Source of the DNA: Pelomyxa schiedti
Lineage: Eukaryota; Protista; Evosea
Assembly: GCA_020536535.1 (NCBI GenBank)
Contig: JAHLWZ010000150.1
Coordinates: forward strand, 7,477-71,476
DNA: 64,000 nucleotides
Reading direction: 5' to 3'
Part shown: piece by piece, positions 1-64,000 of the stretch
Position numbering within the stretch: the first letter of the stretch is position 1
Layout: each line of letters begins with the position of its first letter
Notes under the pieces: model-generated
What the model saw: the letters and a program-made list of their open reading frames with translations, nothing else
What the model was told of the DNA's origin: nothing
The model's database searches: none
Position numbers and translations under genes: made by a program

Positions 1-2090
1 TAGGGATGGGGAAGGGGGTGCAATGTCTAAGTTCGGGGAACTGGGCTGGTTTGTTACAAGTTGCCGCACTCTGTGAACATGTTTCTCCCGCTCAGTTTTA
101 GCCCAGGATTCTGCTTCTTCTTGCTGTTGGAAGAGTTGCTCTTCATCTTCAAAGTCTTGCCCAGCAAGGACAGGTTCCCTTGAGATCTTGGGAAAAAAGG
201 GAACGCACAGGGGTATTTCATAAGGAGTACCTGTTGCAACGTAGCTCTTTTTGTGAAGTGTGAGCATGAAGAGACGAAGTGTATAAAGCTTAATTCCTTT
301 GCTAAATCACACCCAGACAATACAAAGGCGTTTTCAACATCTTTTACATTCTGAAGGGTTTTTAGTTATAAGGAACTCCAGAATAATATCTACCAAGCAA
401 CAGTAAGAACTTATGCGCTGGATCGCCAAGGAAGTCTGTACTGGTGATAGAATTCCATCCCCATCAGAATCCCTGAATGAGTAAGATGTCAAACCAACAG
501 TTACATAAAGAGTAGTAGGCACTACAGGCTTATGAAGACATCCTTGATAAAGTTGAATTGTTGTGCATCAAAGCAGAGCCTTGACGTGGCTATGCATTGA
601 AGTGTACAAGTAATTTCCGCTTCTGTAGTGAAGGGAATAAGTTTATTCAGTGACCCATGAGTTAGAGCTGCAAAACAAAACATGAACCCAATGAAGTCTA
701 GATACTGAGGAAACTGTGAGACAAATTAAGGAACAGGTGACATACACCATATCCAAGCATTTTCGATAAGGTTGATAATTTGCTTTGTAAATTGGTATCA
801 AGGCGGGGAATCACTTTCGCCACTGCCTCAGGAAAGCTCTTCCTGGGGATTTGATTTTTGCCGGTTATATCCAAGAACTTTTTCTATTGGTACGGAAACA
901 CTATCAGATCCAAATGTGTAGCTAAGTGCGCAGATACTTTGATTCCAGAAATAATTTCATCAGGTAATGGGTCAGGTAAAAACTGGAACCACATTGCTTG
1001 CAATACGGCCTCATTGCTTTCAAGAAGTGAAGTCTCTTCTTCAGTAGATTGAAGCTGTTGAGGTTGCGGAGGTTGTGGGGAAAGTGTTGTATTTTCTATC
1101 TTCAAATAAGTCACAAAGGAATGAAATCAGGATAAAAACCGTAGAAAGGGATTGGCGATGGAGGGTTTACTGGTGACCGTGATCTGCCAGAAGATGCCAA
1201 GCAAAAAGCATACAGGATTGCAACAAACGGGATGCTACATATCCTCAGAAAGAAGAGAAATACAGTGGAGTAGAAAAGATTCTTTCTAACCTTCCGTTTT
1301 TGTCAACCCACAAGGTACGAGTGAAAAGGGAAATAACAGATTGTGAATTTGTTGGAGTGTGTTGAAACAGTGACTTTGCAAGCTCCGTTTCATCACTCTT
1401 TGGAATAGTGGAATCTATTTTGAGTCGGTTGGGGAGAGTGTTCTGTCTGTTCACTGCATACCAGCATGTGAAAATTGATCAAAAGTGTTAGATAGTGAGT
1501 ATGATTCCACTGAACTCAAACTACGTTGCTCATCAGGGGGTGTGTAGTTCACATCAGGCCTCATATATAATTTACTCAGATATTTATCTAGTGATTCATA
1601 AGCTCTCATAACGAGAGCTAGGCTGAATTTCCCTGAAAAGAGCCTTTATGAGAGTGGCAGCGGGTGTAGAGTTATGGGACAACACCTCTGGATCTGTGCC
1701 CAGAGTGTTTCGTGAGCAAGTTGGCGGCAACTTGCGTGTCAATGCATGGGTGATTACGTGCCAATGATTGTATTATACAAACGCCCTCTTCTTCTGTTAC
1801 CTTCCCATCATTGTCTTTTTGTTGTTTTGAATAAACACAACAAAAAAAGTGAGAATGACATAATCGACTGGCGTAGGTGCTTCACCTCTATCATACACCC
1901 GAAACACCGTGGGCAAGTTGTCTGCTGAACAGTACAGCATTCTCAACAAACTTCCAGTTCCGAGAACTTGATGTACTAGCAGAGTGATCAGGAGCAGATT
2001 CGAAATTGCGTTCAAAGCGACGAAGGTGCGGGGCAGATCTACGCAGTAATGAGGAAACGAGGCGGAGGGCGAAATAGCAAGCACTTGGAC
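1..2090 (-). CDS. Multi-exon EF-hand-containing protein, runs off the left edge of the window
   Basis: Exon fragments include FIKDVFISL / DSDGDGILSPVQTSLAIQRI (DxDxDG EF loop) and ELSFIHFVSSC, plus a coiled/acidic segment QDFEDEEQLFQQQEEAESWAK. Boundaries are approximate. Confidence 0.45.
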
Positions 2091-2331
2091 GACCAGATAC
2101 GGGCCGCTATGTTTCTAAATGTTCACTTTTGTTAAAACAAAACCAACTGGAAAAAATCCTCATATTGCTTTTGCTGTGCAGTTTGCTTTCCTTCTACCTC
2201 TGGTTTTTGGTGTATTGTTTGTATTTTGAAGTTACGTAAAAAAAAAATGACGGCTGGAATTCCAGGCGGATGACGAAGAGGACATTCGGCCTCAACCAAC
2301 TTGGAAGGCACGGCGCGGGCGACGACCTGCA

Positions 2332-5280
2332 GTGGCACAACCACCTTCTGCGGCTACAAACAAGAATCTTTCAGGAGTCAAATCGAAACCAACAGATGCA
2401 CCCAATTCGCGCAGTTCGCCCGATTCCAGAATCCCGCCGACAGATGCCATCCACAGTCCTGAGGCTATTCAGATGAAACTATTTCTTCTCAATAAGGACT
2501 TGGCTAAACTGAACGGGAGGAAGTCCTCTCCCACGTCACCACAGCAACTGCTGGAGACAGCTCAGCAGCGTCATTCGTTGCAACAAGAAAAACGACAAAT
2601 GCAAAGGACACTGAAACAAAATGGTGGGAAGAACACAGCCGCCCCTCAACCTGTTGGCAACTGTACTGCCCATTGTGCCCCAACCCCTCTTTCACAAAAT
2701 CGCCCCCAAAGGGGTGTCAGGGAACCAGAAGAGATTCATGCCCAAACCAATCTCGGAGCCACTTCACGACAGCCCCAACATCAAAGTCGCGGCAAGGTAG
2801 GCAGACCTGTTCGGAACTTGCCTCCACAAAAAGTAGCATCTGAGACAGAAGAAGATTCGGAGGCGGAGGAGGAAGAGGAAGTGGAAGATGAAGAGACCGA
2901 GGAAGATGAAGAAGTAGAGGATAATGAAACAGAAGAAGAAGAGGAGGAGGAAGAAGAAGAAAGTAATGAAGATGAGGATGAAGACGAGGATGAGGAGGCA
3001 TCGGAAGAGAGTGAGGATGAGGAGGAAAAAGAGGCTGGGGAAGACGATGAAGATGAAGAAAAAGCTGAGGATGAAGATGAAGATGAGGAAGAGGAGGCCA
3101 ACTCTAATGAAGAAGGAGAGGAAGACAATGACCAAGAAGATTCTGAGAAGACTGGAGTAAATCCGGCTGTAATAAAACGTCAGCAAGAACTTCGAATGCA
3201 GAAAGCACGTGCAAAGGCAGCAAAGGAACCAAGATGGAAGCACCCAGCCTTCATGCAATTAAGAGATATTGTGCCACAATCCGTTGTAGGGAAAAAATTT
3301 CACCCAATTTATCACGTCAGCAATGGTACCTGAGATTACCAAAATTACACCTCTAAGAAACAACAGGAAAGCGATATGTGGAACCCTATTGGAGCATTTC
3401 TGTTTGGTATACACCTTCCCCTCAACCTGCTGAAACGTTGATGACTTTTTTGATGAAGCACGGGCCGCAATATGCAAGCAAACTAGAAGAGATGGTACCC
3501 AAACACCTTTGACAACCACTTCATTAACAAGTTGTTAAGGCGTTCTGTTTGAAGAACGGGCTTGTCACAGTTCAAGGGAAAACAGCTGTTAATCCAGAAC
3601 TTATCGTAAAACAAAATCAGCAAATTTCATGCTTGTAAGACACCACCACGCTGATTTCAAAAAGTAAACTACAACAGCTATCACATGCATGAACCGCCAA
3701 CAACTGATCAACTACCTCACATAATTGGGGAAACAAAGGAGTTGCTTGCAATTTACAAACCGGCATCTCTTATTGTACGCTCCAGAAACCTCTTTTATAT
3801 TACCAGTTCTAAACCTGCCTTCACAGATGCACCCAATTGGCGCATGGCACTTCAACACATTTCTTGGAATTACCAACAATGTTTTGGGATACCCAAAAGC
3901 CACTCGTGTGTAACCTTAAAGGGAAAAAACCTGTGTACTTAGGTGTGTGCAGTACTTCACAGGTTGGATCGAGTTACGTCAGGAGTTTGTATAGTTGCCA
4001 AGGATCGTGACAGTTCCGCAATTACAAAACATCTGCGCCTGATAGCCGACCATAAGTTTCGCAAGTACTACCTTGCTCGGTGCAAAGGCCACTTCCTCTG
4101 GTATACCACTGTCCATTACCACAACCCAATGTCACTAAGAGACAAAACCCAGGCACAGCCTTAAAGTGAATAAGCCTTTGGTTATGCTCTCTGACTCAAA
4201 GGGAGCTGTTTCCCTCAAGGGGGGCAAGCCCGCAGTAACTAAGTTCAAGCGTCTAAAATATTGTCCCCACAGCGATACTACACTGCTAAAGTGCAGTCTT
4301 GAAACAGGGCGCACACATCAGATTAGGATTCATTTGTCATACCTTGGTTAATAATCCACCATTTCCTTGTAACTTAACCATGTGCAGGATTTCCCATTGC
4401 GAATGACACCACATATGGAGGAACTAGTAATTTTCTATATGAAGCTCACAGCAAAGGTGACATCGAGGACATTGATGATTATTTTTTGGAAGGTACCCTG
4501 CAAGGAAAAACCGCCGCAAAGGAAACAGTGCGTCGTGCCAGAACGGCATTTGAAGAGTGGCAAAGGAAATATCCAATTCAAGAAACCTCAAATGAAACCA
4601 GTGGTGAACCCATCCCTCGTCCAAATGCAGAAGCGACGGAACCAACATCGTCAGGTCCTGTAGTTGCAGAGACCTTGTCAACAAAAGCACAACCAGCAAC
4701 CAACACATCAATTAACACCAGCGAAACAACTCCAGCTTGCGCAACAGCAGTAACACCCGGAAATCACCCACCAGCCGAAAAACTATCAGCCGCCAACAAA
4801 TCAATTAACCCCAGTGAAACAACCCCAGCCTCCTCCACACCAGAAACAAGATCACCCGGGAATCTCCCATCTCAACAACAACAACAACCCAATGCAACTC
4901 CTGCCACTGCAGCTGCAGCAACAACAACAACAGCGGCAAAAACAGCCGGATCACCTCACACACTGCCCTCTGGGCCAGAGAATCACAACACCCGAGAGAA
5001 AAACCGCACAAAGAAACGGCGCCGTTTCAAGAAAGGCATAGATGGAGACCCACAGGGGGATTCACCGAATTCCAGCGTGCACGTGGCCAGGTTCAACTTC
5101 CTGCACGCGGACATTGACAAGCCGTCTGTGTGCTGTGGCCACGGCCTTGCAAGGCCATGGGAAGACGGGGACGACAACAACCACACATCGCAGGACCAGT
5201 ATATATTCCTGCTTGCATTCAAGTATGAATTGCCTGGCAAGTGGTCTTTCACAACACCAACCCTCCCCTACTGGGTTTGA
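2332..5280 (+). CDS. RluA-family pseudouridine synthase (RPUSD2/RIB2-like) with acidic N-terminal extension; multi-exon
   Basis: HMHEPP, AIYKPAS, catalytic LHRLDRVTSG, LETGRTHQIRIHL, FPIANDTTYG and terminal FLLAFKYELPGKWSFTTPTLPYW; S4-like KNGLVTVQGK segment. Start codon uncertain. Confidence 0.9.
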
Positions 5281-5412
5281 AGCCATTTTTCTCCCTTAAG
5301 TTTGGACAGGAACGAATGGGAGTCCGAGTTTTTTTTTTCTGTGTTTGTACGCGGTAACGAAATTTTGATCGTTCTCAAAAATCAGTTTCATCACAGCCAA
5401 TCAATTAACGGA

Positions 5413-8400
5413 ATGAGGGGACGCGAGGGCAGCCGAGACCACAGGGGCAACTACGTAGGCGCCCGCGCAGATCTAAGCACAGAGAGCGGATCTACGCAGT
5501 GGGGTGTGTCGCAATTACGGGCGGCGGTGTTGCGCAGGGGCACAAGGATCGGCGGTTTCCTGCGCGAATTTGACCGCACGGGATTGGGCCGCGTGACCAC
5601 CTCGCAGTTCGAACGAGCCGTCGCGTCCGCCGGCGCAGTGGTTCCTCCCGACGTGATTGCCGCCGTCGCGGCCGCGTTTCCTGCTCAGGGCTACGATGGA
5701 ATGGTGTCTTGGAGAGATGCTGCTGCTGCCATAGACGGAGGCATGTTAATGCTCATGTTTCCTATGAAATTGCGTTAATTTTATCTATGGAGTGAAATCT
5801 TTTCTTTTTTAATTGGAATATGCATTTATTTTTATGGCAGTACATGAGGGACGACCTCAAACTGGAGAAGAAAGACCAACGGAATTCAGTACTGCAAGAG
5901 CAAGACCACTCTCACCTCGAGGGGAGGAGGACTTACACAGGTGTGCCTTTTTTCTCCCTGGGAGATCCTAAATTTTTGAATCAGATTGCTTGCAAGAATA
6001 CAAGAAGTTGTCAAGTCTAAGAACATCTGCTTACAAAATTTATTCCAACCTTTTGATAAAATGAACACTGGGTAATTGATATACAACATATGTTTCCTGC
6101 TTATTTCCACAGGTTTGTCACACAGAAGCAATTTGAGTGTGCCATACCCTTTGTTAACTCGTTGGAGCAAAGGCAATTGCTGGTACGAAAGTTTGGGAAT
6201 CGTCAGACAGGAGATGTAGATTATGTGGCTTTTCATAAAATGTGCAGTGCCTTCGGCAAGTGGTTTTTTCTTGTTGTGGGACGTTTAATAATAACTGTTG
6301 TTGATATCAGACACCGCGGAAGCACTTCGCAGTCGGCCCCCAAGTGCGCCCAAGCAAGAGCTTACACTTGATGACATTCTATCCAAAATAGCTGCTGGTG
6401 TGAGAGCTCGTGGTCTTAGGCTGAAATCCTTCTTTGCTGATTATGATAGAGTTCGAAATGGTTTTCCACTCACAATAAGACAATTGGATATAGTAACTTA
6501 CTTGCAAATTCATTAACATCCTTACAGGCTGGATACCTGAAAGTAAGTTTTTGTCAGGCTTGTCAATCAGCCTTGTTGCCCCTTGGGCAACACAAACCGA
6601 TATGGAGAAGATAGTTCGCAGTTTTGGATCTGATGGACAAGTGAACTATATAGCTTTTTGCAGCAAAGTGGAAGATGGTAAGTACCGAGTAGTCAAGTCT
6701 CTTTCTTAAAAAGTACAGATGGCGATAGTTCTTTTCGTGCAGTTGAACCTGCTGAACCTGTACAGCTGCACTCTCCTCCTGGCACGCCTAAAGAGGATAG
6801 CCACAGAGGCTACTCATCACAAGTAGAATCCTTAAAGTTATAGTTTCAGAACACTCAATCCTTTCCCTTTTTTTTTTTTTTTTATTAAATAAGGACAAGC
6901 CAAACCCGCAGAAAATTATTTCGCGGGTTCAAACTATTATTGCCAGCAGAGGAATTAATCTGTGGACCTGCTTTTCTGACTTTGATCGCCAAAGTACGGG
7001 GAGGATAAGCCCGCCTCTTTTTAGGTATAACCTCTTACATATGTTAGACAGTATGAAGGCGTGTAATGCGCTTCCTCGTTAACTGCATTTCCCAGGCGTG
7101 CATTGTGTTCAGTCGGAATAGAGTTGAGTGAAATGGAATTTCAGCTACTCACTGACCAGTACTATATCGAAACGCACAATTCCGTTAATTATGTCTCTTT
7201 TATCCGTGATACCTATCCTACTGGTTTTTTCTTCAGGTCTTGATACTTAATCTAAGCCCTCCACAGAAAGATCTTCGAGCAGAAGTCGAACACCTGCCAC
7301 TTTTGTACAGCCGAACTCAGCGCGACCCTCCCCAATTAAAGAGAGACCCGATGTCCCAATAAGCAGCTGTCTAACTCCTAGTCGTGCAAGAGAGGCTTCA
7401 AGGGTTGCTATGGCGAGCCCGGGTAGGGCATATTCACCGAGTTCAAGTCGCACAACCAATAGCATAACCATCACAACATCACCCATTGCAACTACTTCAC
7501 CAAGATCCGTAACTCTTTTGGATGTACTTGCCAGAATATCTGCCTTCTGCAACTCGCGTAGCATAAACCTTCGCGATTTATTCAAGGATTTCGACACAAG
7601 GAGGACAGGTGCCGTCAGTAGGGACCATGTAAGTTTCAGCTTCCTGAAGAAAGCCTTACTTGCTGTAGTTTTCTCGTTCCCTCAGTCAACTCTCATTGAA
7701 TCTGAATGGCAGGGAACTTGAATTAATTGCCAAGGAATTCGAGTCCAACAAAACACCAGGGTACATCAATTATAACTTGTTTGTATCCGCCTTATATCCG
7801 GCCGTTCAAGGTACACCTCAAATTTGGTTGTTGGTCTCACATATACTTAGATACTAGCACAACACGCTCCCTGTCATCTACTGGGATAAGATCCGAGGGT
7901 ACACCAGCGGTACAGAGAACTCTTCCCCCTTCTGGAGATAATGGTATTTACAGTACATTTACCCTACACATTTATCATTAAACTCAGTTGATAAGCTTCT
8001 TCAACATCTGCGGCAGTGGAGCGACTCCCAGGGCCTCCTTATCACCCCTTTTTTCAAGGCACTCATTTCACGTTTGTTCTCTTTTTAAAACGACATGGAT
8101 TGTATTGTTGTTGTCTTGAAACTAAATTCTAAAAACCACGTAAGTATTATCCTTAATTTCCACAGATTTTTGACCAACACAATCGAGAATGTATCACTAG
8201 AGAGCAATTTTCCCACGCTTTCGAATCTATGGGCAGCAGCCTGTCTATGGCTCAGGTAGGATCGTGATGCATTCAGTGGTGGTTTTAATTCTTACCTGAA
8301 AAAGGTTGCCCTTCTCTCCTCTGAGTATATGCTACCAGATGGTCGTGTTGACTACATATCTTTCCTGAAAGACATAGAAAGTTACAGCCCAAATACTGGA

Positions 8401-9210
8401 CCACCAGTGAGCTCACGCAGTCTCAGTCGCTCTGCAGGCCCCAAAATACTAACGATCGATAATTTGTTAGCCAAACTTCAACAGCGAGTAATAAGTCACT
8501 CTATCAACACCCAAGACTTTTTCAAAGAGTTTGATCCTTTGAGTATGGTCATCTATCTCACTTTCAGGCTTGTATCATAATTACAACTTTGTCAACTAGG
8601 GAGAGGCATCATACCACAAACCAAATTTCGGGCTGTCCTTCAGTTATGCGGGTTCAATTTAACGGAGGAAGAGCTCTATGTTATAGAATCTCATTTCAAA
8701 ATCGACGAAGTCTCCCCCATACCAACTATTGATTACCACAGCTTCTGTGCTAGCATAACCCCGAGTATCTCCAATAGCAATTTTCCAAATCTCTTTACAA
8801 ATTTACCCAACAAGGTTTTCCTGAAAGAAATGAACAACCAGAAGATACTAACTGTGTGGAAAGCAGGCTTTCACAGCGCGAAGAAGACCAAGTTCGGGGT
8901 ATCCTTACTGACTTGAAGAACTTTGTGAGACTGAACAGGATCAACTTGTTGCCCACTTTACAAGATTTTGATATGTGCGCCTCTTACCCTCCTCTCATTG
9001 GAACCTTTCAAAAAGTACTCACCACACAGCAGAAAACAAGAAGGAACCGTGACACGGGCGCAACTCCTCTCTGGCTTCCGGATTCTCAGATTATCATGCA
9101 TTACACAACAAGACATAGAGCTTCTGGCTCGCAAGTTCGCCCACAAATATCGCCCAGAGTTGGTTTGCTACCGAGCACTCATCAATGCACTCCAACCCAA
9201 AGCACCCTGA
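5413..9210 (+). CDS. Tandem EF-hand-pair repeat protein (~8-9 repeats), multi-exon
   Basis: Recurring unit: FLREFDRTGLGRVTTSQF, FFADYDRVRNG, CFSDFDRQSTGRIS, LFKDFDTRRTGAVS, FFQDFDQHNRECIT, FFKEFDPLRRGII, LQDFD..QEGTVT; units typically end in VNY/VDY..F. Confidence 0.8.
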
Positions 9211-9352
9211 TCTCATTCACCACTTTTGGCTTTGTAGTAATTCGTTCGTTCATTCGCCTCATTTGATGATCATCTCACTATTAGCAGAACTGAAGTAGGG
9301 GCAATAAGAGAAGGAAAAACAGAAGCGGAGTTGGTTGTGTGTCAAGGCGGCA

Positions 9353-11974
9353 ATGTCGACGTCGTGTGGTGAAGTGACAGTGGACAGGGATTTTCTCATA
9401 CAAGTGCCGGCAGGACCACCGGAGATAGACCCCGACGAAATCGAGGTTGAGTAGTGGCGTGCATTGCCATTGCTTGTTTAGCTATGCCATTGACGATATA
9501 CTACAGTACTTGGATAAGGTCGGGGAGGGGTGTTTTGGGAGTGTGTGGCTTGGGAGGTGCAGGAGACAGTTGGTGGCGGTAAAGGTACTGAGTGGCCACG
9601 CGGACCAAAATGCTAAAGCGTCATTTCTCGCTGAAGTCAAGATAATGAGGCACAGTTTCTTTATCCTTTGGGGTGTTATTTCTTACAATGTGGCAAATGA
9701 AGTAAGGTCACCAATGCAAATGTATGCCTGTTCTTTGGGAGTTCAACTGGGCCCGACGGAGAACTTGCTTTAGTTATGGAATATCTTCCAAAGGGAGACC
9801 TCGAGTCTTTACTGTCATCCAAGTACTTTCGTACTACCATAATGTGGTAGTGGTGATAATGTGCAGAGAGGAACTGCCTTTGTTACTCAGGTTGAGAATG
9901 GCATGTGACGCTGCACGTGGTTTGGTTTGGCTACACAAATCGAACCCCTTGATCCTCCACAGGGACTTGAAAACTAGCAACCTTCTTGTAAATGACCAAT
10001 ACCGAGTAAAGCTATGTGGTACGTACCGTTCTCTCATTCATTCATGCAAGTAAGTCGCAATCAAGACTTCGGGCTTGCTGCACTCTGTCCTAGAGGAAAA
10101 GCCCTGAAATCTGGGGAAGCTATTGGCACGCCTGTCTACATAGGTATCACGGAGTGGTTCAACCTTTACAACAGTGACATTACTCAGCCCCTGAAGTACT
10201 TGTTGGTGAACAGTACTCCAGCAAGTCGGACGTATACTCATTTGGAATATGCCTGTAATGTGACTTCCCCTATCCCTTCCACACTCCTGCCTCAGAGAAG
10301 AAATAATCAAGCTTACATATCATTTAGATGGGAAATATACACTAGAGAGGAACCTTTTCCTGAGACACAGACTTTCAATGGTTGACTCCGACATAGATCT
10401 CAATTCTGGCAATTCTAATCAGTTCCTCTTTAAAGATGTTGCTCGCGCTGTTGTTGTAAATAAAGAAAGGCCTCCAATTTATGCTGATTGTCCTGCTGAG
10501 CTGGCTCAATTAATGAAAAGTTGCTGGCATGAAGTAGGGATCATTAGTAGTTACAATCAACTCAATTGCACCTAGAACCCTGCTGATCGGCCCAATATTT
10601 CGGACGTGTTAGACCAGTATGTAGTTACCATAAGATATTTATTTGACACTTTGCAGATTAGAAAGAATTTCAGTGGAACTTGCCATTGCTGACGACTGGG
10701 GAAGATACTTTTGGATAAGGTATTACAATACTATAAATGTTAGTTTTAAAACACATGTAGCTTCTTCCCAGGAGAGGTTTGTAAACGACTCTGTGTCTGT
10801 ACTTGTCCATTTCTCTTATGGCAATTAGACGTCAGTATATTGGGGCGAATTTTGGAAATTCTTCTTGGAACAGTATCCTGGCAAAAACTCTGTGACACCA
10901 CAAATTAAGGAATGCCTGCGACTGATATTATGTATGGTATCCCATGTATCTCAGTTTTTTAATCTTTCTAGGCGACCCCAAAGATAAAAATCTTGTGAGC
11001 ATTAGCAATTTTGACAGGCTCTTCCGGTTGTTTGGCAGTGGTTGGGATGACGTCTCCGGGAAAGTTGTCACTACTGTATGCACAATAACTCACTTTGAAA
11101 CATCTAAACTGTAGAAAGGTGCATAGCCTGTGCTCTCAACTCTATTTCCATGGGGAACTCACCAGTGCTGAGGCGTATGATAAATTGATCCCTCTATCCC
11201 AAGGCCATTTCCTTGTGCGCTTCAGGTTGGTATTGTCTTTCATGTCCTTCATTCGTTTAACAACAAAAAAAGCACAGAGGTTGGCTTTTTCACCATTTCC
11301 CGGCGAGATGTTGACTCTGTTGACCACCATAGGTTTTACTACTCCTTTGTTCCTTGCAGTGCTTAGTTCTTCCTTGTCAGAGTCCAACACATGCCAGATG
11401 GAAAATTACTGTTGGAGGGCCTTACATTCGAGAACATGTCCGAACTGGTAGTGTCTTGTCTTCCTTTGTAGCTGGTACTTATCATACTCAACAGATTAGT
11501 TCCTTCAGCTGTGTTCTGACTAACCCATGTCAATGTTCCACTTTTGAAAACATTTTCGTTCAGCCTAGCCCAACAGAAACCCCGATAAGGCGTGCTCGGT
11601 GGAATTCGAGCAGTGGAATCAAGAAACTATCTGATGTGGCAGCAGCCAGAACTGCCCAAATGAAAGCCAAAACTGAACTCACCATATGCACGAAAGCAAC
11701 ACCTCCCACGTCTACAGCGCACAGTCCGGCACTGCTCGTGCCACCCCCTTCCCCAACAGGTTATTTCTCTTCTCGTACCCGTGCATCGGGCGCTCACCAC
11801 CGCGCAGAGCGAAGAGCGTCACCACGCAGATCTCTTGTTGAGCTATCTCGATCTCTCTCACCGTGTCCCCCCTCGCAACGGCCCTCTGTGCAACCACCCT
11901 CCACTCTCCAACTAGGAACAGTAAACCCTCCCATACCACCGCTCCTACCAGAACCGTCCACAGGCGGTCTCTGA
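9353..11974 (+). CDS. TKL protein kinase with C-terminal SH2 domain and Pro/Ser-rich tail (Dictyostelium SHK-type architecture)
   Basis: VGEGCFGSVW, VAVK, HRDLKTSNLL, DFGLA, GTPVYI, PEVL, DVYSFG, KERPPI; then YFHGELTSAEAYDKL..GHFLVRF..FFTIS (SH2). Confidence 0.85.
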
Positions 11975-12183
11975 TTTTTTTAGAAATAATGATAAAAAAT
12001 ACTAACATCCGAGTATCTTTGGATCTCGTTCCCCTTAAATTTCATTACCCTTGTTTCGTCGAATGATCGACCGGGGATTGCTGTCAAAGACGCAGGGGAG
12101 TGGTGCATAGAAAAGCGGGAGGCAGAAAGTTATGTAGAAGTCGTCACAAGTGAAAATAAAATAAAATCAAGCAAGAAGGAGGG

Positions 12184-13127
12184 ATGAGCTGCGTTTTGTT
12201 GTGCGACGATGGACAGCAGTACAGCGTAACTATCTCACCAAAGGGGAAAGGAGTCGGTACTATTCAGGCAACGGGAATGACGTCGTGCGAGATCTACCAG
12301 GGAGACTTCCATACTGGCGACTTACCTCCTAAAGCCATGATCTCACTAATAAGCTCTGGAATCTTATTAACGTGGTACGTCCACAATTTACCTCTTTTTT
12401 TTATTTCTAACTGATGCAAAAAAAAAGTCGTTCTGAAGATCCAGCATTGACCAAAGTCGATCCTATCCGTGTCTCTCAGGTCCAATTGTTCCCGGAATTG
12501 AACACCCTTCTTCATCCTTCAACTTCGAAGAGAGATTTCTGCACTGCAACCCCGAGTCCAGGGTATACTGCCACACGGAATTGTGATACTCCGCTCTTAT
12601 TGAGGCTTGAGTTCCACGGCTCATCAGTAAATCTCACAAGGATTAACCAAACCCCCTTGGAGCAAAGGTTGATGCTCCATGAAAGGGTACTTACAGCTAT
12701 CGAATCACGTTCCCGGGCTTCAGCAAATGAGCTGGAACACAAGATAGAGGCTCTTCGGAAAGAAGTGGAAAGCATTACATTACGCCAAGTGCCTGTTGTA
12801 ACACCATGGCAAAGTTTCTCTACTGGCACCATTCTGCAAGTTGAACTCGCCACCCTTGGAATTACTTCAATGGATCACTATGTTTGCGAGTACCGCTTTG
12901 GCTCCGACTCTAAGGTGTTCACCCTCACTACTGACACTTGTTCTCAGGCCAGGGGTGCTTGGTTTTGTGCCGGAACATTCTGTGATGGAGCCAGAGTGGG
13001 GCTAGTTGTATGTGAGAATCACCCCATCATTGGTATAGGGCTATGGTTACCCTCAGGCACACCTCCTCACTACTGCACAAGGGAAACTTGGGAGATACGA
13101 TTCAAAGTATGGGGAAGGAGGTCCTGA
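12184..13127 (+). CDS. Hypothetical protein (short coiled coil plus beta-rich C-terminal domain)
   Basis: Two long ORF blocks (12184-12414, 12414-13127) joined by a likely intron; heptad LEHKIEALRKEVES; no family recognised. Confidence 0.55.
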
Positions 13128-13327
13128 TGCATTGACCTGAACTCAGTGTCCGTCTCCAGAATTCAAGATAGAAATATCCACCTCTAGTACCTATTTGTGA
13201 AATAGATCAACATAAGACCATCGGCTCAATTGCACCGAAAAAAAAAGCGAAAAAGAAAAAAAAATCAAAAGGAAGAAGTTTCATTACTATCAAATAAATC
13301 GTTCCCCAGCACACCGTATCGACACAC

Positions 13328-15332
13328 ATGGGTCTCGACATTTTGTTGTTCCGAGCAGACAACGCGGACGGACAGGGGCCTGAGTCTGTAAGGGACTCTC
13401 AGCGACGTCGTTTTGCCCCCGTTGAGCTCGTCGACGAAGTAATCCGTCTCGATCAAGAGTGGAGAACCGGTATCATATCACGCGTCCTTTTTCCCATTCA
13501 ACTCTATGGGTTTTTTTTTCCCCCGTTTTTCCGTTCCTCTATGTTACCAGTTTCTTACGGGGTGTGATAGCGCGATTCAACTTGGACCAGGCCAATAAGG
13601 AGCTTGGGAGACTGAAAAAGTCCATTGGTGAAATGCAGATTGCCAAGAAGAAGGGCAAAGCTGTCTCCGCCGAGGACGAGCAAGCCGCACTCGCCAAGAA
13701 AGTTGCTCTCGAGGCCAGCCTCGAGGGTCTTGAGCACAAGGAGGAAGAAGCCAAGAACGCCGTGGATGCCAAGTTGCCTCACATTGGAAACATTGTGCAC
13801 CCTTCCGTGCCTGTCAGCGCCGATGAGGTGTGTCAAGAATATCTTTCTTCTAATTATTGTTATTATGGTGTATTGTTATGACTGGTATAAGATTTTAATG
13901 AATTGGGGGTGTCCGTTGTAAATTCTTTTCTTGTAGAAGGACAACTTGGTTTACAAGACGTGGGGCGAGCCTGTGCCCCTTGAAGGTGGACACTATCACT
14001 CTGAGCTTCTTGCTATGATTGATGGTTATGACCAAGAAAGAGGTTTGATAATTTTCGTACTGTTTTCTCCCTATTAAGTGCAGTGACGATTTTGGGTTTT
14101 GTAGAAATTTTTACTCGAGTAACTGACTCTTGATAAAGGTACAAAGGTTGGCGGCCACCGTGCATACTTCCTCAAGGGATGGGGTGTTAAGCTCAATCTT
14201 GCTCTCATCAACTACGGCATTACCTTCCTCGAATCAAAGGGCTACACACCAATGCACACACCCTTCTTCATGAAGAAAACTGTGATGGCACTTACTGCAC
14301 AGCTATCAGAGTTTGACGACCAGCTCTACAAGGTCGGAGAGGGGACTGTGAAGGATCCTGATGACTATGATGAGAAGTACCTCATTGCAACCTCAGAGCA
14401 ACCTTTGTCCGGTTTCCATCTTGGAGAGTGGATGGTACCGTCATCACTTCCCCTCAAGTACTGTGGCTACAGCACAAACTTCAGGAAGGAGGCTGGTGCT
14501 CACGGCAGGGTACGCTTTCTTTTGTTTTGTTCTCGAATTTTCCAACCATTGTTAGGATACATGGGGAATCTTCCGTGTACATCAGTTTGAGAAGATTGAG
14601 CAGTTTGTTTTGAGCAAACCAAGCGAGTCATGGGCCGTGCATGAGGAAATGCTTGCCACTGCAGAAGAATTCTACCAATCAGTACGCCGCAATTCGGCCA
14701 TTCTTTCCCTTAATATCTCGATAGCTTGGCTTCTCTTACCGAGTTGTTTCAATTGTAAGTGGTGCTCTTAACAACGCTGCCGCTAAGAAGTACGACCTTG
14801 AAGCATGGTTCCCCAAGTTCAGGGAGTTCAAAGAGCTCGTCTCTTGCTCAAATTGCACTGACTACCAAGCTCGATCACTCGAGGTATTTCTTTTTCAACT
14901 ACAAGAAAATAGCCGTTCTGAAATTTGCTTCCACAGGTGAGGTGCGGCATGAAGAAGGAGGGAGTCAAGAAGAAGGAATACGTCCACATGCTCAACAGCA
15001 CACTTTGCGCAACTGAGCGAACTCTGTGCTGCCTCCTTGAGAACTGCCAAACGCCACAAGGTATCAGAGTGCCGGCACCACTTAGACCATTCTTGGGTGG
15101 TGTGGAGATAATTCCCTACACGAAGCCGTGCCCCAAGAGGCCATCCACTGTCCCCGCTCCAACAGCAGCCGCTACTACTACAACAACCTCATCAGCAACA
15201 GCATCCACAACAACAACAGCTACTCCAGCAAGTACCCCAGTTACTACCCCAGCTGTTACCCCAGCTACTACACCAGCTGTTACCCCTGCAGCTGAGACAC
15301 CCGCCAAGCCCACAACTGGAGGAAGCTCATAA
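13328..15332 (+). CDS. SARS1: Cytosolic seryl-tRNA synthetase, multi-exon, with Thr/Pro/Ala-rich C-terminal tail
   Basis: [88 protein letters not shown]. Confidence 0.97.
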
Positions 15333-15445
15333 CACCCACAGTTCCACAAGACAATCCACTTGTTCTTTTGAAAATGAGGAAAAAAATGCACTTTACAAGC
15401 CAATTGGTTTTTTTTTACAGTACAGTGGTTTTGTGGAGTAGAATG

Positions 15446-17027
15446 TTACGTTAGGGAGAGTAGAAACTGACGAAGGTTGTCAGGGGTCGAGGCGTGCCGC
15501 CGTACTACATTTAAGTAGAGAGAGGAATACTTTACAGTTGAAATGAGGTGTGACTTGTCTTTGGCGGAGCAGTTTTGAAGAACATCCAACCACTCTTTCA
15601 CTACCTGTGGGATAGGTAAGTTCTATTAAGGGGTTTGACTGTAGTGAATGTACCCCAATATTACTGGACTGAAGATAGGGGTTCGTTGGAGAGCAACGAT
15701 CCCATAAGACCAGGGATCCTGTTAGAGCATAGGCAGCGAGATTTTCATCACAAAAGAATATCGTGGACAGACGGTGTTCTAGACTTTAGTTGACGTAAAA
15801 ATTGGTATGAAAGGAGGATTCATCGTACCAGTTAAGGGAGCCGGGATCTGGAGTTAACATGCACGCATACGAATTAGCAAGCAGAACCAATTTGTCGAGA
15901 ACTTGAAGGGGCATAAGATGTGTTATACATGATTGAAGTTCTCGGGTCATTGGATCTACAAGAAATATCACAAACAATAGTTGAGAAATAGACCTCACCA
16001 GAATTAGCAAAGAAAAAAGCCATGGAATTAATCAAAGAGGAATCCTTCTTGGAATCTTCCGGCATCGTGTCAAGTAAACGGTGATAGTAAGCTAGAGTGT
16101 TTTGTAAGTGCGGTTTGGACATCTATCGAAAGTTCAGAATATAGGGAATAAGGAACTTATACTTTGATGTTATCAAATTTTATTGCGAATTCGAGCATTT
16201 GGCAAAAGTCGAGAACACTCCAAGCAAAGGAAGAACTTGTAGGAGGAAGTGTCACAATAGAACTCACAGCAACTTTACACTTAGCATCTTGTGTGTGTTA
16301 TGGGATACATTTCAGAGAAGTATTGTACTCAATTCTTGTCCAAACTTATAATATTCCAGGAGTTCATTTATGATGGCCATTATCGAAGGCATAGCTTCTT
16401 CATGAATGCCAGCAAATTTGTATGCCTGCAGGCCTTATTTTGGTGACTGACGTTTTTGTAATGTTTATTATGTGGCTCTCAGGCTTAATAGTGTTTTGTG
16501 ACTGAAAAAAAAAAAAAGTAGTGGCACCTCCGAAATAAGAGACGCACAACCCTGTAATTGCTCTATTTTTAGTATGAATTCTCTTCCCCTGTCAAAAAAA
16601 TCTGGCACCAAGAGTCATGCACGCGTCAATAAGTTGAAACAAGTACTCACCACAGCGTTCCCATCTCAACACGGCCAATTTCCAAGAACTCTCAGCTTTC
16701 ACAGCCACACGCATCAGCACCTTTGCCAAACCTATTACATATTTATAAAAAAGAAGGTCAGAAATGATAAGAGTCCGTTCACAGCCATAACAACAAACGG
16801 TAATCAATGGTGACACAAGAAGAGTGCGAAGTACCTTCCCAAACGACCTCGTCGTTGGCCAACAGACGAAGTGACTTGCACGTCGCGGACACGTTGCGGA
16901 GCGAGACGCAGTCCAAGAACGACAGCACCAACTTGATCACGTGCTCAGGCATGCCCGAAAAGCCACACGGCCACCACCCCTCCCCGTCCGACGGAGTCGT
17001 GGTAGTTGGTGTCGCTGCGTCCCCCAT
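15446..17027 (-). CDS. F-box / CYRI (FAM49, DUF1394) fusion protein, multi-exon
   Basis: N-terminal F-box FSGMPEHVIKLVLSFLDCVSLRNVSATCKSLRLLANDEVVW splices in frame to QLQGCASLISEAY..LLEYYKFGQEL..MLEFAIKFDNIKMSKPHLQNTLAYYHRLL..MAFFFAN..LTGSLVLWDRC..LISTVKYSSLYLN, collinear with FAM49 motifs. Confidence 0.8.
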
Positions 17028-17069
17028 CACTGATCCAACAACACTAAAATCGTTCGCCGCTTCTCACTT

Positions 17070-17169
17070 NNNNNNNNNNNNNNNNNNNNNNNNNNNNNNN
17101 NNNNNNNNNNNNNNNNNNNNNNNNNNNNNNNNNNNNNNNNNNNNNNNNNNNNNNNNNNNNNNNNNNNNN
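17070..17169. other. Assembly gap (100 N)
   Basis: Run of N. Confidence 1.
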
Positions 17170-19105
17170 AACAAGGAGTTGGCCAGAGAGAACAAGGAGT
17201 TGCTGAAAAAGAACCTGGCACTGGCTAGTGAGAAAGAAGAGCTAAAAAGTTTAAATAAAACCCTTGCGACATCTCTCGACGAATTGAACAACCTGTGTAA
17301 GGTAGACTACATCTTTCACATTCTTTCGTTTTTACGTAGTTGTTTATTTTATTTTATTTTTTTAATTTTATTTTGTATTTGCAGAGTGAAAGAGACCAAA
17401 ATGCCAGGAGACTATCTCTTTGCGCAAAGAAAACCGAGGAAACTACAACAGGTTGTAGTGCATCATACTTCAGTGACAGGACAGAACAAAAAGCACGCCG
17501 ACAGTACCTTAGAACAATGAAGGAGATGGAGGAGGAAGGTCCAATTAAACTGTGGACTCAAAGCCCACTTTGGAATAAGCTTACAACTGGTATATCCGAA
17601 TTCACGGGCAATGGTGTGCATTGTGACAGTCCATAGGAGAAAGTGAGAAAAAGCATCTACAACCAGCCTTTTCTGAGTTAATCACTTCTCTTGAGAAAGG
17701 GAGCTGTGGGCTTATCCATTTACAAGATACTCATTCAACGTTGTTGCATTCCTTTCTTGTGGTTTTTTGACTGCGTTTAAAGAGGATTCAAATTGGGGAA
17801 GCATCATGTGAAGCCAGGTGCTGTAGGCTTGATGACTGCCCGGGCTCATCCTATCCCACTGGAAGTCGCTTTCTTTGTGGAGTTAAAATCAAAGAAGCTC
17901 CCTATAGAAAAGGCTGTTGGACAAGTAGTGCGATATTGTGTAATTTTGATGAAGCAATGTCCTCCCGTTTTCCGGGAACGGGTAAGGTTCTGCTCCTACT
18001 CGATATTTTTGTAACACATTGAAGGCAGTTGGGGTTGCAACAAATGGCAGGGACACACGGCTTATTGAAGTCAGTCGGGACGATATCGAAACTCAAAATT
18101 ACCAGGTACTTAACATTTAGCAACCTGTACTTTAACACTTCAAGTGCTTCAACTTTGATGAGTTCCCTTTGGCGCAACTGCTTGGTACTTTGCTGAGCCA
18201 AAACAAGGAATTCCTTCTTGGTGCAAATTCATTGGAACCCTTTGAATTCAATGGGGAAACCATCTTGCCTGAACGTCCTCTGTCGCATGGAGCAACTAGC
18301 AGAGTATTTGTAGGTGTGTACTCAATGTGTACTTTGCCCAACTTGACTGACTATATCCAGACAATTACAAGAAAGTCTGGAAAGTTGCCAGAGACGAGGC
18401 ACTTTTTCCTGTTCTGGAGAAAGAGGCTGATTTGTTACAACGGTTTTTTCGGGTGTAGTACCAGAAGTTTGTCAACCCTATTAACGCCAACATTAAAAGG
18501 AACATATTACAGGCGTACCAACTGTAACCGGGCAAGTGAGTCACGGATTTTGCATGGAAGAATGTGGCACTCTCCTGAGAGAAAACAGGTTACTTCTGCG
18601 AGGACTCAGCCATCAATATGTGGATACCCTCAAGCTAGTTGGCGCTTTGAATTATGTTCACAGAGATTTGAGACCTGCAAATGTGTGCTAAGCAAATTAT
18701 TTTGCCTTGTTCATAATAACACACCAGCTTCTTGTGTGCAATGGAAAAGCATTGATCATTGACTGGGGATTTGCTGTATGCTGTGGCATTAACGGATACC
18801 AGGGGACTATCCGCTATGCCTCCTTCAGAGTTTGGAAGCAACTATCAGCAAACCGGTTTACTGTTGGAACTCCGACTGACGTGCAACTGGCAGACGATCT
18901 CGAGTCCCTTGTTCTTTCCATTGCCGCACTAAGTGTTGCAGGTTATGACAAGACGGTGCTTGGTACCCAACTCCAGGACATTTGGACCAATGTTTGGGAT
19001 CCAATTTTCAGTCCAACAAGTGCCTGGAGCCCTCTTCTGGATGCAGCCCGAACCTGTAACTATTCTGAGCTCCACCGTCTGTTTGACGCCCTTCTTTTTC
19101 CATAG
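17170..19105 (+). CDS. Coiled-coil + PD-(D/E)XK-like domain + protein kinase (Crinkler-associated / fungal-type kinase architecture); 5' end lies in the assembly gap
   Basis: KELARENKELLKKNLAL heptads; VKPG..FFVELKSKK..AVGQVVRY..GVATNGRD; LSHGATSRVF, MEECG, VHRDLRPAN, IIDWGFA, GTIRYAS, DDLESLV. Confidence 0.75.
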
Positions 19106-19174
19106 TCTTGCGAAGAACCCAATTCACTTCACAGTAATTCTACAGAATGAAGAATATTGTGTTGTCAAATTCTA

Positions 19175-20599
19175 TCAGTGACCATTTGTGTCCCTTAGCA
19201 AAGAGTCGAGTTCTGCTTGGACTTGGGGGTTGGTGATGAAGGAGTTGCCTAGATACAGGCACTGTGACTGAGGCATGAAGGTGTCACAAGTAGTGATGGC
19301 TGAGTCTTCTGATGTAATCAGCTCCACTGTGCACCCGTGGACGAGTGCCATTGGACAACCTGCCAATTATCGTCACTATCAGAAAGGCGATTGTTGTACC
19401 TACGCTCATCCGCTTCACCCATAACTATTTGTGCCATAGAACTGAGGTTGTCAGCGAGGGCCTGATTTGTGATGCGGAGAGGCCTACCAAATAGATCGTT
19501 GCACTCGAGTTTGTTTACAATTGATCTATATGAAAATAAAAGGGAAAACGGAAAAAAGTTTAGTCAGTGGCATACTTGATTCCACACACAGCTACGGCGA
19601 GGCCAGACGTACCTTTTCTAAGAGGCTGAACTGTGCTATCTGTCATTATAACTCCAACATGCACTCCCCACCTCCGATAGATTTCTGGTAAAGACCATCT
19701 TAAGCTTCAAAACAGAGAAAAGGGCAAGAAAATACCTCTCCAAAGTTTAAGGACAGTTAAATCCGTATTCCTTGGAAATCTAATGAAGTTTCCTTCACCA
19801 GAATTGCTCCGGTCAATACCAGAGTTAGGTAAAATGAGTCCCTTTCTCATGGTGGTGATTACATGTGGGGCATCTAGCTTAATCTTAATATGGAATGTTG
19901 GTTAATTGGTTACATGCATCCGACAATAGAGTCTGCATCATCCAAAATCGCCTGAATAAATTCAGGAGGCAGCATAGTCCTGCAAGATAAGTATTAGTTA
20001 GTTAAGGAGGGANNNNNNNNNNNNNNNNNNNNNNNNNNNNNNNNNNNNNNNNNNNNNNNNNNNNNNNNNNNNNNNNNNNNNNNNNNNNNNNNNNNNNNNN
20101 NNNNNNNNNNNNGGAATGTTGGTTAATTGGTTACATGCATCCGACAATAGAGTCTGCATCATCCAAAATCGCCTGAATAAATTCAGGAGGCAGCATAGTC
20201 CTGCAAGATAAGTATTAGTTAGTTAAGGAGGGACGGGGAAAGAGGCACTTTGTAGCCAGTGGTGCAGCCAGTGGTGAAGTCACTTTGATTGAAGCAAGCG
20301 AGAACCTCTCCCCCTCAATGAGGCCACATACTTTGCTTGACACCACAATCACGTCTCCTTCCTTTGTTTCCACGAACCTACAACTTTAAAAAACCCACAC
20401 GTAACAAACAAACAAACAAACAAACAAAAAAACCATTCAAAAAAAAGGGAAAAAAATGCCCCCCAAACGAAACAAACAAACCAACCTGAGGAGCGGCAAC
20501 AGACCCAGAATCAATAGCGCGTTGTAGTACCTCCAGCAGATCGTCGCCCTCGTGTAACACACGCCACGCCTTAACTCCGCTGCAACACACCCGCGACAT
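19175..20599 (-). CDS. cofE: CofE-family F420-0:gamma-glutamyl ligase homologue, with spliceosomal introns
   Basis: Spliced motifs in order: EGDDLLEVL, EGDVIVVSSKVCGLIEG, PPEFIQAILDDA, LILPNSGIDRSNSGEG, VGVIMTDSTVQPLRKGTSGLAVAVCG, DLFGRPLRITNQALADNL, IVMGEADERCPMALVHG. These match the F420_ligase family pattern along the whole length. Confidence 0.85.
20013..20112. other. Assembly gap (100 N) flanked by an identical 121-bp direct repeat (19892-20012 and 20113-20233)
   Basis: Run of N with the same sequence on both sides; likely unmerged contig overlap. Confidence 0.95.
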
Positions 20600-20853
20600 C
20601 ACACGCCCCCTTGGCCTCCTCGTGGGCTCTTATTTATTAGTTTATTGTGCCCCAACAGATCTGTCTGTGATTGAACTTCGCTGAGCCGGTGCATTCCATC
20701 TTCGCCGATGAACCTTTTTTTCTTTTTTTAGTTGTTGTGTCTGTGTTGAGCAATTAAAAACTGTGTTGTTGAGGGCAGGTTGGATTTCAATGCTCAACCA
20801 AGGTAAGCTGAATATGATAATATTATATGTTATACTGAAGGACGGTGTGTGGG

Positions 20854-22077
20854 TCAGTGGAGAATTCTGAACCTACCACTAATAGGGTAGTGGTCCGAGA
20901 GTTCCATTGCGGTTTTGGAGCCACCCTTGCGTGATGGAAGGCTGAAGCTTGTGTTGTCCTGAACGGCAACTTCCAGGGGCAAAATGTTTCGGACAAAGAA
21001 GTAGTCTAGCCTGTAGCTTTCGGTGCCGTGTGAGAAGAACTGCTTCAGGGAGTTCCTGCTGTCACTGGTCAGGAAGAGTTGGTTTGTTGTTGTCACTGCT
21101 ACAGTAGAGGTTGAGGGCGGAATTTCCGGCTTTATTGCAGTTGTAGTTGTGGTAGTTGCCTCACTATTTTCTGCAATGCTGGAACTTGTTTCCACTGTCG
21201 TGGTACTTGATGTGACTTCCGCACCGGTTGTTCCTCCAGTTTCTGCTGAAGGTGTACTGTGCGCCATTGGTACAGCACTTGGCGGAGAGAAGGTAAGTGG
21301 GTGAAGCATTCGAAATGCATCACGAAGACCCTTCGAGGCTAGCTGCTCACACATAATGGAGTACTGCCCAGTATAAGCGGTGTAGTCAAGGTTGAGTTCA
21401 GCAATGTTCATATCACCCATCAGAATCACCGGCTCGTTCCCGTCCGGAATCACAGACAGAACTTTCCGCATGTTCTCCTCCCTGCAGTCCAGAATCTCCC
21501 TAGCATTTGGGTTCGAGTAGCAGTCTGAGCCAACAACAGCAAATCCGGCCTGCAAATGTGTGACAATGATTCTGACACCGTCAACAACGACGCTAGAAAC
21601 GCCTTTGCAAGCAAAAGCGTCCCAGCCCGCCAGCTTCTCGAATTTCACAAACGTGCATTTGTCGAATGCCTTGGGCTTCTTGCACAAAAGCAGGATCCCG
21701 CCTCCCATAAGCGGCGAAAACGCGCTCCCGCGGAAGGCCAGCATCGAGTTGTACAGCCGCGCGACCGATCGCGCGATCGAGTCGGCCAGCGACGTGCTCC
21801 AGACCTCGCACAGGGCAACGAAATCGGCCCCCGACGACATAATTAGTCGCGAGATCGCGGCGGCGCGGTCGGCGTCGTAGTAGGCGAGATTCCGCGCGAA
21901 CGTGGCCGCGAAGGTCCCCGCGAAGAGGTGCGTGTTCAGAAACAGGAACCTCCGTATTTCGACGTCGTTGTCGTCGCCGCTGCCGCTGTCATTTCCAGGT
22001 TTTTTAGGACTGAGGAGGCTCTCGTTGGCGCAACTTGACGCTCCGAAGGATGAGCCTCCTGAAGGAGAGGCCGCCAT
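20854..22077 (-). CDS. Endonuclease/exonuclease/phosphatase family enzyme, sphingomyelinase C / neutral SMase-like; intronless
   Basis: Single ORF with FLNTHLF, VALCEVW, KGV, VTHLQA, LMGDMNI, RLDYFFV, SDHYP; Thr/Ser-rich insert before the last motifs. Confidence 0.85.
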   Translation of the reverse strand: MAASPSGGSSFGASSCANESLLSPKKPGNDSGSGDDNDVEIRRFLFLNTHLFAGTFAATFARNLAYYDADRAAAISRLIMSSGADFVALCEVWSTSLADSIARSVARLYNSMLAFRGSAFSPLMGGGILLLCKKPKAFDKCTFVKFEKLAGWDAFACKGVSSVVVDGVRIIVTHLQAGFAVVGSDCYSNPNAREILDCREENMRKVLSVIPDGNEPVILMGDMNIAELNLDYTAYTGQYSIMCEQLASKGLRDAFRMLHPLTFSPPSAVPMAHSTPSAETGGTTGAEVTSSTTTVETSSSIAENSEATTTTTTAIKPEIPPSTSTVAVTTTNQLFLTSDSRNSLKQFFSHGTESYRLDYFFVRNILPLEVAVQDNTSFSLPSRKGGSKTAMELSDHYPISGRFRILH

Positions 22078-22243
22078 TTGTTCGGTGAAGTTTTGATTTT
22101 CGTTCGAACGGAAGTTTGTGATTGTTTTATGCAAAAAATGTTCAGGTCTAGACCGAGGGGCCAAGGGGAAGTCAAATGTACAATTGGGGACTTTATTTAT
22201 CTTGCAAGTGGTGTATTGGGGTGAGGTATTGAGGGAGGGCCGG

Positions 22244-23080
22244 TTACTCTTGATACTCAAATACTAGTTTATACAGGTCTGGTTCCAGGTGAGCCAGTTG
22301 CACATGGCAGTTTCGTGCATGCCATGATGCATTCAACCCATCAATAAAGCTGTTGAGATTGGATAGTGTTGACCCGTATGAGACATGCCCGACACTGGCT
22401 CCGGTTCCGCCACCAAGAGCTCCTCCAGCAACTGTATAATATTATATTAGGGAAAAAGGAAAACCAAGACACAAAACACAGGGTGTTAAATGGTACGTAG
22501 ATGTCTGTGATCTTCTTATATTGGGTGTTTTTTGTTTTTTTGTATTGCTTTGAAGCATACGTAAAATTCCAGCAGAAAAAGGAATCCCCATTCCAAGGGT
22601 AGCTATACCCACTACCGCAGCCACTGGAGCTGCCACCAGAGTGCCCACGAGAGTGCCGTACTTTGCTCCCTGTTTTAGTACATTAACTAACGAGCCATGT
22701 AACTGCGGCTTTTTATAATACATTACCGTTGATTTGGGGTGGCACTCGTGCACAATGTGGTTTACTTTGCTGATGATGTCATTGTACTCAGCTGGCAAAA
22801 CCAAAAGGCGCAGCAACTGCGGCGGCATCGAGTTGTCAAACAGTTGCCCTGTCGTTCGACTAACCACTATTGTCTTGGTGACGACTAGTCCGGGTTGCAG
22901 CATGGACCGGTTTTCAACGGTTTTTTTTTTTTTTGTGCTTGGCCAAGTTGAAAAACATTCTTTGGCTTTTGATGGCACCAAGTCGATCAGGACTTGCAAA
23001 TGCGGTTCCCTTTCCTGTTGCATAATAGCCGCTGCGTTTTGTGGGCTGTCTTGTGGCAAGACATTTGTTGCAAGCAACAA
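22244..23080 (-). CDS. Hypothetical protein with hydrophobic hairpin, weakly ERF4/Golgin-A7-like
   Basis: FDNSMPPQLLRLLVLPAEYNDIISKVN, Gly/Ala-rich hydrophobic stretch, last exon LNSFIDGLNASWHARNC. Confidence 0.4.
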
Positions 23081-23210
23081 CGCTAAAGAGGAAGAAGAAA
23101 ACTAGTGTTCAAAACACTTATTATTATCTTCTGAAAGGGTATTCACCCACACACATTTACAACTGGGGATTCATTTGTCAAAGTGGAAGCGTAATCGCCG
23201 CACTTGCTGC

Positions 23211-23786
23211 TCAAGACGACGACTTGCTGGAATCCACAGAGGCACTGCTAGAGTTGAACTTGGTGACGGCCTTTGTCCCCTCGCTCACAGCGTGCTTGGC
23301 CAGCTCACCGGGCAGCAAGAGCCTGACTGCGGTCTGGATTTCCCTGCTTGTGATGGTGTGCCTCTTGTTGTAGTGAGCAAGTCGAGAGCTCTCAAGGGCC
23401 AGGCGCTCAAAAATGTCGTGCACAAAGCTGTCCATGATGGCCATAGCCTTCTTGCTTATTCCAGTGTCAGGGTGCACTTGTTTCAACACCTTGGGTTTGT
23501 GTGATTAGAATTGTGTCTATTTACGCGGGTGACACAAACAAAGGTAACGCCGCGAGCATGGGAACAACACCAAAAAACCAATAAAAACAAAACGATAAAA
23601 CGCGAACGATACCTTGTAGATGTAGGTCGAGAATGAGCTGAAGTTGCTCTTGCGGTGTTTGTGCTTGTCATCCTGACTGGCGCTTGTGCTGCTCTTCTTG
23701 GGCGCTGCTTTCTTCGATGTTGTGGCACCTGCGTCTTTCTTCTTTGTCGCCGCGGCGTCCTTCTTTCCTCTTCCTTCTCCTGGCAT
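23211..23786 (-). CDS. H2B: Histone H2B, one intron (23490-23612)
   Basis: FSTYIYK|[49 protein letters not shown]; canonical GT-AG intron in frame. Confidence 0.97.
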
Positions 23787-23849
23787 TTTGGCTTGTTTGC
23801 TTTGTTTGTTGTTTGTTGTTTGTTTGTGGGCTTTTGCTTGTCGCGAGTT

Positions 23850-23950
23850 GTTTTTTTATAAAGAAATGATTAAAATTTTCTTGATCCTTTTTCTTAGTCA
23901 GCCGAGCAGGCGATTTAAATTACGTAATTCGAAGGATTTCTGACCAATAG
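23850..23950 (-). promoter_or_regulatory. Putative H2B promoter (TATA-like and CCAAT elements)
   Basis: TATAAAA on the minus strand ~70 nt upstream of the ATG; CCAAT at ~23944. Confidence 0.35.
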
Positions 23951-24047
23951 CAGAACAGTTTTTTTGGACCGGAAAGAAAAGAAAAATAGAAAGAAACCCA
24001 AAAAAAAAAGAGGCCAATTTCTAAGTCCCTGGACCAGATCCGGGCGA

Positions 24048-27000
24048 TCATCCCAAGCGGCGTAGAGCGAACAACTTGATTTGCGTGGGAGCGAGCTCCG
24101 GCCGTTGGTTCACGTACACCATTCCCCACATGTGCTGAAGTAGCCACTGCTTGGTCTGGTCGGTCACTGTGTATTGTCTCCAGGTGATGGCGGGGGGTGT
24201 GGGCAGTACTCCAACAAGAGTGAGCTTGGAGAGCAGGGTGGTGATGGCCAGGGCGTCGTCGGAGCTGTGTGGGTTGTGTCTGTAATTGATGGAAAGAACG
24301 TGGGGCGAATACCTTCCGGTGATGACTTTTTGTATCTGGGGTGAAACGAACCGCTCAAAGGCCAAGAAGGGCTCAGTTTGCAGCTGCAACTTTCGTTTTA
24401 TTTGCTCAAACTGTTGCTGGGATGAGACTTGCATTTGTAAGAACAAATAGGAGTACCCATTCGGCTGTAGGGACCCATTCAGCAGAAACTGGAGGAACGA
24501 TCGTGCTACTGGAGGTTGTGGTAGTTGTGGTAGTCGTGGTTGTGGTTGTAGTTGTAGTTGTGGTTGCTGCTGTTGCTGTTGCGGTTGCGGTTGCAGTTTC
24601 TATTGGGGTAACGGGTTCACTTGGTGTCTCAGGTTTTGCTTCAGTTTGCACTTCTGTTGCTGCTGTTTCGTTTGGAGTTGTTTTTGGTTCACTGGTTGTG
24701 GTCTGTGATGTTGTCGGTTCACTTGGCAACATTGGCGGGACCAAAGTTGCTGGCGTTGTCACAGTTTCGGTTGATTGTTCAGGTTTGTTAATCTCTGTCT
24801 CGACCTTCACTGGAGGAACTAGTTGCTCAAATGTGACTTGGTTCAGCTTCTGGAAAGAAGTGATGCGGCGTAGAACACAATAAGCAAGGGGAATATTCCC
24901 TGAAAGGAGTCAATTTGAATATGCTATGCTGTAAGGAACCTTGGTATTGGTACTGCATAAGCGAGTGCATTGCATCCAGAAGATGCATGGAATAGGTAAT
25001 ATTGCGAGGGGATTGTCTGGAAGGCTTAACTACATTTGGGAGGCAAGGGGAAGTACTTTATGAAACTTATCCTGCTAACCAGATCAAACAAAGATACAAG
25101 TGCAGAAACAGTTTGCATCAGCAAAGACTTGATAAACGGAGCTATGTTGGTCATCAGAGTAACAAAGCCCTCAGTAAGAGGCCCTTTTCGTACCCCCTTT
25201 TTACCATTCTCCTGGAAACAAAATGAGGAGGGAAAAGAAATAATGCTCGTAATACTGTAATAACAACAAGCTTGCAGAATAGCTACATAGGTGTCAGTGA
25301 TATTAAATTACAATATGGAAAGCTCACGAGAATGAGGAAATCTGCCAGGTTTCCATTTACAGGATTTATTCCAAGGAAGTATTTCCTTGGGTACCATGGA
25401 GCGTTGAGAGCAGTATTGAATTCTCTGTCTTCGCTTAAGAAAAGTAGTATCATCAATCCATTTTGGACCATTCCTTGATAAGCTTTTTTTTTTTTAGAAA
25501 TAAGTACAGGTTAAGTTAACAGAGATGCGGCGAAGAGAGTCTCAACCAGGATCCTTTAGTCCGTGATCAATGAAGAAAAGAAGTGGAAGAATAATCTTTG
25601 GAATATCTTCTCTGCTTGTCAAGAAACTCCTGAAACCCTAAGACTCTCTTAACAATTGAATGCAGGCCTAAGTGTCCCACCTGATTGTAGTAAACGAGAT
25701 ACCAATAAAATAGCATCATCTCTTTGTAACATTCAGCACTACGGGCAGACCAAGGTAGATAGTGGTTAGCTGCATTGATTGGTGAACTACAATTCAAGTT
25801 AGTCACGATACGAGCTTGTGTTGACTTACTACAACAGTCGGTCAATTCCAGCAAACATGAATTCGAATTGATCTTGAACTTTAATGGATTGAATGGCTTT
25901 GACAAACATGCTTGTACTGCGTTTTATTGGTTGCTGAGGAAGTGGATCAGGGTTTGGTAATGCAGGCTCCTGGGGTTTTGCATCACTGTCTACAGTTTGT
26001 TGTGCTGGATGTGGCTCTTGTGCTCCTTCATGCTCAACTGCCTTAGGAAGTTCTTCTGTTTCAACTTTCTCCGTTGATGGTAAGACATTTGGCTCATAGG
26101 AAATCAAAACTGAAAGAGGTTATTCCCGCATGAGAGCTTGAATTAGCGTACGCATAAGGAAGTGGGAGGAGGCTTTCACGAGCTCTTCAGGTACTATGGA
26201 CGAAACAAGGTGGTTATATGGAATACCCCACCCAATGCTATCCCACGACATGATGATATTCACGAGAGAATAGAACAAAACAGCTGTGTGTGGAAGGGGT
26301 GTTATACCACCTTTGCCAACACCTGCACCACACAAGTATTCAAGGGCATAGTTAGGTGAAGTCTTGATGCAATCTGTCATTGAGTGAGATTACTGGTCCT
26401 AGATAATAGAAATCATGACCAGGCGTGTGGTAAAGAGTTCCACTACAGAGAGTGATGAGACACTTTATTACTTCAATTCGGTTGGTAAGCATCCCTTCAG
26501 TCACTTCGACCCACCCACCCACAGGTTTCTCAGAAGTTAGGCCAATTCCATGAGCCCTGGTGAGAAAAAATTACCATAACTGCAAGTTCAAGGACACTAA
26601 CCATAAGTAGGTCAGAGGAATGGCACTTGAGGATCCCGTCAACATAGGGAGTCCCGTGTTCACTGTGAAGCCAGGCAAAAACAATAGGTCAAGGAGTGCG
26701 TATAAAAGCTTGCCACCCAAAGATTGGGCAATAGAAGCTGAGGCATGGTAAGAAGTAGTAGTTTCTTTTTTTAGGCTGAATACCAGGGGCAGATAAATCG
26801 GAGCTTTCCCAAATTACCTCAGGCGCCTCATCGAGAACTAGTGGGATAATGCGAGAGAGAACTCTCATAGAAGAGCGGTAAGTTGCTTCAAAAGAGGATG
26901 CGCTGACACTGGGGGAACCAGGGGATGAAAGTGGCCTGCTCCTAAGTCGAGAGAGGCACTGGTTCAACAAGGCAGTGAGATTTGCAGGTTGAGTCCTTCT

Positions 27001-27340
27001 CATGATCCTGAAATTTTGTGTTGAGTGCTATGGTTTTCGAACGAGTATTGTTGCATCAATTTAAAAATAGGTGTGTGAAAGGCAATGACTCCAAAAATTC
27101 CATACAAACAAAAAAACCGTACTTTATATCGTCAGGAGCAATGGCATTGACAACGTCATCGTACGGGTACAGTGCTATCATTTTCGAGTTGGCCCAAAAC
27201 TCAATCCAAAACTGCTCGTCGCCTTTGGGGTGCGGAAGGCTGGGATCTGCGATCTTTGGAATCGGCACACTGGGAACAGGTTGAGACGACAGCGCATGTA
27301 TCCTTGCCGACAATGACGTTACGCTCTGGTCGTTTCCCAT
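24048..27340 (-). CDS. HID1: HID1/ECM30 (Dymeclin-family) protein, multi-exon
   Basis: MGNDQS myristoylation-type start, EQFWIEFWA, QPANLTALL, RVLSRIIP, LSEDREFNTALNAP..GNLADFLI, WVPTAEWV, GVLPTPPAITWRQY..QWLLQHMWGMVY..IKLF. Confidence 0.88.
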
Positions 27341-27586
27341 TTCTACACACACCCGACTCCGTGCTTGGGGTTTTTTTTTTGGTGTTTTTGTGTAGTTTGT
27401 TTTGTTTGACTTCGCATTCTGATGAATTGTTCTAGATATCAGGCCAGTCACAAGTTCACAGCCCAGGTGTTCTTTCCTCCCTTCAATGTGTCAAACCATG
27501 ATTAAGAGCCCGGACACTCTGCCAATCGGCTTCCGGAAACACACTAACATAGCCCAAGCATTCTTAGTAAACAAAAGCCTAGTCGT

Positions 27587-29540
27587 ATGATAGGGGTGGA
27601 GAGCGACTCGGGAGTGCGAGGGGGTGTTGGTGCTGTGCACCATATGGCACCGGACAACACCCCTGTGTATGTGAACGAAAAGACGCTCGTTGACATGTTC
27701 ACTGAAGTCATCGCTGCCACTGAAGACGACGTGCAGACTGATTGTGTGTTTTCTTTTGTTTTGGTCGGCAGCGCATAATGGCCTGTTGTCTAAGATGGTG
27801 GGAAGCAATCAGAGACTGCACAACAAAAGTCTATTGATTCTGATGCAAAGAGAAGAAAATTGCTGTCAATGTTACAGTGGGGTCCATTATTTTTTTTTTC
27901 CCCCATCTCATGACAACTAAGAGAGGTGGATGGTGAACTTGATTTCATGCTTCAGGTTGTCAACCTTACCCTCGAGTCTCGCTACTTGTCCTTGGAATCA
28001 TTTCCTAGGTCTCAGACAGACCCGCAGTTACTCAAAAAGAATGCTCTTGTCAATTTTGGTCAAAAGATTAAAGTACAATTGACCATACCTTTCTTCTCCA
28101 CTAACTCCCTACACGCTCACCAAAGGCATTATCAACAGCTGGAAGTGTTTTGCGAGAAGCTGGACATGCCGCACAAGGTACTATGGCTGCACAACTCCGT
28201 TACCTCTCAGACTTGAGTGCGCTGAGAAAGTTCTGGAAACTTTTCTTGACAGTTGAGGCAACTGGTGTTGTTCTCACTCACGTGGAATATGGATTGAACA
28301 CAGGCATGCCAGTGACTCCTCATTCCTTTCACAAGTTTCCACTGACCTGTGTGGTTATTCCTCAGTCGGTGCCGATTGTGGTCAATCTTTTGACCTCGTT
28401 GATTACTCCAGCACAGGGCACACACAAATAGTAGCTCTTACAGGCCCTGCGTTTGGGCCACATATACGTCTTTGCGTGGAAGAAATACCCTCTCCATGTT
28501 CATCTCAGGATTGTGGCCTCCAAACAACGTAACAAAAATCAAACAAGAGAAAAGCGGGAGGGAAGAAGAGAAGATTGCGCGTGTAACGCATAACCAGTTC
28601 TTCTACAGTTGAACAATCTCTTGAAACTTCAATTGGATTTTCTGAAAATCACGAGATGCTGGTTGCTTGGCAACAGTCTGTATTTGCACGACAAACTTAT
28701 CAAGAAGTGAACTTTTACATGACCCTCTCAATTTTTCCTAATACCTGTAGCTCTTCCGGGATGCTGTTAAAGGGTTTGCTCCCACAACTCATGTTGACGA
28801 ACACGGCACAATTATTTGTGATGTGGCGGGATACCCCCAACTTAATGTCTCTCTACAACCTGAGCAGCTTCTGAATGTACCTCACGAAAGATAATTATCT
28901 TATCATAACACATGTTCTGTTACCTGTAGCAGCAACCTCCAAGAAGACGAAAAATTCTTGAAATTGCAGCCCGTGAATTGTTAATGCAACAGTTCTCCAC
29001 ATGGAAGCATAAGAATAGGAAGCCATCAGCCTTGTGGGTTCCCCCAAAACCCTTACGACCGCAGGACTCACCAAATAAAAAATGGTATGTGTTTCAGTCT
29101 AACTCTTTTCCTCAACACGATGCAGCATTCTCTCCACTGTAATGGAGATACATGCCCACCAATCCGCGTGCCGCCAGGCAATATCCATTTTTGACAGAAT
29201 CGCCGCACAGTATAGAGGATTCTCCTTTCACATCAACACACTCCCGGTTTTGCAACCCTCTCTGGTAACGATATTTCAGCTGCAGTTTTTGAGGTTCGCT
29301 GTTAGTTTTTATGTGATTTGAGAATAACCTTTCCCAGCCAAGAGCTGTGGTCTTACCTTCAGGGAACTGAATTCGTGCTCAATCCCTCAACTGAAGGGCC
29401 TTATTTCACTGCCCAAGAAGTTGTTCAACACTTTTTCTCCAAAATTTGCAGGTTTTGTCCCCATTCTAGTCATATGCATTACTTATGTAAAAACAGCACC
29501 AACAGCCACTTGGCGCCACTGTTGCTATCCCTCAACTTTT
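27587..29540 (+). CDS. Hypothetical multi-exon protein (weak resemblance to CENP-N/Chl4)
   Basis: Chain of exon-like ORFs bounded by GT/AG. Only loose similarity (ALVNFGQK, VVLTHVEYG..PLTCVVIPQSVP, ALRLG, ITFPSQELWSYL). May be two genes. Confidence 0.35.
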
Positions 29541-29618
29541 GAAATGGCAAATCCTTTTTTTTTGTTTTTTAAAAAAGAAACACCACTTGTACAATGCCCA
29601 ATTCTCTTTACTTGGGTA

Positions 29619-32600
29619 TCAAGGCCTGTGTTGGGCCACACAATCCAACAACGAGGCAACCAAGGCAGTCCACCCAGTCTGATGCGATGCACCAGCACCA
29701 CGCCCTGTGTCACCACAGAAGTACTCATAGAACACCACACAATCCTGGCCATCACAAGTCCACAAGGAAGTGTTGTTGGTGCTGCTTGTGTGTGCTGTCG
29801 GGGAGCTCGACGTGGATGGCGTTGCACTCACGGAAAAAGGCCTAACTGGGTGGCAGGTGCAGGTTCCCTTTGTTGGGCATGAACAGGGAGGAAGGAGCAT
29901 AATGCTGGTAAGCCTCCGGCATATGTCCAGGCTGATTTCCTGCGATTTGAGGTATTTAGTTCTCGTATCTACGGGGTTTTTGTGTTTGGTGGAAGATGTA
30001 AAACTCAACCTCGAGAGTGACTTTTGGGCCATGTGGATAGGGGTGACTGTGTAAGAAAGAGGACTGGTAGAATCGCCCGTATAGTTGCAGTGCTTCCACT
30101 ATAAGTACATTTACGGGGAACCAAACAGGGCCACGCCAATTTGAGTTGCCTCCAAACATGTCCGAATCGGATTCCGCTGTAATGAACGTGGATTTAAATT
30201 TGAGTACATTACCTCGGGAAGAGATAAACCTGGGGTGTAGGAGACAACATGTGGGGTTCCTATCGGGCATATGGGACACTGGATATTAACTTGTGATTTG
30301 GAGAGGGAGCGAAGTCCATAGGGACTTAGAAACTCATCTTCTGCGGACATGAATCTGGATGGAATTACTATTTCATCCTAATTTGAAATAGAAGACTTAC
30401 TGCAAAAGACTGGAAAGTCTATGTAAAGGAACCAAGGCAAGTAGTAAATCACAAGTACCACTAGTGGAACATTTGCGCGCCACATGCTTGTATTTTCTCA
30501 GTTGAAGGAATTGTTCAATGATATACTGACCTGTGCCAGGTTCGGCCTGTTGGCGAGGAACCAGACCATCCGTCTCGTGAAATTTGGCAGTAGGTCTTGG
30601 TCTGCTTTAGATATTATCTGATGGCATTAGCAGAAACAATATTTTGTACTTCTACTTGAACAGCGATGATTGGAAGCAGCCCCACAATGGATCGGCATTT
30701 AATTTTTTTTACCACTCCATGCACCATAACTTGATCATAATAGAATGAATCAACAGTGTCCCATAAGCCAGAGCCTCCAATATTCTTTTACTAAAGTTGG
30801 GAAAGACCAAAAGAGTTGAAGACAACATTGATGGCGTCTATAATGGATATAAAGTGCTCAAAAAATTTGCTAGCCATGTCCTCATATCTACAGATAGATG
30901 AGAATGAAATAGCTATTCTTTGAGGGACTCACACAATATTGTGTTGTGTTGCAAGTATAAGAGAAATACGAAGCATAATTCCACAAAAAAATCCCATCCA
31001 GGCAGTACCATCAGCTTGCTCAAGGCTTCCTCCACTTTTTTTTCAAAAAAATTTCTAAGAAATTCGTTTTATATAAGACTTGAAAGTACCCAGGAAGTGG
31101 CTTACTCCGATCAAAGAGACCCACATTATCCAATCCCAAAAACCCTGGAGCATTTTTAAAAAGGAATAAATTGTAATAGAATTTACCGCCAGAGAATAAG
31201 TTCCTCCCTGAAGGATCTTTTCTGTTCACCCACCATGTGAAATTGAGTAAAAGCTTGTGAAAGCATCGTTCCAAAAACGCGAAGTCAGTGCCACCAGTAG
31301 ATTCCCAAACTCGCAAGCAGCTCCATGCATGAACTGGGGGATTGACATCACTGAAATTAAACTCATATGCAGGCAGCTGACCATTTGGGTGCATGTACCT
31401 AAATGGCGTTTGTATCAAGGCTATTGGTAGGGGATATATACCATTCCCTGGTAAAGAGTAAAAGCTGTTGTTTGGCAAAAAAAGGATCAATTTTTGACAT
31501 AGGCACCATGTGAAAGGCCAGATCCCACAAGGCAAACCATCTACACAATTAGTAAAGGAGCACCATAAGGGATTGCACACGGATATTCCCATTTGTCAGG
31601 CATTGAGATAATATCGTTCATAAAGCAGTGCTGTGTGCTAATATTAGAATTTTCCCAGAAATTAAGAATGAAAAGCACCTGCCAGTCAGAATTTCTGATG
31701 GCGTACCGTTGTGGGGGAGGAGGGGGATATGCTGGATCTCCTGTAAGCCACTCTATAGGAAAAGTAAGTGCAGAAAGGCATTTTTCAGAAAAATACCAGG
31801 TACAGAGTAATGATAAAATTGCTTGGACCATAAAAGACCAGCACAAGCCTTTCGGTATATCATTTTCTCATCAGTAGTGAGATTGCTTGGTATAATGGAT
31901 GCATAGAAGTCATCAGCTTCTTGCTTTCTTTTCTCAAATATGAGAATGGCTTCTTCTTCTGTAATTGGGACTGCCCCTGATGCTGCCTCTCGCAATTGGA
32001 GAAAAACAACACCAGATTCTTGTGGAGGGATAGAGGGAAATTTGAACCACGCACTGCACTTGGTTCCAATTCCTCGTTCATTGCAAGCTTTGCTCTCATT
32101 TGCGATAACTCGTCGGTTAATGCCATCTTTGGTGAAACCACACTTGTTTGGTACTCCATACAAAGTATGCATATTTGTCTCATTCCCAGTGAACAGAAGC
32201 TCTGGTTGCACTAAGGAGGCACTGGAAAGTGTGGGAAACCAATGAAACTTTCCAAGGGTCTCATGTTGGGCGACTATATAGCTCCCACTGGTTGTGGAAA
32301 CAGCAGTGAGAAGTGGCCTGTTTGTGCAACCCTCGTGCTTGCAATCCCTGAAAATTGATCAGTGAAAAGAAAAAGAAACAAGAGTTGCCACAGGTAAAAC
32401 ACTTAATCAAGGCACAAATACCATCAATTTAGCAGGACAAATAACAAACCATGACCATGTGTTGCGGAACCACAGGGTAGGTAAAATGTCAAGTGAAGCT
32501 GATTGTGTGTTACTCATATTTTTTGCAGTAATTTTCATGAGCAAATCATTGTCTGACACCTTGGCATACTCGACAACAACATCAAAATATGAATTGTCAA

Positions 32601-33282
32601 CAAAAGCACTTGTGTCAGTGATTTCATATTCAGGTTCCTTCCGTGTTCTAGATTTGTTTGCTGCTACAAGTGTTGCATATGGGAATGCACTATGAGGATA
32701 TTTGTAAGAAGCTTTGAGGTAAGATGATGTAGGGGTGGCATCAATATGGAAATAAAGCTCCTACAAAAGAGAGGAAGAATCAGAACATGTGAAGCCAAAA
32801 ATAGTAACCTTGACATCTTCTCCATGATTTCCCTGAGAATTTGTAAGTCCAAATAGGCGCTCTTTAAGAATGTGATCGTGGTGGTTCCACAGGGCCACAG
32901 AAAAGCACAGCCTACATTTTCTATCACAAATTCCCAGCAATCCGTCCTCTCCCCAGCGATAAGCCCGGCTAATGCAAGCCCGTTAATACAACGCCACTCC
33001 TTCCTGATTGCATACCACACAGCCTGCTCAAAAGGAAAATACTTCCACACATCTCCATCATGGGACTATCCAAACCAAGCATTAATCCCAATTTCCACCA
33101 CCCATAAGTAAAAAAAAAAAAAAAAAAAAAAAGCCAAAAAACCAAAAAAAACCTACGTAGTCTTCTCTTACAGTTCCCCATTGCCTGTCAGATAAATATG
33201 GTCCCCACCTCTTCCAGTCATTTCCCCCTGGTGTTCTAGCACTCTCAGTCCTCAGTCTCTCCCACTCAGCGTTGCTGCTCAT
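29619..33282 (-). CDS. GH63-like / MGH1-like glycoside hydrolase (yeast YMR196W-type), multi-exon
   Basis: [123 protein letters not shown]. Confidence 0.9.
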
Positions 33283-33429
33283 CTCACGAACGTCACACCG
33301 TGTGGCAGGAGTAAAATACCGGCTCTGCTGCCAAAACTTCCAACAACCACAGAAAACCCAAAACCAAAACGAAAACCAACAACAAACAAAAAAAAAAAAA
33401 AAAAGCAGAGGGGGGTGGTGCGGTACTGC

Positions 33430-33662
33430 ATGTCGTACGACACGCGAAGTAAGCGACGAGCGACGCAGAGGAGACAAGCACCGTTGAGCTTTCCTGCCAC
33501 TCCTTCGGCGCCCGCGGGCGACCGGTCGGCTCACGCTCCGCCTTCGTCGTCCCCGCTTAATGTGAGTGGTTCTGGCACGGCGGAAACAAGTGCGAGCACG
33601 GCGCCAAGGCAGACTGTGTTGGAGCAAATGATGGTGCTACTGTCTGCCAGTTCTTCTGCCCC

Positions 33663-33693
<31 letters not shown>

Positions 33694-36436
33694 ATCATCG
33701 ACGCACAGGAACAACAACAACAACCGTGCGGCGAGGCTAAGCCATCCCCACAGCCGGCCTTGGTACAGTTGCGAATTGGTGCTCAAGGCCAGATACAAAA
33801 AGACATACCTCCTCCAACATCCGAGCAAGTTGCACACAAGGAAGGTGAAGTGAAAATCCCACCAACCTCATGTGAAGGGGGTGACAAGAATGTGACTTCT
33901 CCTCCACCATCAACAATCCACAGTAACGCACAAATACCTACTGAATCAACAACTGCCAAAGAAAAAGACCCGGTTGCAGAGTATGTACCAATCTCTTTAC
34001 TTGAATATGTCACAGAATGCGTAAGGTCCTCACAAAAAGAAGCTACTGAGACATCTCAAAATGAAAGTCAGAGCAGAAAAAGAGGAAGGAGTGAGGAAAA
34101 GGGACCTAAAAGCAAAAAGAAGGGTTCCCATAAATCTCAGGGACAAGCCAAAAAAAAGTCTTCACCAAGAAAATCCACATCAAAAAAAACTGCCACAAAG
34201 AAGACCAGGAAAAAATCAGATAGTGATAGTGATTTTTCTAATACTTCCTGTGTGAGTAGTGCAAGTTCTAACGAAAGTTCGGAGTACGCAGAGGATGCCT
34301 CTGAATCTAGTCCCCCTCAAGGTGACAATCTTCTTTGCATTAGTATTCTAATCTCCCCTAAGCAAAGAAGTCCAGGAAGGAAAGAAAGATTGGTTAGAGT
34401 TCTCCTAATCTTCTTCCATGGTCTTACAAATGAGTAGACAAGAAACGAAAACCAGCATTCCACAAAGGGAGTCATTTTTCCCCTTACCCAAGGACTAAGT
34501 ACAACCCTTTTTAATAGCTTGGAGCTCATTCACTCATTTCCATAAGGATTCCAAATGAACCTTTGGCACTGGCATTTCCCTTGTGGACACCAAAGTTTTC
34601 TTCAGTGACCGAGTACATTCCATTTTCCAAAGAAAACTTGTATCAACACAACATTCCAAAGGGACCCTCTGTCTTATTTTCCGCAAGCACTCCAAAATTC
34701 CTTCAAATTCTGCCCTCGGGAGGCGAGAGTAGTGATTGACCCATTTCACTCGTCAAAACAGAGCTGCTCCGTTACGAAAACTCATACACACCACTTTTTA
34801 AATGCCTGTGGGCCTGTTTGGGCAATGAGTTGGTGCCCTTTTACACACAAAGCTGGTTTCTACCCTTTCTTTTTATTAGATAAACTAATGAGAAATCTAA
34901 GTTTGTACACTTTGCTGATTATTTGTCACATCAAGAAATGCAGTATTTGGCGATTTCAACCCATAAAACAAGGCAAACTCAACATTCTGTTTCGAAGACA
35001 TACACAGGCAAAGGTATCATACAGCTCTGGCAGATTCCTGTTACTGGATCTGAGTATGTCCTTCTCTTTGTGGATGGGCTTGGCCCGTTTGTTTACTTAA
35101 AATCAAGGGATGCCAAGTTTGTTTTCGGAATCGCACATAATGCAGATACGGTTTGGGATCTCCACTGGTTACCGACAGGAGGATATATGGAGGCATCGAA
35201 AAATGCTCCACCTGAGAACATGGGAAGGCTTGGCGTTATCGCAGCGGCACTTAGTGATGGTTCAATCAATGTATACTGTGTCCCACCCCCAGAGAGTTTA
35301 CCAGCCTTCGACGGTACTTTTTCAAATATAATTAAAAGTCTCATGTTCACATAAGAATCCCTACCTTTGGATAAACGCGTAATAATGCTTGAACCTTCGT
35401 GGACAACACGACTCCAAGATCAGGCTTATATTGTTTCCTTGCGTTGGAGCCCCTTTTCTCAGTTTTATCCTCTTCTTTTGGCTGGTGGCTCTGATGGTAC
35501 GTTCTATCCAGCCACTTAAAATGATCATGCTCTAATTTACTGCAAAGGAAACGTGTATGTATGGAACACTGCCGAGCCTTGTGCATGTGGCCCCATATTT
35601 CAGTGTGCCTGCTCGTCTCATGGAGTTCAGGGAGTGTGCTGGTCACCGTTGGACCCACTGATTTTTGCCGCCTGGGGAAAGTCATCCCCTGTTGTGCTGA
35701 GCATATTCAACACTCAAAAGCCACAGGCACCGCTCCTGTCCCTGCAACTACCCAGCACAGGTTTGTGGTAGAACTTCAACAATAACTAACCCACTCTAAG
35801 GATGGGGTGCACACATTGAATGGTCGGAGTTACCTCAACCAGCTGTGGTGGGTGCATCTGATAATGGGTCCATAATTTACAACAGCTCGTTCATCAGCCA
35901 CAAAAACTTAATGTCACATGCTGTTCACTTTTTCAAGTCGGGGGCTCACTATCTGGCCTATAATCACCGTTTGCATCTAATGGCTACCTGCACAGAAGAT
36001 GGGATAATTGCACTGGTGCCAAATTATAAACGGGTTCGTTTCTTGGAGGAGTTTCAACTTACGTGACCAAACATAGCCAAAATCCGACTCAGCCGTCCAC
36101 CCTGAAGGAGCCGCGCTTATTTTGGGAACTCTGGAGCAAGAAACTGTTCCGCCTACCTCTTCTTCTCCCTGTGTTTGTGATGCACCCGACTCTGTTGCCA
36201 AAGAGAGATGTTTTGTATTTTCTCATACTAACCGGGAGCTGGTTCCAACACCAGAAGAGTCATGGGTTACAGACAAAATGACACCACTCTACAGGTTCTT
36301 TCTTCCCTTTTGCTTCCACCACCTAAGAAGCAAATATAGGGTATGCTGGAACCCAAACGAAATTGCTTCCAACATGATAGCTTGTGGTGGGTTCTGTGGC
36401 CTTGTTTTTGTGTTCCCTGTTGCTGAACAACCCTGA
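33430..36436 (+). CDS. GTF3C2: TFIIIC beta subunit (GTF3C2/Tfc6-like WD40 protein) with low-complexity N-terminus
   Basis: [89 protein letters not shown]. Confidence 0.8.
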
Positions 36437-36631
36437 ATAAAAACTATTCAGTTTTTTCCACTTTTTCCGAAGTTTTTCACACTTCCCCAACATCCCCGGA
36501 ATGCGCTCTCAACTTCATCAACTCCCGCTTCGGGACAAATCTCGAGGAAACTTCCCAGACGGCTGGCTTTTTATCCAAAAGCCACTTGGTAGAAAAACAC
36601 ACAAAAAAAACCCAGCACCTCCCTGACAGCC

Positions 36632-37835
36632 ATGGCTACAAGATGTTACAGCCCGGAGATGGACGTTAGAGACCTTCAAGCTGCCCTTGCGAGTATTTCC
36701 CTTCCCCCATAAGTTGATACCTTGGATCACCCTGGAACTAGAGGACAAGCAGGATGCACTTGTTGATTTCTTTGGAGGACGCCCGAGAGACCACATAATC
36801 AGAGCCGGGATGATGCTTGAGGGGCAGTCCCTTGGGGGCCTTGAAATGGCTGCAATGGGCCAAGAACAGCACTTCCGAGACATGATGGTATCACTCGGTA
36901 TATTATCTTGCCTGTTTCATCATCGTCGTTTACTAAGTTGAACCTCAGCAAAGACATGGAGAAAAGATATTGCAAAGCAAGTTCATGATGCCATCTCAGG
37001 CGTTGGCACTGATGACAAGGCATTGATCGATATCTTTTCCAGTTCATCGATGGGGGATGTGGGTCTGTCTACTCATGTGAGTTGGCTACTCACTGTGAGG
37101 TCTTTTCAACTAACTATGTGCGTGTTTCCAGTCCTACGAGGAGAAGTATCACACCACCATGGAGGGAGATGTTGCTAAAGATACCAGTGGGGACTACAAA
37201 AAGACTTTGCTGGCAATAATCAGAGTCAGAGGATTCACAGTTCCCCATTTTAGATTTCTTACATTTGGGTTTCCAAACTAGGGCACCACTGGCAACACTG
37301 CGCTCGCGGCATCCCTGCGAGCTGCGAGAACAGTTGAAGAGCACGCACTGGCACTTCACGCATCAGGCGAAGGCCGAATCGGCACCAATGAGGATGTCTT
37401 CATCGAACTGCTGACCACCTACTATCAGAATTCCCCAGAGCACATACAAGGAATCTGTGCCCATTATCAGAAGACATACGGCCACTCTCTCCAGACTGCA
37501 ATTGAAAGAGAGACCAGTGGGAAGTTCAGAGATCTGTTGATTGCCCTGTCGCTCCCCAGGGATGTTTACGTGGCTCGTCGCGTGCACGACGCCATTCAGA
37601 GTAAGTCACTTCACTCCATTGTGCTTACGCCTCTGACAAGATTCCACAACAAAACACAATAGACTCAGACAAGGCACTCATCAAGCGATTGTGTACCCTC
37701 AACCCTCGCGACACTTTGGTATCAGCAGGGCAATTATACGCTACGGAACACGGTGACCTTACAGCGGCATTAACCACGGCCTTTGGCAGTTCCAGTTTCG
37801 GCAAGCTCCTGTGCCGTCTCTTCCAGCCCCTCTGA
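36632..37835 (+). CDS. Annexin, multi-exon
   Basis: HDAISGVGTDDKALIDIF, DTSGDYKKTLLAI, IGTNEDVFIELL, GHSLQTAIERETSGKFRDLLIAL. Confidence 0.9.
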
Positions 37836-38049
37836 ATAAACAACTAAACAAAAAAAACCAAAACCCCAAATTGTTCGAAAATTCCGCATGCCATCTTAGT
37901 TTGAGAGACACTCCTCAACGGTCAACCAACACCCTCGGCTTTGATCACGAGGGCCACCCTACCATGGGTCGGTGTCATCCCTCAGACAATGATTTCGCAT
38001 CACAGTGAAGTTTTTCTGCTAAACCCGGCTGTGAGAATTTTGTGTGCTG

Positions 38050-39469
38050 TTCATGTATCGAGTGGACAGTGACTCTGACGACGACGACGAGGAGCCGCCG
38101 CCGTCTCCTACGTTCGACGTAGTTGGCGGCTACTACGACGCGGTGCTGATGGCCGGACGACAACAAGCTGCCGGTTCGTCGTCGGCTGCGCAACTTGCGC
38201 CCGAGACCGAGAACAACCCAGGCTCGGCGCCCTCCGTGGCAATGTCGATTATGGGAGTAACAAACATCACCCACAAGGCATCTTCATCAACACACGACCC
38301 CCACACAACAACAACAAAACAAAAAACACAATTACAACAGCCCCCACATCAAAACGCCAAGAAGAAAGGCACAACAGCAAACGATATCAAGAAAATGAAA
38401 AAGAGAGACAAGGCCAGGAGAAGAACCAAGCTGAGGGACTTCAACTCGTCGTTTTGTGATTTGCCAAATGTGGTGGAATTCGCGGAAGACCAGGACGGCG
38501 GAAATAGCAGCAGTCCAAGTAGCATCCGTGACTACAGTGGCTCGGAAGTTCCTGCAAAAGTCTACGAGCATGTGGTCATGGTGCCCCCTGTGGCTGGAGA
38601 AGCGTGAGTTTTTTTTGCTTGCTTTTACCGATAAGTTTTTTGTTATGTTAGGCGTAGGATATCGGCATATTCTCACGGAGTTTGTTATTATTGTAAGAGA
38701 ATTAATATAATATACATTAATATTAAACGTCGCCTGTGTATACCGTTTATCACCTGATATCCTAATACTAGTTTTTGTTTTTGGTACTTTATAATAGCAC
38801 TCCCCTGCTGGCTGAACCTAATTGTTTGCAGTTGTGCCTTCCTCCATTTTGCCTGTGGTATGCCTTCAAAATCAAATTGCCTCCCCCACATAAAATTTTT
38901 TTCATCAGCACCCGAGGTATTCCACTGACGACCAAGAGTTCTCAGTTGGATGGTTCTCCTGGGGAAGAATTCTTGCTACGTGGATCAAATTACTACTCGT
39001 AATCACAATGGGAACATGGATTCTACTCAACCTTGATTACTTCTCCATGGGAGAAGGGGAATGTATCGCAGTTCGCAAAACCTTTGCCGGCTCAATTATT
39101 GTCTTATTTATATCTGTCCTGGGTGATGCTGCCCGCCTAGGAATTCACTCATACCGCGTTTACAAAAGAAACAATGTATTTAGTAGCTTCCCAAAAATGT
39201 TTTTCCTTAACCCACATCAAACCTGTTAGGTTCCCTCATTTGCGCTGTGGCTCTGGGATATTTTGCAAGCCGCCATTGACTCCCTCCTATTCTTCATTCT
39301 TGCCATCCTGGCCACTCTCACACCACTATTATCTGGAAATTGTGTCGAGGATGAGATCCTTACAGCAGTTCCATGCCTTGCATTTGGAGCCACTATGTGC
39401 CTAATCACAATTCTACACGCTCTGTGGTGGGTAGTTCTTGCAATCCTCACGATGCGGTCAAGGCAGTAG
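38050..39469 (+). CDS. Hypothetical membrane protein (long acidic/basic N-terminus, C-terminal transmembrane helices)
   Basis: 187-aa first exon; hydrophobic exons FAGSIIVLFISVLG, LLFFILAILATLTP, LAFGATMCLITILHALWWVVLAIL. Confidence 0.55.
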
Positions 39470-39581
39470 TAACACCAAAACTTTTCATTGGGTGCTGATC
39501 AACAACCCAAAGAGATTGTATTTTTGGCTTAGTAATACCAAAATTGCTTTCTTGAGATAACAAACAGCGTTGTTGGCCGCG

Positions 39582-40921
39582 ATGTCGGGACAGGGGGGTA
39601 GAAGTAAAATAGGATTGAAAGTGTTGAGTTTGCATGGTGACACAATGGAGTTTGTTTTGGAAAATGCGGAACCGGAGGTTGCAAATGCCCTTAGAAGGTG
39701 TCAAATGCACTTGTGCCAGTAAATGTCCGCGGTGATGAGGGTAATAACGGCATCACTTGTAATAGGGTTATACTTGCTGAGGTGCCCACAATGGCCATTG
39801 ATCTGGTCTCTGTGGTAGAGAATACATCGGTATTGCCAAGTGAGTTCATTGCACACAGGCTTGGGTTGATACCTCTGGTCTGCAAGAACGTTGACAAGTT
39901 CCTGTATACAAAGGTTCAAGATATTACGAAAATGATGTGTTAGTTAACCAACTGTGATAAGGATTGTGATTGTATGGAATACTGCCCAAAGTGCTCGGTG
40001 ACGTTCACTCTCGACGTGGAATGTCAGGCTGATATCCCTTACAAAGTGACATCAAACGATCTTCACTCCGAAGCAGGGAATGAGGACGTTTTTCCTGTGC
40101 ACGGGTTAGGCTTGGACATTGTTACCGTTTATTCCTGAATGTGAGATAATAGGGGTACCGACGGATCTGAAGGAATCCTCATTGTGAAGTTGAAGAAAGG
40201 TCAGCGCATGTCATTACGGTAAATGAGCTCAGCGCGAGATCTCTGTCTATGTCTAATAGGAATTCAGTGCAACTGCAAAAAAGGGTACGGGAATGGAACA
40301 CGCGAAATGGTCGCCAGTCAGCTGTGTGACTTACCACTATGCACCCAAAGTGGTCCTTGACCAATCAATCCTCAGTGAGATGACAGCGGACCAAAAAGAG
40401 GCCTTGTAAGTAAACAGAGAACTGAACATATCTTACTCTTACAGAATTCTGAAAGTTTTATTAATTTGTTGGCGATGGATACAGACCTAATTCTACACAA
40501 AACAACAGAGTTGACTGCTGTCCCACCAAAGTTTTTGAACTGAAGGAAGGAATTGTCACTGTGACAAATGAAAGTCACTGTATGTTCTGTGATGAGTGTG
40601 TGCACTGCTGCACTCGAATCAATAAAGAAGGTGCCGTAAAGATTTCTTTGAGGCCTGAGAGGTGTCTCTTCACTGTTGAGGTAACAAGTTCATTCGTTTT
40701 TAAATATATTTTATTTATTTAGTAAATACCAATATATTGCCACCAGCAAAATTGTAAATATACCTCTCAAGCAATGGTAGCCATAATAATAAAAAAAACA
40801 GACAACTGGGGTGATGGAACCTGAAGAAATCGTGTTGTCAGCATTGAACGTGATCAAGGAGAAGCTGCTGGTTGTCAAGCAATCACTAAATGACGCCTCT
40901 GATTCTTTGGGCTGCACCTAA
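39582..40921 (+). CDS. RPB3: RNA polymerase II subunit RPB3, paralogue A
   Basis: [77 protein letters not shown]. Confidence 0.9.
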
Positions 40922-41189
40922 GCACATCGTCTTCTATTTCAGTTTGTGAGACAAAGCAGAGGTCATCCACAATGTTTCCTTTTATGTTTAAACACCAACT
41001 CCGTTGTGTCATTCAAAGCCGTGCTGGTTGTCGTATACCAGAGCAAATCCACAAAGAGACGGAAAAAACAAAACAGTGGAATAAGATACAGAAAGTTGTA
41101 GGTAGATACCAGACAAGGAACAACACACAATTGTACAATATTCATTTTCTTGGTATGTATGTTACTGCGGTAGATAGAGCTGCACAACA

Positions 41190-42215
41190 CTACAGCTTTG
41201 GATAGGGTGGGAGAGACGTGAGGACGTCATCAAAAGATACATCATTGTTGAAAACAACGGTGCTGGGGGAGGCAGGAGGGGAGGTTGTGTATGGTGGTAC
41301 CATGCCCCACATAGGAATGACAACTTGTTCATATGCATTGTACACTGCGGTAGCAACAGAGTGCAGGGCAGAAGTGTTTTTTGTTTTCAGTGAATTCCGC
41401 ACTGCTGCTGGAATTTCAAGTTGGACTGCGGGGATGCCTAAAGATACACTTTGGTGACTGAAAGTGGCCACATTAGCACCAGGACCCCAGTAGCCGTGCA
41501 TCGATGGATTGGGATCAACTGTACAATGAAAGTGATGAGGCTCTGTGCTGTCAAATGCGTTTGGAGCTACTACTATGTCAACTGTAGACAAAGCTCGTTC
41601 TATTCCAGTGCACAATGAAGATTTGAGGGCCTGTGTAAAGGCAGTTTGAGGTTTCCACAGAACTTCCATTGGAGCCATCCCCACATCAATGCAACAAGAA
41701 TTTGATCGGTCGGCTTTGCCATGAACGTCCTGAGAATGTCATGAATGGAGATTAAAGGGACGACAGAAAAGCAATTGGCAGACCACAAGTAAGCAAGGAA
41801 TCCGTGAAGCTACCCAACGTTCCTTGAATTCCTCCAAGGCCATATGCCAGGGTGACATTCCAAACTGCTCAGTGGATAAGAAGTTGGGGTCAAGGTCATT
41901 CTCCAACGGGGCCTTTGGCTGTGGGTTCCAAATCATGAAAGAACCTCCCGAGGCCAATGCCGGGTTGTTTCTGGACTGTGCTATCTGCGCAATTGCACCA
42001 GCCAGCGAAACGCAAATAGACGCGGTGTAGAATTCAGCAGCGTGAACATCGCGAGCAGGCGATGCAGGAAAACCACGGTACAAGTTTCGCGAGTGAGGCG
42101 CCGAGAAAACGATGGGTCCGCGCATGCAAAAAAGATAACGCGAGGACCACGTAAATGGCCTCTCCGTGTTGGCACTAGCACCACCGTTTCTCGTAGATCC
42201 CGTAGCTCCCCTCAT
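41190..42215 (-). CDS. Zn-dependent exopeptidase-fold hydrolase (N-formylglutamate amidohydrolase / poly-gamma-glutamate hydrolase-like)
   Basis: IVFSAPHS, AEFYT, DLDPN, DVHGK..IDVG, AVQLEIPAAVR. Confidence 0.55.
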
Positions 42216-42316
42216 CTCACTTCTTTGTATGATGAAATGAAGAAAGGCGGCTGTTATTTGACAAGCGAAACTATCAGATTCTGTTCTTTTTTTCCTTGTT
42301 TCAGTGGGTGACACGA

Positions 42317-43680
42317 ATGGCAGCGGCGGGAGGTCGACCCACAATTTCGATTGAAAGGCTCGAGGGTGACTTCATGACCTTCATGTTGGCCAATGCCGAC
42401 ACTTCCATGGCAAATGCACTCAGACGGTACTTTTTTTTTTTGTTTTTCCATCCCATAGTTTTTTGTGCCTTTGCACTGTTACTTTGCTGCTATTGGTACC
42501 ATCGTAACACTTTTTTTTTTTTTTTTTTTTTTCCCCCGCCCGTTTAGAGTCATGATTGCTGAGGTGCCAACTATTGCCATTGATCTTGTGAACATCATCG
42601 AGAATTCATCAGTGCTTTGTGACGAATTCATCGCACACAGGTTAGGTTTGATCCCCCTTGTGAGCCGTGCGGTTGACAGGCTTCTTTACACACGAGTGAG
42701 TGGGTCGAACCTAACTCAAACTATGCGAAAGCAAACACAACCCAAATAAAATTCACACCAAATGCAAGGACTGCACGACGTGTGTGGATCACTGCCAGCT
42801 TTGCTCTGTTACTTTTACGCTTGATGTTGAGTGCCAGGGAGACATTCCGTACCAAGTGACATCAAATGACTTGCATTCTAATCACCGCGAAGTCAGCCCT
42901 GTTCAATCGTAGAACCCTTTCACGCCTGTAGTAGTACCAGAATAATTCTCTTATAGGTTGGATACGCGTCCTGGTGCTGCGCAGGATGCAGAGCCTCCCG
43001 GTATACTGATTGTGAAGTTGAAGCGAGGGCAACGTCTGCACTTGGAGCTTGTCTTTTTGAGCTGCGATGATATCAACTAACTCTACCTAGGGCAATCGCA
43101 AAGAAGGGTACAGGAAAGGAGCACGCAAAATGGTCCCCTACCTGTTGTGTGACATATCAATTTCAACCCGATCTTCATTGGAATCACGCCCTCATTAATC
43201 AAATGACCGATCAACAACGTGAGGACCTGTGAGTACCCTCCCTTTTTCTTCTTCTCTGCCGGTATTTACCAACATTAACACCCAAACCAAGAAAAGCAAG
43301 CTGCCCCACAAAGGCATTGGGTGTTCCAAGCCAAGGTGGGTCTGAATATGGCCAACTCAACTTCGACCCTATTGAGGCAACAAATACTGACAGGCACTGC
43401 ATGTTCTGTGATGAATGCGTTCACTACTGCGACCTCATTGGCAAAGTCGGTGCTTTGAAAGTATCACAGAAGACTGACAAATTCCTTTTCACATTAGAAG
43501 TGAGCAGTCCCAACAACAAAAATAATTTTCAGTGTAACCGTTACAACATTTGCTTTTCTTTTACAGACTACAGGGGCTCTTTCTCCCGAAGAAGTTTTAC
43601 TGGCTGCTCTGCAAGTCTTGAAAAACAAACTTGAGACTGTAAAGGCCTCACTTGTTGAGAATGAATCCGGCAACTTGTAG
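42317..43680 (+). CDS. RPB3: RNA polymerase II subunit RPB3, paralogue B
   Basis: [81 protein letters not shown]. Confidence 0.92.
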
Positions 43681-43699
43681 ACCTTCAGTATTAGTCAGA

Positions 43700-46464
43700 A
43701 TGCCACCATCAGCTCGGCTTAGTCTATGACCTGTGTCTGTGAAGCATCAACTCAAAAAAAAAGTAAAAAAGTAATAACTCCATGTGAACGACTAGCCACA
43801 AGAAGACAACAAAGTTTTGCAAACAATTTGGGAATCAAAAAAAAAAAAAAAAAACCTTTGAACTTGAATGTCTTTGTGCCAACTTATACATGGGGTTTGC
43901 CCACATAGTACAGCCTTGAAAAACTGTGGTAGGTAAAGAACAGGAGTAAATATGAACGAAAGCGCACAGATTGACCTCAGATTCGAACCAAGAAGAGAGG
44001 TCAAATAGGGAAATGTTACTTTCCACACAACGTCCTGAGTGCAAATATGATAGAAATATTTGCATGTCTTGTGCAAAATGAAACTCGTTGTGAGGGCCGA
44101 AAGAAGGCCTTACTTGGCTTAAGGAAATGAGATCATGGGGGTTCAGATGGCAGAATATCAGTAACCAGATGTCAACAGGCACATTGAAGACCAAGTGCTT
44201 TGTGATCACAAAGCAATACACATCTCCAACTGGAGCTGTGGCCTGTATGCCACCATAAACGAGCAGGGAATTATTCCGCGGTACATGCACAACAGAAAAA
44301 AACTTGTAGAATTCCCTTGGTTAGATTAGCCTAACAGTTAAGTACCTGTCGTGGGTCCAAACTTGCTGTGGTGACCAATAATCTTTTCCACTGTAGAGTA
44401 TCTAAATCGAGCCTGACTGGGAAGTGAGTGGTTCACCAATGAACTTTTACGACTACAAGAACATGGAGAAAGTAGTTTCTTCTTCACAAGAGCAAGCCAG
44501 GACAAATTGGTGGCCATTTACTAAACAACCCACACCCTGGTGGCGTGCTTCCGGGCCTTCCCCAGTTGTGCTGTGGATAACCCACTCAGGGGATGGATCC
44601 TTCATTGATAGACTCCACATATCCGTAAGATGTGCATGAGGGCCACTCGATCCTCCATATATGAAAAGCCTTTCTCTTTTTATTTTCTGTAGGATAATGT
44701 ATGAGGCAGATAAATTTAAACCTGTAGCAAAAGGATGAGTGATGATATCGTGATGGAGGGACAGGAGGCACATCCTGCTGGCATCCCAACCAAATTTTGG
44801 ACGTTAAATCAAATACTGTTGGAAATTTTTATTGGGAATAATAGTTAAGATGCGAAAAAAACCGTGTAGTAATTGTGTGGGTCCCAGGGTTCTAGAGAAA
44901 CCTCCAAAGAGGTATAACTTGCCTTCATAACTATACGAATAATTAAGTGCAAGCAAATCAAGGGGGCAAACCAAGAAAGTGAGGCACCGTAACACATCCC
45001 CGGAAATGAGGGTCCCACTGAACCTGCGCTCTCCCACAAAATGTGCCAGAGACCAGTATTTACATCCAACATGGAGAGGCAATGGGTACATGTACACTGA
45101 GAATCAGGGGAGGCAGCCCAGTGGGGGCACATTCCTCCAAAAAGATAAAGCTTGTTTTCAATTGAGCACTGAGCTGCAAAGTGCCATTCGATAGCTCTGC
45201 TCACGTGGAGGTCATCACGAAGTAATTGGCGTACATTCGCTCCCAGTGGGTCTGTCCACGCACCCTCCTGAGGAGGTTGTTTTGTCCAGTGATAAACAAG
45301 CGGGGTGCTCCAATTGCGTGTGTGCAATTCGAATCTGGCCACGTCACTATGAAGCCCAGAGCTATCTCGCCCTCCGATAATGTACATTGTATCCCTATAA
45401 AATCCGCAGGTGTGCCCGTAACTGAATTATTAATTAAGTGCACTTAGATCTTGGCTGATATGGAGTTTCCAACCTGGGTCTCAGTTGGTGCAGACATAAC
45501 GGTTCCCAGAAATACTCTTCCTGTGCATTCTTTGCACACTGAGAACTGATTTCCAAAGCCGTTTCCTTTGCAATTTCTGCCACATTTAGGGTTGAAGAAT
45601 TTGGTGGAGATTGGCATGGCTGTGTGGAGGTCACAGATGGCTGGCCAAAGAGTTTAGAAACAAGCTCCGCAATATCTGCAAATAACCCTTGGTCACTGTA
45701 AGTATGAGAGACTCTTTCTGTGATGAGTATTCTTACCCCGAGTAGGGGCAGGTACAGGTGCACTGGAATGTATCTGGAGTAGCTGAAGGATACAATCTGA
45801 CAGCTGTTTAACACCGCGATCAGTTCGCACTTCAATAAAGTAGTAAGCGCTAATCGTACGTGCAACCTAGGAGAATATTATTACATGCGGAAATTTTATA
45901 GGATGATACTGCAATAGCTGTTGCATAGTAAGTAGACTGGTAGTAGTAATTCGAGTAGAAATTTTCTGGAACAAGACCAACCAGAATTATCTTTCGGGCT
46001 ACGTTTCGTGTGAGATCAATGGACACCTTGAGGAGTAAATAATAAAGAGCGTAAGAAAATAAATTACCAAACGGGCCTGCTCTAGGCTTCGGTCAGAGGA
46101 AACATCGAAGCACACCAACAAAACTGCGAACCCAGGCGCTTGTCTGTATACAGCATAGGCCTCGAGACCTCGAAATAAACAAACGCAGTAAGTAAGTATG
46201 AGTAGAGAACTGGCACCTACCGACCAGTGAATAAGCTGAGAGATGTGAGTTGGAAAAGAGATCCTGCGACGTTGCATTCGTGGTAGTGTTTCGTCTGTTA
46301 CTAATTTCTTCATTGACAGCAGTTCCCGGATCGACTCGCACAAGTTGAGCAATTAGCCTCTCCTGTTGGCAGAGTTTAGAATTGTGGACCCACAACCAAG
46401 ACTGACAGCAAACCCTTTCGGCCCTTGCCACCCCCACAACCGCCACCCGGAATCCTTCACTCAT
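43700..46464 (-). CDS. Degenerate Ras-like domain + BTB-like domain + Kelch repeats + C-terminal F-box
   Basis: FRVAVVG, LLVCFDVSSDRSLEQAR, IILVG; VHLYLPLLGVR; Kelch YIIGGRD, LYLFGGM, LYLFGGF, LFIYGGS, LLVYGGI; F-box VPVDIWLLIFCHLNPHDLISLSQV. 3' end approximate. Confidence 0.7.
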
Positions 46465-46763
46465 CCTTCTGCCCCAAAAAAAACCTCCTTCCTTTCTCCA
46501 ATCAGATTCCACACCCGTCGGACGGGTGAGAGTAAGGGAATCCCACTCGCAACAGTCTCAGAGCGGAATCTATAGAATTAGGACTTCCAGCTCTGTTGGG
46601 AGTGCCGCACACATAAACCCGACTACCGCAAGCTCGAATCTAATTGTGGGACTTAATTTGGTGCTCGAGTACAGTAAAAGGAGTTTTGTGTGGGTATTTA
46701 TGTTGGTTTATTGAGTTACACAAAGACACTCATGTTACTGTGGCCGTTCTTTTAAAACATTTA

Positions 46764-49700
46764 TCAAACTAGTGGAGAGGTATAAGTAAAACGTAGGCAG
46801 TGTGTAATAAGGTGGGGAGCATACCACATTTTTATATCAGTGCTTGTGTTGCTGCTTGGTTTGCTCCAATAGAGTTTGAACAACTCCAGGGGAGAATTCC
46901 GCACACAACGAAGAATACATGTCACAACAATAATGTTCAGATACAAACGTCTGTTGAACCTCCATCACTTTTGTTTTTACTTGGACCTATTTCTTCAGGG
47001 TGAGAGAGCTAAAATCGGGAGAAGCATGTTTACATTGTGTTCTTGTCCTCCCTCATACCACCACATGAGAATAATCTCTTCAAATCGTAGTAGAATCTGC
47101 ATTCCTATTAATATCGAGTGCACTTGAAGTCAAAAATCTACCGCTGTGTACACATTCCCTGGAGCAGAGGCAATCCACATGTTGTCACTTGTTGGATTCT
47201 CAATTTCATAGCTCACACCGCCAAGCAAGACTTGTTGTGTAACGCCAGGATCACACTTATGTACCCGAGCTATGGAATTTAAATCGCCACTGCTTGGTTT
47301 CCATGAACCGGGATTGGTTAGGATGGCTTGTGGTGGGCTGGTTGAAAGCACGGCATAGTATATTTGGGGAGGTGATGCTGAATCAGGTGAGAGAATTGTT
47401 ACATGCATCTTCTAGGTGTGAAGTTAGTTTTTTTCTTAGTCATTATTTGGGATGTGTACATCGAGCCAAGATCTCCATTTTGAGAAATGGTTAATAACTG
47501 CCAGTCTCCAATCACTAGTAGTGTAAGACTGATTAGGAAAAGGTTTTTCACACACAAATCGGGATTTGAAGCACATAATGGTTGCAAGTGGGGAACAAAT
47601 CTGGAAAATGGTGACAAATAAGGACAAAAGGAAGAAAAACGAACTTTGAATATTGAGAGCACTTTTGTGAGGTGTTGTACCAGTGTTTGCAAGTCATTGC
47701 GCAGACATTGACTTCTTTCACTGAGAGATATCTTCGAAGGTTTTGTCAGGATGATTTGGGGGAATGGAAGGCAACTTGAAAACTATCCTTAAAATATTTA
47801 CAGGTAAACATTGTACATGCTGAGAATTTTCATTTGAAGTATTACCCCCAGCAGCTGCAAGTAAGTGGCTGGTTGTGGAAAAAGGAGGTGTGTGATTTGT
47901 TGCAACCTAAAGCTTTAGTTCAAAAAAAGGAGGGCTTTCCAACAAGCAATTTTTTTTTTAGAAATGAGTAGGGATTAACCTTGAAGGGTGTGGCATAGGG
48001 ATACCACATGCTGGGTTGTTTTGGGTCCAGTCCAACGTGAAGTAAACTGCTCACAGCAGAGTCAAAACCATGGGCCGCTAGATGCAATAGTGAATATTTT
48101 GCTCCAGGAGTGTTGAGATCCACTCCCGGAATCGAAATTGTATGTGCAAACAACTGTGGACAAAACATTAACAGATGCAATAAAGTCCATCCACTTGTGG
48201 TGGCAGCACTCAAAGTACCACGAAGGTGATTGGCATATGCGGCGGCAGCAGAAGCCGCAGCAGCCTGACCTGCCTCAGCTGCCGCTTTCACAGAAAGGTC
48301 ATACTTGCTGATAGCAGCTATGAAGTCCCGTACAAGCACAAAGTCCCCAGTGGCCATGGCCCAATAAAGGGCATTTCTTCCAGCCCGGTCTCTCATCGCC
48401 ACATCAATGCCATTGCATGACAACATGAAGCGCACGACTTCACTGTTTTTGTTTTTGACTGCCATAATCAAGGGTGTCTCCCCGTCATACGAGCAACTGG
48501 CATTGATGTTTGCACCAAGGGAAATTATATCCCTTGCCACTGTGGCTGATTTAGCATAATGCAGTGGTGTTTTCCCCCACTGGTCCAGCCGTGTTGCGTC
48601 ACAACGTGTGCGTGCGGCACTGTTTACAATCATATCCAGAACATCTGTCATATTATTTTCAACCAGGGAAAAAAGCAAGTCCGTGATATTGGATCCAAGG
48701 GAGATCAACTTGGGGATAATGTTAAAATGTTTACTGTGCATTGCAATTAATGCGGCCGCTTCCAAGAAAATTGGATGAAGTACTTCCGGGTGCTCAAGGA
48801 GTAAATCCACAATGTGGTAGGAAGAGGGAGAATTTAGTCGCCAGACGGCAAGTTGTAATGCGGTTTCGGCATCCTCAGCCAAAGTATTAGGCCTCACAGT
48901 TGGTGCTGAAAGCAAAATTTTGACGGCATTTTCGTCATAATTTCGCACTGCATGATGGAGAGGGGTAAAGTTATGGCACAATAAATTTGGGTCAAGCCGA
49001 TCACACTGGAGCAGAACCTGCATGGTGGAGTAGTTGTGCCATTTAACTGCAATATGCAAAATGGACTCCCCCACAGTGGAGAGGATATTTGGGTCAATTG
49101 ACGGTGTCTCAAGTCCGACTTTAATAAACTCGGTAGCAAGAGGATCATTTAGCGATGCTAAAGCGTGGAAGATGGTAAACCCAAGAGAACTTTGCACAGT
49201 AACCGAAGCTGGGTAACGTTGACATAGGATCTGGAAGTGCGGAAGGGATCTAGCGTATATGTATGTATAATGTGCAACACAGCGACCTCTTGTGTCGCGG
49301 TTGCAGAGTACTTGTTTTGCTCCATGTGATATAAGTGCATCAAGGCACTCTACATTCCCGGCCTGTGGAGCGAATTAACATAGAATCACACACAAAGACT
49401 GCTCACAAGGATGGCTAGATGACCAACATTCAAAAAGGAGTGATTTTGAACAGGAGGTATATCCTGCGTAGAATCTCTGTTACAATAAAAATAGAAGAAA
49501 AGGTACTAACAGAAGTAGCCGATCGGTCCAAGAGTAGTTTAAGCATCTCTAAGTTACCCGTGAGGCAAGCAAGGTGAATGGGTGTGTTCCCCTTGTCATC
49601 TGGATCCAATACTGATTGAGGGGTTGCCTTGACGCTTGCAACGGGAATATTCCCCGTGAAAGCTGCAGAAAATAACTGTGGTAGGTTTAGATTGATAACC

Positions 49701-51234
49701 ACACACTGTATTTTGACTTTTAGTTATTATACGTGGGATTATACGTTAGGTGCAGTGTTCTTCATGGGAGAGTAGGAACCCTTGGGACCCGAGTAAACAA
49801 GGCCCTCAGAAAGTAGTTTGTGAAAATAAGACATCTCCATGGCATGAACAGCCACAACCTCAATTGGAACCAGTGACCTTTTTAGTCTCTGTAGTATAAA
49901 ACTGGGAAAAAAACCATATTTAGTCTGGGGAAAAAGAGACTATGGGCAGGAATACTTTAATCTGGCTTTCAGAAGTTCAATCACTGATGTAGTGCTGGCT
50001 TGTGAATTTGACGATTTGGGCAGTGAATTGATCACTTGCAACACCTCCCCAAATGAGCTTCCATTGATGGAAAGGGAAGGAAAAATCATACAATTTGGAC
50101 AGATTTTGGTAAATCTTTCAGTGGATCAGCATCCTTGGCCAGAAGGGGGTGATTTTCGCGTGCTTCATTAGAAGCTAACTGGGAAAATTCCGTCATGGCC
50201 TGTCCCCAAGGAGAAAAGTCTTTGATATCTGCTACTTCAACACAGGACCTAGCTTCACCCTCAACGGGACTGGTTTCAGTGGACTTGGTCTTGTCATGTT
50301 CCAACCAAGATTGCCGTAGGATATTGCAGGAGGCGGTGATTTCCGCCAGGAGCTTGTTCAAATCAGTTATGGGTGCACTCACAACAGCATGCGCGCTCTT
50401 GACTCCGGTTCCGCCGGGCACAGCCGAGCCGCTGGGGTTCGGCGAAGACGACGTCGACGCGGAGGAAGCCGCCGGGGGGTTCTTCTGGGCTCCCTTTGAA
50501 AACGCGGCGGCGGCGTTGGCGAACATCGTAGCCATGTTGAGCACGCTGCCGGTCCGCTTGTGCTCTGATTTGGGAGGCGGCTGGGGCGTCGGCTGCGGAG
50601 TCGGCTCGGCGGGCTTCTCGATGTTCATGCTCGATATCAGCTGGTTGATGTTGGTGCTCCTTCTCCTCGCGTGCCTCGATGTCGGGGCATCTGCCCCGGT
50701 CGTGCCGGTTGGCGTCGAAGCGGTCGCCGTGGGGGTGGGGGAGGGCGGCCGGGCTGCCGGGTTCGCGATTGTGGGTGTGGTGGTGGTGCTGGCCTGAGGA
50801 AAAGTCGAAGGCGAGGGGGTAGAGGAAGAGGGAGAGGGGTTATTATTATTAGACGAGGGAGTGGCGAATTTGCTAAACAGGGTGTCGAACTTGGCACTCC
50901 TTCGTCTCGAGGCCGAGCCGCTCGATCCCAGGGAAGCGAGGCTCCCGTCCCCCGAGTCTGCGCTCGAGTTGGATGTCGACGACGACGCGGTGGTGGCCGA
51001 CGCCGACGCGGACGCCGAGGCACTTATGGGATTGGCGGTGCCGACGGGGCTGATGCGGCGCGTGTGGTGGTGGTGCTTGTGCTCCTGCGACGCCGAGGAC
51101 GCGGTGGGGAGCGGCGGCGTGAGTGCAGGCGACGACGAGGCGGCGGAGGGGGACGGCGCGACGACGGCAGCGGGGCCGCGCACGACCGCAACGCCCCCCT
51201 GCGATCTGCGGCTGCTACCTTCTCGGAACGACAT
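46764..51234 (-). CDS. Low-complexity N-terminus + ankyrin repeats + F-box + unrecognised C-terminal domain
   Basis: 382-aa S/T/P/A-rich exon; GNTPIHLAC, GESILHIAV, TPLHHAV, GKTPLHYA, GETPLIMAV, GRNALYWA; spliced F-box CLPVNILRIVFK|YLSVKEVNVCAMTCKHW at ~47660-47815. Confidence 0.75.
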
Positions 51235-51451
51235 TTTGTATGGAATAAAACTTATTGGTTAATCTGGGTGTTTATCTGCGCGTCTGTTGGTATTACTCTA
51301 TCCAGAAGCGGTGCACCGCGCGAACCTTTCGCCATCTATTTGGATAACGCTGTTCCCATTCTTCACATTCACGACCACAACTCGAAAAGTCCCCCTTTTG
51401 TTGTTTTTGTTCCATTCTCCAGTTTCACCCCACTCTATCAGTCCCATTTTG

Positions 51452-52062
51452 TCACGTCGAAGTCGTCCTGGCTACTGCCTCGCGGAGTGCGCCCAAGTCC
51501 ACGGGCGTGTTGATCTCCTCGGGGCTCTCGTAGTGGGTGATGGTGCCGCCGCCGTCCACGACGATGGCTGCCCTGGCCGACACCCTGAGGTCCTCGACCA
51601 ACAGCCCGTAGCGAGTGATCATGCCGCACTTGAGGTAGTCGGAGCACAGCTCGACGTTGCTTATCTTGTGCTCCTCCTGGTACCTCTTCTGCGCAAATGG
51701 CAAATCCGCGCTGCGTTGTGTGAGTCTGACACTATTATGGTATATTCCATCCACTCTCTTGCATTTATGTTTATTATTAGCTTCTCACACTAATATTTAC
51801 ACAACTCAAACCTTACTACAGCAACGTGAACTTTGTCCTTGGGCCACTCCTTTGCCATGTTGTCAAGCTCCACAGTCTGGTTCTTGCAAACGGCAGTATC
51901 CAAAGACGGCACCGCGTAGATCACACAGCACTTCCCCTCAACAGGCAGAGTCACAGGTGACAACCCAGGATCAACCAAACCACCCACGCTCGGCGCACGC
52001 CCTCCTAATGCGATATCTGGGGCTGCCGCCACACTCACCTTCTTGCCATTGAATGTCTTCAT
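51452..52062 (-). CDS. tpx: Thiol peroxidase, bacterial Tpx-subfamily peroxiredoxin, one intron
   Basis: AVPSLDTAVC active site, spliced VSADLPFAQKR, SDY, YGLLVED, ARAAIVVD, ITHYE. Confidence 0.88.
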
Positions 52063-52312
52063 TTGTTTGAAAGGAATTGAATGACTTGCTGTTTGTTCTT
52101 TCTATCTACTTCACTCTTTTTTCTAGTGGACAAATGGACACCTTTATGGAGGCATGAGGTTGTTCAGGCTTAGTGGTGGTTGTTGTGTTTGTTCAAAAGG
52201 CAAAGAAAGGCCAAAAGAAATATGTATTAGTGGTCTATGAACAAAGCCAAAATCCAAAATTACTCCTCCATAAACGAAGGGGTGTGGCTTGCAAAAAGGT
52301 GCCTAGAATCCT

Positions 52313-53415
52313 CTAGGACAAAGACAGTGCCGCACTCGAATTGGCCACAGCTCTAAGTATGCTGTTGTGGAGCTCATGAGGCTCCAAAGAGGAAGGAGCT
52401 TGCTCAGCCTTCAGGGCTAGTGGGGACAACAACAGAGAAGGGGAGCCGGATGGTGGCGTATCGTTTGGTGAAGATGTAGCTGGTGGGTTGGTATTGAGGG
52501 GCGTGGGGACTGAGCTAGTGCAGTGAGGAGTGGGTGATGCCGGGACTGTAGTTGGAATTACATTTAGTGTACTGTTGACACCTGACGGGTAATTCAAAAC
52601 ATTCTCAATACTATTCGTGCGTCTCTTGGCTTCCTTTTCTTGTCTAAGTCGTTTAGAAAACTGGAGACCACATGCATTGCATAATCTGGGATGCTGTTAG
52701 GATAAATAAGAGTGGGAGTGATCCCGTACGTGTTTGGCCCATCTTTTCCGCGTCTCCACTCAGGTGTATTGGAGGTTCCACACTCGGCACATTGCAGTGG
52801 CTTTTTTACTGGAGGACGACCTCTCTTTCTTCTCATAGGTCCGCATTTCTCATCCAGAGGCACTTGTTGCAAAGACATGGAAGCGGGTGACAGAGATGGT
52901 GCAGAATCCGAAGCCGCTTCTGTTGCACTGGCACCCAATGCAAGGAAGGGAGTCACAAGGGGCCCATACTGTGTGCGTGGCATTGCAGTCCTGCGAGAAT
53001 GACCACCGCCATTAATAGTGGATGACGCGGATCCTTGAGGGAGGGTCGACGGAGGTGGTGGAGGAATAGTGACGGGATTTTCTTCTTCCTCCTCGGGGCT
53101 GTTGGCAGGAGGCTGAGTTGCATTTAGCAAGAACTCGGTGCAAAACTCTCGACCATAGACGTTAGCGGCCGGGGTGCGTGATTGCGTTTCCTATGGTTGT
53201 GTAAGGAAATTATGAGAGAATAAGCGACACCAACCGCACTCAGGTGCATGTGACCCCCCACAAGAGTAGCAGCTTTAAGCTCACGGATCTCGGCAACAAG
53301 TCTTATAGCTAGCATCTCAGTCATTTCCAATTCAGTCGAGGTAATAGGTCTAATTTGTCCTTCCTTGGCAATACGCAAAACGACCTCGGCAATGGGTGTG
53401 ATCTACGTGACATGA
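52313..53415 (-). CDS. GATA zinc-finger transcription factor
   Basis: CAECGTSNTPEWRRGKDGPNT spliced to CNACGL; flanked by Pro/Ser-rich regions. 5' end approximate. Confidence 0.85.
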
Positions 53416-54021
53416 CAAGTTAGCAGGGTGTTTTTGCTAGTGTTAATTACATGGAGGAAAAAAACAAAACACGACACAACATGCCAAGGTGTCAAAAAGT
53501 TAAGATGCCAAACGAATACCATTTTGGTCCACGTGTCTTGCTGCGCCCACATTTCGACAACCAGCTTGTACCCGTGTTTGTTTTATTTTGCTTGGTTGAA
53601 ATTTTGGACAAAAATTGTCACTTCGACGCTAAGTTCTGTGTTTTGGAGATTACCGTTTCCGGTCCATCGTGCACATTTTTCCTCAAAATTGCCTGTTTTT
53701 TGGATTTTGTGGTCGATGCTTTTATCGCTGAATGTGAGTCGGGTGCAAAGCCGGGCCAGGCGAGATCGAAAATGCAGATTCCACGAACAACAGGAAATTC
53801 CACAACCCACGTTTGGCAGCAACGTGCGCTAATGCCCTGGGTTTTTCTGGGCCAAACGACTCCGGAAGTGGCTTACTCTGCTGTGTAGATTTGGTGGGTT
53901 TGGTTGTTTATTCGATTCTCGTGACTTCAGGTAACAGGGTTGAGAATGCCTTCACTGGTTTTTGAACTGGTGTGGAATTCTACTTTCTCATAGTTGCTGA
54001 GGTCTCCCGTTTTCCGTATCG

Positions 54022-56180
54022 TCACATTGAGGTGCACCTTCGTCCTCTGCCATGGCAATAGTCACGGCTTTTTTTTCCTGTGGATTGTAAGAACTCTTCC
54101 TTTCTGAGGGTAGTGGTGACACATACTAGGCTTTCAAGGGGAAAGCCGGTATCCGCTTTGTGAATGGATGATATGGCCTGTTCTATTTCTCTTGCAAACG
54201 GCAAAAACTGGTCTCGGCTTTGTGGAGTCATTTAAAAAAGAGGGTTGGGGCAGCGGTAACCTTAGTGTTTGAACCCATACGCAGTAATCATCAATGAAAA
54301 GGTTATTGAGGTAATGTCTAAACTCATGCGTTTCCATAATCTTTTTGACTGCAATAAGAGACCGTACTATGGCTCTTAGAAAGGGTCAGCCCTATGTGCA
54401 AGAAAGGGACTCAAACCTTGGGCCAAGCTTGAAAATTATTACTGCATCCTGCGCTACTCGAACAGTAAGATCCCAGTGTCTGTATAGAGGGAATGTGAGA
54501 GCCCGTCTGTAGCATCCAACCAGTGCGTCACGTGTATTTTGAGGAGTCTAGGAATGGTTACAGGCTCCAAAACAATTGTGTGGAGTACATCCAACCAAGC
54601 CAACAATGGTGTTAATTTAGAAATTGTCCATGCAGACTCTACTGTGGTTTCGTCATGGGTAGTTCGAACGTCATAGCAATATGAATACATAATTTGCAGT
54701 AATCCGTTCAGCAGTTCCTGAGTGTTTGATATCAAGTCTGGATGAAGGCATTTAGAATCAAGCCGTAGGTAACGTTCTTGGCACACATTCTTTTCGAGGC
54801 AATGACAGGAGTGTTTGAATATATTCAGGAGGCATCTGAATTAAATCGACCTCAGCCTGGTGTGCAGACATTTTGGTTGTGAATTCTGTGTTTGTTGTCT
54901 GAGACAAAGGTTCTTTCGTGTCAGATGTGTCAATTTGGGAAGTTGGGGTTGATTGGGGTGTTGTTTGCGTTGTTGTTAATGTTGGTGCCGTGGTTGCATT
55001 TTCTGGTGTTGGTTGAGTGGTGATGGAAGTTCTATCAAGAATTGCCTGAACCAATGTGGCAGGATTTAATACTAGTAGTTTTAGTGCAGAATAAACATCA
55101 TTCAAGAAATACCGGCACGTTGCTCTAACGAAAGTGATGCAAAAGACTCTGTACAAACACTTATAGGTGGCGTGGTGGATGCAGTGGCATGTTTACAGAT
55201 TCGGCTGTGTTCAACACACCACTGGGGTTCAAAAGCAAGGTGCTTTTCAATTTCTTCATCATCAATAAAGTCAACCCTGAGGGTGGTCTCCACATGAAAT
55301 GTGATAAAGAATGTACATGTAATGGTCCTGTTGCTCTTCAAATTTTGCGTTTTCTTGCTCGATACGAAGGGTGCGTCGATTACTTACTGTAGTGGAGTCT
55401 GGTTCCAATAAGTCCAGTAATTCCTAGGCTATGTGTTACAAAGGTGTTGCTTTTTTTTTTTAAATCTTTTCTTGTTTCCTTGTTTCTTTTTTTTTTTTTT
55501 TTGAACTTACAGAAAACCTTGATATCCTCTTGAAGGGGCTGAAAGAAATTGGAGTAGCAATTATTGAATCCATATTGCGGTTTGCATGCGAGTACATTTA
55601 GAGATTCCTTTATCAATATGTTGGCAACGTAAAACAAAATGAGTACCTCGGCATAATACAACCTCCTCAGGGATGCTCTGTTCAAAAGACCAATCAGGCT
55701 CCCCTTCTGTATGCTCCTCTGGTTGTGCAACACCTTCCATAGCTTCCGTGGCGCAGCTAGCATCACCTCCCACCACTTCGATTTTTGGAGCAAGTTTGGC
55801 AACTCTTGGAGTTAACAGCGAGGTGACCATGTCCAGTCTAGGAAAGAATTCACCACGAACAGCCTTGGGCACCCACACCACAAGTTGCCCCGCCACTCGA
55901 TCAAAAGTAGCTTTCTGACTCCCGTCGTCAGTGACTTCGCAAGGAAACGTCAAACTCAAAAAGTACGGATGGGCGTGGAACTTGAACAGTTTTTCAGTGA
56001 TGACAATGTCCTCTTCTCCCAGCTTGTATTTTCAAATTGAAAAGCGAATCGCGTGAGATCAAACCGCAAAACGTCGGTCGTTAATCGCGTGCGTAAACAC
56101 ACCTTCAAATACCCCGGGATCTTCATAGTGATGATAATGTATTGTTCATCCTGCGTTACACTGAACCTCGGTGTCAACAT
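54022..56180 (-). CDS. SHQ1: SHQ1, H/ACA RNP assembly factor, multi-exon
   Basis: MLTPRFSVTQD, HPYFLSLTFP, FFPRLDMVTSLL, YGFNNCY, YSYCYDVRTTHDETTVESAWTISKL, YLNNLFIDDYCVWVQ. Confidence 0.92.
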
Positions 56181-56289
56181 TATGCCGTAGAGTTCTCGTT
56201 TTTATTTTTTCTTCTTTTCTATGAAAATTTTTATAAAACAACTGGTAATAGATCTCCTGCGATAGGATAGAATAGAACTAGACATTAGA

Positions 56290-58938
56290 CTAGGTGCTGC
56301 TTTGGGTTTTCTTTGCGTCGAGGTACCTCCTTGTGTGTGTTAGAATTAATTCAATTAGAATAGAATTGTTTGGGGAGTGGGCGAATTACATAAATGATTG
56401 ATGAAGGTTGTTTAGAACATATAGAATGTTAAAGAAGGAATAACTAACCTTCTCGCGGCCTCCATTATGGCTCTCTGCCTGGCAGCAAAAGCTTCCTGCC
56501 GTTCATGTGCCGTGGCCGCAAATGAATCCTTGAATATCGGGTGTGGTTCACTCAAGGGAGAGGATGGTGATTGTTGTGGGGAGGGTGATGCTGCAGCAGA
56601 GGACGCTGTTGATAAGGCAGTGTGTGTGGTGGAAGGGGTACTGGTTGATGATGTTGTTGTTGTGTTGGTGGTGGCTGCTGCTGAAGAGGGAGTTGTGGAT
56701 TCGCTTGAGTGAGGGTGCGATGCGGGTGGTGAATGTGGTGCTGGAATTGGACTGGGGTGGACCATGGGCGCATCGGGGGGTGGAGGTGCAAAATCCCCGA
56801 TTACCCCGTTTATCAGGTTTTCTGTGGTGGCTTCAATGGACCCGGTCTGCTGCAAATCGGCAACAATTATGTGCGTTGGAATGTGGGGGAACACTTCTGC
56901 GATTCGTTGTATCTGTGTTGAGGATGAGTAAGAGAGCTCGGAAATAGATGAGAACCATTTCTTGTGTCACAGGGTATGCATGTGTTGGGCGGAATTGACG
57001 CTGTGAATTGTTGCGCATAAGTTGTACAGAGAAAGGAGGCAAGAAATTCAACCACCCTCCACCACGCCATTCCCAAACAGTTCTGAGTATGTCACTATAA
57101 ATGGTTTTAAAAGATGGAGGTACCTTGGAGCTGGAGCTGGAGCGGCTGGACCTGCGGTAATTGGTGCTGCGGCTTGATCAATAGGAGCATTCTCCATCCT
57201 CTGCGGTGGGGTGTCCACTGGATGGTTACTGTAAGGTGTCACTGTAAATTGGAGAAAACGGGTTCTAGATTACCCTAAAAGAGGTCGCCTACATGTGGGA
57301 CATGTGTGATCACTCTCTAACCATCTCATCAAGCATGTTCTGAAAGAGATTAACTGGGTAAAGAATACACAAGAAAGACTACCGGTGGAAAAGGTGGGTA
57401 CAGGGCAATTTGCAGGCAGAAGTCATTTGATCCTGACAAATGGGACAAAGATCACTGGCAACCTCAGGACCAGATATTATTGGGTACCTACGCGGAGTAA
57501 TAAGTTTGAAGCAAAATTGATTAAGTGGGCACTACATAGTGTTAATTTTCTCCACTAGGTGGAGGTAGTTTTTGAAGGAAGTAAGACGCTTCTTTAAGCT
57601 GTAAGAGACCTTTCCTATGTGCGTAAACATGCAGATATCCATTATGGAGAACGAAACCTAGCCAAAACCAAACAATAAGAAACTTTGGGAGGTCCATTGG
57701 TAAACATACCCCACGAATTGTCACAATATACATATAGTAGCCTAATGTGGCAACCAAAAACCCCAGCTCGAGAACCAGGTCAGCATAATAAGAATATGCA
57801 CCTCTAAAGTAATTGCCATTGGAATGTGTACATTGTTAGGCAGGGTGATACCGTTGTTCCCATATACCGTCATGTTGACGTTCAATGATAGCTATTACGG
57901 ACTGAAGGAGTGGTTGAAGGATCTTGCAGCATAAAGTGAAGCACTGTATAAAAAAGTGTAAAGGTTAATATGTATATGAGATTGATTTTACCTCAAAGGA
58001 GACCAGAACTAATAGTGATCCACTGCAGGTGGAAAATACCACACAAAACAGTAAAATATCCATGAGCATTAAAGCAATCAAAATATAGTCCATTTTGTGA
58101 GATTCTTCATTAGGGTGTGCCAGCCTAATCTAGAAGGAGAAGGAGTGATTACCAAGGATCATTACTGCAAGTTACGCACATATTCGGCTCGCTCTTTTGA
58201 CAATAAAGTAAAAGCAGAAATGAACTCACTACAACCAAATACTACAGCAGAGATAATGTTGCCATATTGAGGTAGAGAGTTGGCTAAAAGTCCTAAGAAT
58301 CCCACTTTCAGCATGACGTGAGAGGATGTTTGTTCTTTCAAATGCTTTTTGTGGTGGTTGTCACTTAGTATGTTTGTTATTTAGTAAAAAAAACAGCTAA
58401 AGGGGTTTTGCAATTCCCATAACCGAATCCTAATCCAAAAAGAAATCATACAAACATGCACACCTTCGACTCTGAGACCCTGAGGCGACCATATAAAAGG
58501 CGGATTGCTATTCTACCAGTCAGCAACAAATATGCATACATGGAATTTATGGCCTGCACCCGAACATAAATTAGGGGAGGAAAACAAAAAAGGGAATCCC
58601 ATGATTGAGTGCACGTACCACCATAACAGCAGGAAATGATGTCCAAAACTCCAACAACTGGCTGCGCGGTACTGAGTACAATGACCAACCGGCAACTAAT
58701 GCCCACAGTGAAAAACTGACCACAAAGTAGAGTGGCATGTCAAGGTCAAGGTGTGACTCGACGAAATCACCCACACAAGTTCGGTTTGTTGCAAATTAAT
58801 CAGATCTGGGGGCCTTTTGGAAAACTTGAGCATCCACCCTTCGAATCTCTGGTGGTCTGATCTGGAAAGAACGTGGCACCGTCGTTCTCAGTCTGGGTAG
58901 AAGTGGCAAAAAGCTCAGGGTTAAAAATGGTCTCATTC
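56290..58938 (-). CDS. AMFR: gp78/AMFR-type ERAD E3 ubiquitin ligase (TM region + RING-H2 + CUE + G2BR)
   Basis: CPICQDQMTSACKLPCTHLFH..CLMRWLESDHTCPTCR; CUE MFPHIP..DLQQTGSIEAT; G2BR-like ERQEAFAARQRAIMEAARRRYL; hydrophobic 5' exons. Start uncertain. Confidence 0.85.
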
Positions 58939-59081
58939 CCGTGAAAGGAAAACTTCGCATAATTCCAATTGCAGGAAAGGGTAATATCAAGAGGCACGAT
59001 ACATTTTTTCAAAAAAAAAAAAAAAAAACAACAAAGCAACCGACACATAACACACGACGACATTTGTTCATACAAAACAAC

Positions 59082-62000
59082 ATGCCAAAGAGATCTGTGC
59101 TTGACGACGATCAGTGGAAGACCGTACACGAGAGGACCGATGCTGTATTGCACAACTTCGAGGGTCGTTTCCGTATCGCGTTCAGGGAGACATGGTTGGA
59201 GGTGTTGCGAAACTTCGACAACGAACAGAGGATAGAGCACCACGAAAAGGAAAAACGTGCCAGGAAAGGACCTAAAAATTACGATAGGAAACTGTACACA
59301 GTGAGTCGTTGTCTTTTTAGTTTTGTATTTCCTAAGTTTTCACTTACTTTAATACAGGGCAAATCCGATGAAGTCGCCTTGCGTATTTGCGACTGGGTTA
59401 TTCTTGGTACCACCTCTTCAATGTACCCCTTTGCTAACCTTTGAATAGATGAGGATGTTGATCCATTTATCATGTACGTGATCAAGTCTACTGCCGGAGA
59501 CAATTCCGCTTGCGTCTATCGCCGTTACGATCAGTTCAAACAACTCTCAACTGCTGTAAGTTCTCAGACTATTGCAATTCTTCCCGAGCAGTCCACTGGT
59601 TTCCTTGGCTGGAAGCGCAAGAAAAGAACCTCAGCTGAATACGCGCAAACAAGGCTTCCCAAGCTCCATAAGTATTTGCAAGTCCTTCTCCAGAATAAGG
59701 CAATTCAGAACTCCAAAGCCTTCAGGAGCTGGTTGGGCATAGGTAAAAACCAATTATCAAGAATTTGTGTTCTTATCGCTTCAAAGGGGCTGACAACGAT
59801 ACTGTTATCCAAGATGCTTTTACCCTTGCCTTTGGTCAATTAGTTAGTGAAAAGCACCAAGTGTACTATGACGATCCCGTGGAAGCCATTTGCAAATTCA
59901 TCGTTGAAGAGATCTTTGAGAGTTTTGGTCCCATAGTGAAGAGTCAAGGGAGAAACACCAAGGAAAGCAACAAACTTATTCAAGCTGCCTACCTCGAAGT
60001 TGCCCAGGATGTGGCCACAAAAGTAGCACCCAAGTGGGAAGGTTGCCAACACTATTTTGGATGTGTCATGTTTACTCCCCTCAGAGATGCTTTCCGAGGC
60101 CGTCACGATCAAGGGAGCAAACAGCAAGGTGTCTCCAACAAGCGTTCTTCACACAGAGGCAGATTTGAAGGTGGATATGAAAAGGGTCATGTTTACAGGT
60201 TTGTTCTTGCCGTTATATGTGCCCTTTTTTTAATAAAAAAAAAAGAAATGACACACATTTGCGGCCAATTCCCTCAGTTCATGGAAATTTTCATGCGATC
60301 TCTCGAGCCTCTCACAGTAGAAATACTGGCCAAAAACAAAAAAGCCAAAGACGATCTGGTAGCTGAAGTTTATAAAAATATACGCAGGGAAACAACCAGC
60401 TCATCGAAAGAAGAACGAGAAACGGAAGTCGCCCATTGGGTGATGGACTTGCAACAAGCTGCTGTCAAATTAAAGAATTCTGTAGCAACTACGGTATTTC
60501 ATATTTCTCTTCTTTTTGGTTGACACCCTCCCAGGTCGATGAAAAGATGAAGCAGATAATGGAAAGTATTGTAAAGCAGTTTGAGACCAAGGTGAGCATT
60601 GATTCTGTTCTTGAAATTTAAATTACTAACTTCAATCTAGTCGATTGTTCAAGGTTTGGGACAGCTTGTGAAAGTCATTGCTCAATTCCACAGTGTCATC
60701 AAGTCAGTGTTCAAGTTTTTCAATCCCCGAAACCAGGCTACCGTGGTATGCTTCATTGTTGCTGTGGATTTCTTCTAAACTTTCTCAGTTCAAATCAATA
60801 TTGAAAGCAAAAGAAAATCAAATCCACCACCTTACGAAGGCGGATGCCTCTGGTGAAAGCGAGTTTTTGAAAAAAATAGAGAAAGGTGAAGCCGTTCTTC
60901 AGGAACGAATATGGCGTTCTCATCGTGATATGAAGGTAGCCCACAAATCTGCTATGGACTGTTTTCTTATTTTTGATAGTTTGATGCCTGGAGGGTCGTT
61001 TACGATTTGAGAAAATGGCTGCACACAAGTAAGCAACCAAGCAAGCAAGATCTTGGTCCCATGTTGGGAGCTCTCCATGAAATCTTACTCAAAGTGGCTC
61101 TTCTAAACAAGCAATTCTTCCAGAAGCTCGTTTTCCGCACCAATGACTACCTTATCTCCCATGTCAAAGAAAAACTCAGCGCTACAAAAGAAGCCAAGAC
61201 AGAATTTGTACGAGACGCTTTGCAACAAGGAATGGATAAAGCCATCAAGTTCTTCTACAAACACGGCTACAATGTACTTTCTCACTCGTCTGGTGTATTT
61301 CATTTGACTTTTTTCGTAGCTTCTTGTGGATTGTATAATGAAATTGTTCTGCAAGTCACTCGTCCCTGCCGTTTCACAAACTGTCTTTGTGTCGAAGTCA
61401 GTTCAGACCGCCATGGAACATGTCCGTATTCCAAAGGAAGCGGAGGCTTTCCTTCATCCACATTTAATTGCCAATGCATGCATCGAAGAGCTTCTGAGTA
61501 AGTTATTCTTCATTTGCTTATCCTTCTAATCCAAGTTCACAGTGGATGGAATTAAGAGCCGGCTGGAAGGGTGGCTTCACGGAGTTCTTGTATCTAGCGC
61601 CAGTGGTGCTCCTAAAGCCACAACTACCACCACGACTACAAGCACCACTCCGGCAGCGAAGGCACCAGTCAAGCAGACAGGTGCCAAGGCGGGTGCCGCA
61701 GCACCGACAGGAGGAAAGCGTTCCGTTTCTGGCAGTCGTTCGAGAAGTGGCTCCCGCTCCCGCTCCGGCTCTGGCTCCAGAAGTGGGTCTGGCTCAAAAA
61801 GTGGCTCTGGAAGCAGGTCACGAAGTGGATCCGGGTCTGGCTCCAGATCGAGAAGTGGATCGGGGTCTGGATCCAGATCGAGAAGCGGATCTGGCTCTGG
61901 CTCAAGGTCTAAGAGTGGATCAGGCTCAAGAAGCGGCTCTGGCTCCGTATCAGGCTCTCGATCTCGCTCTGGGTCAGGATCGAGAAGCGGCTCTGGTTCA

Positions 62001-62681
62001 AGGTCTAAGAGTGGATCAGGCTCAAGAAGCGGCTCTGGCTCGAGGTCTAAGAGCGGATCAGGATCCAAGAGCGGATCAGGGTCCAAGAGCGGTTCTGGGT
62101 CCAAGAGTGGCTCAGGCTCTAGGAGTGGATCAGGATCAAGGACCGGGTCTGGATCCAAGTCTGGGCCTGTCAAGGCAGAAGTAATGCCCATCTTTGGAGG
62201 TGCTGCCAAGGCACCTGCAGTTAATGTGACTGCCTCGGCCACAGCCACCACCCCAGCGGCAACCAAAGCCCCCGCTCTTGCTGTCACCGCCACCGTATCA
62301 ACTCCCAAAGCCACAGTATCCGCTACAACACCAGCCGCCACCGTGGCAGTGAAAACAGGCACCCCCGCTGCCTCTGTGACAGTCAAGGCCGATGTCAAGA
62401 AGTCAGGATCAGGGTCAGGCAGCCGCTCCGGCTCTGGGAGCCGCTCTGGTTCCGGTAGCCGCTCTGGCTCTGGCTCTGGCTCGCGCTCCAAGTCTGGCAG
62501 CGGCTCCAAGTCCAAGTCGGGCTCCGGCTCGCGCTCCAAGTCAGGCAGTGGCTCCAAGTCAAAATCCAAGTCAGGCTCTGGCTCTGTGTCAGGCTCCCGA
62601 TCCGGCTCCGGCTCCCGCTCCGGTTCTGGATCGCGCTCTGGTTCTGGCTCTCGTTCTGGGTCTGGTTCTCGCTCGAACTAA
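59082..62681 (+). CDS. PX-domain / Niban(FAM129)-like protein with a long Ser-Gly-Arg repeat tail
   Basis: LDDDQWKTVHERTDAVLHNF (Niban-like start); PX VYRRYDQFKQL..ILP..RLPKLHKYLQ..FRSWL; helical domain; the last exon (61542-62681) splices in frame. Confidence 0.7.
61725..62165 (+). repeat. Coding low-complexity repeat block 1, (SGSRSRSGSG)-type
   Basis: Direct translation; synonymous codons vary between units. Confidence 0.9.
62400..62678 (+). repeat. Coding low-complexity repeat block 2, (SGSRSGSG/SKSG)-type
   Basis: Direct translation of the + strand. Confidence 0.9.
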
Positions 62682-62904
62682 ACACACCCAGCCTATACAA
62701 CAACAACAACAACCTGAGCCTTCTTGACTTTTCAATATACAAACTTTTTCCTTCGTATTCTTTTCATTTCGTTTCGAATTTATTTTTTTCAAATATTTTG
62801 TTTCGACGCGATCCCAAGGGAACAGCCCCAAATTCGGGGGTATAAATACAGATAATCTATGTATTACTTCGAGTTTCCAACAGAGAAGGAGCGGGTGATA
62901 CACA

Positions 62905-63594
62905 ATGAACAAGAACAAAGGAATGGGTGAAGAAACAGAAACGGCGCAAGAGCAACAACAGGCAAATGAGAGTATCTCTTCGTTCATGGACAACATGGGA
63001 ACTGTGATATCAGCCCACTATGACAACCGCGTTCCTCGCCAAGCCGTAATCAGTGCTCTTCACACGCATGGTGGCGATGTTCTGCACACACTGAAGGACC
63101 TCAACGACTTTGTTGCCAAGCAGAGGCCCGCAATGTCAGCCGCTTCGACTTGTACTTCTACTTCGCCCTGCAGCTCATCGTCATCAAGCTCTTCAGCTGG
63201 TTCAATTGGCTCCGCTTCTTGTTCCTCCGCTGTGAGTTCTTCAAGTGGCACGTCGTCAGCGTCATCTTCGTCGGCCGTGGCATCAACAGCAAGTGCATCT
63301 TCGTCCTCGGCCGTTGCGTCTGCTGCCTCATCGTCTGCTGTTGCTGCTGGAATTGGTGCAGTATCATCATCGCCCGACGAGATCGTGGTGGCTGTGATAA
63401 GGGCGTATTTTGACGTCCCGTCGTGCGGCGAAGTAGCCAAGTGCCTGGCCGAGAGCGGGGGAGACATTCTCACGTGCCTCAAGAAACTCCACATGCGTCA
63501 GACTCAGCGCGAAATGGAAACAGCGGCAACAACGACCACCGCGCCGGAGAACCGCGATAGTACAACAACAAGCCCTATGACGCCAAAGCTCTAG
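62905..63594 (+). CDS. Intronless protein with two UBA/CUE-like helical modules separated by a poly-Ser/Ala linker
   Basis: VPRQAVISALHTHGGDVLHTLKDL and VPSCGEVAKCLAESGGDILTCLKKL share the (A/C)L...GGD(V/I)L..L pattern. Confidence 0.6.
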   Translation: MNKNKGMGEETETAQEQQQANESISSFMDNMGTVISAHYDNRVPRQAVISALHTHGGDVLHTLKDLNDFVAKQRPAMSAASTCTSTSPCSSSSSSSSAGSIGSASCSSAVSSSSGTSSASSSSAVASTASASSSSAVASAASSSAVAAGIGAVSSSPDEIVVAVIRAYFDVPSCGEVAKCLAESGGDILTCLKKLHMRQTQREMETAATTTTAPENRDSTTTSPMTPKL

Positions 63595-64000
63595 ATCTTG
63601 GATCTTGGGGTAACAGCCACCACCGCGTGACCCGCATCACCTCCAATAAAACAACTTTGTGATTTGCATCAAAATTAAACATGAACATGGGTGAACAATA
63701 AAATGCGAAAAGAGGGATCTTGTACAGCGGACAGGGACGCGGGTTTGGTTGATGTCCAGGTTGATGTCCTGGTCGATGTGTATGCACCTACATCTCTGAT
63801 ATCAGGCTCATTCTGACCCAAGATCCGATACAACAAAATAAAATAAAACACCAAAGCGATGCGGGGCTGTCGTTTGTCGGTGGGGCTCCCTTTTTATATT
63901 TTCTGTGGGATCTTGCGTTACTGCTTTCTCTGAGAGTTTCTGGTTTCTCCTTTTCGCGAGGGTATTTGTTGGCATTGGGTCAGGTTTTCGCTCACTTCTC

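Follow-up and report, generated by a model that had tools for sequence, protein, structure and literature searches.

The gene deposited as Pelo_1722 in Pelomyxa schiedti is a real, intact gene model in which one reading frame encodes an F-box, a short helical linker, and a diverged CYRI (DUF1394) domain. An initial annotation of this stretch of DNA (64 kb, hereafter the window) had put forward this very architecture—an N-terminal F-box followed, in one frame, by CYRI/DUF1394—and it is borne out both by the Pfam and PDB statistics and by the deposited model. CYRI is a local brake on Rac–Scar/WAVE signalling that acts through competition and relies on a lipid anchor. Judging from sequence features, the best overall explanation, to which we give about an even chance, is that Pelo_1722 would act as an F-box–CYRI SCF receptor for a Rac-family GTPase. 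If this is true, Pelo_1722 would represent a natural CYRI whose anchor has been swapped for a ubiquitin-ligase handle, and hence a different off-switch for active Rac, and nature would have provided a template for degraders selective for the GTP state. What weakens the case is that several Rac-contact residues are changed, that no orthologue was found, and that the fusion itself is known as a gene model only.

Exon structure and integrity of the gene

A three-frame reading of positions 15200–17300, combined with splice motifs, resolved the coding span 17027–15446 of the minus strand into nine exons comprising 369 codons plus a stop (1110 nt), with the start ATG at 17027–17025 and the stop TAA at 15448–15446. 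The limits given in the initial annotation, 15446–17027, thus coincide with those of this minus-strand coding sequence, and the two in-frame GT–AG introns that it had proposed as the link between the F-box and the CYRI-like exons were recovered at 16834–16732 and 16650–16602, with the frame kept. The peptide that it quoted is genuine, although intron 5 interrupts its coding sequence (FDNIK/MSKPH). All eight introns are of the GT–AG type, with lengths of 103, 49, 102, 41, 40, 43, 45, and 49 nt, and their GC content ranges from 0.33 to 0.47, versus 0.46 for the coding sequence. The features are as follows:

15446..17027, minus strand: whole coding span of the F-box/CYRI gene; the hand model equals GenBank KAH3766401.1, Pelo_1722
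16835..17027, minus strand: exon 1, residues 1–64 and the first base of the G65 codon; a T/P-rich beginning, MGDAATPTTTTPSDGEG, precedes the F-box, which occupies residues 23–64
16732..16834, minus strand: intron 1, 103 nt, GT...AG, with a pyrimidine-rich tract ahead of the acceptor; split codon GGT = G65
16651..16731, minus strand: exon 2, part of residues 65–92; helical linker after the F-box; contains the in-frame ATG of M71 (16714–16712)
16602..16650, minus strand: intron 2, 49 nt, GTGAGT...CAG; predicted junction of the F-box part and the CYRI part; split codon GAT = D92
16528..16601, minus strand: exon 3, residues 92–116; onset of CYRI homology (Pfam from 99, PDB from 105)
16329..16425, minus strand: exon 4, residues 117–149; CYRI domain
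16163..16287, minus strand: exon 5, residues 149–190; CYRI domain, ending in LEFAIKFDNIK
15999..16122, minus strand: exon 6, residues 191–232; Rac-contact helix region by alignment to CYRI-B
Within exon 6, minus strand: M191, P194 (16113–16111), Q197, N198, A201, H204 (16083–16081), R205 (16080–16078), N222, A225, F226, and A229, mapped from the CYRI-B alignment
15829..15955, minus strand: exon 7, residues 232–274; CYRI domain
15654..15783, minus strand: exon 8, residues 274–317; C-terminal (Ratchet) part of CYRI
15446..15604, minus strand: exon 9, residues 318–369 and the TAA stop
17064..17066, minus strand: in-frame stop codon TGA located between the ATG and the gap; favours a start at 17027, provided that no exon further upstream joins the AG at 17045–17044
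17070..17169, no strand: run of 100 N marking an assembly gap, 43 nt from the ATG on its upstream side; it leaves the promoter and the 5' end undefined

The deposited counterpart, KAH3766401.1 ("hypothetical protein Pelo_1722 [Pelomyxa schiedti]"; 369 residues; contig JAHLWZ010000150.1, assembly GCA_020536535.1), contains all exon peptides at the expected offsets, exon 6, which was used to search the protein database, corresponding to residues 191–231. Moreover, the five split codons reproduce its junction residues G65, D92, N149, D232, and C274. The deposited P. schiedti annotation was produced with Augustus, followed by PASA and EVM with the authors' transcriptome data (PMC8887013). Since the hand reading and the authors' pipeline agree at every junction, two independent routes lead to one model. 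The eight introns are also consistent with a genome that has 7.4 introns per gene, 98% of which are GT–AG (PMC8887013). In the following, full-length searches refer to KAH3766401.1, while the hand model itself was searched exon by exon. A protein look-up returned no transcript-derived copy of KAH3766401.1, and the sequence was found on one contig only.

We consider it quite probable that the F-box–CYRI fusion is real. Both intron 1 and intron 2 have good donor and acceptor sites and maintain the frame, and exon 3, which begins 49 nt past exon 2, lacks an in-frame ATG. The fusion might nevertheless be an artefact of the gene model, or just one of several products, with a CYRI-like protein starting at M71 and the F-box exon representing a separate, possibly truncated unit beside the gap. 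The ATG of M71 lies 21 codons ahead of the DFFDRG motif, and a product starting there would have 299 residues, which is near the normal length of a CYRI. Such a reading would also accommodate the sharp step in composition between exon 1, whose GC3 of 0.80 is near the top of the distribution in the window, and exons 3–9 (0.32–0.54), as well as the stretch of 100 N that lies 43 nt ahead of the F-box start codon, the assembly having been derived from whole-genome-amplified single cells and scaffolded by P_RNA_scaffolder with RNA read pairs (PMC8887013). From this scaffolding method, the gap at 17070–17169 may be an RNA-based scaffold join.

However, several observations argue against an artefact, which we regard as rather improbable. 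If left unspliced, exon 1 would continue for 19 further codons and yield an 83-residue peptide consisting of an F-box only, which makes little sense, while the donor, the acceptor, and the frame of intron 1 are all good. A stop codon stands in frame ahead of the ATG of exon 1, so that there is no obvious reason to see in this exon the end of a gene lying upstream; in the deposited annotation, the neighbouring gene on that side is encoded on the opposite strand. Finally, the GC3 step is not diagnostic, since GC3 varies from 0.88 to 0.37 within a neighbouring uninterrupted ORF of 468 codons; as proof of a chimera it was rejected for this reason. No second copy of the F-box or of the CYRI domain was found within the 64-kb window; a weak match to exon 1 at 21575–21682 was discarded as a second copy, being antisense to a long minus-strand ORF.

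The F-box and the CYRI domain

The initial annotation had named an HMM search as a means of checking its proposal, and in such a search both the F-box and CYRI/DUF1394 were detected above the Pfam cut-offs; KAH3766401.1, in fact, already carries the two domains as precomputed Pfam assignments in the protein collection. Exon 1 alone matched PF12937 (F-box-like; E 3.5e-8, 33.5 bits, cut-off 24.3) and PF00646 (F-box; E 5.3e-8, 32.9 bits, cut-off 20.5), and with residues 1–98 of Pelo_1722 the outcome was the same, only F-box models being matched in Pfam. The alignment to a further Pfam model, F-box_4, extends through exon 2 (residues 23–92), although its score of 24.2 bits is below the cut-off. 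The domain aligns to the F-boxes of FBXW7, SKP2, and beta-TrCP, and the positions typical of the F-box core are retained: the FBXW7 alignment keeps P27, VLSFL at 34–38, L42, TC at 48–49, R53, LA at 55–56, D58, and W63, while the leucine of the LP pair is replaced by methionine. By these profile and alignment data, residues 23–64 are a canonical F-box.

The remainder of the protein matches the Pfam family CYRIA-B_Rac1-bd (PF07159, DUF1394) with 87.9 bits (cut-off 23.1) and an E-value of 9.1e-25, residues 99–349 aligning to positions 31–292 of the 301-position profile. When residues 92–369 were searched alone, CYRI was again found (E 4e-25), and no other Pfam family was matched at E<=10. Among solved structures, the top matches were the CYRI-B chains 7AJL, 7AJK, and 6YJJ (E 3e-17), in which residues 105–349 align with CYRI-B 54–311; about a quarter of the aligned positions are identical, as counted from the structure-chain alignment. 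The full-length collinearity with CYRI that had initially been described thus holds for residues 105–349, but not for the first ~50 residues of CYRI-B (profile positions 1–30), which are unmatched. The lipidation segment had also been described as replaced by the F-box; CYRI-B 1–53 has no match, and residues 1–98 of Pelo_1722 consist of F-box and linker.

In the exon-wise Pfam searches, exon 6 was the sole exon to match CYRI by itself, and this match was sub-threshold (E 0.0018, profile positions 129–174). Exon 9 alone gave a sub-threshold match to the unrelated DUF7842 (E 0.037), and the exons other than 1, 6, and 9 matched no Pfam family, single exons being too short for so diverged a domain. 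Against the PDB, exon 6 alone produced just one spurious match to a designed repeat. That single exons give little or nothing in Pfam indicates that the CYRI part is strongly diverged. On the other hand, the collinear match supports the splicing of exons 3–9, since the best single exon scores 18 bits against the CYRI profile, versus 88 for the spliced protein. An AlphaFold2 model computed from the single sequence, without an alignment, had a pLDDT of 41 and was unusable.

The Pfam and PDB alignments also show that Pelo_1722 lacks a CYRI-type N-terminus, in which a Gly2 myristoylation site is followed by the N-terminal helix. The protein nonetheless begins with MG (MGDAATP). We take the PROSITE myristoylation pattern to disfavour an aspartic acid after the glycine and a proline at the sixth position, as are present in MGDAATP.

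Rac-contact residues and the predicted target

The contacts between CYRI-B and Rac1 described by Yelland et al. 2021 (PMC7955166) were mapped onto Pelo_1722 through the CYRI-B alignment, and the corresponding residues were checked in KAH3766401.1. The CYRI-B residues, their roles according to that study (PMC7955166), and their equivalents are:

R160, salt bridge to Rac1 D38 and hydrogen bond to F37: H204, changed
S157, main-chain hydrogen bond to N39, with S157A lowering pull-down binding: A201, changed
R64, hydrogen bond to N26: S115, changed
Q68, shared DUF1394 interface: K119, changed
S188, shared DUF1394 interface: A225, changed
L189, shared DUF1394 interface: F226, similar
M147, main-chain hydrogen bond to N52: M191, kept
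P150, near Rac1, without direct contact: P194, kept
Q153, hydrogen bond to S41: Q197, kept
N154, shared DUF1394 interface: N198, kept
R161, beside switch I and conserved with CYFIP R190: R205, kept
N185, shared DUF1394 interface: N222, kept
A192, shared DUF1394 interface: A229, kept

Of the nine residues that make up the shared DUF1394 Rac interface (Q68, N154, S157, R160, R161, N185, S188, L189, A192), Pelo_1722 has four in identical form and one replaced by a similar residue, the other four being changed. The individual residue calls made initially agree with this alignment: the equivalents of P150 (P194) and R161 (R205) are kept, and R160 is replaced by histidine (H204). What did not hold is the treatment of this histidine as a minor change, for in the crystal structure the partner of Rac1 D38 in the salt bridge is R160, and not R161 (PMC7955166). 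As far as the alignment tells, the change to H204 removes this salt bridge. With P150 and R161 kept, R160 changed to His, S157 to Ala, and R64 to Ser, Rac binding by Pelo_1722 is predicted to be plausible but weakened. CYRI-B remains able to bind Rac1 Q61L when its N-terminal helix is missing (PMC7955166), so that the loss of this part need not abolish binding. The binding of CYRI-B to Rac1 is itself weak, with a Kd of 25 µM. Quite apart from this weak affinity, the lipid anchor, too, is gone from Pelo_1722.

The initial annotation had suggested a ubiquitin-ligase substrate receptor for Rac or the WAVE pathway, a role that is partly supported and stays inferential. From these data, the following mechanism can be proposed. 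The F-box and the linker would stand in for the first ~50 residues of CYRI, including the N-terminal helix and the myristoylated start. The F-box would dock on Skp1–Cul1, making Pelo_1722 an SCF substrate receptor, and the CYRI fold would serve as its target-binding module. The most likely target would be a GTP-bound Rac-family GTPase, recognized via the partly kept switch-I interface (P194, Q197, N198, R205, N222, A229), and the sequestration of active Rac would thereby be turned into Rac ubiquitination. SCF(FBXL19), as cited in PMC8165220, provides a precedent for SCF-type control of Rac. Provided that the fusion is real, we think it likely that Pelo_1722 acts as an SCF receptor; provided that it is such a receptor, the probability that its target is a Rac-type GTPase seems to us to fall slightly short of even. 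The most specific version of this proposal, namely that the CYRI/DUF1394 fold reads the GTP state of a Rac-family GTPase, that Rac signals are ended by degrading active Rac rather than by membrane sequestration, and that this came about by the addition of an F-box exon to a CYRI gene, is possible but doubtful. Speaking against a Rac degrader are the changes at R160, S157, R64, and Q68, the weak affinity of CYRI-B, the missing lipid anchor, and the fact that the searches yielded no orthologue.

The same residues bear on a second candidate target. CYRI homo- and heterodimers use the Rac1-binding face (PMC7955166), and a receptor built on this fold could therefore recognize another DUF1394 protein, such as a canonical CYRI or the CYFIP/PIR121 subunit of Scar/WAVE, via the dimer interface; alternatively, a real fusion acting as an SCF receptor could read an unrelated target. 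The changes in the direct Rac contacts R160, S157, and R64 would fit a target other than Rac, as would the marked divergence of the domain (88 bits, with roughly a quarter of the aligned positions identical), and the dimer contact R161–A192 is kept as R205 and A229. However, the dimer contacts I168 and N169 fall into an alignment gap and R165 is changed to T209, whereas the Rac face retains Q153, N154, R161, N185, and A192. On balance, we consider a non-Rac target unlikely.

F-box proteins are in many cases degraded through the very SCF to which they belong, and certain Skp1–F-box pairs have roles outside SCF. Against this background, the F-box of Pelo_1722 might not serve substrate delivery at all, but rather auto-ubiquitination by SCF, resulting in a short-lived CYRI and thus a self-limiting Rac buffer, or a mere tether to Skp1. 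A CYRI–Rac affinity as weak as 25 µM would suit a buffer better than a degradation receptor. While the sequence does not distinguish these roles from substrate delivery, the missing membrane anchor speaks against the usual role as a local buffer, and we judge this explanation to be very unlikely.

Relatives and comparison with known systems

Word searches of protein sequences yielded no candidate for exon 1, only Pelo_1722 itself among 3342 candidates for the whole protein, and only itself among 660 candidates for residues 92–369 at E<=10; these searches need shared 5-residue words and probably catch relatives of more than ~40% identity (our estimate), and would therefore miss canonical CYRIs. 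A large protein search with exon 6, a 41-residue query of little power, likewise returned only Pelo_1722 at E<=0.001, and of 69 pattern matches in a metagenome locus scan none was confirmed. That no relatives were found by word, exon-6, or metagenome searches would fit a decaying, lineage-specific duplicate without a maintained function, as would the strong divergence of the domain and the lack of a transcript-derived copy in the protein look-up. Such decay is, however, hard to reconcile with an intact frame of 369 codons in nine exons, eight canonical splice-site pairs, and the retention of the conserved core motifs of both domains, and we consider it highly improbable.

In the literature, no paper pairing DUF1394 with an F-box was found, and CYRI or FAM49 appeared together with F-box only in gene lists and reviews; nor did we find a paper on F-box proteins in Pelomyxa schiedti, or anything relevant linking FBXO47 and CYFIP. 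No describing paper having been found, the F-box–CYRI pairing is represented by a protein deposited only as hypothetical. The initial annotation had called the architecture unfamiliar, which the literature supports; the protein as such, however, was in GenBank as hypothetical, with both of its Pfam domains precomputed.

By language-model features, the nearest clusters in the ESM Atlas are FBXO47-like, with values of 0.93 for the whole protein and 0.87 for the CYRI part, a range that provides leads only; no cluster in this atlas unites CYRI and F-box. FBXO47 has the same layout as Pelo_1722, an F-box followed by an all-helical domain (the ARM_FBXO47 region). Homology to FBXO47 is not supported by Pfam, where ARM_FBXO47 (PF24467) had no match at E<=10 in residues 92–369, and the likeness comes from the language-model features alone.

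Cul3–RhoBTB is a ubiquitin ligase acting on Rho/Rac GTPases. SCF(FBXL19) and HACE1, both cited in PMC8165220, are likewise ubiquitin ligases on Rho/Rac GTPases, and the role proposed for Pelo_1722 would, by analogy, be like theirs in limiting Rac signalling. FBXL19, however, relies on LRRs, and HACE1 belongs to the HECT ligases and has ankyrin repeats; neither they nor Cul3–RhoBTB have a CYRI/DUF1394 receptor.

Pelo_1722 shares the DUF1394 fold family with CYFIP1/2 (PIR121), the Scar/WAVE subunit whose DUF1394 domain forms the Rac 'A site'. Among the Rac-binding residues reported for CYFIP, R190 is the one that CYRI shares; it corresponds to R161 of CYRI-B (PMC7955166), and this is the arginine retained in Pelo_1722 as R205. 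Unlike Pelo_1722, CYFIP is a scaffold of ~1250 residues in a five-protein complex, and in residues 92–369 of Pelo_1722 Pfam detected no FragX_IP part, only the CYRI model being matched.

The closest correspondence is to CYRI-A and CYRI-B (FAM49A/B), including the CYRI of Dictyostelium, which have the same DUF1394/CYRIA-B_Rac1-bd domain, collinear over CYRI-B 54–311. In contrast to these proteins, Pelo_1722 has an F-box and linker in place of the N-terminal helix and the myristoylated start, carries the changes R160 to H, S157 to A, and R64 to S, shows an identity of about a quarter, and has short deletions past the YYRR helix. Pelo_1722 nonetheless retains the CYRI-A/CYRI-B core FD..KM..P..QN..YY.R, together with the equivalents of P150, Q153, N154, R161, N185, and A192.

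Codon composition and FBXO47 likeness of the F-box-CYRI gene

Within the nine-exon F-box-CYRI gene, which lies on the minus strand and carries the F-box in exon 1 and the CYRI domain from exon 3 onwards, GC3 changes in an abrupt step between 16836-17027 and 15449-16599. The F-box exon has a GC3 of 0.80 and exon 2 one of 0.58, whereas the values for the CYRI exons range over 0.32-0.54. Either a 5' gradient or the recent addition of an exon could account for the step; equally large GC3 swings occur within one single ORF nearby.

In a language-model feature search, performed both with the whole of the deposited protein (KAH3766401.1) and with its residues 92-369, the CYRI domain was grouped beside the helical ARM_FBXO47 region of the F-box protein FBXO47, and no sequence-profile match of this CYRI domain to ARM_FBXO47 was obtained.

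Open frame and neighbour beside the assembly gap

17173-17301, plus strand: coiled-coil-like open frame, adjoining the assembly gap at 17070-17169
17517-19105, plus strand: deposited neighbour of 425 residues

The open frame emerges from the gap, reads as a coiled coil (NKELARENKELLKKNLALASEKEELKSLNKTLATSLDELNNLCK) and stops at a GT. It is covered by none of the deposited genes, the annotated neighbour beginning only at 17517. The frame could belong to this neighbour as a 5' exon that the annotation overlooked; alternatively, it may explain why the two contigs at the gap were joined, possibly by RNA read pairs. The deposited record of the neighbour is without any Pfam family, and a comparison of its two long ORF pieces with Pfam (E<=0.1) yielded nothing but a chance-level match to DUF6419.

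Other neighbouring genes

13328-15332, plus strand: seryl-tRNA synthetase gene (Seryl_tRNA_N and tRNA-synt_2b in the deposited record)
20854-22260, minus strand: uninterrupted ORF of 468 codons with a Ser/Thr-rich insert

Judged by eye from its sequence, the product of the uninterrupted ORF looks like an endonuclease/exonuclease/phosphatase-type (sphingomyelinase-like) protein; its lack of introns is out of the ordinary for the intron-rich P. schiedti genome. The seryl-tRNA synthetase gene, which is convergent with the F-box-CYRI gene, encodes a C-terminal Thr/Ala/Pro-rich tail of about 70 residues, uncommon in such an enzyme.

Follow-up and report, generated by a model that had tools for sequence, protein, structure and literature searches.

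The window, a stretch of 64,000 nucleotides from a contig of the anaerobic amoeba Pelomyxa schiedti, carries a CofE-family gene that is a native, spliced and transcribed nuclear gene of the amoeba and no contamination. We hold, with somewhat better than even confidence, that this native gene goes back to one old acquisition of an archaeal family member of the kind that we call type B, and that a folate- or pteroate-type substrate is likelier for its product than F420-0. A literature search found no paper on the amoeba gene itself.

The gene lies on the minus strand and runs from 20599 to 19175, with seven exons that join into an open frame of 840 nt and 279 aa (model C). Exon 1 (20505..20599) starts with the ATG at 20599-20597 and encodes the N-terminal GDDL region, and it is followed by intron 1 (20378..20504; 127 nt, GT..AG, phase 2), which holds a (CAAA)n/A-rich low-complexity tract. 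This junction has two in-frame options, five to six residues apart, and we keep as an alternative a model D in which exon 1 ends at 20486 and intron 1 occupies 20485-20362 in phase 0, as it does in the eukaryote locus L004. Exon 2 (20249..20377; GDVIVVSSKVCGLIEGE...) matches positions 27-57 of the PF01996 profile, and intron 2 (20201..20248; 48 nt, GT..AG, phase 2) agrees in alignment column and phase with L004 and with a second eukaryote locus, L007. Exon 3 appears twice in the assembly, at 20139..20200 to the right of a gap and, in identical form, at 19918..19979 to the left of it, where it is contiguous with exon 4. Intron 3 (19874..19917; 44 nt, phase 1) probably runs from GC to AG, since its position and phase match those of a GT-AG intron in L004 and since this reading scores 8 bits above the GT-AG alternative. 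That alternative (model A, with the donor GTCGGA) was rejected because it scores below model C, and model B, with an acceptor farther downstream, was rejected for its lower score and because it deletes PHVITTMR, residues that are matched by Pfam. Exon 4 (19736..19873; PHVITT...NSGIDRSN..., PF01996 positions 88-129) contains an Asp that aligns with the metal ligand D109 of Archaeoglobus fulgidus CofE. The next intron, intron 4 (19685..19735; 51 nt, GT..AG, phase 1), contains a TGA whose reading as a sense codon was rejected, because this is a clean GT-AG intron whose removal is seen in RNA. Exon 5 (19576..19684; positions 135-168) encodes GVIMTDSTVQPLRKG, in which the type B signature replaces DTxGRxxRxG, and it is separated by intron 5 (19526..19575; 50 nt, GT..AG, phase 2) from exon 6 (19404..19525; DLFGRPLRIT..ALADNL..VMGEADE, positions 177-209). 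Intron 6 (19360..19403; 44 nt, GT..AG, phase 1) recurs at an identical site and in identical phase in L004 and L007; at that site the gut-metagenome locus L006 shows a GTAAG read-through. Finally, exon 7 (19175..19359) encodes RCPMALVHG...MPQSQCLYLG, followed by a C-terminal tail that is common to the eukaryote clade described below, and closes with the stop codon TGA at 19177-19175.

The two copies of exon 3 flank an assembly gap of 100 N (20013..20112). This gap is an artefact of scaffolding, placed between two contig ends with a 121-nt overlap. Specifically, 19892-20012 and 20113-20233 are identical 121-nt copies that both abut the Ns, and the assembly pipeline has been described as SPAdes with k=121 plus P_RNA_scaffolder (PMC8887013). 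An independent Logan contig (run X4) runs without interruption from 19100-19891 into 20113-20392, thereby skipping 221 nt with an overlap of 121. Since this contig joins 19891 to 20113, the gap and one of the two copies are artefactual, and the gene has one exon 3, which keeps the frame.

The introns have the marks of spliceosomal introns: their GT/GC-AG ends restore one frame, a splice is seen in RNA, and their positions are common to other eukaryotes. A single-cell RNA contig (X1) covers 19591-19684 and 19736-19819 and skips exactly the 51 nt of intron 4 (CT..AC on the plus strand); the RNA support consists of this one contig of depth 2.9, which covers the intron 4 junction among the six introns, with exon 1 outside its coverage. 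The Pelomyxa gene and L004 agree in alignment column and phase for introns 2-6, and L007 has introns 2 and 6 in common with them; between the Pelomyxa locus and L004 we found no synteny beyond the gene itself. Because one splice is seen in RNA and intron positions are common to other eukaryote loci, we exclude contamination, in agreement with the earlier note, which had called this a nuclear gene rather than prokaryotic contamination. Its count of at least five GT-AG introns holds for five and has to be extended by a sixth intron, the probable GC-AG one. Of the checks that it had proposed, the one for a chimeric scaffold ended in favour of the gene, the X4 contig showing the sequence to be continuous, and the one for spliced RNA confirmed intron 4, the remaining introns lying outside the RNA contig.

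The spliced protein is, as had been claimed from the DNA, a full-length member of the F420_ligase family (PF01996/COG1478) with the listed motifs in order, namely GDDL, GDVIVVSSKV..IEGE, NSGIDRSN, the exon 5 motif given above, DLFGRPLRIT..ALADNL and VMGEADERCP. Exons 2, 4, 5 and 6 match PF01996 separately and colinearly (14.9, 27.5, 25.8 and 33.7 bits) over profile positions 27-209, and an HMM made from 85 prokaryotic members of the family gives the whole protein 251.8 bits (E = 3e-78). Residues 20-253 align with an archaeal homologue at 34% identity (E = 3e-44), and BLASTP against archaeal members gives E = 3e-44 to 5e-51. Alignments with PDB structures show that the metal-ligand positions of A. 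fulgidus CofE are kept in the amoeba protein, as the Asp of GID, the Asp and Ser of TDS (with Ser in place of T151) and the Glu of MGE, so that the ligase chemistry should persist. The metal-binding residues of the archaeal enzyme, which we take to be D109, D150, T151 and E208, were reportedly listed by Nocek et al. in 2007. For TIGR01916, the equivalog model of CofE (F420-0:L-glutamate ligase) with a curated cutoff of 180.65 bits, the Pelomyxa exons sum to ~99 bits and the whole protein is predicted to reach ~160 bits, an estimate from a regression on six calibrators. Two orthologues lie marginally above the cutoff (P0123, from Mastigamoeba, with 201.9 bits and P0131 with 180.8 bits), and the ranges are 262-300 bits for type A proteins, 174-231 for type B and 181-202 for the amoeba orthologues.

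Compared with A. fulgidus CofE (AF_2256; PDB 2PHN, 2G9I, 7ULD-7ULF, 8G8P), which represents type A, the amoeba proteins share the family and the single-domain length, and 92% of the archaeal chain is covered in its alignment with the orthologue from Mastigamoeba (E = 1e-44). Given the same Asp/Asp/Glu positions, the same NTP-dependent addition of L-glutamate would be expected. Differences lie in the motif DTNGRCFRRG, which reads DSTVQPLRKG in Pelomyxa, and in the C-terminus, where ..DLF(R) of the archaeal enzyme stands against P..QCLYLG plus the tail in Pelomyxa, whose gene also has six introns. In A. fulgidus CofE the deazaflavin is clamped by the residues F92, G153-C155 and R234 (PMC10861534). 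None of these is kept in the Pelomyxa protein, where F92 is replaced by His, G153-C155 by VQP and R234, which lacks an Arg counterpart, by M/P. The same departures are found in all archaeal type B proteins and thus separate type B from type A, not the amoeba from archaea.

Orthologues were found in Mastigamoeba balamuthi (P0123, in EukProt) and at the eukaryote loci L004, L006, L007 and L008, of which L007 adjoins a eukaryotic uridine kinase-UPRT gene. The Mastigamoeba protein, m51a1_g3585 (EukProt EP00727_P007738), is the best full-length match (40% identity across 262 residues); it has the type B motifs and the C-terminal tail of the Pelomyxa protein, and its gene span implies introns. It is deeply diverged, with DSVVHALRRG and PRV where Pelomyxa has DSTVQPLRKG and PHV. 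Its description as a 'putative f420-dependent oxidoreductase' is an automatic annotation, and a literature search found no study of it. An exhaustive search with exon 4 gave six matches in all, one of which (P0122) was dismissed as a low-complexity chance match. The Pelomyxa gene groups with Mastigamoeba and with three or more lineages of uncultured eukaryotes in a clade supported at 100/100 in three trees, and in a profile search a gap separates the members of this clade (at least 263 bits) from archaeal proteins (at most 241 bits). Members of the family have been described in other eukaryotes without known F420 synthesis, namely one labelled 'putative F420:gamma-glutamyl ligase' from Spironucleus salmonicida (PMC3916229) and an expressed 'CofE-AF' protein in Histomonas meleagridis (PMC6250841). 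Together with the annotated Mastigamoeba orthologue, these are precedents for a eukaryotic CofE-family gene. Neither was among the top matches of our two database searches, which included EukProt and in which Mastigamoeba was the single named eukaryote among the top matches; their absence there sets them apart and suggests that they were probably acquired separately from the amoeba gene.

The eukaryote clade falls inside the archaeal type B branch, on a long stem of 0.6-0.9 substitutions per site. Its nearest prokaryotic relatives are CofE-annotated type B proteins of Methanoregula, Methanolinea and Heimdall-, Thor-, Odin-, Frey- and Promethearchaeota, which are 33-38% identical to the Pelomyxa protein and 36-44% to that of Mastigamoeba. 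Archaeal type B proteins and the eukaryote clade share the motif DS..[PA].R.GT.G and a P...C.Y C-terminus, whereas the archaeal genes lack introns and stand in operons with Pterin_bind, FolD and SHMT, and the eukaryotic proteins have the long stem and the added tail. The type B backbone is a polytomy, and no sister group of the eukaryote clade was resolved even when 18 metagenomic type B sequences were added, so that the donor search proposed in the earlier note led to a branch but not to a sister within it. Methanomicrobiales, Methanoregula among them, group apart in a clade of their own (100/99). Forcing eukaryotes and Methanomicrobiales together costs 19.8 lnL, with an AU p of 0.039 for 17 Methanomicrobiales rows and of 0.417 for 3 rows, in trees that represent the symbiont by its Methanomicrobiales relatives and not by its own protein; an origin from the symbiont lineage thus appears weakly disfavoured. 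The link to methanogen symbionts that the earlier note had drawn is therefore not upheld: a recent transfer from the Methanoregula endosymbiont does not fit a separate Methanomicrobiales clade and orthologues in Mastigamoeba and other eukaryotes. Since the clade includes Mastigamoeba and has introns in common, any acquisition predates a symbiosis of the Pelomyxa type, and the gene would appear to be an old acquisition of archaeal type rather than a recent gift from a methanogen symbiont. One old transfer of an archaeal type B member would have been followed by inheritance within the eukaryote lineage, Mastigamoeba balamuthi included, and the acquired copy would have gained and kept its spliceosomal introns.

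We then compared gene neighbourhoods of the two archaeal types in 80 metagenome loci, of which 37 type B and 21 type A loci entered the counts. A Pterin_bind (DHPS-like) gene is adjacent in 23/37 type B loci, often with FolD and SHMT, versus 0/21 type A loci (p = 7.6e-7), and the reverse holds for CofD, with 8/21 in type A versus 0/37 in type B (p = 1e-4). Seven or more type B lineages show the link to Pterin_bind. Methanoregula and Methanoregulaceae have the order SHMT-FolD-Pterin_bind-ligase, in which Pterin_bind and the ligase gene share 4 nt; in two Heimdall lineages the ligase adjoins or overlaps Pterin_bind, and in Freyarchaeum Pterin_bind is a divergent neighbour. The Thor gene lies in an MtrH/MtrA cluster. 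LLM-ligase-CofD-CofC served as the type A control neighbourhood. Thaumarchaeal type B-like genes, which come from known F420 producers, lack the pterin linkage, and the neighbourhoods of loci L001-L003 were uninformative. A literature search found no paper on the linkage of archaeal type B genes to folP.

A functional precedent for a folate-type reading may be seen in Chlamydia trachomatis CT611 (FolC2, NCBIfam TIGR04132). This COG1478 protein belongs to an organism that lacks F420, its gene clusters with those for folate, and it complements a folC mutant of E. coli (PMC1971073). In our set, the protein most like TIGR04132 (P0126) carries the motif DSxxxPLRxG. CT611 belongs to another subfamily: against the TIGR04132 cutoff of 350 bits (Chlamydiae), the amoeba orthologues reach 105-106 bits and the Pelomyxa exons sum to ~72, less than they do on TIGR01916. 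The Pelomyxa protein may thus work like FolC2 without being a member of the FolC2 subfamily. Because type B genes are coupled to Pterin_bind, FolD and SHMT and type A genes to cofD and cofC, and because CT611 replaces FolC, we favour a pteroate- or folate-like cofactor over F420 as the substrate. The earlier idea of an F420-type substrate fits the neighbours of type B relatives poorly, while the caution with which it had been put was right. In the mechanism that we propose, the single-domain, nucleotide-dependent L-glutamate ligase encoded by the gene would use GTP or another NTP to activate the carboxylate of its substrate as an acyl-phosphate and then add L-glutamate; the most likely substrate would be a pteroate- or folate-like cofactor, giving a DHFS/FPGS-like activity, with F420-0 less likely. 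The enzyme is probably cytosolic, since it is without an N-terminal extension. The Pterin_bind neighbours of type B genes could serve methanopterin instead of folate. Canonical FPGS is present in Archamoebae, is mostly targeted to the mitochondrion-related organelle and has two copies in Pelomyxidae (PMC10711303). The CofE-family gene therefore fills no obvious hole, and we rejected the explanation that it replaces a missing FolC/FPGS.

Alternatively, the protein could be a true F420-0/F420-n:L-glutamate ligase, with which an amoeba unable to make F420 extends deazaflavin from symbionts or ingested archaea and bacteria, thereby trapping or tuning it for host enzymes, a possibility that we take seriously but think unlikely. 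The family is named for the F420 reaction, methanogen type B proteins are annotated as CofE, the catalytic residues are conserved, and the orthologues from Mastigamoeba and L008 score above the equivalog cutoff of TIGR01916. In Methanomicrobiales-like loci, moreover, cofC and the type B gene are neighbours on opposite strands (10/19), and such archaea, if type B is their only copy, must rely on it as their actual F420 ligase. The host itself carries an F420-rich Methanoregula symbiont (PMC10579272). However, cofD is adjacent to type A genes and never to type B, the deazaflavin-clamping residues of the A. fulgidus enzyme are not kept, and an orthologue is present in Mastigamoeba. That amoeba is not known to harbour a methanogen symbiont. 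A 2021 review, finally, found no evidence of eukaryotes making F420 as a redox cofactor (PMC8498797). It seems rather doubtful to us that either the amoeba uses symbiont or prey F420, once glutamylated, as a redox cofactor, or type B is the missing archaeal DHFS/FPGS, borrowed by anaerobic amoebae.

An improbable explanation is that the protein took on a new function after its transfer into eukaryotes, as a glutamate (or other amide-forming) ligase on a different carboxylate substrate. The long stem, the tail peculiar to the eukaryote clade, an estimated score of the Pelomyxa copy below the CofE cutoff and the presence of canonical FPGS with no F420 pathway known are consistent with such a change, but the clade keeps nearly all residues that are conserved in archaeal type B proteins, and nothing points positively to another substrate. 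Highly improbable is a chimeric assembly or a functionless, decaying pseudogene: although a scaffold gap interrupts the gene, intron 1 breaks the Logan contigs, RNA depth is low and the terminal branch of the Pelomyxa copy is longer than that of L004 (0.5-0.7 vs 0.23-0.28), the gap resolves cleanly, the frame is open across seven exons, splicing is seen in RNA, the catalytic residues are intact, and the L004 orthologue has the same structure. Least credible of all is vertical descent from an Asgard-like archaeal ancestor of eukaryotes, with retention in few anaerobic lineages and loss elsewhere, for which one tree that nests the eukaryote clade among Asgard-rich type B lineages and introns old enough to be common to deep eukaryote sub-clades could be cited, but which needs massive parallel loss, given a single named eukaryote among the top matches, and faces the polytomy of the type B backbone.

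If the reading of an old archaeal type B acquisition with a folate-type substrate is true, what looked like a symbiont-to-host transfer of an F420 enzyme would be a eukaryotic gene family that came from archaea long ago and has been passed down vertically, which would call for caution with gene-transfer claims in symbiont-bearing protists. Eukaryotes use FO in photolyases, and should the amoeba use F420, it would be the first eukaryote shown to do so beyond this FO. In archaea, the annotation 'coenzyme F420-0:L-glutamate ligase' would split into two branches, one with cofD/cofC and the other with DHPS-like, FolD and SHMT partners, and type B would become a candidate, open to testing, for the enzyme that glutamylates folates or pterins in archaea without FolC, bringing thousands of automatic annotations into question. 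The amoeba protein, in turn, would be an assay target for the role of a second, non-homologous glutamate ligase beside the canonical FPGS.

The ligase gene lies on the minus strand, with its start codon at 20599 and its stop codon at 19175, exactly the two end coordinates given in the earlier note. Joining exons at GT/GC-AG boundaries and verifying the frame via translation, we obtained a best model of seven exons (20599-20505, 20377-20249, 19979-19918, 19873-19736, 19684-19576, 19525-19404 and 19359-19175, all -), separated by six introns of 127, 48, 44, 51, 50 and 44 nt, whose open frame of 840 nt encodes 279 aa. The product is a member of PF01996/COG1478. Exons 2, 4, 5 and 6 match PF01996 separately and in colinear order (27-57, 88-129, 135-168 and 177-209 of a profile of length 218) and, in the same exon-wise scan, also match TIGR01916; the spliced protein scores 251.8 bits (E = 3e-78) with an HMM made from 85 prokaryotic members and aligns across residues 20-253 with a Cenarchaeum protein at 34% identity (E = 3e-44). 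The colinear matches and the HMM score bear out the earlier claim of a full-length F420_ligase-family protein, all six motifs cited for it occur in the spliced product in the order given, and the observation stands with small corrections. Its N-terminus is not extended relative to archaeal homologues. The protein is a possible member of the CofE equivalog (TIGR01916) and falls outside the FolC2 subfamily of Chlamydia folate ligases (TIGR04132), though it may work in a similar way.

The assembly places 100 Ns (20013-20112) inside the gene, flanked by identical 121-nt copies (19892-20012 and 20113-20233) that both terminate exactly at the Ns. Every sampled word of the stretch is present in sequencing run X4, in which one 2275-nt Logan contig covers 19100-19891 and then 20113-20392, skipping 221 positions, with 121 letters that fit either side. 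Since this contig joins 19891 to 20113, the gap and one copy are absent from the real DNA: exon 3 and the adjoining intron parts are duplicated on paper only, and the ligase frame is continuous. The Pelomyxa schiedti assembly was made with SPAdes (k up to 121) followed by P_RNA_scaffolder (PMC8887013), a pipeline that would yield exactly this 121-nt signature; RNA read pairs would then have bridged both contigs within the ligase gene. Intron 1 holds low-complexity sequence, (CAAA)n and A-rich (20393-20488), on both sides of which independent Logan contigs stop, so that the link between exons 1 and 2 comes from this assembly only. A second 100-N gap (17070-17169), unlike the one in the ligase gene, is without identical flanking copies.

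Pelomyxa schiedti, or a close relative, is the probable source of the stretch, which is present in single-cell RNA-seq runs labelled 'protist metagenome' and in one further run of the same study; the 121-nt overlap, the density of introns and the GC-AG introns match what papers on P. schiedti describe, and the best named orthologue comes from Mastigamoeba. An RNA contig from one of the single-cell runs (X1; 178 nt, depth 2.9) spans 19591-19684 and 19736-19819 and omits the 51 nt between, which end in CT..AC on the plus strand, that is GT..AG on the gene strand, and are exactly intron 4. RNA contigs from two other runs (X2, 1596 nt; X3, 618 nt) stop at ~19162, 13 nt off the ligase stop codon (region 19100-19162), and probably represent the 3' end of the neighbouring convergent gene on the plus strand, which has an ORF ending at 19105. 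Directly upstream of the ligase, a continuous ORF of 468 aa (20854-22260, -) belongs to the endonuclease/exonuclease/phosphatase family (PF03372, E = 2.6e-10) and is intron-free in a genome otherwise rich in introns, and a 425-aa ankyrin-repeat ORF occupies 47923-49197 (-; PF12796, E = 9e-40).

Taking exon 4 as the query of an exhaustive phmmer search, we found P0121, a 95-aa ORF of 74% identity whose frame runs on through introns. Its 135-kb metagenome contig (L004) places it beside a gene for a Saf4/Yju2 splicing factor. As built here, the L004 ligase gene encodes 302 aa and has six introns of 35-52 nt. Introns 2-6 occupy the same alignment columns, in the same phases, in both genes, and intron 1 matches in column too if the window ligase takes an alternative phase-0 junction. 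Intron 3 of L004 is GT-AG exactly where the window ligase requires GC-AG, a class reported to make up 1.59% of P. schiedti introns (PMC8887013); the GC-AG reading gives DSIVGYAPHVITT against DKIIGYGPHVITT in L004 and beats the GT-AG alternative by 8 bits. At intron 2 the types are reversed, GC-AG in L004 (4818-4863) and GT-AG in the window.

Further orthologues were found. The best full-length match is Mastigamoeba balamuthi m51a1_g3585 (P0123; 280 aa), 40% identical and with the C-terminal tail in common; EukProt carries an annotation for it. On a 67% GC eukaryote contig (L007), beside a gene for a uridine kinase-UPRT fusion, lies an orthologue of 281 aa whose two introns share the columns and phases of window introns 2 and 6, and a 1.1-kb JGI contig (L008; 31% GC, intron-free) encodes a 286-aa clade member. 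A gut-metagenome group (P0125 and relatives, L006) is without introns 3-5 and runs into a GTAAG intron where the window gene has intron 6. Searching with an alignment profile of the eukaryote clade separated ~12 members (≥263 bits) from all other proteins (≤241 bits), Mastigamoeba being the sole named eukaryote among them. Our literature search found no paper that studies the eukaryotic CofE-like genes, the Mastigamoeba orthologue included.

In three maximum-likelihood trees (LG+C20+F+G4), all eleven eukaryote rows form one clade (support 100/100, 100/100 and 100/99), with the window ligase sister to L004. This clade is nested within type B, one of two branches of CofE-annotated proteins, which we defined by DS..[PA].R.GT.G (DTNGRCFRRG in Archaeoglobus fulgidus CofE, Af-CofE) together with a P...C.Y C-terminus, and which takes in Asgard lineages, Methanomicrobiales, some Methanobacteriota, Thaumarchaeota and Chloroflexota. 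The type B backbone is a polytomy, with no supported sister group of the eukaryotes even when 18 metagenomic type B sequences are added. A separate clade (100/99) holds the Methanomicrobiales, with Methanoregula, Methanoregulaceae and Methanolinea among them. A tree constrained to unite Methanomicrobiales and eukaryotes is worse by 19.8 log-likelihood units (AU p = 0.039), while the same constraint with three Methanomicrobiales rows gives AU p = 0.417, from too few rows to inform. This separation, the Mastigamoeba orthologue and the common introns argue against transfer from a present Methanoregula symbiont, and the symbiont/F420 account proposed earlier is not supported. The splice in RNA and the intron positions common to L004 are evidence of a real eukaryotic gene. 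The earlier reading of it as nuclear, archaeal-type and laterally derived is supported, but with an old acquisition. Taken together, the data support one old acquisition from a donor that was probably archaeal.

The metal ligands of Af-CofE, which we take to be D109, D150, T151 and E208 (after Nocek et al. 2007), are unchanged in the amoeba ligase except for Ser in place of T151. With these positions kept, the protein is predicted to be an NTP-dependent ligase that should still add L-glutamate. The deazaflavin ring is gripped in Af-CofE by F92, G153-C155 and R234 (PMC10861534), to which His, VQP and Met/Pro correspond in the amoeba ligase. These departures are common to all type B proteins, so the function of type B as a whole becomes the telling question. 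TIGR01916 scores are 262-300 bits for type A, 174-231 for type B and 181-202 for the amoeba orthologues.

In archaeal and metagenome loci (L009-L015 and L016-L095), genes with the type A motif D[ST]xGRxxRxG stand with cofD, cofC and LLM genes, and those with the type B motif DS..[PA].R.G directly before or after a Pterin_bind gene of DHPS-like type, in many cases together with FolD and SHMT. On a single strand, in this order, Methanoregula sp. and a Methanoregulaceae MAG carry SHMT, FolD, Pterin_bind and the type B ligase, the last two overlapping by 4 nt; in two Heimdallarchaeota lineages Pterin_bind directly follows or overlaps the ligase, in Freyarchaeum it is the divergent neighbour, and a Thorarchaeote has an MtrH-MtrA-MtrH cluster upstream of it. 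The type A control, Ancylobacter, has a luciferase-like monooxygenase, the ligase, CofD and CofC. We then surveyed 80 metagenome loci, typing the ligase by motif and scanning the flanks with HMMs made from the neighbours just listed. Pterin_bind was adjacent in 23 of 37 non-thaumarchaeal type B loci and CofD in none; the counts were 0 and 8 for 21 type A loci, and 0 and 0 for 22 of thaumarchaeal type. Type B and type A differ in both neighbours (Fisher tests, p = 7.6e-7 for Pterin_bind and 1.1e-4 for CofD), 19 of the 37 type B loci being Methanomicrobiales-like and hence non-independent; the Pterin_bind link nonetheless recurs across seven or more distinct lineages of type B. Within 2.5 kb, 25 of the 37 loci have Pterin_bind and 14 have FolD and SHMT. 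No paper on this linkage in archaea was found in the literature. Natural fusions join the ligase domain to an F420_oxidored/ProC-like domain (PF03807) or to cytidine-deaminase-like domains (PF00383 and PF08211, e.g. Methanothrix) (P0213, P0228; P0319, P0324, P0330; P0065, P0076, P0087), and several single-domain Nitrosopumilus ligases carry the source name 'cytidine deaminase', probably inherited from such fusions. One further protein (P0124; 288 aa, 1805-nt ENA contig) is a twofold repeat of 140 residues from the N-terminus of a type A ligase, and probably reflects an artefact of assembly or of tandem duplication.

A folate-acting COG1478 enzyme is known: Chlamydia CT611/FolC2, encoded in a cluster of folate genes, rescues an E. 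coli folC mutant (PMC1971073; PMC5041015). This precedent, the Pterin_bind linkage and the TIGR01916 scores favour a pteroate- or folate-like substrate for type B and hence for the amoeba ligase; a folate/pterin-like substrate rather than F420 is our tentative hypothesis, of somewhat less than even probability. The neighbouring Pterin_bind protein could instead serve methanopterin synthesis. That the amoeba enzyme acts on F420 is the less likely of the two readings. According to a 2021 review, there is no evidence that eukaryotes make F420 as a redox cofactor (PMC8498797), a statement with which use of scavenged F420 by the host would be compatible. In 10 of the 19 Methanomicrobiales-like loci cofC is the immediate neighbour of the type B gene, on the opposite strand, which counts against treating the folate reading as settled; should these archaea be without a type A CofE, their F420 ligase would have to be type B. 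Archamoebae possess canonical folylpolyglutamate synthase, most of it directed to the mitochondrion-related organelle, with two copies in Pelomyxidae (PMC10711303), so a CofE-family ligase fills no obvious gap; its role may be cytosolic or dihydrofolate-synthase-like. The most useful by-product of this analysis is the split into types A and B among archaeal proteins annotated as 'coenzyme F420-0:L-glutamate ligase', of which the type B branch may be a mis-annotated archaeal folate/pterin glutamyl ligase.
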